From contig JBNRSN020000003.1 in the NCBI GenBank assembly GCA_051313645.2, positions 433,318,001 to 433,382,000 on the forward strand: a DNA stretch of 64,000 bases, given 5' to 3'. The notes below the pieces were generated by a model that was given only the letters and a program-made list of their open reading frames with translations, was not told where the DNA came from and ran no database searches. How positions within the stretch are numbered: the stretch's first letter is position 1; each line of letters begins with the position of its first letter. Below are positions 1-64,000 of this stretch, one piece after another. The translations under genes were made by a program, and so were the position numbers. This stretch comes from Centroscyllium fabricii. Lineage: Eukaryota.

Positions 1-3000
1 GTTGCCTCAATTACTTTTCCCTGGAGTATAACACAGGGTATGTTCGGATATTAGAAACATCTTGGGAACAGTTCTTGACTTTATGAGACAGCAGGCGGGA
101 GGGGCACAAAGCACTTCTAACACAACTTAAGAAATGTAAATAACTGTTCAAAAATACACCTTGTAACTGGCTGCAGGCATCCGAAATGCCAATCGTCTAC
201 TGGCTCGTTGACATTTTAAATATCCAGTAGCTGTCACAAAGGCAAAAAAGGACTGGCTCCTTCACAAAACCATCACTTGTGCCAGAATTTAATTATACCT
301 GTATCTACCTCTGAATGGAAATCAGTGGCATGCATTTTAATATTCCAATGCACGAGAAGAGCAACCTTCCAAGTGCCACATTACTGTACAGTCGAGATCA
401 ATGGCATAGTGTATAATTACATGTAACTATTTAAAAGTATTTGGGGGGAGGGGAAATAATGCAACCGGGTGAATCTAACAGGGAGATATAGCCACTGCTG
501 GATTAAAACATAGGACTGGATTTGCTCTTGGAAAGCTGGCAAGTATAGATCTGTGGGTCCTGGGGGAGGAATAATGTGCAAACAAGTGTACAATGCAAAG
601 TGAAAAGCCACACACAGTGACAGTCAATTAAAATCACACCAAAGCAACGTGTTTTTTCTTCCTTTTTAGTTTTGGCTCTCCTGTTCCACAGTGTAACGTG
701 CAATTTTGGTTCGGCCCATTTCCGTGATTTAGTGGGTGCACAACAGCTTAATTTTCAATCATGAATCTGAATTGCTTTACATGATTTCTGAATCTACTTT
801 TTTTGGTAAGTTAACAGCACTGCATGTTTGGAGGAAAGCCAATGTTTCACCCCACTTCCAGGGCACAATGTGTAAAACTGATGATGCCACTGCCAACACA
901 ATGCTTCCCTCCACTATTCTCACCGTAAAATAAAGCTCTCAAGCAATTCAGGGAACTTTATTTACAGAGCTCCCAATTACACTGGGCACAATACCCCAGG
1001 AGAGCGTCAACTCCAACCCAAATCACCAGAAAATCCCTTCGGCAGTGGCTTTTGAATTGGGTTTTTGTATCGTTTCCAAATGAATTTCAACAATTTATTA
1101 ATTTTTAAGCTGCTGTTAAAAGCAGTGCACCCACCCTTCCACATGACTGGGAGAAATGAAAACCAAAAACGAAAAGCACAAATCACAGCAAACACAAAGA
1201 CATGTGCTGAGCTCCTCCAGGGGCTCAGTCAGTCAGAGAAATAATAAAAACACTGCAGCTTTGTGTTTTTTTTTTTTTTACAAGAGTTACAAATAATGAC
1301 CTCTACGTAAAGGAAAACATTCAAATATCTATAATTCACATTTTTCTCTTAGGCCCTTCATGTGCATTATTTCTTTGAGAATTCATTAGGATTTAGTGCT
1401 GCTTCTCAGTGTTTCATTCTATTTGATGTCGCTGCCAGACTGTGTTTGCATTTTGTTCCTCATTTTTCTGACTCTGCTTTAAAACTACCACTCAACATTT
1501 TGCTAGTATTGCTAACTGTATCTGGTTCCTTTTCATCCAGCTGCATTTAATATCCAAGTGGTATGGATCCATTCTAGATTTGCCACCAGTCTGCTGCAAC
1601 ACCTTTTCCATCTCCCACTGCCAAGGAAGAGCGAGCAAACAGTGAAACATGTCAAATCAACAGAAAGCCATCGCAGGGATCCCGAAAGGGGAAATCTGAT
1701 GGTCAATTTCTTCGTCAACTTAGTTTTAAAGAAGCTAAACTCAGTTTTATTCACTGATCTCTATCATTCTCCCACTGCCAAACTCCTCTACACTGAGAAT
1801 TTCCACCTCATATACATGCACAACTTCCATATCCTATACTCTTAACCCTATCCCACCTAGTGATGATCGATTCTTGTTCACCTGGATGTACAGTTATGAA
1901 ACTCTGCCCTATTGCTTTTAAGAGCTAAATCCTTACTGAGTGCCTTTAGTAAACAGCACGAAACACACACTTAAATAGCCTAATCTCAAAATTGTAACAT
2001 ATCTGGGTGTAAAAGCTGGTAAATAAAATGTATCCATGGAGAGGCGCTACAAGATGCTGGGCCATTATTCTCTGTGTACTTAAAAAAAATGAAAGTGAGA
2101 AGGTTGGGGGAGGTCCTGGGTAAATGCTAGGCACTTTCACACAATGAGGCAAGTGCCTCTCGCTGTCCCCAGTCACCACTCCCACCCAACAGCTGGCTAT
2201 AGGTCATGCTCGATTCATTTTTACACTGCGTTCCTTATCCCTGCTGCACTACGAGGAGATCAAACATCTTTCCCACAGGAATGGGAGGGAAAGACTGGAA
2301 AGAAAACATCACAAGATGCTTTCACATAACATCTGTTGACACCACTGGGAAATCCAGGGACAGTTTGTCTACTCACCCCTTGCTCACAAGTGGCAGGGAG
2401 GGAGGGGGGGGATTTTGTTATATGATGTTCACAATAGATGACACTTTGCTGCGTGCAGCGGCCTTCATTAAAATGTAAAAAGGTTTTGGTAATACTGCAA
2501 ACAACGATTGCACTGCTTTACACATTTCCCTTTCTACTTCATTATATTAAACAAAAACGTAAATATACTTCCATGGTGCTACATTAGGGAAAAAAAGACT
2601 CGTACCCTATATTTTAATAGGGTTTCACTGCTGCAGTCCCATTAAACAAATTATTATTAAGGATGTGAGATTCAACCGCAGTTGGTTGAACCTGACGTGA
2701 TGTGACTGCCCCCACTCTCCCTGGACCACGAAACTCAAATGCAAAATGGAGCACGTTAATCTGCATTGGCAATTTCTGAGAAACCCCATCAAACCTGGTC
2801 CAAATTCAACTTAGCAAATTTTATATTATCTTTTTTTGATGACCAGCAAAGCAAACTATAATGATCATATTAGGCTAAGTTTGGGGTTTCAACCTTCAGT
2901 TTTGGCCCCTTCTGGATATAAATATTATTTCACGAGCCTTAACTGTCTTACACTCTGAGGTGCCAGAGACTCCAGCTCTCCCCTTCCACCCTAACTCCAT

Positions 3001-4849
3001 GGCTCCCCTTATGCAAGTGTAGCTATCCATTTAAAAAAAAACAAATGACATCAAACAGAAGAACTTCAATCAGTACACATCTTCCATTAAAGAAAAAAAT
3101 GGATTTCAGAACAGAAACAATAAATCTTGATGATTGCTAATTAACTAGAAAAATACACATTTGGAAGGAGTAAGACAAAAGCTGTGTAACCCAAAACCAA
3201 GCTGTACTTTTGCCTTTTAAAGAAATCAACGAGGTATTTGTTTTTTTTTGCAACTGTTGTATGTATAATACTGATACAAACACAGGGTTTCAGCTGAATT
3301 TGAAAATAACATTCTCCACTGTGAAAATATACTTCAGAAACTTTTATTATTTATTTTTTTGAATAAATAATCAATTTAGAACTACAATTGAGAGCAGCTT
3401 TTTTTTTGTGTAGCTTAATTCGCTTTGATAACTGAATAAATAATAGAACTATTGATCAAATAATTTCCCGTCCAGGAAATTCAGAACCGTCAATTTGCTT
3501 GCTAAGATCGGCACATTAAAAGTAGCTTTTCACTGTACTGTTGATTATCAATAGTAGTAATTAGTAGCATACAAGTCAGACTAACTCTGACCATCCCATG
3601 GCATCTGACTGTGGTAAAAGGGTCAACAAGGTGACCACTAACAGGTACTGTGCCGTTTGTCAATATAACCCATATCAACATTTGTCATTGGTACCGAAAG
3701 GGAAATAATTTGCATAACTTGACAAATTTTTTTGAGTCTGGAGGTTTAATATAAATTTCTAGGGGTCGTGCCAGAATTCTCTCATACTGTGCCATGAGTT
3801 TCCAATCTCAGCCATTTGCTTAGAGGAAGCAACTGAATGGAGGTCAGTCAAATCTCTACAGGAGGGGAAAAGGTCTTTTGTGCAGCTCTTGGTGTCTGGT
3901 TACAGAATACAACTGGCAAAGGTCAGAGCAGGTTGCCTACCTGACCTCACGTGGAATAGTACAAGGTTTATAGTGGTTCCCATAATTCACCCTACCTCTC
4001 CTTCACCCATGGTCCTTGGCTTCTATTGCCAGTTCATTTTGCTGTGGGATAATGCTGGAGAACATGTTATAATCATTTGGTTCCCAGTATATCTTATTCC
4101 TGTCTGTATGTGCACTGTGAATGTAAACTATTAGGTTTCTTTCCTTTGCCTTTTCCCCCTGATGTTTGCATGTGGAGAAAGTAGTCACAAACAGCTGAAA
4201 CCCTGTTATTAAATATTTTAGCAGACAGTGGCTTGGAGGCGGCTTTAGGGAGTGCAGCTACCGTTCAGCAGAAACTCCAACAAATACACAGGTGAACATG
4301 CAAGAAAACAAAAGTGTCACATGACCAGCAATTCTACTCCATATAGCCAAGAAAATAAAAATGAAGAAAAATGTGCTGTTGAGTCACAGGCAGTGACCCT
4401 CATTAAGGTGGGCATAGGTAGAGCAACAGGGCGAGCATGCAGACCAGAAAAAGTAGACTGAAGTTTGATACTGGGCAGTGCTACAAACAAAATAATAATG
4501 ATGTGATGGTAACGGAGAAATTTACCACTTACCAGATATATATGTAATGCATGACCACAAATGCATTTACTTAGCAAGCCCAATTCTGTCTAATCTCAAT
4601 TTCTAAATGTTTTGATTATTGAAGACAACACAATTCACGCTAAAATATCAATAAACATTACCTGCAGTAGATACAAAGAGGTCATATTGTGATACCTAGT
4701 TAAATGGTTACAAGTAAATAAATATGGCTCTAACCATCTGGCATCTTATTTGAATAATATTACTGGGCACAACTTAAGGAAGTTATGTTGCTTTACTAGG
4801 CCACTTTTGGCTGGGAATGGTTGGAGATCAAGAGGTAAAAAAAAATACA

Positions 4850-5714
4850 TTCAAATTACATAACATTTATTTTACAAAACTTCAGCAAAGGTGAGAAGAA
4901 TGGTTGAAAAGTCATTGCGCCCCTCTTAATGGTTAGTTACAGAGTGGATTATTAGCAGCTCTCACCCCCTTCACACAACTTTATCTTCTAGGAAGAACAA
5001 CTTTTATTTCTTTTATTGAGTTTCCAACATAAGTTAGCACAGTAACAAAAGGTGATGTATGAAAATAACCTTCAAGGCTTCTGAAGCCATGCACACGGGC
5101 TAGAAAATGAAAGCTTTGAGGACAGCAGCATTCAGGTTACATAAATACCATGAACACAGAAAGGCTCTGTGGTGACTGATGACGATTCCTTAACTTGTTA
5201 TATAGTAGAACAAAATAGATTCAAAAGAGTCAACCTATTTAAGTTAACTTTATTCCTCCTCTCCTCGCCCTCTTGCCCCCACCCCTCCCCACCAAAATAC
5301 CTTCAGCTTGGCTCGAAAGTCAATTTTAGGTATGACAGTTACCTACAACCATACGCAGTTACTGTTGTGGTCATGAAGTACATGTATTCTGGTAAGTGTT
5401 TTTTTTTTTGTTTCTTTTATTTTAAAAATGGGAAGCAAATTCAACAGCAGCATGCATCAGAAAACTGCTTTTGTTTTTGACATGGAAAAATAGCCAGGTT
5501 AATTAAGAGCAATAGATGGCATGCCATAAAATAAACAGCAAGCACTTGCACCTTTTGTTCATCTAATTTTTTCCCCTCTCTTGTTTTGCTTTTGATCATT
5601 AAAAACCAAACCAAGCCAATAATCCAGCTAGTCTTCCATTTTTAAAACTGTTAAGCAGAAGAATGTGTCCTTGCATACCAGCTCGCCCCGTGATTCATGG
5701 ACCAGCACACCACC
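4850..5714 (-). other. FNBP1: Probable FNBP1 3' UTR up to a poly(A) signal at 4866-4871
   Basis: No repeat is recognisable downstream of the stop. Minus-strand AATAAA (plus TTTATT at 4866-4871) is followed by a UG/U-rich tract. Other hexamers lie nearby, so the end is uncertain. Confidence 0.5.
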
Positions 5715-5722
5715 TTAGGTAC
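5715..5722 (-). CDS. FNBP1: FNBP1 alternative terminal exon, coding part (G|GT ACC TAA, giving ...DRNAKGT*)
   Basis: Minus strand shows a CTAAC branch point (5756-5760), a long pyrimidine tract and ctctag|GTACCTAA. It is in frame with the internal donor at 15366 and parallels the mammalian two-residue ending (...NAKDS*). Confidence 0.8.
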
Positions 5723-5896
5723 CTAGAGTCCAGAGAGAGGGAGAAAGGGACACATGTTAGCAACATAATGGACTAAGTTAGGGATATACTAGAAATCTTA
5801 CAGGTGGTACAACTTTAAACACACACAGACAGACACACACACACTTTTTGCATGGTTCTTCAACAGCTTAAACAACTTAAGAGGCAAAAATAAAAA

Positions 5897-6015
5897 CCGT
5901 GAATGCTAGAAATCTGCTCAAAATAAAAACTGCTAGAAATACGCAACAGGCTGGCCAGCAGAGAACTGAGAGAGAAGAAATGTTAGGTGTGACCAATTCT
6001 GATGAAAGGTCATAC
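5897..6015. repeat. Degenerate fragment of a shark Penelope-derived palindromic repeat
   Basis: atgctagaaatc...aactgctagaaatacgcaacagg...ctgatgaaaggtca resembles a common elasmobranch PLE-type repeat. It is highly diverged. Confidence 0.4.
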
Positions 6016-7859
6016 TATTCTAATGGAGAATATCATGGAGATGTTCACGGTGTGCTACCCCGAAAACAATTAGTATTTATGCTATGTGCTATTGACACCT
6101 AGTGCCAGATCAATAGTACACAACGTGTCCACATAGACATTGAAGAACTCTAACTAGAATTTTAATTGTTCATTAGATGCATAGAAACATTGCTAAATCT
6201 AACTCTGTTGACACAAACCCATTATAAACTGAATTTAAATACATAGGTACAAATCCTCAATGGACAGGAGAGATTAAGGAGATGGCAGTTTCAAGTGCAG
6301 AGTGAAGATTTACCAAAATGGACACCGTCAAGGGCCGCGACCAAAACAGTTTACACTTTCCCTCCAAAAAGGTTGACCGATGCATTGAAGTCCCCAGTGG
6401 TCGTCTGATTTCTGCCCTCTTGCAGAGGACATGGATCATAATCCACTGCATATGTTCTGTTGGTCATGAGATTGAATGTCACTTTGCAGGACTTCTTGTT
6501 TTAACTGCAAATCACTGGTCTGAAGGATATATCCTCTAACACACAGCTATAGACACAATCCATGGTAAATAATTGTAGCCCCCAAAAAGACAAAAAGGCT
6601 TAAATGATTTTCTTTTTAATGAATATTAGAATGTGTTTTAAATCAGAACTGATTAAAAAAAACCACAAGTACCACCTTGAGAAGAATTTCAAAGTATGAT
6701 GCTTCCAATTTTGGAAGTTAAATTATGAAAACATTTAACATGGTGGAAATGATTTAACAGCAATAAATGTTACTTTTTCAATTATCTTGGTTTTGGATAC
6801 CTATGCACAGATTTTCCTAAAATTTCTGATTATTCTAACATAAAAATGTTAAAAAGCTTTTCCTTAAAATCAAATAAACATGATTTTGAAAAATAACTAT
6901 TAATTATAAATGAATAAAGTTCTCTGGACAATTTAATGCTGGCAGGTTTTTGTAAACTGTTCTCACTAATTCTGTACATACTATGACGTAGTATCACGGT
7001 TACTAACAGCACAATTTACAGTATTTTAGTGAGAACTTTTATTTTCTCAAGTATCTTCCATAAAGGCACAAAAACAGATTAGTTCCCACCCCAAATATAT
7101 AAGCAATTTTAATAAAATAATGAAATTCAAATACAGGTGTAGTAGCAATGAATGATGAAATGAGAGTTCACTCTGCTGAGCTGCCAATCTCAGCTATGCT
7201 GCAGTGGGGAGATGCCCAATAGAGGTCCTGGAGTCTCCCCATTGACATGCGGACAAGTGACATTAATGGGTTGCTCTCCTACACGTTTTAAGTGGTTGCT
7301 TCATAGCAGCACTGGTGGAGGCTTCAAAGCAGGTTTCCTGCATGCCTTCTTGACTGCAGCAGATGCATGGGCTGGAAATAAAATAGGTGGGGGGTGGAAT
7401 AAAGCACTACTTCGAGGTACATGAAAACCCACCAACACCATACTTTCTGGAAAGAAATCACCAAAACAGAAACTTTTGCTCACTTCCACTAAAACATAAT
7501 TCTAAATTGCTATTGTTTAATTTGTATTACAACATGATAAGTGCAGTGGACTTTCTGTGACCTTTCCTTCAAAGACCTGAGGCACTGACTTGCAATCAGA
7601 AACTTTATGAACTTGAGACTATGAAAATAAACACCATTCCAAGCAACCAGGCAAATAATTAATCTTTTGCTGTTTGTATATATTTCATAGACTTTCACCA
7701 ATCATACATCTTAATTTCTGTATAAAGTAACTGTACTATCTGACCTTTGCATTGTTTGTTATTTCAAAACAAAACCATGCAGCCATTTACCACTGAACTA
7801 TTCATCTGTGAGGAAACAAAACAAAAATCAAATTGGGTAAGTTTGATTTTTTTCCCACA

Positions 7860-8353
7860 AAACGTAACAGGAATTAGGAGGAGTAGGCCATACAGCCCCT
7901 TGAGCTTGCTCCGACATTCAATATGACCATGGTTGATGATCTACCTCATCTCCACTTTCCCGTACTATCGCTGTATCTCTCGATTCCCTTCGTGTCCAAA
8001 AATCTATCGATCTCTGTCTTGAATATACTCAACGACAGAGCGTCCACAGCCCTCTGGGGTGGAGAATTCCAAAGATTCACAACCCTCTGAGTGAAGACAT
8101 TTCTCATCACAGTCCTAAATTGTCGACCACTTATCCTGAGCCTATGACCCCTAGTTCTCGACTCGCCAGCCAGAGGAAACAGACTCTCAGCATCTACCTT
8201 GTCAAGCCCTCTAAGAATTTTAAGTTTCAATGAGATCACCCCTCATTCTTCTAAACTCAGATCCTGTAATGCGAATATAGGCCCATTCTACTCAATGTTT
8301 CCTCATAGGTCAACCCTCTTATCCCAGGAATCAACCTAGTGAACCTTCATTGC
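7860..8353 (-). mobile_element. CR1 (HER1-like) LINE 3' fragment
   Basis: ORF 7946..8239 gives the CR1 ORF2 C-terminus (LFPLAGESRTRGH...FTQRVVNLWNS...FKTEIDRFL), plus the 3' tail ggcctactcct. Confidence 0.92.
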
Positions 8354-10134
8354 AATTACAAAATTAAACATCAACAGTGGATAGGTGAAGCTATGGCACA
8401 TGCCAGTACTCTTCTTTGACCTTCCATGCTACCAGATTGTTTAAAAACAATTTCAAAAAAATTTTGACTCTGTTGTGTACAATTTCTGTACATTTAAAAG
8501 GTTAAAGTTTCTGGTTATAAATGGTAACTTTTAAGTGCCTAACAATGCAAGCATTTTTATTATCAAGCAATGTTGACCCCCAAGGCTTGCTCTGTACTGA
8601 AATGTTGCTAACTTTATTTTTACCTGGGACTGTTGCCTACGACACAGCAACTTAAACGTGCAAGAAGGATAAGATTATCGGGAGCAGGCAGCTTGCATAT
8701 GAAGATATACAAAATTATACATTAATAACAAAAATGTATTATTCTGATGAAGTCCCCAGAATCAACTCAGTGACGGAGATTAGCTAGACTGTATATCAAG
8801 GCAAGATGAAGTCTGTACACAAATTAAACCAAACATTATTTGCTCAAAATAATTAACTCCACACAGGTACTTCTAGCTGAAGGTCAGCATTCATACAGTG
8901 GGGCTTGGCGTGATGGAAGTTTCAAAATAGTGACATGAGACTGGGTAACACATAAGGGGCAAACCGCTAGTGTGTTACTCAGGGCCAATTCTACCTCAGA
9001 TTGTTGGATCAGGTTTGGTACGCCATTCTGCTTATGCAATGATTCTGGCCTATAAATAGGAATAAAATACGGAATCATTTTGAAGATAACAAAAAGGACA
9101 TGTACTGAAATGTTTTTGTGAATTGTAATTCTTGCTCAGGCATCAAGCACACATTGTTGTTTTGGTACATATGTTGTTCTGTTGTGGAAAATTCCAGTAC
9201 AATCATAGGATGTAACTGGTGTGGAGCGGAGTGCTCGGGTGAGAATGATTACATTGAAAAAAAGTTGCATTCTGCTTGCTATGACATCTGTCATAATTTT
9301 ATAATCGTTCAGTTTTCCATTAATATATGAAGTTAATTTTTTGAGTATATAAAGTTCTTCATTGTATTAACTGCGAACAGATGAGCATTGAATTTGTACC
9401 AAAAACCCTCTATTTTAGAGTGATTTTCTTCAAACATACTTAATGTAACAAAGCAAAGTATTGCATTAAACACATAGCTCTTATAACACAAACTATAACA
9501 CTGATAATTGATGGACAGTGAAAAGAACATTCAGCTTGTAGATATAGTATGCGGTTCCATGCTACAGAAACATCTCTGGAAAGGTCTTCAAGCAGTTAAG
9601 AGATCTCTGCCAGTTCTGACTCAAAAGAACGACAGCTTACAAATGGTGTGGAAAGTCATTGCATTCAATACTCTTACCAGTCAAGCACCCTGCTTCAGTT
9701 TTCTTAACCACAGAGCAAGTGGATTAAGAGCTGGGCAAAATTTGAAACAGCAATAAAAACATTTTTTAAAACTGGTGCAAACAAAACTGCTGACTGACAT
9801 GTATCCGGTGTGCCAAATGGCCGTTCTGCAAGGGAAGCCATGAAAACAATCACATTTACAAATATAACCTAGCAGTTTAAAAACATGGGAATGCAGTGGA
9901 ACCAACTGAAATGCAAATGTTATGCAATAAATGCCATGTTTTAAAGAGGAAACACTACCTTATCTTAAAACAAACATATGCAATTCATTAGGTTACTTAC
10001 TAACAAAATCCTCTGTCCAGAGTTTTATGCTGGATGCAGCTTCATTGTGGAGAAATCCAATTTGTAACATTGGCATTTCTTTACAACATTTGCCTCACGT
10101 CATCAATGACCCCCACTGAGGACCATTCTATTAA

Positions 10135-10277
10135 AAAGAGAGAGAGAGAGAAAGAGAAAAAGAGGGAGAGAAAGAGAAAGGCAGAGAGAAATAACAAACT
10201 TGCATTTAAATTGCACCTTTCATGACCTCAGGCCATCCCAAAGCGCTTTACAGCCAAATAAGTACTTTTGAAGTGAA
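10135..10277 (-). repeat. (GA)-rich tract plus L2-type/Deu-SINE 3' tail
   Basis: aacttgcatttaaattgcacctttcatgacctcagg...cccaaagcgctttacagcc is the reverse complement of the tail seen at about 26385-26450. Confidence 0.65.
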
Positions 10278-10322
10278 GCAGAGGATGATGTCAGCAAGGA
10301 AGCAGAAAGAAGGCAATGATAC

Positions 10323-10581
10323 TGTGGCATTTCCACATCGGGGAATAAATGACTGTACATAATAATTGTATGAAAAATCCCCTTTAGCTTACAGGTTTCC
10401 CCTCCCCTTTAAGAGAGAGGAAAACAGACCCAGTGTGACCAAGTGTGACATCATCGCGCATTCCGGAATGCAGGCTTTTTCAGTTTAGAATGTTTTTGGA
10501 GTTTGAACTATAAAGATCAATTGTTGTGCAGTTGCTCCTCCAAGTTGGCAGATTTATTTGTTGGGAGATCAATCTCCTACA
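10323..10581 (+). repeat. 5' LTR (259 bp)
   Basis: TGTGGCATTTCC...TCTCCTACA, a direct repeat of 14539-14780, followed immediately by the PBS. Confidence 0.95.
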
Positions 10582-10582
10582 T

Positions 10583-10592
10583 TGGTGACCCC
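10583..10592 (+). promoter_or_regulatory. Primer-binding site, tRNA-Trp type
   Basis: TGGTGACCCC is complementary to the 3' end (GGGGUCACCA) of vertebrate tRNA-Trp. Confidence 0.85.
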
Positions 10593-10627
10593 AGTCGGTA
10601 AATGTTTTTACTGACCCACGCAGCATA

Positions 10628-13600
10628 ATGGCTACCGGTGCTGCGGCCTTAACACTCCCTTCTTTTTGGGAGAAACAAGCGACTGCATGGTTTGCTCATG
10701 CAGAAGCCCAGTTCTCCCTGCGGAAAGCTGAGGACGATGAAGAAAAATACCTCCATGTTGTGTCGGCCCTCGAGAGCTCCACCGCTGCGGAAGTCATCGG
10801 CCTTCTGGGGAACCCTCCAGAAGCCGGCAAGTATAAAGGCAGTTAAGGACAGACTCCTGCAGGTTTTCAGTTTATCCAAGGAGAAGAGAGCACGCAGGCT
10901 TCTCTCGCTACCAAGCCTTGGTGGCTCCACCCCGACCCAGTTAATGAGCCGAATGCTCACTCTTCTGGAGTCCGAGCCACAATGTTTCCTTTTCCATGCT
11001 TTATTCTTGGCCCAGCTTCCTCAACAAGATCAAACTGCCCTCGCCGGTTCCCCAATCACGGACTGAGTCAAGCTCGCAGCCGCGACAGACAAAATCCTCT
11101 CCGTGGCCTGGCTCGGCTGCGGAGCCACGAGGTTCCCCTCCCCCACGGAGCGCAACCTGACTTGTCAGGCTGTAGGCCTCTGTTATTATCACGTACGTTT
11201 TGGCGCGAAGGCCCACCGTTGCCGCCCGCCTGCACATTCGCCACCAAGAAAAAGGTTACCCTGCCCGACTCACCGAGTACTCACCACTGGCAGATTTTGT
11301 CTGAGCGTCCTCCTGCCGCCACGATGACTGTCGGTTCAGCAGGGAAGCTCCTCTACATCATCGATTCGCTTTCTGGACGGCGATTCCTCTGTGACACAGG
11401 CGCGCAGTGCAGTATTATCCCAGCTTCCACCCACTATAAACTGGTGGGTCGGAGTGGACCTCCCCTCGTGGCGGCTAATGGCGCTGCCATCCGCACTTAT
11501 GGAAAACGTCGAGCGGAAATCTGCTTCAGTGGACAGTGGTTTACCTGGGGCTTCATCACGGCCTCAGTCTCACAGCCCCTGCTTGGCGCAGATTTCCTGT
11601 GTGCCCACTGTCTTCTGGTCGACGTCCGTGACTGACGCCTCATCAACTCGGCCACATTTAATTGTTTGTTGTGCCAACGCAGCAACACACCGGCCCTCGT
11701 CCTGTCCTGCGCCTCGCCCGCACTGGATGACTACTCTCGTCTTCTGGCAGATTTTCCTGGATTCATGCTGTCAACTTTTTCGGCCACGTCGAATAAACAC
11801 GGCGTTGAACACCACATTGCCACCACAGGTCCCCTGGTGTATGCTCGCGCCCGGATCCAGCCAAGATGGCCGTGGCCAAGGCAGAGTTCGCGACAATGGA
11901 AAAATTGGGCATCGTTCGCCACTCGAATAGTCCCTGGTCTTCTCCTCTTCACATTGTCCCTAAGCCGGGCGGTGGCTGGCGACCCTGTGGCGATTACAGG
12001 AGGCTCAATGACGCTACCACACCTGATCGCTACCCCATACCGCATATCCAGGACTTCTCGCCACACCCGGCGGGAAAATTCATCTGCTCAAAAGTGGATC
12101 TGATTATCATCCATTACCCGTTCACCAGGCTGACATCCAGAAGACCACGGTCATCACCCCTTTTGGCCTTTTTGAATTCCTAAGAATGCCTTTCGGGCTG
12201 AAGAACGCTGCGCAGGCTTTCCAATGGCTTCTGGATTCGGTGCTTCGGGACCTCCCTTTTCTTTTCATCTACCTCGACGACATCCTCGTGGCCAGCACTG
12301 ACAAAGCACAGCACATCTCACAATTGCGTTCTCTCTTCCAGAGCCTGAGTCAGCACAGGTTCATCGTCAACCCCGCTAAATGTCAATTCGGACTGGCTCA
12401 GATCGATTTTCTCGGCCATCAGAGGATGGGGCAATTCCTCTCCCGGCCAAAGTACAGGCAGTATCGGATTTTCCTCAGCCCACTTCGGCCAAAGCTCTTC
12501 AAGAGTTCCTGGGTATGGTTAATTTTTATCATCGTTTTGTACCGAAGGCTGCTCTCCTCATGCGCCCTCTCTACGAAGCCACCAGGGGCAAGACGGGCAA
12601 ACATCCGCCATCATGGACGGAAGAGATGTCCTCAGCATTCGACAAAACCAAACGGGTGTTGGCCAATGCCACGCTTTTGGCACACCCTATTCCAGGCGCC
12701 ACGGTCGCCCTCACAACTGACATCTCCGACTACACCATTGGAGTGGTGCAGCAGCAGTGGGTCGATGGTGATTGGCAACCACTAGCGTTCTTCAGTCGCC
12801 AACTGCGCAAGAACGAGCGGGCATATAGCACATTTGACAGAGAGCTACTCGCCTTGTTTTTGGCAGTCACCAGATTCTTGCTAGAAGCTCGACCTTTCAC
12901 AGCATTCGTTGATTATAAACCGCTAACTTTCGCCATAGCAAAAACTGCAGAACCTTGGTCTGTGCGCCAGCAGAATTTCATCTCTGAATTTGCCATCGAC
13001 ATCCGCCACGTGACCGGTAAGGAAAACATGGTGGCAGATTGCCTCTCACGACCCTCTCTTCACAGCGTGCACCTGGGCGTGGATTATGCCAGTATGGCAA
13101 AGGACCAGGCATCTGATGCCGACCTCCAGTCCCAAGATCGGCGGTTACTGGCCTCAGCCTAGCCGACATTCATTTCCAGGCAGCTGGTAGAACTCTTCTT
13201 TGTGACGTGTCGGTTAAATATCCTCGGCCTGTAGTTACATTCTCCTGGCGTAGGTGAGTTTTTGATATCATCCATGGGCTTTCTCATCCAGGTATGCGGG
13301 CATCCCAGAAGCTAATGGCAGTGAAGTTCGTGTGGCCCGGTCTACACAAGGATGAGAGAGACTGGACGAACACATGCGTGGTTTGCCAGAGGGCGAAAGT
13401 CCATCAACATACCAAAGCGGCACTGGAATTCTTCCCCGTGCCAGAGAGAAGGTTTGACCACATTCATGTAGACCTGGTTGGCCCACTACCGCCATCGCAA
13501 GGCTACATGCACCTACTCAGTATAGTCGACCGCAACACAAGGTGGCTGGAGGTAGTCCCTCTAACCTCCACCACCGCGGCCGACGTAGCCAGGGCGTTTG

Positions 13601-14510
13601 TATCATCGTGGGTGGCCAGATTCGGAGTTCCTGCCGACATTTAGTCAGACAGAGGTCCTCAGTTTACTTCTCAGCTGTGGAATGCCATCGCTCATGGGCT
13701 AGGAGCAAAACTCCATAGAACCACAGCCTACCATCCACAGGCGAATGGCCTTTCTGAACGTTTTCACAGATCGTTGAAGACCTCCTTGCGGGCCTGCCTG
13801 TTAGATTCCTGCTGGAGAGACAAGTTGCCCTGGGTTCTACTGGGACATCGTACTGCACCCAAAGAAGACCGCAACTCTTCTTCGGCCGAAATGGTTTGTG
13901 GGCAACCGCTCCGAGTTCCGGGTGAATTTCTTCCCCTCGTCAGGGAGCCGTGGCCCGCTTCAATACAACGATCAATACACCAAGAGGCGACCAAGTGTTT
14001 TCGGCCGGTGTCCACGTTCCAGCATGGCCCTCAGCTCTCACACATTCCAAAAGACCTACACCAGGCGGAATTCGTTTTCGAGCGCTGGGACGCGCACAAA
14101 GATCCTCTTCAGGCCCCTTACACGGGGCCCTTCCATGTCTTAAGAGGCGGGAGACAAATCTTTTATTCTGGACGTCGGCGGAAAGCCGGACTACGTCTCG
14201 GTGGATTGTCTTAAGCCGGCTCACCTAGAGCTCAGTGCTCCGGTCCATACGGCTCTTCCTCCACATCACGGCAGACCTCCTGCAACACCCCTGTCATCAG
14301 CCAGTCCGCTTGCCTGCCAATAATAATAATAATCTTCGTTTTCGTCATCGTCACCCGCAGACCATCCTGCCAGTCTGTCGTCAGACCAGCCGCTGGACTC
14401 GCCTGTTCTTCAACCTGCCAGCCTCCCAGACACTCCTCCTCGTCCACCGTCCGAGTACTACAGCCGCTACGGCCGTTTGATCAAGCCACCTGAACGATTG
14501 ACTTTTTCAG
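10628..14510 (+). pseudogene. gag-pol pseudogene of the Gypsy element (multiple frameshifts and stops)
   Basis: Gag: LPSFW..AWF..AEAQF and CYYH-x9-C. Protease: LCDTGA. RT: WRPCGDYRRLN, MPFGLKNAAQ, YLDD. RNase H: LAFFSR, YSTFDRELLA, VADCLSR. Integrase: H..H..CVVC, HVDLVGP, SDRG, ERFHR, GPF. Confidence 0.95.
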
Positions 14511-14538
14511 TTAAAGAGGATTCTGGGGGGGGGGCACA

Positions 14539-14780
14539 TGTGTCATTTCCACATCGGGGAATAAATGACTGCACATAATAATTGTATGTAAAATACCCTT
14601 TAACTTACAGGTTTCCCCATCCCTTTAAGAGAGAGGGAAAACAGACCCATTGTGACCAAGTGTGACATCATCGTGCATTCCGCAGGCTTTTTCAGTTTAG
14701 AATGTTTTTGGAGTTTGAACTATAAAGATCAGTTGTTGTGTAGTTGCTCCTCCGAATTGGCTGATTTATTTGTTGGGACA
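14539..14780 (+). repeat. 3' LTR (242 bp, with small deletions relative to the 5' LTR)
   Basis: Aligns with 10323-10581 with roughly 14 substitutions by hand count, 5-bp and 13-bp deletions and a 1-bp insertion. Confidence 0.93.
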
Positions 14781-14896
14781 ATACCTCCCTTGAAAACTAC
14801 CTATGCCACAAACAGGATTTCTCTAAAGTGCAGCTGCATCCAGCTCAGGAGTGGGTAGAGGATTCTGTTGGTGAGTAAACAATTAAAATGTAGTTT

Positions 14897-14925
14897 AAAT
14901 AAATAAAATTGAGCAGCCATTTAAT
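14897..14925 (-). terminator. Candidate poly(A) site for the GAMTYI isoform (ATTAAA plus U-rich downstream element)
   Basis: Plus-strand TTTAAT at 14920-14925 reads ATTAAA on the minus strand, about 420 nt after the stop. It is followed by TTTTATTTATTT on the minus strand. Confidence 0.4.
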
Positions 14926-15345
14926 AATAGTAAAATCTGCATACAAATCAGAACATAATGAACTTAACTGTTTTGAGCATTAGATTTTGTGAAGTTATTA
15001 TTTAAATGTTCGACTGTATCATGAAGCGATTTTGGTTTTCAAAGAAAAACAAGCATTTTGTGTGTGGTCATGGGCAATGGACGCTAAGTTTCACAAAAAA
15101 CTAGCCCCAGTATTGGCAGAGATATCAGTATGTGCCAAATGCAATCTCACTGATAACAGATAACAATTAGCACTCTTGTTCTCCCTCCCCGCTGCCCAAT
15201 AACGTAAAAATGTTTGTTTATAGAGTGCACAATAATGAAGTCACACGACCACACTGTGTATTGCACTTTGCTGCATTCTCTTATCTGTGTGTAACACAGA
15301 ACGTGGTCCTGTCTGCCAAAACTTTCACCTCGAGTTTTCTTAAAA

Positions 15346-15524
15346 CTAGATGTAAGTCATTGCACCTTTGGCATTTCTGTCCAAATAGACTTCCACATAG
15401 GATGTTGGAACGTATCCTTCCTCATCCTCGTTCCGTCGGACTCTCGTCCAACCGTCTCCTTTATCTTCCTCTATCACGTTCAGTGTTTCTCCTTCTGCCA
15501 TTGCTATTGTTCCTTCATTCTGAC
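15346..15524 (-). CDS. FNBP1: FNBP1 SH3 exon ending ...[22 protein letters not shown]
   Basis: SH3 motifs [11 protein letters not shown] and GYVPTSYV. Acceptor ttcag|, TAG stop at 15346-15348. An internal donor AAAG|GTGCAA would end the exon at 15366. Confidence 0.96.
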
Positions 15525-15803
15525 CTGAATTGAAACAAGGTTCACAAATCAGGTAAAACCAAATCAGATGACAAGAATAGACAGCTTTAGGAAAAAATTC
15601 CATTCTGCTTTTTTTTTCATCCTTTCACATGCAACCTCTCAATCTGCAATGTGGGTCCACATTTGGGGCAGGAGTGCAGTTTTCTGGAGAACCTGTAGAT
15701 CAGTTGCTTTTGCCCATTTGGGAGCCTTGTGCACTGTTGTTGCTTTTTTTCTTAAGTGATCCTTGAATTGTCCCAATTAAAACAGGAGACTTGAAAAGAC
15801 TTA

Positions 15804-16439
15804 GGGGGAAAAATTCAGTATCACCCCATTTGGGGCGCCATTCTTGGCCGTGCGCAAAGTTTAGCGCCTGGTGCTAATTATCGCCTCAGAATGCAAAATT
15901 GGCTTTTATCGCCCCTGGAGGTGATTGGAGCGCTAAATCAGGCGCATCACACCTTAAGGCGCAAAGGCCGAGGAGCGAGGCGCTACCTCAGAGCGCTGGC
16001 GAAGCAAGGAAGGGCCAATCAAAATGAACCTGCAAAGTGCTGCTCAGTACCCAAAACTCCTTCACACAGCGTTGCATCTCTCCAGAAGTCTCTCTCTCTC
16101 TATCTCTGAATGTATGGTGCAAAAATGTCACCAACAAAAATGTCAGGAAGCAGTCACCTTTAACTAGCGCTCCCCCAGTCCCTTTCAGACTGCTAAACGC
16201 TCCCCTCAACCTGTTGTTGTTAGCGGCAGGCGGCGACACTCAATATCCGGTCCGGGGCGCTGCGCACTCGACTGACGTCATGCTCTGGAAGCGCAGCAGA
16301 TCGTGGTGGTAGTGTTTAGCGCCGCCGCAAAATGTCTAGTTAATTTCGTGAGCGGCATGAACATCGCCACGCCCGGGCGCTAGTTGCTTTGCACCCCATT
16401 AGTGCCCTCTTAAGGCGCAAACAACTGAATTTTTCCCCC
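15804..16439. mobile_element. PIF/Harbinger-like MITE
   Basis: Perfect 16-bp TIR GGGGGAAAAATTCAGT / ACTGAATTTTTCCCCC, 3-bp TSD TTA, GC-rich non-coding interior. Confidence 0.88.
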
Positions 16440-17245
16440 TTAGTCTGGATTCCTCCATAAAATGTACCATTTCTTGGTTGAAGCTATAGCCATCTCAGCT
16501 TCTCCCAACCCCGTAACTATTTGCTAGAAGGAACAAAACTGCCTACTGGTTGACTCTTCTGGTGATGTGACCTCTGGTCAGTGACCACCAATGTTGCCTC
16601 TATTTTCTTCCCCTGGCGCAGGCCCTTTAAATTTGCTGTGCGGCTGCACATTCTCTTCCAACGGCAGCAGCTGGTGGGCGGCCTGCGTGGAACCTCGTGA
16701 TTGATGCTCAACTGCACACCTTCGGGAGAACATTGGTGATCACCACCACAAACCCAGAGTTGTAGAAGCAAACCTGGATCCTTTGCACAGTGGCACACTG
16801 CTATGCTTTCAAATCCTTTCTTCCTTGCTGTCAAACACCATCAGTAAGCAATCATACTGGAAACATCTGTTATTTCCTCTCTGCCTCTAAAAAGCACAAC
16901 GCTAATGCAGTGTTCACCCTCTCCCTTTCTCTAGATTATCACGCACTTTACCACCACACCTAGCAAAAAGAAAACCATCTCAGAGTTTAGCTATGTGGGA
17001 ATGATCCAGTGGGAGATGAAAGGGAGTGACTATTAGATTTGTTCCACATATGGGGCAGCACCTCATCTCCATTTGAGCTCTAGCCTGAACAGCGTGTATG
17101 AGGTAAGTGAATTTACTGCGTAGAAAATTGCAGGAGCAATTTTGCAGCAAGCACATTTTGTTGGATCTCCAGGATTGAAAAAAATGTCCAAGGGGTTTCT
17201 AAGCCGTAGTTTGGCTGCCTTATTTTCTCTGCAGTATATATATAC

Positions 17246-17385
17246 CTTCGAAAGGATACATGGCTTTGCATGTGCCAATTGTTGCCAGTGTTTCTTCATC
17301 ATCAAACTCATCGTCAAATTCACTTTGTGCTGCAACTTTTAACTGAGGGTCCTGGTTCTGTTCTTCGGTGTAACTACCATCAGGG
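17246..17385 (-). CDS. FNBP1: FNBP1 exon, 140 nt (PDGSYTEEQ...[26 protein letters not shown]), acidic linker and SH3 start
   Basis: Lies within ORF 17220..17441. Acceptor gagcag| (a tandem NAGNAG), donor |gtatat, phase 2/1. Confidence 0.96.
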
Positions 17386-18172
17386 CTGCTCAAGAAAGAA
17401 ATACACACAGTAACTATAGAACAGCATAACCGAAAATACACAGCAGCAAATCCACAGGCAACTGCTGCATAAGGCTAAGTAGAGATAGTGCAGTCAAGCA
17501 ATTCAATGCCACATTAACAGGATACTGGATTCCTCATACCATGACCACAAATATTTTTCTGTAGCACAGCAATTAACGGACAAATGAAATACGTAATTAA
17601 AATCACAGTGAATCATTTAATTTAAATAGAAAAATTACAGCAAGTAATCTAGGGCAGGCACAACATGCCACAACAAACCCAACAAGTTTTGACACGAGTC
17701 ATCTATACTGCAACTGCTGCAATATTGCATTAAAAATATCGGAGGCCGTGAGTGAGTGATTATGCTACACCTTGAAAAACAGCTCTTATTACAAGCAGCA
17801 AAAATTAAATTCACAAGAACACATGGGGTCCATGCACATAGATCATTAGAATGCCATGGACAGGTACAGATAATAATCAAAATGGCTAATGGAATGCTGG
17901 CCTTTATATCCAGAGGACAAGAATACAAGGGGGTAGAAGTTATGCTGCAGCCATGCAAAGCCCTGGTTCGACCACACCTGGAGCACTGTGAGCAGTTCTG
18001 GGCACCGCACCTCAGGAAGGATACATTGGCCTTGGAGAGAGTGCAGCGTACATTTACCAGAATGATACCTGGACTCCAAGGGTTCAGTTACGAGGAGAGA
18101 TGACACAAACTTGGGTTGTATTCCCTGGAATTTAGAAGGCTAAGGGGTGATTTGATCGAAGTTTTCAAGATA

Positions 18173-19057
18173 CAGGTTGTGCACCGAAAATCCGCGACCC
18201 GAAACGCCGGCAGCTTCAGTCTGCCGGAACAAATTGCCCCGACTGCACTGCGCAAGATGGCAGCCGCGATCGCGGCTTCAGCGAATGATCTGCGCATGCG
18301 CTGCCGAACGGCGAGCGCATGCGCAGATCATTCGCCAAAGCCTCTATCGCAACGGCTATTTTGCGCATGCGCATGGCAGCCGGGGCGAGCAGACAGACAG
18401 GAGAGGACAAGCGAGAGAGAGCAGCAGAGCCCACTCCAGCCTTTGATCCCAGCACACTCACACTCACCGTCCCGATGGTTTCAGGAGACGTCGGCACCAT
18501 GGAAGGCAGGGGGCTCGGGAGGCCGAGAGTTCCGGTGCCTCGGAGTTGCTGGGAGACGAGGAGGAGAAGGAGGAGGCCTTCTCCAACCTGTAGGATGAGG
18601 AGCAGATGCTCCACATCGGTGTTTACCACGCGCCCTCAACCGCGCTTGAAACGGGGACAGGTCCCGCCTGGCTGGCCTTGATTGGGTGGTGGCAGGAGGT
18701 TTGCGATTGGTGGAAAGGCCTGTCAATCCCGTGGCTGGGGGGGGGGGGGGGGGGGGGGGGAGAGAGAGGAGGCTTGTGATTGGTGAAGCAGCCTGTCAAT
18801 CCTGCAGCTAGGGCGATAGGAGGTTTTTGATTGGTGTCAGTCCCGTGGCTGGGGGGGAATAGGAGGCTTACGATTGGTGAAGCAGCCTGTCCATCCTGTG
18901 GCAAGGAGAGGGAGGCGATTTTGCGATTGCAATGTTATGCGCATGCGCGTGGCCATTTTGAATGGTGCGCGCATTGGCCAGCTTCATTCTTCCGTTTTTT
19001 TCGCAAAACCGGCGTGGGCCTGGTCCCGCCCGTGCCGGTATAACGATGCACAACCTG
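18173..19057. mobile_element. Tc1/mariner-pogo (Tigger-like) MITE, 885 bp
   Basis: TIR CAGGTTGTGCA(C/T)CG at both ends, TA TSD (18171-18172 and 19058-19059), clean insertion into CR1. Confidence 0.9.
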
Positions 19058-19130
19058 TATTGAAGAAAACTGATAGGGTAGATAGCGAGAAACTGTTTCC
19101 GCTGGTTGGGGAGTTTTGGATTGGGGGCAC

Positions 19131-19257
19131 CAATAATTTGCGTGGCCGCGCAGCACTCCAGAGATCCTGCGCTGCCAGCATTTCAATGTAAAAAACGCAC
19201 ATGCGCAGTATTTTAAAGGGGCTGCGCAGCGCCCCAAAAAACTAAGAGGGAACATTG
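19131..19257. mobile_element. Small hAT-like MITE inside CR1
   Basis: The right end AGAGGGAACATTG reads CAATGTTCCCTCT on the reverse strand. The left end CAAT-AATTTG looks like the same TIR with an internal deletion. The flanks GGGGGCAC and GGGCAACA form only an imperfect duplication. Confidence 0.6.
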
Positions 19258-19951
19258 GGGCAACAGTCTAAAAATTTGCGCTATGCCTTTCAGGAGTGAG
19301 TTGGGAAACACTTCTACATGCAAAGGATGGTAGAAGTTTGGAACTCTCTTCTGCAAACTGCGATGGATTCCAAATCAATTGTTAATTTTAAATCTGAGAT
19401 TGACAGATTTCTGTTAACCAAAGGTATTAAGGGATATTGGGGCAAGAGCAGGCATATGGAGTTAGGTCACAGATCAGCCATGATCTCATTGAATGGTGGA
19501 ACAGACTCGAGGGATTAAATGGCCTCCTCCTGTTCCTATGAACTGTAGAACACAACATGTTGGTAGACTAATGTATCACGTCATTCTCAGTTCTATTTTT
19601 TTCTAAATAATTTATCCCATTTTAACTGACAATACATACAACTTCAGGTCATCAATGTACTTCAGGAGTAAATGGGGGATTCATACAGAACTATTACACA
19701 CAATGGTTAATAGATCTGTGAGTTAAGTTACCAGAAATGGCCATTGAAGCACATGGTACAAATGGGTTTGAGGCATAACCAGATGTGTTTCTGTAGAAAG
19801 AAGTGAGACAGGAGTAAGATGAGAAGGCAGATTTAGACCAGTCAAAAGGGTTGTTGCACCAAGTGGCCTTCATCTGTTCCAAAATGTTCAATGTTTCCTA
19901 TTTATGGACAGGTTCAAGTAGTTGTTATTGCAATTAGTAACCATACTGTAC

Positions 19952-20070
19952 CTCTCACGGTCTTGTGCACAGTTGTTGACAGCAGTGCTCTGCAACTCAA
20001 ACAACTCACTCTGTCGTCGTGGCTGATCAGTCTTGGCTGGTAAACGGCCTTCTACCTCAGCAAGCCATGC
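19952..20070 (-). CDS. FNBP1: FNBP1 exon, 119 nt ([40 protein letters not shown])
   Basis: Lies within ORF 19888..20118. Boundaries are cag| and |gtacag, phase 0/2. Contains the [11 protein letters not shown] and NNCAQDRES motifs. Confidence 0.96.
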
Positions 20071-20553
20071 CTGAAAACAATTGGAGGCAGGTGAATACTG
20101 AAGTACATGAAGATACAAGAGCGAAGTAGCTTTAACAGAGAGGACTGAATTACTTTCTCTGTAATTCTGAAAAGAAAAGCAAATAATTTTTCAAATTGTG
20201 CAGAAATAACCCTGATGGTTACAGATTACAATGCGAGTTCTATGCAGCATGCACAGTTAAAAAAATATGCAGTATTTTCAATAAAAATTAGATTTAATCA
20301 ACATGACTTGATGTGCTTGCAAATAATGTTAAAAGCACTATATGTGGTAACTCAGGTGAGCTGGGGTGGGCAGGAAGCAATAGTGACTGATACTCTGTTG
20401 GCTCAGTTTATAACTGCACGACTGTGTAGGAAGTGATACAAATCAGAGGTTCCGTGTTCAATTCCTTGCCTGTGCTTACTGGATCTCAACTATAATGGCA
20501 GTAGGGGAGCTACAATTTACACATTTCACTACTCCTGATCTTTGAAGGACGAA

Positions 20554-20784
20554 TGATGTGGAGGTGCCGGTGTTGGACTGGGGTGGACAAATGCAAGAAG
20601 TCACACAACACCAGGTTATAGTCCAACAGTTTTATTTTAAATCACAAGCTTTCGGAGCTTCTGCCCCTTTGTCAGGTGAAAGAGAAGCTTCTGTTTCACC
20701 TGACGAAGGGGCAGAAGCTCCGAAAGCTTGTGATTTAAAATAAAACTATTGGGACTATAACCTGGTGTTGTGTGACTTCTTGCA
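20554..20784. mobile_element. Palindromic Penelope-like (pLTR inverted pair) element with hammerhead motifs, copy 1
   Basis: About 100-bp inverted arms centred at 20687/20688. 13-bp TSD TTTGAAGGACGAA (20541-20553 and 20785-20797). Near-identical to 44974-45185. Confidence 0.85.
20696..20733 (+). ncRNA. Minimal type I hammerhead ribozyme motif
   Basis: TCAC-CTGACGA-A-GGGGC(AGAA)GCTCC-GAAA-GCTT-GTGA. It has stem I TCAC/GTGA, core CUGANGA, stem II, GAAA and a palindromic AGCT stem III, as in PLE hammerheads. Confidence 0.72.
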
Positions 20785-22828
20785 TTTGAAGGACGAAGGC
20801 ATTGTGACAACTTCAAACATATCTCGTGTTGAAACACAACATGCTGTTACACACAATCTACATATTAAAGGGCTGAAAGCCCTTTCTGTTGCGAAAGTTG
20901 AGGGGATTGATTGCACCATCTCGCAAAGCAATGTGGTTGCTACTTAAGGCATTATGGTCCTTCAGAAGGCCAGTAAAACTGAATGGTCTTATCTTGCTGA
21001 TACCAAAGTCAATGAAATCTCCAGCTCTCCCAAATACATGCCATCACTGCACCCTGGCTGATGTTACAGAGACCCCTTGTGGCTGCCTGAAATTATCTGT
21101 TGCCATAAAAGTTGAGTGCAGTCATTACCCTTCATAGCTACAGATAGAGCAGTGTGGGCAGATGACTATAGCTGCAGGTCCTCATCCAATAAGCATCCCC
21201 TTACTTAGATCCTCGTATCAACTGTGGTGCCTGTATATTCACTGGGGGCAGGAAATATCTGGTGGGATCTCTCTTTAAATGCTGCCTCACTCTTCTTTCC
21301 TGCATCCTCCCTTATAGGGAATATGATGTCTGCTCCCGAGAAGTCTCACATGTCCACAGGCAGTCAGAAGCAAGTCCAGGGCTGTGTAAGCCGATTTAAA
21401 AAAAATCAAATAAGTGGGTCGAGCTGCAGTTGATTGCTCCTCAAACTTTCTGCAATCTTCAGGCACAAAAACTCCTAATTTCTGTCAGTCTCAGCTGATC
21501 TTTATATTTCTAATTTTAATTGACTTCTACTGTATTGCAAGCATAAACCAGGAAATGCAAGGCTGCAGTGCCAGGGCCCTCATCGTCATATATATTTGAA
21601 TGAGCAGCATGGAGACTGTGGGCATATTGCTGGATGGGTCAAATCACAGTTGGAAATTCACTGGATCAATTATGGGACAGAAAACCTGCAAAAATGGCTT
21701 CTGCCCTCATTTGCCAGCCAAACGAATAACTTGCCCTGATTTTAGGCTCTGGACATGCAAGAACATTGTGGAATTTCAGGGCCATTGTGCAGAACTTCAC
21801 ATTATGTGACATCATGATGCCCCAGCCCAGTGACTTCATAAATGGGATCTGGGGGCAGTTTGCAAAATTCCTGATTATCACTGGACTAGGACAGCATGAT
21901 GTCACAGAAAATGGCATTCTATACAAAATGGCATCACCTTGAGTGCTTTCATTCGGCTGCTCCAAATAATAAAACATAAGAATAACTGCAAGACGTGTAA
22001 ATGTGTAAAGTCGCCTTATGAAATTTATAATTATGCAAGTGCTCATGACATTGGCCTTTTGTAATGTCATAACAGCATATGACAATCAGTAAAATCCTCT
22101 GGTATAGTTTCACTGACAAAGTGCTGATTTTCACCTCCCTTTCCTGAAGAGATTAGGAGCAGGACCTGTGGCCGAGTTCCTTTTTCCCTGGCATGAGGCA
22201 CTGATGCTAACTGCAGCATTTCCTATCGCCACCTTGGGTGAAACCAACTAACAGCACAGGCTAGAAATCAAATTGGCTGAAGAATTTTGAAGTTAGTTAA
22301 TTATAAACAAATGCAAGCTGCTAGCTGGTGCAATTCAACCCAATGCAAAAATGGAAAATGTGACGATGTTTTTTTCCATGCAGATCCACCAGGATAGTTT
22401 AAATCCTTTGCTGCTGGGAATCAGAAGCTGTTAATTCAGTTAAGGGTTGGGGGGAAACAAGGACACACTACGCAAGCTTTTGTGCTGGAAGCCAAATTAA
22501 ATATTGATTTACTTCACTCCTAAACGCCAAGCTCCAATGCCGTCTACTAATAAAGCTTGAGATTTAATTCTTGTTTAAAACAGTCTAAATATTTTTCTTG
22601 AGGGGGGGTGGGGAGTTTTCTGCTCAGCCAGTATAGTAAAGCAGAATATTTTTTTCAACATAATATGCAAGTTTAGCTCAGGTATAGTGATCAACAATGT
22701 GTTTTAACACCCAACTTTCGAAGAGCATCACAGCACCAATGTCGGACTTGAGGCCTGAGTGAGATTGCAGATGCATAGTATAAAACGTTTGAAAATTAAT
22801 CAGTAAACTATCCAAGAATGGAATTAAA

Positions 22829-23000
22829 TACAGAAAAATGCTACAAATACATCATTTGAAAACAGAAAAATTGGATGAACATTTCAGTCGATAGCTTTTG
22901 TCTCAACCCAAACATTAACCTGCTGTTTTATCTCTTTCACAAGCTGACTGACTGACCTGCTCTACATTTACATCATTTTTTGTTTCTATTTCAGATTTCC
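22829..23000. repeat. Degenerate copy of a second shark palindromic (PLE-derived) repeat
   Basis: acagaaaaatgct...aacatttcagtcga...aaacattaacc...tgacctgct...tttctatttcagatttcc retains loose inverted symmetry. Related to 5897-6015. Confidence 0.45.
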
Positions 23001-23811
23001 TAAATTTGCCATTTTTAAAATCTTTTCATTTCTGGCAAAGAATCAACAGCATCTTAAATTCATTCAATATATAACCTATGATGATCAGAGCCACCCTATG
23101 TCTGCACTCGATGTTAATTCAGTATCCCTAAGGTGAAAGAGCTGTGGTGCACATCAGCCATTTGGTCCCTCTGCACATATAGAATAATTTGGTTAGTTTC
23201 TTTTTCCATTCAAAAGACTGAAGCTATGATCGCAATCTATAGTCATCAGGGGGCGCAATAATACTGAATGATGTGACGGAGACCTGACCCAGTGTAAAAC
23301 CTGCTTTAAAGCAATTCTTGAGCTAGTATCTTGCTGTGAATATTCATTTAACAATCAGTGCCTGAAGTTTGACACACTGTCCTAATCAGACTTCCTCCCC
23401 ACAACTCCGAAGATTGTTGGCTATGCCGATGTGTATCTGGATACTAGGTGGTGTAGGAATGACTTCGACTGACTGCCGTCAATGTTGCCTCCCTACTCTG
23501 GTAAAGCACCCGTCTTCTGCACACCTTTTCTCAGTAACACTGTTAAGACAGTGGAGACAAATCTGTGCTGTTACTGCCACCAATGTGCCTCAACGTGCTC
23601 TTGAAAAAAAATGGTGAAATTCTCAATTTTCTCCCCATCGCTTCTGAAGGTTGACTCATGTTGGGATAAGATGCCTCCAGTACCTTAAACAAGCAACGGT
23701 TCATGTCTGACCGTAAACAGTCTTTTGTCAGACATTTTGACTGCAGAGAGCATCACAGCCAAGCCCAAAATTGGTCTCACCCAAAAACCACATGTGCACT
23801 TTCCAGCAATC

Positions 23812-24313
23812 GGACTTGTCACCTTGCTTCATCCCCAGCATCGAAGGTTTGACCACGCTCCATCAGCTCTGATGGACGGGTCACATTGTCTGCATGCCCG
23901 ATACGAGACTCCCAAAACAGGCGCTCTACTCGGAGCTCCAGCACGGCAAGAGAGCCCCAGGTGGGCAGAGGAAATGCTTCAAGGACACCCTCAAAGCATC
24001 CTTGAAAAAGTGTAACATCCCCACCGACACCTGGGAATCCCTGGCCTAGGACCGCACAAAGTGGAGGAGAAGCATCCGGGAAGGCGCCGAACACCTCGAG
24101 TCTCTTCGCCGGGAGCAAGCGGAAGCCAAGCGCAGGCAGCACAAGAAGCGCACGTCAACCCAAGCACCCCACCCACCCGCCCCTTCAACCACCGTCTGCC
24201 CCAACTGTGACAGAGACTGCAGGTCCCGCATTGGACTCATTAGTCACCTGCGAACTCATTTTTAATGTGGAAGCAGGTTATGCTCGATTCTGAGGGGCTG
24301 CCTAAGAAGAAGA
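23812..24313 (+). mobile_element. RTE-clade (BovB-like) LINE 3' end, 5'-truncated
   Basis: Translates to WTGHIVCMPDTRLPKQALYSEL..GKRAPGGQRKCFKDTLK and a C2H2 motif CPNCDRDCRSRIGLISHLRTH. (AAG)n tail. 14-bp TSD ACTTTCCAGC(A/G)ATC at 23798-23811 and 24314-24327. Confidence 0.92.
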
Positions 24314-24999
24314 ACTTTCCAGCGATCAGCAGCAGGAATTTCCCCTCCCTTGTCTCCAAGACTGCTGAGGCCAATTGCACAACTTCTACTGTAGTCCTCA
24401 GTGAGACCAGCTAATTCAACACAGGCTGGGTATCAAACCTTCTGCTTTGTATGGCTAGGTGCTACTCTGTGTTACAGATTTCAATCCAAGACCAAGGGCA
24501 GTTTCAATCACCTAATTTAAGTTTCATATTACATTTTAGGTATGCCAGATTGGAAGATTATTGCTTATTTTAGCTCAAATTACTGGCAAACCCTCAGATC
24601 ATTCATTGTTTCGAGCTTTTCCTAATAAGCACACAATGATAAGGAGGTTTATAGTGACTAAGGCTGGCATAGCTTAGCAGTATGGATGAAGTCATGGTTC
24701 AGTGTTCTGCCATAAACTAATTATCTGCCCCCACTTAGTGGTTAGGTGGATTACAATGTTTGTTGTGTGTCATCTAATCTAAATTGTTAAATAAGTAGAC
24801 CTCAGTGCATAAAATAGATGTACACTTGCAGCTACAATCTTGATAAAGGTAAATGTTTTACTTTAGGGAATAGGAATTATCACTTCCTGGTATTCATTCT
24901 TGTTCATTGTTTAGTTCTCGTTCTAATTTTAAGTCACTTCTCATACAGTCTAAATGTTAATTTTACTAAATAGGAAAGATGTAATCAAAATCAGGAAGT

Positions 25000-25385
25000 G
25001 AGGTCCAGTGGTGGGCAAGGACACTGCTGTGTGTGTTTGGCACTGAGCCACATACACTAGCAAGATCTCAGGTTTGACTTCTGGTTTGTGCAGAGTTAGC
25101 TGATCTTGGCTATAGTTGTAGGGGCACAACAGTTGACCTCAACACCCCAAGCTAAGTAGGGGAAAAAACAGCCAAAATTGCTGCTTCCCAGAGAATCCTG
25201 CTGGAAATTGTGCACACATGGACATCAGGTGAGGACTGGACAGAATGGGGCTGGCTTGCTCCCCAGGAACCAACAACGCGCCAACACACATTTCTGCGCT
25301 CATGCAAGGAAAATGGCCAATTAGCTGAGGTACTGGAGGAGAGTCAGAGTCTATAGAACTGGACCATTCCATGAACCAGAAGGGG
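25000..25385 (+). mobile_element. Ancient tRNA-derived SINE (LmeSINE1-like)
   Basis: Motif ggtttgacttctggtttgtgcagagttagctgatct...gtagggg...aggggaaaaaacagcc. Related degraded copies lie at about 7160-7260, 20430-20540, 22150-22270(-), 24330-24440(-), 30995-31060 and 51260-51420. Family name is from memory. Confidence 0.5.
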
Positions 25386-25949
25386 AGAAACTGGACAACA
25401 AATACAATGAGCAATAAATCAGTCATGCATGCCCTAATCAAAAATTAATTCGACCACTTTTCTATTATGTTCAGCATAAAGCAGAAGCAAAACTTCAAAG
25501 CATAAATGAGAACCATATTAATTATAAGTTTATTGATGAAGAAGCCATATAGTACTCCAAGGCATTATCGTACTGTGCCATGTGGTACAAATCGTTAGCT
25601 TCAGCCAACATTCTCACGCTAACTCTGCCCAGGAGGAAGATCAAGTGGAGCCATCATTGCAGCTAACATCTAAAGTAAATAGAATCATACAGCGTAGGAG
25701 GATGACATTCGGCCCATCATGCCTCTACCGGCTCTTTGAAAGAGCTCTCCAATTACCCCCACGCCCCTTAGCCTGCAAATTTTTCCTTTTCAAGTATATA
25801 TCCAATTCCCCATTGAAAGTTAGTCACTGTGTAAAAGAAATTCTCATTTTCCCTCTGGTTCTTTTGCCAATTATCTTAAAACCAATTCTCAGTAACAAGA
25901 AGTCTCAGTACCTGAAGTGAATGCTCGGCCTTTTTTTCCCTGGCTAAAC

Positions 25950-26455
25950 TTCTAGTGTCCTGGCCAATATTTAACCTTCAACCAACATCACTGATGCACG
26001 ATCAATTACCACGAGTCGACGAAGAAAGGTAACTGAGGCTTTTATTAGCAAAGAACTGGAATACAGATCTTGTCACTATCAGGTCCTGGAATGCCACGAG
26101 GTCAGCAGGGCTGCCACCTTTATACAGCCGTCTGTGGGTGGAGCCAGGAGGCGGAGCCGGCTGAGGCATCCCAGGTAGATCTCAGGTGGGCAAGAGGTAA
26201 CTATGTACAATACAGAGACTATATACAATACAGCAGTATTAGTGGTAAACGGTTTACCACAATCACTAAAACAGATTATTCGGGCATGTATCTCATTGCT
26301 GTTTGTGGGACCTTGCTGTACACAAACTGGCTGCTGCATTTCCCCACATTAAAAGTAACTACAATTTTTAAAGACGTACTTCAATGGCTGTAAAAGTGCT
26401 TTGGGGCGTCCTGAGGTTGGGTGAAAGGCACTATATAAATGCAAGTTCTTTCTTT
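25950..26455 (+). mobile_element. Deu-domain SINE (SacSINE1/AmnSINE1-like) 3' part, split by a solo LTR
   Basis: gtgtcctggccaatattta...caacatcac|taaaacagattat...ctcattgctgtttgtgggaccttgctgt...tatataaatgcaagt, ending in an L2-type tail. Confidence 0.7.
25992..26261 (-). mobile_element. Solo LTR (270 bp)
   Basis: TG...CA termini and a 5-bp TSD ATCAC (25987-25991 and 26262-26266). The minus strand shows TATAAA (about 26119-26124) upstream of AATAAA (about 26041-26046). Confidence 0.85.
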
Positions 26456-26949
26456 CCATCCTTACTCTTAACAATTTGCCCTACTCTTAAGCAGAACAAT
26501 GCAGTGCAAGTGACATTGTCTTGTGCTGGAAGATGAGAGATTTGGGTAGGAAAGAAAGTAAACAGATGTCAAAGCTTATTGAATTCTAATCTGAATTGTT
26601 TCCCCGTGAAGTTCCTGAAAGCACCTTCATCTGGATAAATTACTATCTTAATAAGTTTATTGCAGGTTACATTGCATCCTGATAACCGTGAATGGTGAAT
26701 ACACAAACAAGCATACTTCCTTTTGTTTAGTTTCCATTTTATCTCATTTATATTCTCACTTTTATGTTTTCAGCTAGGCAAGGTCGGCAAATTAGACATG
26801 GTCATCTCAATGGCTCCAAAGTTACCCCATTCCACATAGTACAGCACCTGAAGGTGAGATTTTAAACATCAAGGTTTCTTCCTGTGGAGGCAAGGTGGCC
26901 CTCTACAGCAAACATTTATTGTGATCCAATAAAACAAATTACTTAGCGC

Positions 26950-27400
26950 AATGACAACCTGCACTTGTATAACTTGTTTAATGAGCAAAAGCATTCAAAG
27001 GCACTTCACAAAGTGGGCGTCACGTCACGTCCCACCATAAATAGAGAGAACAATTGGGGAGGTGATCTAAGGCACGTTTTTAAAGGAGGCTTTTGAATGT
27101 ACGGAGCGACATGGCAAGGTGTTGTGGTTTGGGAAACGCATTCCAGAGTACGGAGTTGAGGTAGCTAAAAGCTCTACTACTGATGGAGCAAAAAAGGGAT
27201 GAAAAATGTACAATAGACCAGAACTGGAAGAGCAGAGGGTGCAAGCGAGATGTAGAGAGAAAAATGGGTGGAGGGGAAAAATGAGGATGAGGATATCTGA
27301 AATCATTGTGATGGGGAATGGAGAGCCAATGGAGATTTGAATGACTGACTAATAAGACTTATGCAAGTTGGTATGTGGATGGCGAAATTCTGAATGAGTT
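26950..27400 (-). mobile_element. Degraded L2 LINE 3' fragment
   Basis: acaacctgcacttgtataac...aaggcacttcaca...ttttaaaggagg...cattccagag...agagccaatggag, similar to the better-preserved copy at 51597-51960. Confidence 0.55.
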
Positions 27401-27499
27401 GGGGTTTATGTAGTTGCACACCACTGGGTTCAGTCTGAGTCTGCAGGTAGAGATACTTGAGTGGAACTAATGAACAGGTTAGCTTTGGTCTTGCCAATA

Positions 27500-28221
27500 T
27501 TTATTTATTCATTCATGGTATGTGGGCGTCGCTGGCAAGGCCAGCATTTATTGCCCATCCGTAATTGCCCTTCAGAAGGTGGTGGCCAGCCTCCGCCTTG
27601 AACCGTTGCAGTCCGTGTGATGAAAGTACTCCCACAGTGCTGTTAAGTAGGGAGTTCCAGGATTTTGGCCAAACGACGATGAAGGAACGGCAATATATTT
27701 CCAAGTCAGGATGGTGTGTGACTTGGAGGGGAACTTGGAGGTGGTGGTGTTCCCATGCGCCTGTTGTCCTCGTCTTTCTAGGTGGTTGAGGTTGCGGGTT
27801 TGGGAGGTGCTGTCGAAGAAGCCTTGGCGAGTTGCTGCAGTGCATCTTGTAGATGGTACACACTGCAGCCACGGTGCGCCAGTGGTGGAGGGAGTTAATG
27901 TTTAAGGTGGTGGATGGGGTGCCAATCAAGTGGCCTGCTTTATCCTGGATGGTGTCGAGCTTCTTGACTGTTGTTGGCGCTGCACTCATCCAGGCAAGTG
28001 GAGAGTATTCCATCACACTCCTGACTTGTGCCTTGTAGATGGTGGAAAGGCTTTGGAGAGTCAGGAGGTAAGTCACTCGCCACAGAATACCTAGCCTCTG
28101 ACCTGCTCTTGTAGCCACAGTATTTTTGTGGCTGGTCCAGTTAGGTTTCTTGTCAATGGTGACCCCCCAGGATGTTGATGATGGTGGATTAGACAATGAT
28201 AATGCCGTTGAATGTCAAGGG
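27500..28221 (-). mobile_element. Non-LTR retrotransposon (CR1/L2 group) RT C-terminus and 3' tail
   Basis: ORF 27513..28196 (GVTID..NWTSH...YKAQVRSVMEYSPLAW...LDTIQDKA). Tail ATAAATGCTGGCCTTGCCAGCGACGCCCACAT...GAATGAAT. Confidence 0.9.
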
Positions 28222-29225
28222 CAGAAAGTCAGTCATGGAGAACGGAAAGTAATTGTGGTATGGAGGATGACAGAGAAGTAATATGGTTATCCTCACCATA
28301 TATATATCAAAGTTGAAAATAACTTTAAACCAACATAGTTTTCTCTTGAAAGCTTTGATTTCTGATTTCACAGGAACGGACAGTCCTCCATTTCCTCACC
28401 CAAATGACTATTCTTTATTTGTGAGCTTAATCAATGAGTGTCGACAAGCTGTCGGGAACGAGGATTTTAAAATCAATTATCTGGGACATGGGAAGGCACA
28501 GAAACTTGGCAAGGATGGGAGCGATGGGAATATGGTAAATTATAGCTTGTGGGGAAACCAAGCCTTATTGGGGATCAGAGTTTCAGTAGCAGTGAGGGCT
28601 ATTGAGTTGGCAGCCTGATCTCAGTGGAGTACATTAAATGTAAAAAAGTCACCAACCTTAAAATAGATTCTAATAGGCAAGCTTCCTTCCATCTTCAATG
28701 ACTATAATTGTGGCAAAACTTCCTTTCTGGTAACAGATTCATGGCGATAACTCTCACTATATTGCTTCAACCTAACTACTCCACACTCCACCACAATGTC
28801 ATTCAGGGACAGAACAAAGAGCTTTCAATTATCTTAGAACATGAAACAGTTATTCTTAAATCTTATAACTCGTGCGACTTAAAACAAGTTTGTTCTAAAT
28901 GTAACACTTTGCACTTCTGCCACAGAATGAAAAGATTGATAAGGAGTACTTTAGTAGAACAACATTGTGGAACATGCCACATCAGAACAACTGGGGATCA
29001 AATCCTAGTCTTGGCTAGTTTCCTCCCCCACAAAGTTACTTATTTCCTCTAGCTCAGATTTGATTGTGGGTGAGGTGGAAAAGTTTGCAAGGTATTTCAC
29101 TTCAGTGACTTCTAATGATTGAGCACTGCATGGCACTGGCCGAGACCACAGAAATGCCCTTTCAGCCATAATCGAGGGAGTACTGTCAAGGAGGATATGA
29201 AGGAGATAATTAACTAAAAGATATA

Positions 29226-29836
29226 GGGCCGTATTTTTCGACGGCCGCACAGGTTTAGGCATGCACTAAAACCCAGAACTTGCGATGTCAAGAATCCTCC
29301 ACATCCCCAGGAGAAGGGCCTCTGTGGGTAGAGAGTTGTGCTATTTGCCCAACTTCCGACCGCAAAATTCTTACACCTGGTAAAAGCAGGCGTAAGGTCT
29401 GCTTTTAGCAACATAAGAGTTTTAAAAAATAGAAAAATAAAATTGGACAGGGTTTATACATTAAAAACCCTGTCCAATAAGGTAAGTTTGTTTTTAGCCC
29501 CATTAAAACAAACTTTTCCCCCAAAAATATTAATTTTAAATATGCAATGTTTTAAAACATTTATTTCATGTTTGTGTATTTTTTAAGTGATCCCCATTGA
29601 TACTTATGGGAGTTCAGTACGTACAGAACTTTAATTGGTTGGGCCGGCCCACTTGATTCCAGGAGCGCTTGCGAACCGCATGTGCACCGAGAATATGTGG
29701 GCCTCTGCCCACGCGTACCCAGAGGCGCCCAGGATCTCAATTCTTCATATCTCCCGAGCCACCAAGTAAATCTGTAGATTTTTTACATGTCAGATGCATC
29801 CGCCCACAGGAAGCCTCCGATCGCAAACTTTGGGCC
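29226..29836. mobile_element. Degenerate Harbinger-like MITE
   Basis: Imperfect TIRs GGGCCGTATTTTTCGA / TCGCAAACTTTGGGCC, flanks ATA and ATG, CpG-rich arms around an AT-rich core. Confidence 0.55.
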
Positions 29837-30452
29837 ATGATATATTTCCTAATAACTGCACTATTCGATGTCTTGAATTCAGAGAGGATTGCCAAGCATT
29901 ATATGTCAACAATGGTAATGGCCTACAGTCCCCTCAAAGGATTAAGTACAACATTGCCTGAATCCAATTTAGTGTCATAGATAGCACTGCAGCCAAACAA
30001 AAAGCTGAGTGACAATCAAATGCAATAAATCAGAACAATTACTTTCCTTCCAATTAAATCAAATGGTTTAGTGCAGAAGATGCCAGTCAAAGACATCACA
30101 TTTTAATTAGTGTCTACTTTATCAATTGACCCTAGGTTTTTTTTTCAGTTTCTACATAAGCTTTCAATAATGTAGAGACATCTAGATCTTTTTAAAAACA
30201 CATTAACTTAGCAGTGTAATTCTACTTAGAAAGACAGTTTCATTAACAAAAAGACAGAAAAACAATTTCCAAAACCTTGCCATGGACTATTTATCATCAT
30301 GTTGGCATGTCAACACAGACTGGTAGCTGCTTCAGGATTAATGAATCAGTAAGGTGAAACAGACAGGATGTGGGTAGCTTTAGGAAATAATGTCAGTTGT
30401 ATTTGGACCTGGAAAATACAAAATATGACTTTTACCTCATGTCATATATTAC

Positions 30453-30585
30453 CTCAAATTTCTGAATCTCTTGTCGCAGTTTCTCGACAGTCTGCCCAAT
30501 TTCTGCCAGCCTGGGATCCACACTGTTCGGATCACCCATTTGAGGATTCTTGATGTATACATCCTTCATCTTTGTTAAAGCATCT
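30453..30585 (-). CDS. FNBP1: FNBP1 exon, 133 nt, HR1 domain ([44 protein letters not shown])
   Basis: [14 protein letters not shown] motif. Boundaries are cag| and |gtaat, and phase 2/0 fits both neighbouring exons. Confidence 0.96.
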
Positions 30586-31621
30586 CTGAGGATTTAAAAA
30601 AATATAAATTCAGTGCACCAATTTCTGTTATTCCAGTTGGAGCCCACTGTTAGTTATTTCAGTAATGTTGTTTGACACCAAGTGAAAGTAAATGGGATCA
30701 GTTTACGAGAAGGCTGTTTTGCAAGGAAACTATTAGCCAAATGTACACTCAATTCCACCCCCCCCCCCCGCCGCCCATCTATTGTGGCACTTGCTTGACT
30801 TGCGGAAAACAGGGAGTGTGATCTGCATACCCTGGTTTCAGCCTTTAATTACAAACCTTCCAAATTAAGGAGAGAAATGGGAGAAAAATGAATGATTTTA
30901 GCCATGTAAGTAAATGACTGGTGCCATGTTCATAGTAGGAGATGGTTACCGAAAAATCAACTTCCCCAAATGGCTTAGCTGATACACAGGGCTGGAAGGT
31001 TGATCCCGGGTTTGAGCTGAAATAATTGATCTCAGCCAGAGATGCTACAATTACCTCACGTTTATGAGGGAGGAATGGGGGAGGAAGGGAAGGAAGAACT
31101 TGCATTTAAAATGGCCTTATAAGGTCTTCAGAATATCTCAAAGCACTTCACAACCAAGTGCAGACACCGATATTATGTAGGCAAACTTCCCTCAGGAATA
31201 CTTTGCAGATGTGAGTCACACTGGATTTGAGAGTCACTTGCTACCTTTAAAACACTGCATCAGTACAGCTACATCATATCCTGTGTGACCATCACAAAGA
31301 TCGGGCAGTCTGATGCTTGCAACTAAATAAAATGCTTCCTAAAATATAATGTCCTGTATCGCTAAGCCTGTATTGACTTGATATTATTTGTAGACCTACA
31401 ATTGCTGTTACCTGCTGAAGTGCAAGTAATGCTGATGCACTTAATGTCCAATAAAGATTATAATGCAATGATGAAATAGATTTTGGCAGAACCTACAGTT
31501 CTCTATTACTTCAGCAGCACAAACCTACTGACCATATTTTTACACTGCAGTGAATGACTGTATAACATAAACTAGATAGAATTTTACAGCATAGAAACAG
31601 GCCATTTGGCCCAACAGGTCT

Positions 31622-31960
31622 TTTAAAAAAAAATATTTGTTCCGGGATGTGGGGTTGCTGGCAAGGCCAGCATTTATTGCCCATCCCTAAATCGCCTTCT
31701 TGAACTGCTGCAGTCCGTGTGGTGAAGGTGCTCCTACAGCACTGTTCGGGAAGGAGTTCCAGGATTTTGACCCAGCGACGATGAAGGAATGCTGATATAT
31801 TTCCAAGCCAGGATGGTGTGTAACCTGGAGGGGAACTTGCAGGTGGTGTTCCCATGCGCCTGCTGCCCTTGTGCGTCTAGGTGGTAGAGGTCGCAAGTTT
31901 GGGAGGTGCTGAAGAAACCGTAGCGATTTGCTGCAGTGCATCTTGTAGATGGTACACACT
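31622..31960 (-). mobile_element. 5'-truncated copy of the LINE family at 27500-28221, inserted into a CR1 tail
   Basis: VCTIYKMHCS...HHLQVPLQVTHHP. 6-bp TSD AGGTCT at 31616-31621 and 31961-31966. Confidence 0.85.
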
Positions 31961-32135
31961 AGGTCTATGCCAGTGTTTATGCTCCACACAAGCCTCCTCC
32001 TACCTTACTTCATCTCACCCTATCCTTCGATTCCTTTCTCCCTCGAGTACTTACATAGCTTCCTCTTATAAACCTCCATACCGTGCCTCTATCCTGAACT
32101 GAGAAGTCTAGCAAGTCTGAGTCTCCACCAATCTT

Positions 32136-32570
32136 AGGAATACAAGAACAGAAGTAGGCGATTCAGCTCCTCAAGCCAGTTCTGCCATTCTATCGGATCT
32201 TGGTTGATCTGCACCTCAACCCCATTTACCCGTCTTTTCTCCATATCCATTGACACCCTTACGTAACAAAAATCTATCAATCTGTGTCTTGAAAATTTCT
32301 ATTGACTCAGCATCCACAGCCTTTTGAAGAGTTTTCCCGAATTCAACTCTTAACTGGCCTGGTTCTAATTTTAAGATTATGCTCCCTTGTTCTGGATTCC
32401 CCCCCCACCGCCCCACCAGAATAAATTGCTTCTCGGTATCTACCCTATTGTATCCCTTTATCATCTTAAAACACCTCAATTAGACCTCTCAACCTTCTAA
32501 ACTCAATGGAATACAAACCAAATTTATGCAACCAGCTATCATGATTTAACCCTTTAAGCCCCAATATCAG
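32136..32570 (-). mobile_element. CR1 LINE 3' fragment
   Basis: ORF 32216..32479 (FKMIKGYNRVD...FKTQIDRFL..KG..GYG) plus the tail. Confidence 0.85.
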
Positions 32571-32589
32571 TTGATTTTAACAAATTTTC

Positions 32590-33808
32590 TAGTTTTTTGA
32601 GGACGTAACTAGCAGGGTAAGTAAAGCGGAACCAGTGCATGTAGCATATTTGGATTTCAAAAAGGCATTCAAAGGTGCCACAAAAAAGGTTGCTATGCAT
32701 GATAAGGGCTCATGGGGTTGGGGTAATATATTAGCATGAATAGAGGATTGGTTAACGGACAGAAAACAGAGTAGAGATAAACATGTCATTTTGTGGTTGG
32801 CAATCTGTAACGAGTGGGGTGCCACAAGGATCAGTGTTGGGGCCTCAGCTATTTACAATCTATATTAATGACCTAGATGAAGGGACCGAGTGTTTGCAGA
32901 CGATAAAAAGCTAGGTGGGAAAGTAAGCTGTGAGGAGGACACAAAGAGTCTGCAAAGGGATATAGATAGACTGAGTGAGTGGGCAGTAAGGTGGCAGATG
33001 GAGTATAATGTGGGGAAATGTGAGGTTATTCATTTTGGTAGGAAGAATAGAAAAACAGAATATTTTTAAAATGGTGAGAAACTATTAAGTGTTGGTGATC
33101 AAAGAAATTTAGGTGTCCTTGTGCATGAAACACAGCAAGTTAAGATGTAGGTACAGCAAGCAATTAGGAAGGCAAATGGCGTGTTGGCCTTTATTGCAAG
33201 GGGTTGGATACAAGAGTAAGTAAGTCTTACTGCAATTGTGCAGGGCTTTGGTGAGACCACACCTGGAGTTCTGTACAGTTTTGATCTCCTTATCTGAGGA
33301 AGGACATACTTGCCTTAGAGGCAGTGCAACAAGGTTCACTAGATTGATCCCTGGGATGAGAGGCTTGTCCTCGGAGGAGAGATTGGGCCGATACTCTCTG
33401 GAGTATAGAAGAATGAGAGGTGATCTCATTGAAACATATAAGATTCTGAGGGGGATTGACAGGGTCGATGCCGAGAGGTTGTTTCCCCTGGCCGGAGAGT
33501 CTTAGAACAAGGGGGCATAGTCTCAGGATAAGGGGTCGGCAATTTAAGACTGAGATGAGGAGGAATTTCTTCACTCAGAGGGTTGTGAATCTTTGGAATT
33601 CTCTACCACAAAGGGCTGTCGGTGCTGAGTCATTGAGTATATTCAAGACAGAGATGGATAGATTTTTGGGCACTAAGCGAATCAAGGGATATGGAGATCG
33701 GACAGGGAAGTGAAGTTGAGGTCGATCATCATCCATGATCTTACTGAATGGTGGAACAGGCTCGAAGGGCCATATGGCATACTCCTGCTCCTAATTATGT
33801 TCTTATGC
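32590..33808 (+). mobile_element. CR1 LINE fragment, RT domain to 3' tail (decayed)
   Basis: [64 protein letters not shown] and the tail actcctgctcct. Confidence 0.93.
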
Positions 33809-34278
33809 TGGTGAATCTGCGTTGTACCCCCTCCTGAGGTGCAGTGTCCAAAACTGAATACAGTACTCCAAATAGGGTTTTGAATGAGGTTCTGTACAAT
33901 TGAAGCATCATGTCTTCACTTTCGCATTCTAAACTCCTCAAGATAAAAGGCCAACATTCTATTCGCCTTTCTGCTTGCTTTTTATACCTGTGCACTGTCT
34001 CTCCCCATTTGTCTTTCTCGGATCACCTCACGCTTCCCCACATTGAACTCCATCTGCCATAGTTTTGCCCACTCACTCGGTTTCTGTCCGTTTGCAACTT
34101 CCTGCTTCCATTTACACAACTTGCTGTGCCTCCCAACAGTGTCATCTCACTAATCCTTCATCCAAATCATCAATATAAATGGTGAAAAGCGGAGACCCCG
34201 GCACAGATCCCTGGGGAATACCACTTGTCACACACATCCTGCCAATCAGTGAACATTCCCTTTAACCCTACTATCTGT

Positions 34279-34569
34279 TCCTGGGACTAGGGACAGGGTC
34301 ACTGGCAAGGCTTGGAAGCTAAGCAGAGCCAGGCCTGGTTAGTACTTGGATGGGTGACCACCAGGGAATACCAGGTGCAGAAGGTCACGAAAGGAGCCCC
34401 GGGGAGGGGCGGTTGGCTGAAGATTGTCGGAAAGATGGAAGATGGAATGGCAGCGCACACAGACGCAGCGGCTTTGCTGGACTCTTGGGAGCTTGCAAGA
34501 TCACATTTCGTTGTTCACGTACTTGTACATTGGATAATGACAATAAAAGTTGAATTATTATTATTATTA
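34279..34569 (+). mobile_element. Composite 5S-derived SINE-like element with Rex1-type tail
   Basis: Order is a 32-nt leader, the 5S 3' two-thirds, a unique body, then the tail tttcgttg...gtacttgtac...aatgacaataaaagttgaa(TTA)n. 6-bp TSD ATCTGT at 34273-34278 and 34570-34575. Confidence 0.75.
34311..34384 (+). pseudogene. 5S rRNA-derived segment (about nt 44-117, the internal control region)
   Basis: cttggaagctaagcagagccaggcctggttagtacttggatgggtgaccaccagggaataccaggtgcagaagg has about 10 mismatches in 74 nt against vertebrate 5S as I recall it. The 5' third and the oligo-T terminator are absent. Confidence 0.92.
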
Positions 34570-35028
34570 ATCTGTCTCCTACCTCCCAACCAATTATCAA
34601 TGCATGTCACAAGGTGAAATCCTATTCAGTGAACTTTCATTTTTGAAAATCTCTTGTGCCTTCTGAAAGTCCACATGGAAAACATCCACAGACACTCTCT
34701 TATCCACCGTGTCAGTGACTTGCTCAAAAAATTAAATTAGTCAGATGTGACCTAGCCTTCACAAATCCATGCCAACTCTTAGGAGGAATGTAACAGCACC
34801 ACAGCTGAATCATTTGTTTGGACAGAAGCTCAGACAATAATCTGCATGAAATTGGGGGTGGGGCAAGAGTTTCTTGTTTGCTGGCTATAACAATGCTGTA
34901 TGAAATAAGATTGGGCAATCTCAAAACAATTCAGCAACAACTGGTTGTCCAATTAGATGCAACAAGGATGGCTGGTATTAGAAATGGAAATGTCATATTG
35001 GTACAGTAGAGGTGGATTAACTGTGGTT

Positions 35029-35425
35029 ACATAGAAACATAGAAGATAGGAGCAGGAGTAGGCCATTCGGCCCTTCGAGCCTGCTCCGACATTCAATGAG
35101 ATCATGGCTCATCATCCAAACCCAGTACCCCGCCCCTGCCCTCTCCCCATATCCCTCTCGAGCCTGCACAGACACACATCCCACCCTATCCCTGTAACCC
35201 CACATAGTCAATCCCCCTAACACTAAGGGTCAATTTATCCTGGCCAATCAACCTAACCCGCACATCTTTGGACTGTGGGAGGAAACCGGAGCACCCGGAG
35301 GAAACCCACGCAGACACGGGGAGAATGTGCAAACTCCACACAGATAGTCACCCGAGGCCGGATTTGAACTCGGGTCTCCAGTGCTGTGAGGCAACACTGC
35401 TAACCACTATGCCACCGTGCCGCCC
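35029..35425 (-). mobile_element. HE1-type V-SINE, full length
   Basis: tRNA-like head (GGGCGGCACGGTGGC..GTGGTTAGC, GTTCAAATCC), V-domain CCCCGTGTCTGCGTGGGTTTCCTCCGGGTGCTCCGGTTTCCTCCCACAGTCCAAAGA, and a CR1-type tail with (TTCTATG) repeats. Confidence 0.93.
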
Positions 35426-36351
35426 CGGTTGAAGTTAAGGCACAATATTGGAGTTTACTACATTGTCTGCCAAAATTGAAAGTATTTAATTCAACAGCAC
35501 TAACAACCTTTGCCCTCAAGTACCAATAGTTAAAAAAATTAACTCATTTAAAAATAACTTGAGTGGTCCAATAGATTCCTTTGGGCACCTTATGGTTTTT
35601 CAAGGTGACCCAACATTCCCAGGCTAAGATCTCCAAGCAATGGTCTTTCTTGATGGTTTCTGCAAAAGGTGGTTCTACATACACAACCACTATGCACCTT
35701 CATCTCTTCCTAGTTCCTTTAAATATTCATTTTATTTTATTAATTCTGCCTTGATGGTTTCCTTTGAACTGACAACCTAACAAGCAGCGATAATATGGAG
35801 GGTGGGAGGGTCTCTACTGCATATAGTGGAAGAAAGATGCCATTCAAAGTATCTTACTTAACTCCCTCCCCCTCTCTTCTCCGTGTGGTTGTGATAATGC
35901 ACAGAGTTATTTTATAGGCATTATGTGGATTTAAAGAAAAACTAATGATCAGCTGTGCTAAAACCCGATATGTTAAGGGCCTTCTTCGTTGAATCACCAA
36001 ATATTTAGTGATTTTATCTTTATTTTTATTATCGAGTATGTACATTGGTCTTTAACTGGTGAGATTAGCTAATAGGTTTCCAGGGCATAAGATGAAGAGA
36101 GATCAAGAGTAAGATAATAACTAATTCAATGAAAAATTTCAATTACAAGTAACTGAGGATGCTAAATGCTCATTATAGAATTTTAACAGATAATGACTGT
36201 TGCATATTAAAAAAGGCATTTATGAATATGTTGCAGTACCACATAATATTGCTACTTAAAATGCTCTGCAAAGTACGGTCGTTAATTAATTGTGGTCAAT
36301 ACAATCAAATGAAGAAAAATATTTTCTTGTTGGTGGTAAGCTCCCTCTTAC

Positions 36352-36461
36352 CTTTGATCGCACTCTTTCTGAATTTCTTTATTAATCTCATCAATTTTTT
36401 GTTGAAGTTTCTTTCTCCGTTGCTCTGGTGGCAGATGACTGAAGTCTTCTGGTCCCGAGCC
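36352..36461 (-). CDS. FNBP1: FNBP1 exon, 110 nt, start of HR1 domain ([37 protein letters not shown])
   Basis: Hand translation gives the [16 protein letters not shown] signature of the CIP4/FBP17/Toca-1 family. Boundaries are cag| and |gtaag, phase 0/2. Confidence 0.96.
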
Positions 36462-38557
36462 CTGTCCAAGCCATAATCACACACGTCAGCACCTCAAGTG
36501 GATTTATACTTTTGGTCACACTTTTGTCTGGATGCCAAATTTAAATAGAGTAATTTAAAAATAATAATAACCCTTTCCAGTTTTGCTACCCCAGAGCTAA
36601 AATAATTTAGCCTGGTGACCAATATATAGGCCATTAGTCTACTTTAATAATCTGTTACTTAAACTCAGATAGACATTCATTCAGAATATTTTAGATTTGA
36701 CTTGGCGTTGACGTCCTGTTTCCTACATATTTCAATGCTCATTAGTAAAGGTTTAAAAAATTGCTCCTGAAACAATCCTGCATGTGTGTGGACACACACA
36801 ATAACCCAAAATGGCCCTTAAATGGCTGATACTTCACAAAGTACCTGTATAAACATCAGCTGCCACACAGAGTGGAGTCAGTGGACAATGCATAAACAAT
36901 TGAGTTGAAATTCCTTGGGAGTTTTGGCTCTCTCACTCTCTGGCAGAACCCCATGGAAAACACTGGAGATCCAGCCGTGGTTCCTGATGGGGCACATGCT
37001 GTAAACTATCCAAATTTTCAACACTGGACAATATACATCATTACAAAGGCTGCACCAGAGAAATGCAAGTGGTCAAAACTTCAGCTGCCCATGCCCACCA
37101 AAAGGAATTTGTCTCCACAGTTGGGGGGAAAGTCAAAGAATCCAAAGCAGATGAAGTGACTACTTTGAGATTAACATAATGAGAAAACCGAGTGTGGTTT
37201 CTTTACTCCCTATTCTTAAGGAAGGTGCATTTTCAAAATCTCTCTTCCTACCCTAAAGATACTTTTCGACTACCTAGACAGAAAAGGATTAAATTAACAA
37301 GTAATGCTGACAAATGGCATTCTTTTTATGAATAACATTTTGTAGTACAGATCGAGTGACAATAATTCCAACAACAGTATTGGCTGATTGATTAGTCTTT
37401 ACTCGATCACGCAAAAATGTTAATCGATTTTATGCACTCTAAGCCATTAACAAGGAAAATTAATCTGTATATTTCCCTTACTGATGCATGCACTTATGCA
37501 AAATTAAATTTATCCCTTTATAACTTTTCAGCAATGCACATCCTTTGAATTAAGTAACCGTCAGTTCTGTTTTTCCTTGAACCTTGCAGCACACAAATAT
37601 GTTCTTTCACACTGCAAGAAATAATATTCCACAAAATAATCCAGATTCAGTTGACAAGAATATGAATGATTTGAACAATAGATGTTTTCTAATCTTGCTC
37701 AGAGAGCAAGTGGCTCAGCCTCGATGCATCCTTTGCAGGCTGTGGAGTGCAGTGATAAGAGGATACAAGGAATTTCACATCTTTTGCTGCAGATATCATT
37801 CCACGTAATGACCATAAGGAGCGACCCTCAGCAAGCAATTCAGAGGAGAATGCAGACTTCTCAGAAATCTGGCTCCATCATTTGTCAGCTTTTAATGCTC
37901 CCATTCCAAGGAACTTAAAGCCCTGGAGCAGTTCAGAGGTTGCTTGCTCCTGGGTCAGGTGTCTAAAGTTGGGTTTGAGAGAAATGCGAAGGAGGAAAAT
38001 ATAAGTCAACTACACAAAAATACTCTGCGAATAAGACAGTACTTTCAGAAAAATGCCCATTGTGCTGGTGTGGAGAATTCTAATAATGCTGCCATTTTCA
38101 AGCAAAGGCATTTTTGTTTCCAGATTCACTTTACTGTTAGCATCTCCAATACAGGATTTATGAAAACCCATCTCACAAAGTTGAAATCCATCAGGAATTT
38201 GGACACAGCTGACCGAATTTAATAGAGATCGATAAAGGTTGATAATCTTTCACTCCAATTAAATTGTAGGATGCTGAACTTTCATGTGTACCTCTGGGTA
38301 GCTTGAAAAGGGCTGTAATGAAGGTGTAAGGAGTTAATTAGCAGACCAGAAGAAACAAGTAAAAGCATGACTAGAATCCTGGTCAATGAGCCCAAAGTCA
38401 TCTTGGCAGATGAAGGTCCATGTGCACCACACAAATTCTCACACACAAAAGTTATTAATGGTTTGGACACTGGCAAATTGTATTCATATTTGTAGTGTAT
38501 ATATCAGTGCATTTAAAAGGTTTTTATTCAAATGAATCCTGAAGTCAACATGCAATT

Positions 38558-38793
38558 TGCACCCGCACGACTAGATTTCAGAACAGCTTCTTCCCCAGGG
38601 CTGTCAGCCTCCTGAACTCTCAAAAGAAACTCCGGTACCTGCACGCCTGATAATGAACTTTACTGTATGCAATTTGCATGTAATTTATTTATTTTGTTTG
38701 CACTACTCTCGGGAGAGTCGAGTCTTCGTCTCGTTGTATTGTACTAGTACTCTGCAATGACAATAAAACTTGAATTGAATTGAATTGAATTGA
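38558..38793 (+). mobile_element. Rex1/Babar LINE 3' end
   Basis: Encodes RTTRFQNSFFPRAVSLLN, the Rex1 ORF C-terminal motif. Tail is tctcgttg..gtactagtac..aatgacaataaaac(TTGAA)n. Confidence 0.85.
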
Positions 38794-40230
38794 AAATTGT
38801 CCAATTTTAATTTTGATTAATGCTAAATTGAAAAATCCACCCACATTGTACTGCATTCTTTTATCCAAAACATTTTTGGTTTGCATTTCAGTTCCATGAA
38901 TAGGAGAAGCTATTGAAACAGTCACTTCAGTAACTCTGAAGCCACTGTCAACAATTATTAGAAAGATATGGTTGGACATGCTGCAGTGGCTTCTCAGACA
39001 TATAAGACTGCAGTCTCTTGTGCGAACAGAGGTGCATCTAACAAGAAAGTGAGCAAACTCATACCAATTTCCCCATCATCTTTAAGTGACCTTTATTACA
39101 CTAAAGAAGCTAATTCACCCATAGCAGTCTGCAGAAACACTCAATAATTTAAATCAGTTTCACATTAGTGTGTGGAGTGTACAACCAAAGTGTACAAACT
39201 TGTTTTTACCCTGTAAGTAGCTTTTGACTGGAGGTTGCTGTGGGTGCCATGAGGGAGCAACTTTTCAATTCAGCGGGTTAAATATTTTGAACTAATTCAA
39301 TTCTGTAATATCTCAAATATGTGCTGTACTATATAAATTCTATATACTGCACTTTACATTCCCACTTCAATACACAACATAGTCCATCACAGTAGAACAT
39401 TGTGGTTAATGTAATTTACAATGAGGATTAGTGGAAATCAGTGCACTCACACTGCAACACATCAGAATGTCTGTTTTACCAAATTCTTCATTTCTATAAA
39501 ATTATTGCAGTGCATTCCACCATGATTCTCATAACTTCTATGATGTCTTTGCAGTGTCGCATTCATATATGTGGCTGGTAAAGCACTCGGGCAGGATCTT
39601 TCACAACTTCCATATCTTGGCCAGTTTATTAAGAGATAGATGTTAAATGGAGGCCAGGCATTTCCTCTCAGCCATGGCAGAAAATCAAAACAGTAAATCA
39701 CCTCTGGCCATTAGTACATACAGTCCAACAGTTATAGAAAGCTCACTTGTCTGCCCACTTGGCTTGCTACATGGTATGGAATGGGGGAAAGAGAGCCCCA
39801 AAAGATAGTGGGCAGGAATAGTATAAAAAGGTGTTGTATTCAGGTAAACACAACTGTCCAAAGTATTTGTAAAGCAGGTGTTTGAAATCCACTGCTTTGA
39901 GTCAATGTAATAATTTAAGGCGGAAGCACCTTTGTACTGGTATTAAAATTATTCCAGAGCTCAAGTATTTACACGTTAATTCATTTAGTGCCAAAGGTTT
40001 AGCTTCACAGTAAATTCCAAAAGATATACCATTATTTACTAATATTGTGTGTCGGAAATGTCCTTCAGTTTTGTCCTATTCTTGAATTCTCTGCTGGAAT
40101 TCATCTTTAGCAATTAATGGCAAGTCAGCTATGCAGCAATTTGTGTGAAAGGAAAGGACTACACATTTTTAAAGCTGTAAATTATTTCAGTGCTCACAGG
40201 ATTATTTAAATAGAGTAAGGGAGGTACAAT

Positions 40231-41576
40231 GGCCGGAATTTTCTTCGGGAAGGCGGGTTGGGGTCCAAGGCAGGCTGGAAACCCGGGAGGCCAGGTTTCT
40301 CGCAGGCCCTGCTGACTACCGGCAGGGCCTAATTTAAATGCAAGGCCTCAGTTTCCCACCCACAGCCAGCCAGATGCGCGGGGTCAGTCCGGGGGAGGGG
40401 TCAGGTATCGGCGGGGGTGGGAAGGCAGTCAGCGCAATCAGGAAACGAGAGGGGTCAGGAAGGCAAGCAGGAGGGGGCTCGGCAATCTGCAGAGAGGATC
40501 GGCGGGGGGGGTGGTTGCAGGATCGGCAGGTAATGGGGGTGGTCGGGGATTGGCGAGGTCAGGAATCAGCAGGCAATCGTGGATCGAGAAGAGATTGAGG
40601 ATTGCGGGGGAGGCGGGGGCAAATCGGGGTCAGGTGAAATCTGAGATCGTGGGGGGAATCTGGGATCGCCGTGGGAGGTGGGAAGAAAATCGGGGATCGT
40701 GTAGATTCGGGGACGGCGGGGTGGGGGTTATTGCGGACGGCTAGGGGGCATCGGGGGACCATGGGGCAGATCAGGGGGATCGCGGTTTTGGGGGGGGGGG
40801 AAGAGGGGTGAGAATCTGGGATCACTGTGGGAGGCGGGAAAAAAAATTGGGGATCACGGGGAGGGTGAAGAATCGGGACAGTAGGGGTTATTGTCGATGA
40901 CTCGGGGGCATCGGAACTAATCAGGGGACTGCGGGGAGATTGGCGATTGTGGGGGTAAATCGGGGACCGCTGGGGAGGAGCAAATTGGGGACCATGGGGG
41001 GGGGGGGGGGGGGATATTCAGGGACCACAGCAGGGGGGGGGGGGGGGTGTATTATCGGGGACCACAGGGCGGAGGATGGGCAGATGATCGAGTCCAACCA
41101 CCGGAGGATCATGCCGGCCACATCATAATCGTTTTGGGGGTGGATCAGGGGCGGGGGGTTGCGGGAGAGAGAGGTCTGGGAAAGCGGTCGGAGGTCTCGT
41201 TTGGGGGGGGGGGGGGGGGGGGGAGGAGGAGGAGTCTCCAATTGCGGAGATGGGTTAGGCAGGGACACTGGATCCAGGAAGTAGGTGTAAAGCCACTTAC
41301 CTCCTGTATGCAGCAGTCCCCACTCTGTTTTACTGCTGGGTTTCACGAATTGTGTGAAACCCGTCCCCAAACAGTTAAATTCAAAATGGATGAGAAAATT
41401 GAGGCTTCCAGCCTCATTACAATATTTAAATTGAGGTGACGCCCCCATGTAGCAGTTTGGTCGCCCGCCCCTGGCAAAACTGGAAATGGATGGGATCTAG
41501 GTGGGAATCCCATTTATAGCAAGTTCACTGCCCCAACGCTCCAAATCCACCCATTTTTAATGGGAAAATTCCGGCC
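40231..41576. mobile_element. PIF/Harbinger-like MITE with an expanded G-rich interior (1346 bp)
   Basis: Perfect 13-bp TIR GGCCGGAATTTTC / GAAAATTCCGGCC, 3-bp TSD AAT. Confidence 0.88.
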
Positions 41577-43663
41577 AATGTGTTTTAACACTTCCTCCCA
41601 AAAGCTGGATGCATATAAAACCATAATAAAGAACCATCTAACACTTTACAAGCCTGAAACAAGCTTTTTCTTTGAGCTAAGCATTTAGTTGAATGGTGAA
41701 TCGTAGCCTTCCTTTTCTCCACTTGACACCACGAGGATTTTAGAGCTGAGTTATATGTCAAAGTCTCAAAGTTGCAGCATCCCTTCTAGCTTCCTTAAGA
41801 GGTTCACTTTGGGTTTTGGTCTCACCCCAAAGAAATGCTTCCATTCAAATATCTGTCCTTTTACCAAAGTAAAAATATTTACCTTAAATGGAAAGAAATG
41901 TTCAAAGAAAGATTTTCAAAACACAGACGAGCTAGTCCCAGATGAAGTAATAATAGTGAACAAGGTCAATTTGGAATATATGTGTTTTATGAATTTGACA
42001 AAATGAACTAATTCTGCAGTACTTTCTTTTTTGGATAGCCTGAATTTAGCTTTAGGGAATGAGTTACCATATTTCTAAAGAACACCGTTCTTTTGAGAGT
42101 ATTATACAAAAAAATGTAGGAGTATCAGAATAATATAAACCATTTTTATAGAAAAATTCTCCAAACTAGCAATGGCATATTCTGTTTTAACTACTTTTCA
42201 AAAATGAAAGGCTGAATTAATTTTGGAGGTTCAATGCTAGTGCAGTGAGTAATACTGTTATTATTTTCATCCACCAACAGTTTGTCAGTAATTCAGACAA
42301 TAATCCTCAAAACAAATACAGCCACTTATTTTACAAAATGCATTTAAAATTCTGACAGCTCTCGGGATAATATGAATAATACAAGAGCATAACTGAGATT
42401 CAAGCCATATCAGATTGAATACATGGAATAATTTTTTGCTAGAATATAGAATGCTTGCAATTTCCTTTTAACTCAATGACCTGGGTTGAAATCCAGTGCA
42501 GTCTCCTCAGATATAAGGTTGTTCCTGATATGACATGACTTTAGCGATCTCATCAGTTCTTTGAGGGTGAATCCATAGCACAAAATTGCACAGAATTCAA
42601 TAACTCATATTGGGATATGTATTTTCCTCAGTGTATAAAATCAAAGGGAAAAAATACTAACCTAGATTCTTGAGGATCGTTTTAAAATAATTTTTCTTCA
42701 ACTTTATACAAACAGGAAAATATAAGTTGCCAGTGATGCTGCAAGAATATTCTGAGTAGGAAATAGAAATGTCGCCTTAGGTAGTATGGGATACTCTTTT
42801 AAAGATGGGAGTTCAAACACTTTATTGGGGGAAATAAAGATATAGCAAAGTTCGGCCTATCTGACCTGGGAGCACATGATGTTGATGTGGAATACAGAAG
42901 CTGGACAGGTCCGTTCTCCAGTACTGACGTTCATCAACTTAAGAACAGTGCAAAATATCTCCAAAATAAACATATTTACTAAGTGGCCTTGGGAACGTTG
43001 AATACATACATGGCATGAAGGGATTCTCAAAGGTTTATCAGTGACAAGGCAAAGGATTTGTATGATATAGGCCCGAGAACATACCACAGCATTAGCACAC
43101 GGTCTTCATGGAAACACACCAATTTTTTTTAAAGTCATAAGCATGCTGGTTTTGCAATACTTGCATGCACTATGAACTTGGAATATAGGAAATATTCTGC
43201 GATGATCCAAGTTCAATATAGCCCACTTGTGATTATTCGCAGGTTATGCGCTTGGGTCAATATAGAATATTTTCCATAATCCACAGCAGTCTACATGTAG
43301 ACAACTAAAATAAACAGAATATAGGCAAAATTATTCTGATACTCTTGAAATTACCATACAAAATGCGCACAAATTATTTAGTTTATTAGCATCATAAATC
43401 AGGTGCATGAAGACCAATAGAAAAAGAGGTTGCACTTTTAATTCCGCAATTGTGTTAATTGATTAAAGTTTTGATTAAAACAAAGATACCAGTGATCACC
43501 TCAATTAGATTCCAGACCTGTGTATTCAAAGTTTTCTGACAAAACAAAACAAACATGGACAAAAGACAACAAAAAAATTGTTCAATTAATTTCACAAGTG
43601 GTTAACAAGGTTGGTAAATCATATTAGAACTGGAACAGACACACAAAATGCCACATTGCTTAC

Positions 43664-43678
43664 CAGTTTGAGAGAAAG
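43664..43678 (-). CDS. FNBP1: FNBP1 15-nt microexon encoding LSLKL
   Basis: Minus strand reads ...ctttttttttctctttcctctccaattttgcgtgaag|CTTTCTCTCAAACTG|gtaagc. LSLKL is the peptide between RSLKRG and the HR1 exon in vertebrate FNBP1. It is in frame and not visible in the ORF track. Confidence 0.93.
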
Positions 43679-44973
43679 CTTCACGCAAAATTGGAGAGGA
43701 AAGAGAAAAAAAAGTGACAAGTCAATCGAAAACGATTACTCATTTGTAAACTCTTAACGATAAGAATTATCTGCACTGAATGAACATGGTAGGGTTATAG
43801 TGAACCTGGTTCATAAGGAAGCCATTTTAAAATGCATCATGTGAGGATGTGAAAAGTACAGTATTTCTGTACCGTAAAAAAAGTTGTACAATATTATCAA
43901 GTGTAAGGCTTTAACAGTGTAATATAGGAACATGAGAAAGCATGAAACAAGCCCTGTTCGTCCATCAAGTCTATTCCTGCTGCAGACCATGTACAATCCA
44001 CTCTACTATGGATTCTGCCCAATGCATTTTACCATCAGAGGCATGATTCTACAAAGTTTCTACCTGCACCCCAAAACATAAACCAAGCAAGATTCTAAGA
44101 TGTCAATCTAACTTGCATCCTTGCATTCACTGGCACATTTTCATCGTCTCAGTGGCTCAGGAACCATCATACACTGCAAATCAAATATCATCTCTCTATG
44201 TAACTACATCCCTAAATCCCATTCCCAAAGCAGATATTCGCCAAGGCTTTCTGAAAGGTGCTAACCATCATCTTCAACTTTAGCTGCAACCACACAAATA
44301 TTTTGCAAAATTAGAAGTGACACTGTAGCGCTCCAGGTGCAAGTGGAAATTTATTCTGATGAAAGTTAATTAGTACAGGTACAACGTAAACTGGTGTCTC
44401 AGTGTTCAGATTCTCTCTGTCACAACCACTATTCTGCTGTTACAGTAGATGCTTCTCGTATCATTAAGCAATTCAACTGCCTTCAGTATAATATACCCAA
44501 CAGAATATCGAATGGAAAATGTGCAATAGCTATTTATAGATCACTAATGAGGATCATCATGATGTTTGCTCCTTTGTTGCTTGTGAGCTGCAGAGTGATC
44601 CTTGCCAGTGAAATATAAAAATTATATTCTTTCCTGTTACTTATCCTCTGTTCCCAATGTGCTGTAAGGGCACAACACCACAGCGTAAATTACAGAGCGC
44701 TCCTTCTCATTTTTGATCATTTCCATATTTCACTTTGAAGTGCACCATCAAGACGTATGTGGTCTTTTATAAGAAATGAAGCTTTGACTTGTAGTGCACT
44801 ACTTGTGGCGTGATCAATGGCAAAGTATCAGATATGTGATGATTGATTAGGAGACTGCAGACTATTTTACTGCATTCCATGACAATGTGGTGATGGGTGG
44901 AAGTTTAAATTTGCAAGTACAAATTATTGGAATGAGGATATTGTTCAACTGGTGCCATATCACAGTTTTTCTA

Positions 44974-45185
44974 TGATGTGGAGGTGCCAGTGTTGGACTG
45001 GGGTGGACAAATGCAAGAAGTCACACAACACCAGGTTATAGTCCAACAGTTTTATTTTAAATCACAAGCTTTCGGAGCGTCTGCCCCTTCGTCTGACACT
45101 TCACCTGACGAAGGGGCAGACGCTCCGAAAGCTTGTGATTTAAAATAAAACTGTTGGACTATAACCTGGTGTTGTGTGACTTCTA
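44974..45185. mobile_element. Palindromic Penelope-like element with hammerhead motif, copy 2
   Basis: Starts with the same TGATGTGGAGGTGCC as copy 1, has inverted arms of about 75-80 bp, and a 12-bp TSD ACAGTTTTTCTA (44962-44973 and 45186-45197). Confidence 0.85.
45101..45138 (+). ncRNA. Minimal type I hammerhead ribozyme motif
   Basis: TCAC-CTGACGA-A-GGGGC(AGAC)GCTCC-GAAA-GCTT-GTGA. It differs from copy 1 only in loop II. Confidence 0.72.
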
Positions 45186-45648
45186 ACAGTTTTTCTAGTG
45201 TACTGTAATCATAATTTATGAGCACCACAGGCACACATGAGATAGGAAGGTCTTTCCCACCAATGAAGAATGTTCAAAAATGTAGAACATTTTAATTAAT
45301 GTTCGAACCACTGCTGAAATGCAAGTCTATGGATGTTCCCAATTTTACTTTGCAACCAGACTGCAAAGAGTACCACTCTAATTAAACAAGTCAAACAATG
45401 ATGGGCCACCTTGCTTCCATATGGTGCTCCATTCACCAGCCTGACTAAAAGCTAAAGACATTTAATAAACAGAGCTAAGCAAATTTGAGTGATAGGCAGC
45501 CCTAGGAGTATAAGTTCAATTCAAACTTTCATTTTTACAGTCAAAGTGCTTAACTTCTAGAGCTACAATCTTGCTGTACCACTGTTTCTACTTTAACTGC
45601 ACGGGATTATTAGTTTTCTGAGCATTGACACTTTCAGTAATGTACACA

Positions 45649-46652
45649 AGGCGCGAAATTGGTGAGCGCATTATTTGGGGCGCTAAAATGGGCGCAGCGC
45701 TAAAATTAGCGCTAGAGCGCCCGATATTGGGTTTTGCGCCGGCCTTGCAGATTTTAGCGTTAAATTTAGCGTTGCACGGGTGCAAACACCCAATTTTGTG
45801 GCGCTAATTACCAATCACGGGCGCAGCGCTCCTTCAGCAACTCCTTGCTTTCCCATGAACTCTGGAGCCGGACAGGTCTTAAAGGGGGTCGGGGAAGCAG
45901 TGCATTGTGTGTCAACACCCCTTCCTCATCATCTCCCCAATCTCGGGCCGCCCGACCCCCCTCAGCATCTGCCCGATCTCGGGCCGCCCGACCCCCCTCA
46001 GCATCTGCCCGATCTCGGGCTGACCCCCCTCCCGCAGCATCTGTCCGATTTCGGGCTGACCCCCCTCCCGCAGCATCTGTCCGATCTCGGGCTGACCCCC
46101 CTCCCGCAGCATCTGGCCGATCTCGGGCTGACCCCCCTCCCGCAGCATCTGGCTGATCTCGGGCTGACCCCACTCCCGCAGCATCTGGCCGATCTCGGGC
46201 TGACCCCCCTCCCGCAGCAACTGGCCGATCTCGGGCTGACCCCCCTCCCGCAGCATCTGGCCGATCTCGGGCTGACCCCCCTCCCGCAGCATCTGGCCGA
46301 TCTCGGGCTGACCCCCCTCCCGCAGCATCTGGCCGATCTCGGGCTGACCCCCCTCCCGCAGCATCTGGCCGATCTCAGGCCGAAGAGGCTACTGAGGAAA
46401 GGGAGGGTCGCCCTTTTAGCAGCGCAGCAGCGGCCACTCAGACCCTCAGCAGCGCTTGCCAAAGCTGGCGTTGGCAACGCTGCGCCGGGGGGACTGGCGC
46501 AAAGGCGAATTTTAGGGTGCAGCCCAGCGGGCGGGCGTTGCACCCGGATATGCACGACGATTGCCGATCACAAATTAGCGCGCGCTAACATTAACATTTA
46601 GCACCATTTTTCGGCGCTAAACGGACGGCGCGAAGGCGCGAATTTCACGCCC
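45649..46652. mobile_element. Harbinger-like MITE containing a minisatellite
   Basis: Imperfect TIR AGGCGCGAAATT / AATTTCACGCCC, flanks ACA and ATA, and GCGCTAA-rich arms like those of 15804-16439. Confidence 0.75.
45912..46379. repeat. 36-bp minisatellite, 13 copies (CTGACCCCCCTCCCGCAGCATCTGGCCGATCTCGGG)
   Basis: Head-to-tail units with no spacers. It appears as a 12-aa periodicity in the overlapping ORFs on both strands. Confidence 0.95.
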
Positions 46653-47451
46653 ATAGTATCTGACATAAAAAATAAATAATGCAGCAATCATCAAAAGAGA
46701 AACTGAAGTAATTTTTCAGTGCTTCACAAACAATGTTTTAAAAAACAGACACTCAGATTTGAGGAATAAGAGCTGGATGGGCTGAATGGCATTTACTTGT
46801 TTCCCATGTCCTTAGGATCAGAGATTTACAGTTTTAAACTAAATAGTCACTAATGAAAGCCAACATATTAATTACATACAAAGAATATTTGTTTGGATGC
46901 CACAAACTTAACTGGCAAAATCACATTATTTACATTCCAATGACAAAATAGAATGGCCACCTTATGAACCTTAGCCCAGAACAATGAAGATGCAACAGAA
47001 GCTTCTCTAACAGACATAAACTGCTTTTGCACAACACAAACACGAAAGCTTCACATTTACTGCACTCTGTATCTCAGACCCTGCGGAAAAACTATATGGC
47101 ATTCTAAATCAAACTTCTGCTAAACTAAACTCTAGTACTGATTATGAAAAAGTATACTTTCTTTTGGAGTGGAAACATTTCATTACAAACAGGAAACTGA
47201 AATGCCAGAATAATTTTTTTTAATATCCAATACTAACTATACTAAATAAAATTCAAGTGAATAAAATAAATCATGTTAAGCTTTTCAAACTGGCAATCTT
47301 ATTATACGGACAATTACAAATGAGACTTTCAGAAAAATTTATAAAAGGTTCAATATCAAACCAGGTATTTAAAACAGAACCAAAAAAGAAATCAAAACTA
47401 TAATTAATGAAACAGAATTAAAAAACAGAATAGAACTGAAATTAACAAAAC

Positions 47452-47521
47452 TAGGGATGGGCAATAAATGCTGGCCCGGCCAGTGACTCCCATCATTCAG
47501 AGAATGAATGAATTGAAAAAA
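47452..47521 (+). repeat. Isolated 3' tail of the LINE family at 27500/50388
   Basis: tagggatgggcaataaatgctggcc...gaatgaatgaat. Confidence 0.7.
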
Positions 47522-49914
47522 TTGCAAAGTTTGGCAAATATTCAAATTATAAATAACACAAAATGTTACTTTACACTGTCTACATCTTCTGGTATTAGAA
47601 AATATTGCACATTCAACACAAACCATTTATTCTAGATTCAAAAAACTTAATTAACTTAATTTGAAGAGTTAAATAAAAATTATAAATTTTCCTGTGGTTT
47701 ATGCAAGGCTCAAATACTGATATTTATATTAAATTATCACTGTAATATATTACTAATGTTAGGGTATTACTTTAGAAGAAAAGGCTGCGTTTATAAAATA
47801 GCTCTGGGATTAGCAGCAACCTTGAGGTTGTTTACACGCTACTCTAAGTTTGACAATTCCTTCTCAACAATGGGCTTATTTATGATCTAAAATCCTCTAA
47901 CTACAGCTACAAAACTCAGCTGTTAATTAATGCCCCCAAAAGCATAATCTATATCAGCATGCCTTCTTAACAGTTACAGGGTATACTGACAACTGTGCAT
48001 GAGTATTTGCTCCCATCCGTTGCAATTTTTTTCATCTCTCTTCAGATTTCTCCTTTTGCTTCCCTGCACCATCATGCCCTGGCTGAAAACAGGGGTAAAT
48101 GCATGTTCTTTGATCTCTGCTTGTAGATACAAAGAGTCTAGCTGTTCCATTATATGGATTATAAACTGGAAGATCAAAGTGCTGACATGCACCCCCAATT
48201 CCCCATAAGGGATCTATGTGAAGTCGCAAGTGAAGTACTTTCCCAAAGGGAGGGCAAGTTAACTTGAATTGCTTTTATGGTACTCTATCACATTGTTATA
48301 TCTGTATGGTACCTGCACTCGTGTTGGCTGTGTTTCATCCCAACTCCTTGCAAGTGCTACTCAGCACCATTAATCTGATTGTGATTTATTGTTGGCTGGG
48401 CCTTTCAGATTTCTGGCAGTGGTAGATTGTAGATGATCTCAATATTTTCATAAAGGGTGACTTCATTTGTTTTCCACAGAAATTAGGGAGCCCCGCAGTT
48501 TGAAATAGACATATCCTTTTATGGACCATGTCCCACATACCCAGAAGCAGAAATTCAATATAAACTGAAGACTCAATTCCCATCTGGTGTACTTATATTG
48601 GTGAGGTGGAATATATACGAATCAGCCTTTTGACTGCTGGAGTTAATTTTACTTCGATTAAAATAAGTAAATACACTTTCTTTTTCTTGAAAGTAGATTT
48701 ATATCCACTTTATGCCATGTATGCGGTTATGAGACGAACTGAATAACACGGTGAACTGGTACTTGTAATATCAAAAAGAAACCCACTGGCATGAGCTCAG
48801 CTGCCCACAAATCTTTAATATTTGACCCAAGTCCAAATTACCTCTAATTCATGCATATAAAATGTTCCTAACAACAGCAAAACACTTGTGCCAATGACAT
48901 CTACTTCTGCATATAAAACACAGGAGCAAGGCTTCTTCACAAACCGTCTTTTCTCCGTGTCCCCCTCGCCCCTTAAATTTATGATTTTAGTGATTTTTTT
49001 TCTGCTCTTCTAAAGAGTGGGATATTAAAGCTGGGAAATTAAACTTTCCACTTTAAGCATGCAGTGATAGCATCAACTATTCCCAGGTCAGACACAGCAA
49101 GCTAAATGCAGAGTAAAGCATCAATATTGTATCTCTATCCCAGCCTCATTAGTATTCGTGGTACCCTCCTTTTGAGGGGGCACTCATTGGTATTTATCCT
49201 GGTGGCATTGGGTTCATAACCAGTGCCTCTATTGGGCTAGATTTAAAATAGAATGTGCGAGGTATGCAGTGTGTTTCTTGTTTAAGAAGAAAGAATGCTC
49301 TTGCTTCACATCAGTATGTTTTTTAATTTCCACATCAAACATACTGTGGTGTCCCCATGAGATTGAGAATTTAGTTTCAATTTGCATTGCATTATGGACT
49401 AGGACCCACTAGCAGCTGAGGTGATTGTCAAAACACATTTCACATAACATACTTATGACTGACAGAAGACTTCTATGCTACTAGTCCAGAATAGTCACTC
49501 CATGAGCTTCATACTGAATCACTGACAGCCTAAGTCCAAATCACACCCTCCCAAAAAAACCTCCAGAAACTGACCAAAACAAAGCAATTTCTCTTTTGCG
49601 TTGAAACAAATGCAAAAATGTATGAATAGGAGACAGAAATCAGTGAAGCAGATTGTTTCTCTCAATTTTTCACTCCTCTCCTGAAACCCGAAATCATGCT
49701 GGGGCCTGGTTCCACGATCCCACTGTCCCCCTTGTAACTGACACAATTGGCATACTTCATCTGTGAGCCGAGACAGTGAATAGCAGTTGGTAGTTGAGTA
49801 TGGGTGACATCACAGCCTAGAGCTGTTCCCAACATCTGAACATGTACACTTGCCATCTGGGGTCACTGGATAACCATAAGAAAAAAGCAGATTTTTCTTC
49901 TCTATAATTCAGTT

Positions 49915-50205
49915 GTAGGACGTGCTCTGCTAATTCTGGCCTCCTGAGCATCCTCAATTTTAATCGCTGCACCATTGGTGGCCGTGTCTTCAGTGGTCAA
50001 GGCCCTCAGTTCTGGATTTCCTTCCCTAAACCTCTCTTTCCTCCTTTAAGACGCTCTTAATATCTACCGCTGACCAAGCTTTAGGTCAGCTGTCCCAATA
50101 TCTCCTATGTAGCTCAGCATCAAATTTTGCTTTATAACACTCCTGTGAAGCGCCTTGGGACGTTTTACTACATTAAAGGTGCATATAAATACAAGTTGTT
50201 GTTGT
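49915..50205 (+). mobile_element. L2 LINE 3' end
   Basis: ctaattctggcctc..gagcatcc...caccattggtggccgtg...ctcctgtgaagcgccttgggacgttttactac..taaaggtgc.tataaatacaag(TTG)n. Confidence 0.8.
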
Positions 50206-50387
50206 TCACATGAAATACATTCAACATCCCAACTCAAAAACAAGCAGTAGCTCAATGTCCATTAGCTTTCTCAATTTTGTTATTTTTGTATTGTGATAAA
50301 TCACTCAATTAACATGCTTATATTGTAAAGTATTGTTACTGAGAATTAAAGATTAACATAACTCAACAAAATGCCTTCTAAAATTTT

Positions 50388-51208
50388 TTTTTATTCATTG
50401 ATGGGATGTGGGCGTCGCTGGCTGGCTAGGCCTGCATTTAGTGCCCATCCCTAATTGCCCTTGAGAAGATGGTGGTGAGCCGTCTTCTTGAACCGCTGCA
50501 GTCCATATGGTGTAGGTACACCCACAATGTTGTTAGGAAGGGAGTTCCAGGATTTTGGCCCAGCGGCAGTGAAGGAGCGGCGATACAGGTCCAAGTCAGG
50601 ATGGTGTGTAGCTTGGAGGGGAACTTGTAGGTGGTGCTGTTCCCATGCATCTGCTGCCCTTGTCCTTCTAAGTGGTAGAAGTCGCGGGTTTGGAAGGTGC
50701 TGTTGAAGGAGCTTTGGCGAGTTGCTGCAGTGCATCTTGTAGATGGTACACACTGCAGCCACAGTGCGCCGGTGGTGGAGGGAGTGAATGTTGGAGGTGG
50801 TGGATGGAGTGCCAATCAAACGGCCTGCTTTATCCTGAATGGTGTCGAGCTTCTTGAGTGTTGTTGGAGCTGCACTCATCCAGGCAAGTGGAGAGTATTC
50901 CATCACACTCCTGACTTGTGCCTTGTAGATGGTGGAAAGGCTTTGGGGAGTCAGGAGGTGAGACACTCGCCGCAGAATTCCCAGCCTCTGGCCTGCTCTT
51001 GTAGCCACAGTATTTATCTGGCTGGTCCAGTTCAGTTTCCGATCAATGGTAACCCCCAGGATGTTGATAGTGGGGGATTCAGCGATGATAATGCCATTGA
51101 ATGTCATGGGGAGATGGTTAGAGTCTCGCTTGTTGGAGATGGTCATTGCCTGGCACTTGTGTGGTGCGAATGTTACTTGCCACTTGTCAGCCTAAGTCTG
51201 AATGTTGT
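50388..51208 (-). mobile_element. Non-LTR retrotransposon (CR1/L2 group) RT C-terminus and tail, same family as 27500-28221
   Basis: ORF 50451..51146 is open for 231 aa (ILGVTIDRKLNWTS...YKAQVRSVMEYSPLAW...). Confidence 0.92.
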
Positions 51209-51596
51209 ATTCTAAATTGATGTATTTATATACAATATCCAAATAGAAAAGCGATGTGTGGGATTCAGGGCTATGCTAGTCTCAGCTGGGGCAGTAATAG
51301 GTATCGTGCAATTAGCCTCCCCACCCTTGGGCTAAGGAGGATGTTGTGCTCCTCTTATAATCAGGTGAGGACAGTAGGGGCTTGGCTATGCTGACCTCCA
51401 CAATCCAACAGCCTGCTGTCACCTGTCCGGATAGCCCCTTATTTTGGCTCAGTGTCAACTTTTGTTTGATATTCGCTCCTGTGAAGCACCTTGAGACATT
51501 CTACTATGTTAAAGGTGCTATATAAATGAAAGTTGTTGCATCTGACAATCAAGGCTCAATGGTCATTTGGGTGAGGTACTAGAGGGGTGACCAACA

Positions 51597-51960
51597 TACA
51601 ACAACTTGCATTTATAGAACGCCTTTTAACATAGTAAAACGTCCCAAGACACTTCACTTCAGTATAAGACAAAAAAAATCTGACACCGAGCCACATAAGG
51701 AGAAATTAGGGCAGGTGACCAAAAGCTTGGTGAAAGAGGTAGGTTTTAAGGAGCGTCGTAAAGGAGGAAAGAGAGGCAGAGAGGTTTAGGCAGGGAATTC
51801 CAGAGCTTAGGGCCCAGGCAACAGAAGGCACGGCCACCAATGATTGAGCGATTATAATCAGGGATGCTCAGAGGGCAGAATTAGAGGAGCGCAGATATCT
51901 CCGGGGGGGGGGGGGGGGGGAGGAGAATGGTCATGGGGCTGAAGGAGATGAGAAAGATAG
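51597..51960 (-). mobile_element. L2 LINE 3' end
   Basis: Reverse complement of the 49915-50205 family (acaacaacttgcatttata...gggaattccagagcttagggcc...ggccaccaatg). Confidence 0.8.
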
Positions 51961-53879
51961 GGACATCTGACCATGTACACTTTCCATCTGGGGTCACTGG
52001 ATAACGTTAAGAAAAATGCTGATTTTTCTTATCTATAATTCAGTTGTAGGACATCCTCCTCTAATTCTGGCCTCTTGAGCATCCTCAATTTTAATCGCTC
52101 CACCATTGGTGGCCGTGCCTTCAGCTGCCAAGGCCCTAAGTTCTGGATTTCCCTCCCTCAGCAAAGAATCAATGCCTTAAGAGGACGAAACACTGAATGA
52201 AAAAGCTGCATTTTTGGTCCTCATCATCAGACTGGTTATTCAAATCTAAACCAATGTTCAATATGACACTGTTGACAATATTTTTGCCAGGTTGGAGATT
52301 TGCTGAGGATTTATTTCCTAATTTTTTGCATTAACCGTCTAAAATTTATAAAAGGTCTTAAAATAAGTGTGTTTTTAATTGAAAGAGAAAGTTAGATGTG
52401 TTCTTTTTTTCTCCCCCTCTTGAGATCCTCCACACCCTATTCCCTGGTATATAGGAGGCATAGTGATGAACTCCCCAACTGCAAGGTGTTTAGCTGAGTC
52501 CCAAGGTGACTTGCCTATTTTCCATTCTTGCCTGTGGGAAAGTGACTATCCTCTGTTCAATACCACTAAGTATAACATGGTTGAGATGGGCAATTTAAAC
52601 ACATAGGCATTCAAAGAGGTGAGTCTATGTCCTACCATATTATAGTGTAGCATGTTACACCACCAGCCTGTTCAACCATTCAAAAAATATGCACATATAC
52701 ATTTTTAATACAGCTTTTTTTCCCACTATGAAAGCATGCTAATGAGACCATTACCTGGGAACATTAATTTAATACAACTGATTTTGGTTTAGTTTCTTTA
52801 AATAGTTTATCTTCTAACAAGCAAGAATGATCGTACAGCTTTCAACAACCAACAATGAGAAACACAAAATCACAGCCTTATGGTTTATTGTACTCAGCCT
52901 GCATCGGCTTCGCAGTACAGCTTTAGCAAGCATCTACTCTACAGATAATTATGATGGGATCTGGAGCCACAAGATGCAATAACACATAACAATGAAGCAG
53001 CAAGTCCATGTGTTATTGTGAATTCTAGTTAGTAACCCCACTTACACAAATAGATTCACCTTGTTGCAGTAAATTGTTCATGATTGAACTAGAATTAAAA
53101 TTTTATTTTAAAAAAAGTTTGGATATTGAGATCTCTTCAAAATTCTTCTTAGAGATACAACATGTTCATGGTGCATTTTAGTTTAGTTTTGCAGCTTTAA
53201 TGTTTTTTTTAATTTTACATTTTGTGCAACATTTGCCTATTAGCAATAATAATGAGGTTAACTGCTGCAAAGAAAGTGCTCTTGTGATACCAGAGAAGAA
53301 AGCAATCTCTGCATTTACTGTTACTGTGTCCTTGCATTGGACTGATCTGCAAATTTTTTATTTGATATTTTCACCAGCAAAATCATCTGGCTTTGAAAAT
53401 AATTAATTCAACTGAACAGTAAAAGCCTGCCATCTGTTCTGCGCTGTTGCCTTCTGGACTTCGGTTAACTGAGATTTTTAAAAAGTATAGCATTCTAGGT
53501 GCAAGTAAAACTGATACAAGATGATCCTGCTCAGACCAGCCTTTGGTATCTCCCCATATCTCTTCATTTGTCAGTTAACTATTTCTGCCTCACCTCGTGT
53601 TGCAGCCCACTCTCAAACCAGCAGCTTCCAGTTACCCTGGAACAGGCTGTGCAGTGGTCATTTTACCTCACAAAATACAACACACACAAGCACATGCACA
53701 GGCCCAACTGGAGCATTTTTAAACAACAGTCCGAATATTTGAGGACTTTGCAGGGGTGGGGTTAGTGGGAAATGCAGAAATTTAAATTATGCATCTCCAA
53801 AACGGTAACATTCATTCCTCGTAACAAGCGATTACTCGTTCAGATCTACAGTAGGGAGTGAGGCCCCTTCTTCAGTAAG

Positions 53880-54235
53880 TTCTTTAAAATTATGAAGGGG
53901 TTTGATAGGGTAGATGCAGAGATGTTTCCACTTGCGGGGAGTATAAAACTAGGGGCCATACATATAGAAGATAGCCACTAATAAATCCAATGGGAATTCA
54001 GAAGAAACTTCCATGTCCAAACAGTGGTTAGAATGTGGAACTCGCTACCACAGGGAGTAGTTGAGGCGAATAGCACAGACGCACTGAAAGGGAAGCTAGA
54101 GAAATACAAGAGGGGGAGAGGAATCGGATATGTTGATGGGGTGAGATAAAGTAAGGCAGGAGGAGGCGCATGTGGAACATAAACATTGGCAGAGACAAGT
54201 TGGGCGAATGGCCTGTTTCTGTGCTGTAAATTCTA
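53880..54235 (+). mobile_element. CR1 3' fragment
   Basis: tttaaaattatgaaggggtttgatagggtagat...agaatgtggaactcgctaccaca...gggcgaatggcctgtttctgtgctgta. Confidence 0.8.
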
Positions 54236-55278
54236 CGTTCCTTTCTCTTCACCTCTTCACATCCCTTTTTCTTTCATACCTGTCTTTTATTTTTAATTTG
54301 GTAGTTTGGATCTTTGTTCCTTCATATGCACGAAACTACTGTCTAAGATATATAAAGTGGTTTCACCTATGTTGATGAACATAGAGCAGACCATTTTAAT
54401 GTGCGTTAACAGACTGTAGCACAAACGAATGCATTATCAGGTGTGCTAACATGCTTTCAGAACAAGGAAAAAGGGGCAGCAGCTGCTACCATTTGGACAT
54501 GTATATCATAATCCTCAACAACTGAGGGCACGAGAGAATTCATGGCAATCCTTTGCTAGGAAAATATCAAATAGTAGTAGCCACTATTGTGAACTGCAGC
54601 TTTGTTTTTAAAACCATATACGCAAACTAGTGAAGTTACATATCTCACATTAAACGTGTCACGGACATTTCAGTTTTGATTTAAACATGTTTGTTGCATA
54701 CAAGGGGTCAGGAGAAATATTTTCTTGAAACAAACCATCAAATACCTCATTGTAACAAAAGTAAAATTAAAACCACTATTTATGGCAAAGAAATTATTAG
54801 AAGAGGTTTTATAAGTTTAATATTTGACAAAGAATCAAGTGCATTTTCACAAGTTTCTACATTGCAGATATAAAATGCATTAAAACTTAAAATCTGTAAT
54901 ATCATTATATTTTTGTTTGCTGCAAGCTCAATTTAATTAGTTAGAAAGCAGCTAAATGACTGTGCTTCCTCCTGGCACTGTAACTCTCTACTGATTTCTG
55001 TAGACTAAATTAGAAACAGTCAACTAGCCACACCATATCTGTAATTAACAAGTTTTCAGTAAATTATAATTTTAGTGGGCATTTAGTGTAAGCGAGTCAT
55101 TAACAATCTTGCAATGTAGAACTATCTGACACGTGGACAAGCAAGATTAACATTTACAGCAAAGTGAACTGGTCACAATGGATTTTATGACTAAAAATAT
55201 TTAGCATGCATAAATATGCTTTGCAGCCATCTCAGAAATGAACAATCGTAGGATTTCATGCTAATTTTTGAGACTACT

Positions 55279-55640
55279 GGCACAGTGGTTAGCACTGTTG
55301 CCTCACAGCGCCAGGGGCCCGGGTTCAAATCCGGCCTCGGGTACTATCTGTGTGGTGTTTGCACATTCTCCCCGTGTCTGCGTGGGTTTCCTCCGGGTGC
55401 TCCGGTTTCCTCCCACAGTCCAAAGATGTGCGGGTTAGGTTGACTGGCCATGATAAATTGACCCTTAGTGTTCGGGGGATTAAATATGTGGGGGTTTCAG
55501 GGATAGGGTGGGATTCGGGGGATATGGTAGGAGGGGGGTGCTGGGTTTTGATGATCAGCCATGATCTCATCAAAATGGCGGGGCAGGCTCGAAGGGCCGA
55601 ATGGCCTACTCCTGCTCCTATCTTCTGTGTTTCTGTGTTA
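55279..55640 (+). mobile_element. HE1-type V-SINE
   Basis: Same tRNA head, V-domain and CR1 tail as 35029-35425, in the opposite orientation and slightly 5'-truncated. Confidence 0.92.
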
Positions 55641-58600
55641 TGTAGGGTTGGCGTGGTTGCCAGTCTAGCTGGTTGGGATGGATGTTATAGGGAATTTAGC
55701 AAATGTAGAGTCAGGTTTCATAGCAGCTGGAACAAGTTCAAAATGGTTTACTACAGTCTGGTCTGAGCAGGCTGACTGTTCTAACTGTTGATAATGCTTA
55801 CGCATCAAATATAATATAAAGGTGACTTTTATTATTGGTGAGAGTTATTTTTCCCCTTCCCTGGGTCTCCACAAGCCACATGTTAACCTGAGCCAAGGAG
55901 CTACCTGTTCCCAACATCTGAAAATGCTATTCTGAGACTTGCTGCTAGGAAACGCACTCGAAGGCGATTCTTCTGGAGTTCTTTTGTTTGGGAAAGCACT
56001 TGGTCCCTGGACGAAAGTGAGAACTCAGTTTGAGAAGGGATCACAGAGGCATAAACTCTTGTCTTATTACAAGAGTGTTGCACACTGATGTTCCAATGCA
56101 CTATGCCAAAAGGTTGCAATTTTAGTACCTGTATTATACCTTATATTGACTGTCTCATGAGATTGTTAGTTAGTTAAATTCTCAGATTTGATCGCAACTG
56201 AACTATATCACTGTGACCCAACCCAATACTCTATTACACAAGCTGTTTCAGTTGATTGTCAATATATATTAACAGAGGTATATATCCAAGAAAACAATAT
56301 TTTAGGTCATTAATCTTTCTAAAAATAAACAAAATTAAACTTGCACCAAAAAAGTTTTCAACAAAATAAACACAAAAATGAAGCCAGTGGTAAGAGTATG
56401 CATTGTTCTTTTGTGAACTGCACTGTCAACAGGTCTCAATAGCTCCTTCAGCATGTGAGGCTTCTTAAAAGAGATTTGATGGGTATAATTCCTGAGGTTT
56501 TCTGCATTATAACCAGTGCAGGTTTTGCATCTTTAACAAATTTTAAAATATGCTATTTTAAATTTCAGAGTAACGTATGTTCTGTCTATTGAGTGCTGTG
56601 CATTTCTAAGATTTGTAATTAAGTATACATTTCTAATAGTGTGAAACAAAATAAAAATGACTTAATTGCTTGTGTAAGTGAGGCTAGTAACTGTGGGGTG
56701 GATGTATGGCAAGTCACCATACACAGACTTACAACAAACTCCCTCGCTTCATATGCATAAGTAGGTTTCCCTAATGTCCTCTTCATCAGTTCTTTGTGAA
56801 AATAGAAAGACCGAGTCTGAGGTGCGCGTTTGTGGGAAAGAACACATCTGTGTTAACAGCCAGCAATTCAAAACTAGCTTTTACCTGTTATATATATTTA
56901 GTAAAATACAGGGTAGGCCTTAAATACAAAATTTCCTCAATCAAGGATGGAGATTTTATAGCTTCTGTTCACATCACAGAGATGGTCTGTGGTCTAAGTT
57001 TACCTGAATTTGGTTGGTTTAACAGAACCAGAGCCAAAGAGAAGTTCGACTTTTCAATGTCCTCCCACCCCCCCACCTCCAATGTGAAAAGGAAACTTGC
57101 AACTGAACCACATTCTCAATGTTCCCATTGAGCTACAGGGCAGGATAGCAATTTTAACATCTGCATTTGGCCCAGTTTGATGGGGGGCTATTCACCCATT
57201 TCTAACAGGTATGCAGTAAAATACAGGCTCAGGGTACAGCAAAAATAGGAATCTCCAGACAGTTGCTTTGGAACCAAATGTTTGTGCAGTAATTTCCCTA
57301 GTTGTAAAAGTTTAAAAAAAAATCCCTTTCTATGGAGCAATATTAACCAAAACAGCTTTAAACTTTTCACATAATAAATTACTTTTCAAATGTAGTGATT
57401 GTTATGAAGGTAAAACACTTGCAAGAACAAGAAATGCAGAATAAAGTTCAGATGCAGCTGGCCACAAATTTATCACAGGTCTGATGTTCTTCTTCAGCCA
57501 AAATCATACCCTAATGCTCTGTGGCACCCAGAGCTTCGATAGAAGCCATTTAACTCAGTCCCATTACAATGCTGATCAACAATTCTGCAAAGCATTTTCA
57601 GGCAACAGTGCACAGCAGGCAATTATTTCTGGGTTCGAGAAATAAACCTTTCATCGTATGAGCAAGGATTCTGAATAATTTAGGAAACTGGAAGATAGGA
57701 CAGTCAGAGTAGAAGGCTAAAACCTTTGGCGGATACCGCAGCATATTTAGTGAGCCAAGTTGGGTTAGGTTCAAGAATACCAGCAGCAAATGCAGGCAGT
57801 CTGTTTCAGCTCAGAATGCAGTCAGATTGACATACTACATCCAGCTAATGCCTTAATGTACTTTACAACACCACATTTATCCTCAGTGTTTGTGACGTCA
57901 CTAACATTGGTCCCTTTAACTTGCTTCTTACCATAAGATTAAATGATAAATCCTTCCACAGGTCTATCAATTTCAATAATACCTTTTCTATAGGTATTAC
58001 CCAACAAAATACTACAATCAACACATAATTCAATTCAAATGTCCACCGAGTTATTACACTGAGGGTGTTCAGGATGGAATTCAGGTTGTGTTGTAATTCA
58101 TACTGAGATCTGAATGATTGATTTCTGCAGAATCCAGTTAAGTAGTCATTATTTTTCGGGTTTTTTCTGCATTGTACGGTGTAGCTGACCTTTTTATGTT
58201 GGGTAATTGCCAATATTGCTAATTAACCCATATACTGTGCTAAAAGAATGGCATCTGTGTACACCACTGCTGTTTGCAAGTTGGAAACATGCTGGTGGAT
58301 TTTTCCGACAGTACCAAAGAAATTTTGCAGTGATTTATTTCAAAATACTGCGCAGACCCTTGATTGAGGAAATATATTTTGTAATTCTTAATTTTTACCT
58401 TTCATGTTCTTTACAAGTTAGATACTGTAGAGATTACGAAACGTTTGAAATGCTCTAATCAAAATTAAGAAAATTTCCTTCTTTTTAAACTAAAAATCCC
58501 ATTATATAATGCTATGTAGAATGTGTAAAATCAAACGGAAAAATGTAAAACAAACAAAAACAAAAAACAAATATACACATAATTTTCAGCTTTACGCATA

Positions 58601-60400
58601 GAAAGATCCAGACATTGACTTCCATAGAGATACACCAGGCATTAAAAAGTTCATACAGTTAAAACATTAGTGTTCGAAAGGTAGCTTAGGACACAAATGT
58701 CAAAGGAGTGGCCCTTGTGTTAAATTTTTTTAAATGGTCTATTAATGATCAATTTAAAGAAAAGTAGCTATTTGCCTTATTTTCAGTAATTTCTTATCTC
58801 CCTTTTAGTTCTAAAAATAAGCTATTTCTAATGTTTTGCACGATGCAATAGCAAAGGCGGCGAGCTGCATAAGTGAAGCCATGTGCATTTTTCATACGAT
58901 TGCTCTCGCACAAATAAACCAATATACAGCAAATTGTACTTGAAAATATACTGACATCATTAACTGAAGAACTGAGTTGTTTGGCAACATCGGTTACCAC
59001 TTAGGGCTCAATTTCCCCCCCCCCCCTGCCAAGCGCTGAAAAATAAGAGATCCCACCAACTATTTGATTTTTGCAGTGAATTTTGCCTGGAGCTACCATT
59101 TCTTATTTGCACGTTTTCTTTTCTACTCATAAAAATGATAACAGTTAATGAAACAGACCCACAAAAGAATTAAAGTAATTGGAAAAAGGATCCAGACCAT
59201 TAAATAAATCTCTATTAATTGGAGTTTGTTACGTTTTTAAATTAATTAACAACATTGGCAAATTTCGGTCCTCTCCTGTAGTGGTTTCACGTGAAATGAA
59301 CGGTCAATCATAACTGGCAGTAACGAATTGGCTATATTTCAGCATACTTGCTGTGCATCTGTGTTTATTTCAAGTCAGACTCAACCACCCTTCAGGTGAT
59401 TTCGGAATTTAGTCAGTACAGGACTCTGACATTCGAATCACATGGGTATCAATTATTTTCACAAGTTGCTGGAAAAAGTAACTTCTTTCTTTTAGACTGT
59501 AGTTTCCTTATCTGTGTTGCACTGGTGTGTTGTCAGATAATAAATGGACATTGAGACAGATCATGATAAAAATGGAATAGAATGGTGAATCCAGCTACCA
59601 ACTGTGTTAGCTGCCATTTTAGAACAGCGCTGAAAATGTAGTTTTTTGCGCAAGGTGAAAAATTATAAAAATAAATAGACCATTTAAAAAAATAAATTTC
59701 CAATAGAATCAAAATGCAATTTGAAAGCTGCACAACTTGGAATTGTCAAAAATCCAAACTTTAGCTTTATCTTTCAAGTACAGAGTATGAACTAAAGGTT
59801 CTTTTGCCAATCACTTTGCTCAGTCAATGTTCAGTATTCTGGTAAAAAAAAAACGTATGCCATTATAAACTGCTAGATGTTAAATTCCTTGGAAGAGGCC
59901 AGGTGGTGCCATTAGGTTCATATAAATGTAGGCATAATGATGCAACCACTGTATAATTCGGTGGCCTAAGTTGACTGAAACTTTAACATTAATTCATTCT
60001 CTGTGTAAAGAAAGCTTTTTCAGATTGTATGAAGGCACTGAAATAACTGAAAGCAAAAGAAATGAGTAAAAATTTACTTTTATTTGTCCTAAACTTCCTT
60101 TGTGGAAACAACACGAAATGCAACTTACGCTTTCAATACATTCTTCAGTTTATTCTTCCCTTGTTATGATTCCACTCTACTCAAAATATTTCCTTTATTC
60201 TGGAAGGTGCCTGTTGTGTGTAATATTATGCACTTTATAGCATCTGGCAGGACAATATGTATTTTGCAAGAAGTGTGAATTGTGGATAAGGCACAATAAA
60301 GGGACACAGTTAAAATATAGCCACACTCAAAAATGCATTTGTCGGCCTGAAGTGATGGTGTGAATATCACATATTTTAATGATACTGTCGAAGAAACATT

Positions 60401-61208
60401 GGGGGGTAATTTTGACGGAAGGGCGGGAACTGGTCGGGGCGGCTTCCGGTCCCGCCCGCCCAACCCGCTGGGAAGCCCACGCAATTTTAGGCTAATGAGG
60501 TTGTTAAATCCCTGTCGGCGGCAGTGGGAGGTAATTAGGTGAATTGAGTCGGGCTGCAGCGGAGCTGCGAGCACTTTGATTCACAGTTCCAGCACTGGTT
60601 GTTGTCAGTTCCCATGGCAACACTCCACTGTGACACCACAGTGGAGTGGAGCCAACGGGAAAGGCCAAGTGCTGGTGACTGACAGGTGGGCGGGCGGGCT
60701 CCGAATCGCTCACAGCTTGGCACCGGCTGTGAGGACATGGTGAGAACTGAGATTGCTCAGTTTCTGTTCTCAGCTGATACTGAAGGCAGAACGGAGTTAC
60801 TATCTCCTCTAAGGTGCTGGAGGCATGCCAAGCATTTGGCAGCATGTCCTTCAAACCTTAAAGGAGAAAGTAATAAATTCAGGAAGTCACACAACACCAG
60901 GTTGTAGTCCAGAAGTTATAACCAGTGCTGTGCTCCCGCTGGGTTTCACCCAGCAGGGTTTAAGGTGGCGGGGTTAGGGCGGAAAACATGGCAAAATGGC
61001 TGAGGGCCCTTAAAATGGCATTAAAGATGCCAATTAAGGGCCCATAACGAGGTGACAACCCATCCCCGCCGGCGGGAAGGTTTCGGAGCGGGTAATCTGG
61101 GGGCGGGAAAATGAGAAAGCGGCGGGGATGTCGGGTCCCGCCGGTTCCGCTATTTTGCCGGCCGGGCCGCCCAAAACCCCGCCTCACGGGGACATGAAAA
61201 TTCCCCCC
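60401..61208. mobile_element. PIF/Harbinger-like MITE
   Basis: TIR GGGGGG(T)AATTTT / AAAATTCCCCCC, 3-bp TSD ATT (60398-60400 and 61209-61211), GC-rich subterminal arms. Confidence 0.82.
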
Positions 61209-61609
61209 ATTGTATGTGTATTCTAAGTGTGTCCTTTTGTTATTGGATGTAACCCCTTTGAACAGAGCACAGAGATTTAAATCTCCTATAGATGCTCATG
61301 GGAGAAATGCAGCATCGAGCTCTTCTGCAACGTACATTTTGGTTTTGTATTAAACATTTTTCTACTGATTTCTAGCAATTTAATCTGATTTCTGGCAAAT
61401 TAATGAAAGACTGAACTAATTTCCTTCCACTAAAATGGTTTTAATGTGCTTTACAATAATACTCACCCACCCCAAAGTATTTTCCTCTCCGGCAGGTGCT
61501 GACTCATCATGGAATATAGTTCCATGTGAGACAGAAGCCCACTGTTACCTTGCCCAAATTCCCATTTTTCACTTGAACCTAGACACTAAGACCATAATTT
61601 TGCCAGCAC

Positions 61610-62429
61610 TTATTGTGGGTTTGGAGCTGTCAAAATTGTAAAGATTGACAGCGGTAGGACACTTGCTGTCAACCCGCCTCCAATCAATCTTCCCAAGTGT
61701 CTGTCAGGTCCCCGATTTACACATGGACACGACACCTAGCAGCGGGAAAAGAGTTAAAGCCATTTACCTGCCTGTTAACAGGTACTTGATAGTTGTTAAC
61801 AGGCTCTTTTTCAATTTTGACACTTCTGTCTCGGGGTTCCAGATGTCCGGACACCACACCAGGTAAGTTTGGCATGTTGCGAGTCTGGTGTAATGTTTCT
61901 GTATTGATGACAGCTGCACTGGTGAGTTTCAGAGGTAAGCAAATGTTGGGAAAATCATTTTTGATGCATTTACACTTTTCTGTAGGTAACAAGTTTTGAA
62001 TTAGATGTCTCGTCCCACCTCATTGGGAGAACCTCTCTCACCAGTGACACATTGCTTCTGTAACCTCACCTGCAGCTGCCATCTGTTCTGGTCTGAGGAG
62101 GGAGTCACTGGAGAGCCTGGGTGAAAGAGCTCACCTTTGTACAGTGATTGTCAGTGTTTGCAGCACCTCAATGCTGTCAAATATTGAGAAATGAGCTGTC
62201 AAAAAAAATTGTGCGTGGTCCCTTTAAGAAAACCGGCAGATGACGCGTCATCAAATGACGTCATCTGACCGGCTTCCTCTTAATTGGCCGGCAAGCCCAC
62301 AGGGCAGTCTTAACAAGGTCAATCAAGGGAAAATCACGTCCGTGGGCTGAATGCAGGTGGGGGCGGGACTGGAAACAGGAAACCAGCTGGCCTGCTCCCA
62401 ACCGGCATCCATTTGCAAAATCGCGGCCT
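61610..62429. mobile_element. Probable degenerate GC-rich MITE
   Basis: The right end CAAAATCGCGGCC matches the GGCC..ATTTT TIR style of the other MITEs. The left TIR is not identifiable. Confidence 0.35.
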
Positions 62430-62769
62430 CTGTGTTAGCAGGCTACCTGATCACGAGATGCATCCAAGTTAAAGCAAATAGCGTCCTTATTAAATGGAAG
62501 AACATTCCAGCAGGGAACAGTTGAAAGCAAGGAGTGGGAATCGCGCTTTCCCCCCCCCCCTTTCTAGCCCATGACATTAAGGCCAAGTATAGCAGCCCCC
62601 CATCACTTATCTTAGCTATCAACAGAGAGAGGGAGTTCCTTATAGTAACCACTATACTAAGTAAGCTACAGTAAAGTTTGCTACTGGCACTGTGCTTATT
62701 TTTAAAGTTTGAAGATTGCTTTTCATTTTGTCCCAATGACCATATCAATTAAATGCAACACTGGTCAGA

Positions 62770-63050
62770 CTCATAAATGTCACAGCACAAAAGGCGGCCA
62801 TTCGGCCCATGGTGCCTGGCCGGCTCTTGGCTCCACTGCTCTTTCCCCATTATCCTGCAATTTTATCCTCTTCATGTATTTATCCAATTCCTTTTTGAAA
62901 GCTACTATTGAATCTGCTTCCATCACCCTTTCAGGTGGAGTATTCCAGATCATAACAACTTGCTGCATAAAAATAATTCTCATCTCATTTCTGGCTCTTT
63001 TGCCAATGGCCTTAAATGTATGTCCTCTGATTACTGAACATTCTGGCAGT
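62770..63050 (-). mobile_element. CR1 3' fragment
   Basis: ORF 62780..62983 (VVMIWNTPPERVMEADSIVAFKKELDKYM) and the tail ggccattcggccc. Confidence 0.8.
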
Positions 63051-63217
63051 GTAAAATTGTTAGATTAACAAATTAATAACAGCCTTTTCAAAACTCTTTC
63101 AAAAAGGTATTTCAAAACTTAAGTTGCATTTCTGCACATTTTTAAACATTGTAGTACAGAGAAGAAAAAAGGACATAATTTGCTAGCTGCAAAGTGCTCT
63201 ACAATTTCAGCCAGAAA

Positions 63218-63257
63218 CATATATATATATATATAATATATATACACACACACACAC
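63218..63257. repeat. (TA)n(CA)n compound microsatellite
   Basis: catatatatatatatataatatatatacacacacacacac, about 60 nt into the intron after the 183-nt exon donor. Confidence 0.9.
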
Positions 63258-63261
63258 TTTA

Positions 63262-63498
<237 letters not shown>

Positions 63499-64000
63499 CT
63501 ACGAGTAAGAGATGGATAAGTAAAAATGGAAAACAAAAAAAAGGAGAAAAAAGCGAACAGAAATAAGAATCACAAAAGCACATGAACAAAAATATTTAAG
63601 CCATGATATTGCAAAAAAAAAACCATTGATACATTACGGTAAAGATAACATTGCATTCAAGATAAACAATAGAAAGAATGATGTGAAATGAGAACAAGAA
63701 TATTTTGACAGAAAGCTCATGCGAATGTAATTACAGTTCTGCAAAACATGCACACCTCAACTTCTGTAAATTATGCTTCAGTAGATATGCCAGGATTATT
63801 TTTTTTGTTTCAAATCAGAAGGCAATGGCTCTAACATACATCACTTGTAATGTCATAAGGAAAATCAACATACAGCTATGAATCCATGTCCTCACAGGGC
63901 GTGTGCTTTGTGCTAAAATCTAATTATGTGAAGGTAAGCACCACTCGTGACAGGTACCTGTCAAGGTCCTTATTCACACAAATTTATTTTTTATTTTTAT

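Follow-up and report, generated by a model that had tools for sequence, protein, structure and literature searches.

A Palindromic Insertion Probably Derived from a Penelope-Like Element and Carrying a Minimal Hammerhead Motif in a TOCA-Family Intron of Centroscyllium fabricii

General features of the locus

The window analysed here was a 64,000-nt stretch of the Centroscyllium fabricii genome (assembly GCA_051313645.2, contig JBNRSN020000003.1, positions 433,318,001 to 433,382,000 of the forward strand). A TOCA-family gene (HR1 plus SH3 domains) was represented by five exons in frame on the minus strand: two HR1 exons (36351–36476 and 30453–30585), two further exons (19952–20070 and about 17245–17385), and an SH3 exon ending near 15349. 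This host gene is one that we take to be FNBP1 rather than FNBP1L or CIP4. A palindromic insertion (copy 1) lay in the host intron 30452–20071, and the window contained a second complete copy (copy 2) and a short diverged fragment (copy 3) of the same repeat. The insertion was very probably derived from a Penelope-like element (PLE) and displayed a known PLE architecture in its smallest form; its components, together with the flanking host exons and the other copies, are collected in Table 1.

Table 1. Coordinates of copy 1, its hammerhead motifs, the flanking host exons, and the other copies in the window
Feature	Position	Strand	Remark
Target-site duplication, left copy, 13 bp	20541..20553	+	Last A also fits the element end
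PLE tail (3′ end of pLTR), 34 nt	20554..20587	-	A/C-rich when read on the minus strand; confined to one arm
Left arm, 5′-truncated pLTR fragment	20588..20687	-	Strand is that of the host pre-mRNA
Broken hammerhead, left arm	20642..20679	-	Core CUGACAA; G8 lost via the change at 20670, a CpG site
Head-to-head junction	20686..20693		Symmetry centre 20687/20688; unlike the copy 2 junction
Right arm, tail-less 5′-truncated pLTR fragment	20688..20788	+	Stops at the inner family end point; final 4 nt within the duplication
Intact minimal type I hammerhead	20696..20733	+	Antisense to the host pre-mRNA; fits the consensus in PMC4209133 supplement Fig. S3
AATAAA in A/U-rich stretch after the hammerhead	20739..20744	+	Candidate poly(A) signal
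Target-site duplication, right copy, 13 bp	20785..20797	+	
Host exon downstream of the insertion	19952..20070	-	Its 3′ splice site and the tail end are 484 nt apart
Host exon upstream of the insertion	30453..30585	-	Second half of the HR1 domain
Copy 2, same tail, other centre	44974..45185		12-bp duplication 44962–44973/45186–45197; right arm about 8 nt shorter
Copy 3, short diverged pLTR fragment	60875..60920	-	Joined to a G+C-rich repeat

Structure of the copy 1 insertion

The two arms of copy 1 were 96% complementary with zero spacer, being three substitutions and one indel apart, and the 34-nt tail was without a partner in the opposite arm. An exact 13-bp direct repeat bounded the insertion; as a gauge of chance, 111 of the 63,600 13-mers of the window recurred 200–300 nt downstream. 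The near-perfect palindrome of roughly 200 bp, the 34-nt unpaired end, and the 13-bp target-site duplication described in the initial annotation were all confirmed. The 231-nt copy 1 RNA had a folding energy of −171.1 kcal/mol (z = −22.8), and none of 200 shuffled sequences was equally stable.

Both boundaries of the insertion were blurred: (i) the A at 20553, at the left, belonged to the duplication and was also the point where most family members ended, and (ii) positions 20785–20788, at the right, lay in the duplication yet also paired with the left arm. With the hammerhead strand taken as sense, the insertion consisted of two copies (about 100 to 135 nt) of one segment with their 5′ ends joined, the left (minus-strand) copy extending 34 nt further at its 3′ end. 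The tail measured 34–36 nt in copy 1 and about 42 nt in copy 2. The eight letters of the copy 1 junction recurred at 20656–20663, and this 8-mer was possibly a short templated filler.

The hammerhead motif

The intact motif in the right arm was composed of stem I (20696–20699/20730–20733), the core CUGACGA (20700–20706) followed by one extra A, a 5-bp stem II (20708–20712/20717–20721), GAAA (20722–20725), and AGCU (20725–20728), with the cut predicted after 20729. A motif descriptor gave two matches in the window, both on the plus strand (20700 in copy 1 and 45105 in copy 2), and none in 60 simulated windows, which upheld the complete minimal hammerhead described for the plus arm in the initial annotation. 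The Rfam search of the window yielded 10 matches at E values up to 5, the hammerhead family being absent from them; two miRNA families matched over copy 1 below the gathering score, and these matches mirrored the hairpin shape.

All features of the PLE consensus were present, namely CUGANGAH, the G10.1–C11.1 pair, GAAA, a palindromic helix III, and a short helix I, and the U-rich and AU-rich flanks and the extra base between positions 9 and 10.1 were likewise as in that consensus. The earlier assignment to the PLE-type minimal hammerheads agreed at every position with the consensus in PMC4209133. Compared to the minimal PLE hammerheads depicted there (Cervera and de la Pena 2014, PMC4209133, Fig. 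S3), stem I matched the lamprey Poseidon example exactly and helix III had the letters of the turtle example; no shark sequence was found in the supplement text searched. The same source reported monomer cleavage as absent and dimer cleavage as low for metazoan PLE minimal hammerheads, and it noted opposite-strand hammerhead pairs in Schistosoma 100–700 bp apart, while the two motifs of copy 1 were 17 nt apart within a perfect hairpin.

The left-arm motif was broken by a CpG transition at 20670; the intact letter at this position was found in about 96% of the family depth in the contigs of run X1 (see below). Other subfamilies, recognized in contigs with loose ends at 20658, had U, C, or G at N7, a different loop II, and A-U where copy 1 had G-U in stem II, with the core and stem I unchanged and stem II still paired. 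Stem covariation had been put forward as a check on the motif: pairing was kept across the subfamilies, but the stem II change seen among the subfamily contigs was one-sided (G-U versus A-U) and no two-sided covariation was seen there, so this variation in sequence was consistent with the structure, short of two-sided covariation.

The unconstrained fold of copy 1 was the hairpin on either strand (−176.2 kcal/mol for plus and −168.9 kcal/mol for minus); forcing the hammerhead stems gave −109.8 (plus) and −111.7 (minus) kcal/mol, a cost of 57–66 kcal/mol, and the stem II pair probabilities were at most 3e-17. Cofolding of two hammerhead copies gave a swapped stem II pairing and no helix III dimer, a result that was uninformative because nearest-neighbour folding leaves the core unmodelled.

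Since the host gene was on the minus strand, its pre-mRNA would contain the intact hammerhead as the complement and the broken left-arm motif in the sense orientation. A hammerhead at work at the host locus was thus not upheld, the intact motif being antisense to the pre-mRNA and buried in the hairpin. The hammerhead was most likely an inactive passenger, because it was on the wrong strand or broken in its core and, as modelled by folding, sequestered in the hairpin; self-cleavage at the copy 1 locus would be unlikely. The sole likely effect on the host was predicted to be a dsRNA stem of about 100 bp in the intron, 484 nt upstream of the splice acceptor, and copy 1 was probably a recent and neutral intronic insertion. 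Of the dsRNA in FNBP1 pre-mRNA proposed in the initial annotation, a stem of about 100 bp stood as a possible, predicted structure, in a gene that its domains place in the TOCA family with FNBP1 as the presumed member.

Family ends in public sequencing contigs

The contigs of four public runs (X1, X3, X5, and X10) were aligned to 19900–20700, a stretch covering the left flank, the tail, and the left arm. The family was very abundant: 50,902 contigs of X1 were aligned, nearly all of them on the element. Among the loose ends listed for each run were (i) 516, 247, and 181 contigs at 20553, 20589, and 20595 in X1; (ii) 525, 105, and 207 contigs at 20553, 20588, and 20589 in X3; (iii) 85, 17, and 81 contigs at 20553, 20554, and 20596 in X5; and (iv) 17, 5, and 5 contigs at 20553, 20555, and 20589 in X10. 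Because the best-supported loose ends among those listed clustered at 20553 and 20588–20596 in all four runs, the family ended at two places, at the tail end itself and in a zone lying 35–43 nt further inside. The letters past the loose ends were mutually unlike (agreement 0.34–0.44 for most of the ends listed), as expected from many insertion sites; those beyond the tail hinted at an ATG directly after it, with low agreement (0.35).

Two minority joints were also present: (i) the tail end joined to the inner end on the opposite strand (reference 20553/20588), found in 15 contigs each of X1 and X3 and in none of X5 and X10, and (ii) the tail repeated in tandem (reference 20586/20551), found in 8, 7, 0, and 1 contigs of X1, X3, X5, and X10, respectively. 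Such joints may stem from palindromes in tandem or from insertion into an older copy, or they may have been left by a unit that was circular or multimeric.

A 964-nt contig of organism B matched the left flank up to and including 20553, after which it ran on for 661 letters of non-element sequence. As judged from the left flank, the right flank lying outside the aligned stretch, organism B was a relative that probably has the empty site, and the insertion would have occurred after the A/B split; the flank differences in this A/B comparison were 16/384 and 18/220.

Comparison of the complete copies

Copy 2 had an intact hammerhead on the plus strand at 45105 and a minus-strand motif cut inside the core (45094–45099), its left arm ending within the hammerhead core. 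In both complete copies each of the two family end points was used once, the tail end on one side and the inner point on the other: the right end of copy 1 was the mirror of 20588–20592, and that of copy 2 was the mirror of 20596. In loop II the two arms agreed within each copy, both reading A in copy 1 and both reading C in copy 2.

Because copies 1 and 2 differed in centre, right end, and duplication length, the palindrome was probably a new product of every insertion event and not the copy of a fold-back master, a comparison made on two complete copies. The loop II letter shared by the arms of each copy is most simply explained if each event drew its palindrome on one source; alternatively, it could come from two palindromic masters or from conversion between arms.

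The broken hammerhead and the tail-bearing arm were on the minus (host-gene) strand in both complete copies, possibly by chance at n = 2, the location of copy 2 inside the host gene being presumed. Selection against a host-sense ribozyme was considered and set aside, given that there were two copies and that the change in copy 1 was a CpG transition.

Comparison with known Penelope-like elements

Membership in the PLEs was argued from four features, namely the ribozyme motif, the tail, the inverted arrangement, and the duplications. The PLE features present in the insertion were an inverted 5′-truncated copy placed head-to-head, a one-sided tail, and short duplications of variable length (13 and 12 bp). 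PLE insertions are described as having a high degree of 5′ truncation, an inverted truncated copy, and a 30–40-bp tail on one end (PMC8557442), the tail being also described in PMC3846280 and PMC11167929; head-to-head orientation, palindromic junctions, and 8–10-bp duplications are reported in PMC3846280, where pLTRs alone are said to be able to mobilise sequence in trans. Compared to the insertions of endonuclease-bearing (EN+) PLEs in these sources (Arkhipova et al. 2013, PMC3846280; Craig et al. 2021, PMC8557442), the insertion shared the layout, the palindromic junction, the one-ended tail, and the duplication, but it was composed of just two pLTR stumps without an ORF or a direct pLTR pair, and hence the whole insert was palindromic; moreover, the two complete copies had duplications of 12–13 bp versus 8–10 bp in the rotifer examples.

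The sequence was also compared with PAc, the Poseidon element of Anolis carolinensis (Frangieh et al. 2024, PMC11167929). In that report, the tail is bounded by two neighbouring start sites of reverse transcription in vitro, nicking and extension take place on both target strands, hammerhead cleavage is unnecessary for insertion, and the PAc protein is a predicted dimer. As in PAc, two adjacent end points bounded an A/C-rich tail downstream of the hammerhead and the inner site spanned about 8 nt; the inner site was 50–58 nt past the predicted cut here versus 85–92 nt in PAc, a comparison of layout and not of sequence kinship. Inverted junctions were seen here and are unaddressed in the available text of the PAc paper.

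An ORF for RT or GIY-YIG was not found in the window: no PLE-type Pfam hit was obtained in 254 plus 9 frames, a scan that likewise missed two LINE-like fragments. The scan comprised 254 of the 295 frames that ran without a stop for at least 62 aa, the minisatellite at 45.6–46.7 kb having been excluded beforehand; 35 frames of the LTR-retrotransposon region were omitted, one of which was scanned separately, as were six others. One weak Pfam hit below the cut-off was taken as chance. The repeat had no matches in viral contigs, metagenome contigs, or prokaryote genomes, as expected for an animal repeat. In a literature search with subscription journals, Repbase, and Dfam outside its scope, the 13-letter repeat word was not found, and nothing relevant on a palindromic non-autonomous Penelope in shark was found in the literature searched outside subscription journals.

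Origin of the palindrome

Copy 1 was very likely a dead-on-arrival insertion of an endonuclease-bearing PLE, in which two severely 5′-truncated pLTR ends were placed head-to-head and the palindrome was made in one event. Read outward from the 3′ end of a target strand, each arm was antisense to the element RNA and began at one or the other family end point; the overlap between target end and element was 1 nt at the left and 4 nt at the right in copy 1, and 1 nt and none, respectively, in copy 2. How PLEs form inverted ends is stated as unresolved in PMC8557442.

Within this PLE reading, two-ended priming was preferred, with a chance put slightly above even. In this scheme, the PLE protein would cut both target strands with nicks staggered by 12–13 nt, and each freed 3′ end would prime reverse transcription on pLTR RNA; one cDNA would start at the tail end and the other 35–43 nt further in, both would stall just 5′ of the hammerhead, and the two would be joined via a few self-complementary or filler bases. 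Self-priming, in which one cDNA folds back and copies itself, as proposed in PMC3846280, was the alternative within the PLE reading and was given a chance a little below even. Literature on Penelope twin priming with inverted copies and GIY-YIG was not found in a search with subscription journals outside its scope.

An unlikely alternative to such a one-event origin is a dedicated non-autonomous fold-back element, akin to the short non-autonomous insertion of the initial annotation, in which one or more PLE-derived palindromic masters are transcribed and re-inserted whole by the PLE protein in trans, possibly via tandem or circular forms. It would accommodate the abundance of the short segment (50,902 X1 contigs), the truncation point of both complete copies, no more than a few bases away from the 5′ side of the hammerhead, the joints of tail end to inner end in X1 and X3, and the mobilisation of sequence by pLTRs alone (PMC3846280). 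However, whole re-insertion fits poorly with copies 1 and 2 being unlike in centre, in the right end, and in the length of the duplication, and these differences made the dedicated element less likely than a product of each insertion; the joined ends numbered 15 contigs in X1, where the three ordinary end points given above had 944; and a perfect 100-bp hairpin would be a poor template and would conceal the hammerhead. The summed depth of the centre bin also fell about 50-fold short of the arm bins in X1 and was close to zero in X5, although this bin lies at the edge of the aligned stretch and gives a weak measure.

It is very doubtful that the fold-back unit itself replicates as a rod-shaped circular or multimeric RNA with a hammerhead per strand, viroid-like in shape and re-inserted by the PLE protein; the tail-end/inner-end joints of X1 and X3 (15 contigs each) are the expected trace of a circular form, or equally of tandem palindromes.

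The insertion had also been called retrozyme-like; in an element of the retrozyme type, the hammerheads would cleave as dimers to give circular RNA. In non-LTR retrozymes the units follow one another in direct tandem and every unit has its own hammerhead; these elements derive from pLTRs and are reported in one cartilaginous fish (bioRxiv 10.64898/2026.07.22.740005). The insertion was like them in being short, non-coding, and pLTR-derived and in having a type I hammerhead with a palindromic helix III, but it was an inverted pair without a direct tandem, the motifs faced opposite ways, and just one of them was intact per copy. Furthermore, the host-transcribed strand had no intact core in either copy, helix III was minimal and unlike the canonical retrozyme form, and the hairpin would block hammerhead folding. 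The retrozyme label was therefore dropped, an element of this type being highly improbable here.

A MITE or other fold-back DNA transposon with hammerhead-like letters by chance is scarcely credible: the insertion was short, palindromic, flanked by a duplication, and high in copy number, but its termini were not mutual inverted repeats, an overhang of 34–42 nt stood at one end, the duplication length (13 versus 12 bp), the centres, and the right ends varied, and the hammerhead was without a match in the 60 simulated windows and kept its pairing across subfamilies. The initial view of a retro-derived, PLE-related sequence in the guise of a MITE was retained, on the strength of the one-sided overhang, the variable duplications and centres, and the PLE layout.

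The single locus is of little importance. The family, on the other hand, comprises very many minimal inserts with readable ends, centre, and duplication, and counting these could separate two-ended priming from self-priming; such palindromes are easily mislabelled as MITEs or microRNA hairpins.

Other repeats in the window

A search for a duplication flanking copy 3 came up empty, the best candidate being 7 nt. At 60875–61200, a diverged pLTR piece of 36–46 nt adjoined a G+C-rich self-folding stretch, and the same join was observed in organism C contigs (run X10, loose end 20630, depth 358), which made it a repeated chimera; it was perhaps a separate non-autonomous family mobilised by a PLE.

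A decayed LTR retrotransposon (10323–14778) was located just past the last host exon, with end direct repeats about 4.2 kb apart and frameshifted protease, RT (Pfam RVT_1), RNase H, and integrase-like frames. Three related LINE-like 3′ fragments (27513–28214, 31511–31960, and 50438–51191) had open frames of up to 246 aa and matched no Pfam family. A partial 5S rRNA-like match below the gathering score (34270–34386) was possibly the head of a 5S-derived SINE. A G+C-rich minisatellite of about a dozen or more 36-nt units (45843–46454) sat within a stretch with G+C-rich inverted-repeat-like ends.

What the first reader, a model, noticed from the sequence alone, without database searches (positions are those of the whole stretch)
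34279..34569. 5S-promoter SINE with a Rex1/Babar tail, with a likely partner LINE end in the same window
Seen: a 291-bp insertion bounded by ATCTGT duplications splits a CR1. It consists of a non-5S 32-nt leader, the 5S internal control region (box A, IE, box C; 34311-34384) with no terminator, a roughly 115-nt unique body, and a tail TTTCGTTG..GTACTTGTAC..AATGACAATAAAAGTTGAA(TTA)n. That tail closely matches the Rex1 3' end at about 38728-38793 (TCTCGTTG..GTACTAGTAC..AATGACAATAAAACTTGAA(TTGAA)n). Known: SINEs share 3' tails with the LINE that mobilises them, and the 5S-derived SINEs I know use CR1, L2 or RTE tails. Inference: this is a 5S/Rex1 SINE, a combination I do not recall being described, and it has kept only the TFIIIA-bound promoter part of 5S.
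Basis: partly seen in the sequence, partly recalled or inferred. Interest (0 to 1): 0.8.

Follow-up and report, generated by a model that had tools for sequence, protein, structure and literature searches.

The report
5S SINE built on two-ended Rex1
This is a young, abundant jumping element that joins a 5S ribosomal RNA promoter to the first and last pieces of a Rex1 retrotransposon, a two-ended design that the papers I could read describe only for other retrotransposon groups.

Summary
The element is real: a young SINE family with at least 18,485 exact tail matches in this 7.2-Gb genome. Its parts are a hairpin leader, 5S nt 44-117 (promoter only), about 60 nt of unknown origin, a LINE-derived part and (TTA)n. 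The "unique body" is mostly not unique: 34447-34477 is the extreme 5' end of a Rex1-type LINE (28/31 nt), fused straight onto the Rex1 3' end. The genome also holds a free-standing, ORF-less Rex1 derivative (5' end + tandem repeats + 3' end; at least 11,928 tail matches) whose first 31 nt match the SINE almost exactly. So this is a 5S head on a bipartite Rex1, analogous to Ped-1 and CoeSINE5 (5S + bipartite RTE). Kojima 2018 lists such bipartite LINEs only for RTE, Ingi, Vingi and R2. The 5S-plus-Rex-tail pairing itself probably has precedent in salmon OS-SINE1/RSg-1 (clade recalled). Corrections: the tail is only 68-79% like the LINE, TSDs occur in 13 of 58 copies, and the LINE end in the same window is chance. 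Transcription and mobilisation are inferred. Repbase and Dfam could not be checked.

The parts
34273..34278 (+). left target-site duplication; its last 4 nt also match the element's own 5' end (microhomology)
34275..34310 (+). leader, not 5S-like, folds into a 12-bp hairpin; this copy lacks the first 3-4 nt of the full-length start
   Evidence: fold z -3.7 against mononucleotide shuffles
34311..34384 (+). 5S rRNA nt 44-117: internal control region, no terminator
   Evidence: 68/74 identical to the genome's own 5S gene; Rfam RF00001 E 1e-5
34385..34446 (+). purine-rich spacer of unknown origin, ending in imperfect repeats of the Rex1 first bases
   Evidence: no match outside SINE copies in the loci held; repeats read from the sequence
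34447..34477 (+). Rex1 extreme 5' end
   Evidence: consensus 28/31 to autonomous LINE L102, E 1.4e-7, 0 of 300 shuffles reach the score; 27-30/31 to 17 unselected copies of the ORF-less bipartite family
34473..34554 (+). Rex1 3' end with terminal stem-loop; joined to the 5' part at a 5-nt sequence shared by both LINE ends
   Evidence: 70-79% to 19 LINE tails; 48-56 of 71 nt to three sets of tails
34555..34569 (+). (TTA)5 tail
   Evidence: median 6 repeats in 58 copies
34570..34575 (+). right target-site duplication
34000..34790 (-). decayed CR1-type RT fragment split by the insertion (limits approximate)
   Evidence: translation runs on across the site; clade by recalled motifs
38552..38794 (+). 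5'-truncated 3' end of the autonomous Rex1-type LINE, (TTGAA)5 tail
   Evidence: 97% to the end of the 3.1-kb element L102

Best explanation
A SINE3 family made by fusing a 5S promoter to a bipartite (5' end + 3' end) Rex1 derivative. Shown: the modular anatomy, copy number, youth, the Rex1-type LINE with one APE-RT ORF, and a free-standing ORF-less bipartite Rex1 family that shares the SINE's diagnostic 5' bases. Inferred: Pol III starts about 45 nt upstream of box A under the 5S type 1 internal promoter and reads through the T-run-free element. The Rex1 protein binds the 3' stem-loop and copies the RNA by target-primed reverse transcription, priming on the (TTA)n tail and leaving short or no TSDs. 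Inferred origin: internal deletion of a Rex1 or of its bipartite derivative at a 5-nt sequence common to both ends, then capture of the 5S head by template switching.
For: Copies 88-99% identical to the window copy, mean 2.3% substitutions from consensus in 30 exact-seed copies. 5' ends cluster 45-46 nt before box A against 49 in 5S. The LINE is also young (93-99%) and abundant. It is 3.1 kb, starts sharply at CAA[A/G]ATGG in 30 loci, and encodes APE, RT and PF09004 with no ORF1; Rex1 lacks ORF1; its N-terminus agrees by eye with a published Rex1 consensus. SINE 34447-34477 equals the LINE's first bases. 16 of 20 hits to a LINE-start pattern are not SINEs, and 12 of them have a Rex tail within 1 kb. 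In 30 unselected tails of that family, 17 have the Rex 5' end 430-1,220 nt upstream and 0 have RT coding sequence. Its tails vary (TTGAA, TCTTA, TTGTA) after the same TTGAA, so a TTA tail is tolerated. TSD rates match: 13 of 58 SINEs, 5 of 24 bipartite copies. The terminal stem-loop is predicted in both SINE and LINE tails.
Against: No LINE with the SINE's exact tail was found: of 31 hits with a changed upstream context, the 30 read were SINE copies or truncated pieces. The tail is only 68-79% like any Rex set and is about equidistant from the autonomous and bipartite families, so the direct donor is unknown. A free-standing element with the SINE's exact short junction was not found (1 hit, a truncated SINE). 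All four long LINE copies read have a frameshift; no intact copy was sought. Tail fold energies alone are not significant (z -1.35 and -0.37). There are no expression data. The Rex1 label rests on domain layout and a by-eye match, not on a tree.
Confidence: 0.8

Rival explanations
1. Same anatomy, but the mobilising partner and donor is another Rex1 family not sampled here.
For: Tail identity is only 68-79% although both families are young. L215 joins the bipartite-type 5' end to an RT piece 66% identical to L102. The PF09004 search scored 150 of 78,250 candidates, and the 30 read were all one lineage.
Against: No LINE carrying the SINE tail among the 30 of 31 hits read. The sampled family has 78,007 tail matches and is of similar age.
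Confidence: 0.2
2. A Pol II-driven non-autonomous LINE: the Rex1 5' segment or flanking promoters drive transcription and the 5S piece is a passenger.
For: The Rex1 start resembles a YY1-type initiator motif (recalled). Type 1 promoters depend on upstream signals. Three of 20 hits are headless copies that begin at the Rex segment.
Against: Most copies keep the head: junction to tail counts are 12,897 to 18,485. 5' ends cluster at a fixed distance from box A. An internal Pol II start could not copy the sequence upstream of it. There are no T4 runs.
Confidence: 0.07
3. One reading: 5S head, unique body, Rex tail; the 31-nt match is coincidence.
For: The segment is short and GC-rich.
Against: It lands on the LINE's first bases out of 3.1 kb; score 50 against a shuffle maximum of 28; 27-30/31 identity in unselected bipartite copies; it abuts the 3' part directly.
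Confidence: 0.02
4. One-off chimeric retrocopy or 5S pseudogene.
For: None remaining.
Against: More than 12,000 exact junction matches on many contigs; same layout in the 60 copies read, apart from truncations; no match of the body to 10 5S rDNA loci.
Confidence: 0.01

Closest known systems
Ped-1, CoeSINE5, SINE-1_Pmo, HaSE3 (5S head + bipartite RTE; PMC5786205 section 7 part 1 and passages, PMC3747384 table)
   Same: 5S-derived head followed by the 5' and 3' parts of one LINE
   Different: The LINE here is Rex1-type, not RTE; the 5' part is the extreme first 31 nt; only 5S nt 44-117 are kept behind a foreign hairpin leader
OS-SINE1 of salmonids (5S head, Deu domain, RSg-1 tail; passages in PMC3747384, PMC3272025, PMC5135761)
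   Same: 5S promoter in a fish SINE with a tail from RSg-1, which I recall as Rex1/Babar (not confirmed by any search)
   Different: OS-SINE1 is a DeuSINE; here about 60 nt separate head and LINE part, and the LINE 5' end is included. Sequences could not be compared
SINE2-5_NV / Rex1-24_NV (PMC3747384 table)
   Same: SINE paired with a Rex1 3' end
   Different: tRNA head, sea anemone; no LINE 5' part reported in that table
Bipartite ORF-less LINEs such as RTE-N2_Lch, RTESINE1/2, WALLSI3 (PMC5786205)
   Same: Analogue of the free-standing family found here: LINE 5' end + 3' end, no ORF
   Different: Rex1-type ends; the middle is 0.4-1.2 kb of GC-rich tandem repeats (25-nt unit in L209) that do not match the sampled autonomous family
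Chondrichthyan SINEs HE1, SacSINE1, CmiSINEs (PMC3747384 table, PMC5499810 passages)
   Same: Probably the same host group (inferred, not verified)
   Different: tRNA heads with CR1 or L2 tails

Membership tests
SINE (SINEBase definition, PMC3531059) | short (<1 kb), interspersed | tested here: met
   about 290 bp; hits on many contigs
SINE (SINEBase definition, PMC3531059) | at least 100 copies | tested here: met
   12,897 and 18,485 exact matches
SINE3 | at least 60% identity to 5S rRNA over at least 60 nt | tested here: met
   68/74
SINE3 | transcribed by Pol III from the internal promoter | not testable with these tools
   5' end spacing and absence of T4 runs fit; no expression data obtained
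SINE3 | not a 5S pseudogene: extra body and shared diagnostic changes | tested here: met
   shared body and six shared changes against host 5S
Rex1/Babar (partner LINE) | single ORF with APE and RT, no ORF1 | tested here: met
   criterion from PMC13343379. The APE hit (E 1.3e-4) is below Pfam's cut-off
Rex1/Babar (partner LINE) | conserved 3' UTR followed by an oligonucleotide repeat, not poly-A | tested here: met
   (TTGAA)n in 30 loci; criteria from PMC6274825 and PMC13343379
Rex1/Babar (partner LINE) | RT falls in the Rex1 clade | tested here: inconclusive
   No labelled references for a tree. Best homologues are unnamed fish RT+PF09004 proteins; N-terminus agrees by eye with NotCoa_Rex1-11
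SINE with bipartite LINE-derived region (Kojima 2018) | contains both the 5' and the 3' part of one LINE | tested here: met
SINE with bipartite LINE-derived region (Kojima 2018) | donor clade is RTE or Vingi | tested here: not met
   donor is the Rex1-type LINE above
OS-SINE1 / DeuSINE | Deu central domain | not testable with these tools
   no Deu consensus available; only about 60 nt are unassigned, so a full domain is unlikely (inference)

The most novel reading that the evidence does not exclude
Rex1 is a fifth LINE clade that throws off ORF-less bipartite derivatives, and this is the first SINE built on one. Three stages sit in one genome: autonomous LINE, bipartite derivative and 5S-headed SINE. 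The retention of the LINE's first 31 nt deep inside a Pol III transcript would mean that the Rex1 protein recognises both ends of its RNA, or that ORF1-less LINEs share such a need.
Probability: 0.5. Interest if true: 0.7.

Novelty: new variant of a known kind. Interest (0 to 1): 0.55.

Why it matters
Kojima 2018 left open whether bipartite LINEs are confined to RTE, Ingi, Vingi and R2 through sampling bias or through biology. An abundant Rex1 case extends the list to the CR1 group and points to a shared trait, the lack of ORF1 (RTE's lack of it is recalled). A 31-nt segment in a young family is small enough to delete in a retrotransposition assay, which tests directly why SINEs keep LINE 5' ends. 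The family is also a source of young insertion markers for its host group.

Tried and rejected
Rfam at gathering score over the window: 0 hits; bipartite element L209 at E up to 1: 0 hits. Body and leader against ten 5S rDNA loci: no match, so not spacer-derived. Leader as diverged 5S nt 1-43: rejected. A LINE with the SINE's exact tail: not found. A headless element with the autonomous 5' variant and the SINE junction: 1 hit, a truncated SINE. Co-location in the window as evidence: rejected by density. Other 5S-headed families: all 7 non-rDNA 5S-like hits outside the searched copies were this family. Sequencing runs: 16 of 24 rows share at least 46% of the words, under several coded organism labels; none was laid, so this is no evidence of range or expression. 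Copy number from flanks: 9 copies in 668 kb extrapolate to about 97,000, but flanks may be enriched; treat as rough. Literature: searches found no 5S SINE with Rex1 ends, no bipartite Rex1 and no clade for RSg-1. Three relevant papers were not held. The SINEBase supplement was unreadable, and the cells of the PMC13343379 supplement were cut at about 400 letters, so Rex1 3' ends could not be seen. Earlier scan findings: none.

Full report
Observation. The insert at 34279-34569 is there, between two ATCTGT copies, inside a decayed minus-strand RT whose translation continues across the site. Its 34311-34384 part is 68/74 identical to nt 44-117 of the genome's own 5S gene and stops before the T-run terminator. 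The consensus has no T4 run.

It is a family. A 27-nt pattern across the 5S/body junction has 12,897 exact matches and a 29-nt tail pattern has 18,485, with reversed controls at 0. The best 40 of 1,000 candidates are 97-100% identical to the window copy. The first 30 junction hits on contig C1, not chosen by score, average 94% to it and 2.3% substitutions from their consensus; the exact seed biases this low. Of 58 copies with a readable tail, 29 start at CCCTG, preceded by G in 21 and by AG in 15. The full start is thus 45-46 nt upstream of box A, against 49 in 5S. The window copy lacks the first 3-4 nt, and four of its six 'TSD' bases also match the element. TSDs of at least 5 nt occur in 13 of 58 copies (shuffled pairs: mean 1.7, maximum 6.2), often overlapping the tail or the 5' end. 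The 40-nt leader is no closer to 5S nt 1-43 than its shuffles and folds into a strong hairpin; its origin is unknown.

The LINE. 38552-38794 is the end of a 3.1-kb element with endonuclease, RT and PF09004 domains. In 30 loci it starts at CAA[A/G]ATGG, with unrelated sequence further upstream, and the ORF begins at once, so there is no ORF1. PMC13343379 (passages) says Rex1 and Zenon lack ORF1 and Zenon has poly-A; this LINE ends in (TTGAA)n. The start of the published consensus NotCoa_Rex1-11 (supplement row) translates by eye to the same N-terminal motifs as L102. I therefore call it Rex1-type, without a tree. Its tail pattern has 78,007 matches, one per 92 kb, so its presence in the window means nothing. 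The SINE's last 80 nt are 70-79% identical to 19 LINE tails, the similarity begins sharply at 34473, and both share a predicted terminal stem-loop. No LINE with the SINE's exact tail was found in 30 of 31 hits read.

The SINE stretch at 34447-34477 aligns to the first bases of the LINE at 28/31 (E 1.4e-7; score 50, shuffle maximum 28 in 300). It runs straight into the 3'-derived part through a 5-nt sequence present at both LINE ends. A pattern for a LINE-type start with the SINE's variant bases gave 20 hits. Four were SINE copies. Sixteen belong to another family: Rex 5' end, a GC-rich tandem-repeat middle and, in 12, a Rex 3' end within 1 kb. Its tail pattern has 11,928 matches. In the first 30 such loci, 17 have the Rex 5' end 430-1,220 nt upstream (an 18th flag, L223, was dropped as unrelated sequence) and none has RT coding sequence by tblastn. 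Those unselected 5' ends match the SINE at 27-30 of 31 in 17 cases (two further values of 14 and 19 were chance anchors) and share the variant bases that distinguish the SINE from the autonomous family. The 71-nt SINE tail matches 52-56 positions in this family, 48-51 in the young autonomous copies and 49-54 in 18 older ones, so the exact donor is unresolved. The TSD rate of the bipartite family, 5 of 24 (null mean 1.2), is like the SINE's.

Mechanism. Shown: anatomy, abundance, youth and sequence sharing with both LINE ends. From established knowledge of SINE3 and stringent LINEs, and inferred here: Pol III transcription from the type 1 internal promoter, recognition of the 3' stem-loop by the Rex1 protein, and target-primed reverse transcription primed on the tail repeat. 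The bipartite family uses three tail repeats after the same TTGAA, which makes the SINE's TTA plausible for the same enzyme. In L036 a SINE sits inside the LINE's own tail with a 9-nt TSD; this is one case. Whether the 31-nt segment does anything is open. I put 0.8 on the overall account. Expression could not be tested.

Comparison with what is known. The pairing of 5S and a Rex tail is probably not new: OS-SINE1 has a 5S promoter and an RSg-1 tail (PMC3747384 table, PMC3272025, PMC5135761 and PMC10946416 passages), and I recall RSg-1 as Rex1/Babar, which no call confirmed. A tRNA SINE paired with Rex1 is in the same table. PMC7245038 (passages) states that vertebrate SINE3s use CR1. PMC5786205 (passages, section 23 and part 1 of section 7) lists 5S heads on bipartite RTE (CoeSINE5, SINE-1_Pmo, HaSE3, Ped-1), and says that ORF-less bipartite LINEs are known only from RTE, Ingi, Vingi and R2 and that only RTE and Vingi contribute to SINE middles; the word Rex does not occur in it. 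PMC5499810, PMC4824008, PMC3531059 and PMC6274825 were seen as passages only and name no such element. Ten library searches found no bipartite Rex1. Repbase, Dfam, the SINEBase table and the primary OS-SINE1 papers could not be read and may hold it.

Verdict. A true SINE3 that works like Ped-1 or CoeSINE5 but is not a member of those families, because the donor is Rex1-type. New variant of a known kind, interest 0.55.

Noticed in passing
L198-L215, L216-L245: Free-standing ORF-less bipartite Rex1 family, 0.4-1.2 kb, with a GC-rich tandem-repeat middle and three tail types; at least 11,928 tail matches. It deserves its own description.
   Followed up: partly
L101-L104 and 23 loci: The Rex1 ORF has a C-rich tract inside the RT region whose length varies over all three frames; all four long copies read are frameshifted there. 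Slippage or sequencing error.
   Followed up: partly
L165-L194, position about 1500: The LINE starts with a CAA[A/G]ATGGCGGC motif that resembles a YY1 site (recalled) and holds the start codon; two published Rex1 consensus rows begin similarly.
   Followed up: no
L036:1730-2010: A SINE copy inserted into the (TTGAA)n tail of the Rex1 LINE with a 9-nt TSD.
   Followed up: partly
L215 / L246: Bipartite-type 5' end followed by an RT fragment 66% identical to L102: possibly a second Rex1 family or a nested insertion.
   Followed up: partly
L099:1343-1600: SINE copy with an inverted piece of its tail at the 5' side.
   Followed up: no
L161: Internally deleted SINE with the 5S part joined directly to the Rex 3' part.
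   Followed up: no
G000 C742 and C822: 5S rDNA arrays with a unit of about 2.5 kb whose spacer holds a short match to the window's 33829-33871; L066 has a different spacer.
   Followed up: no
window 45915-46383: Tandem array with a period of about 36 or 72 nt (self-match offsets 108-324).
   Followed up: no
L104:1-2979: Long open LTR-retrotransposon-type pol frame (993 aa) upstream of a Rex1 copy; observed only.
   Followed up: no
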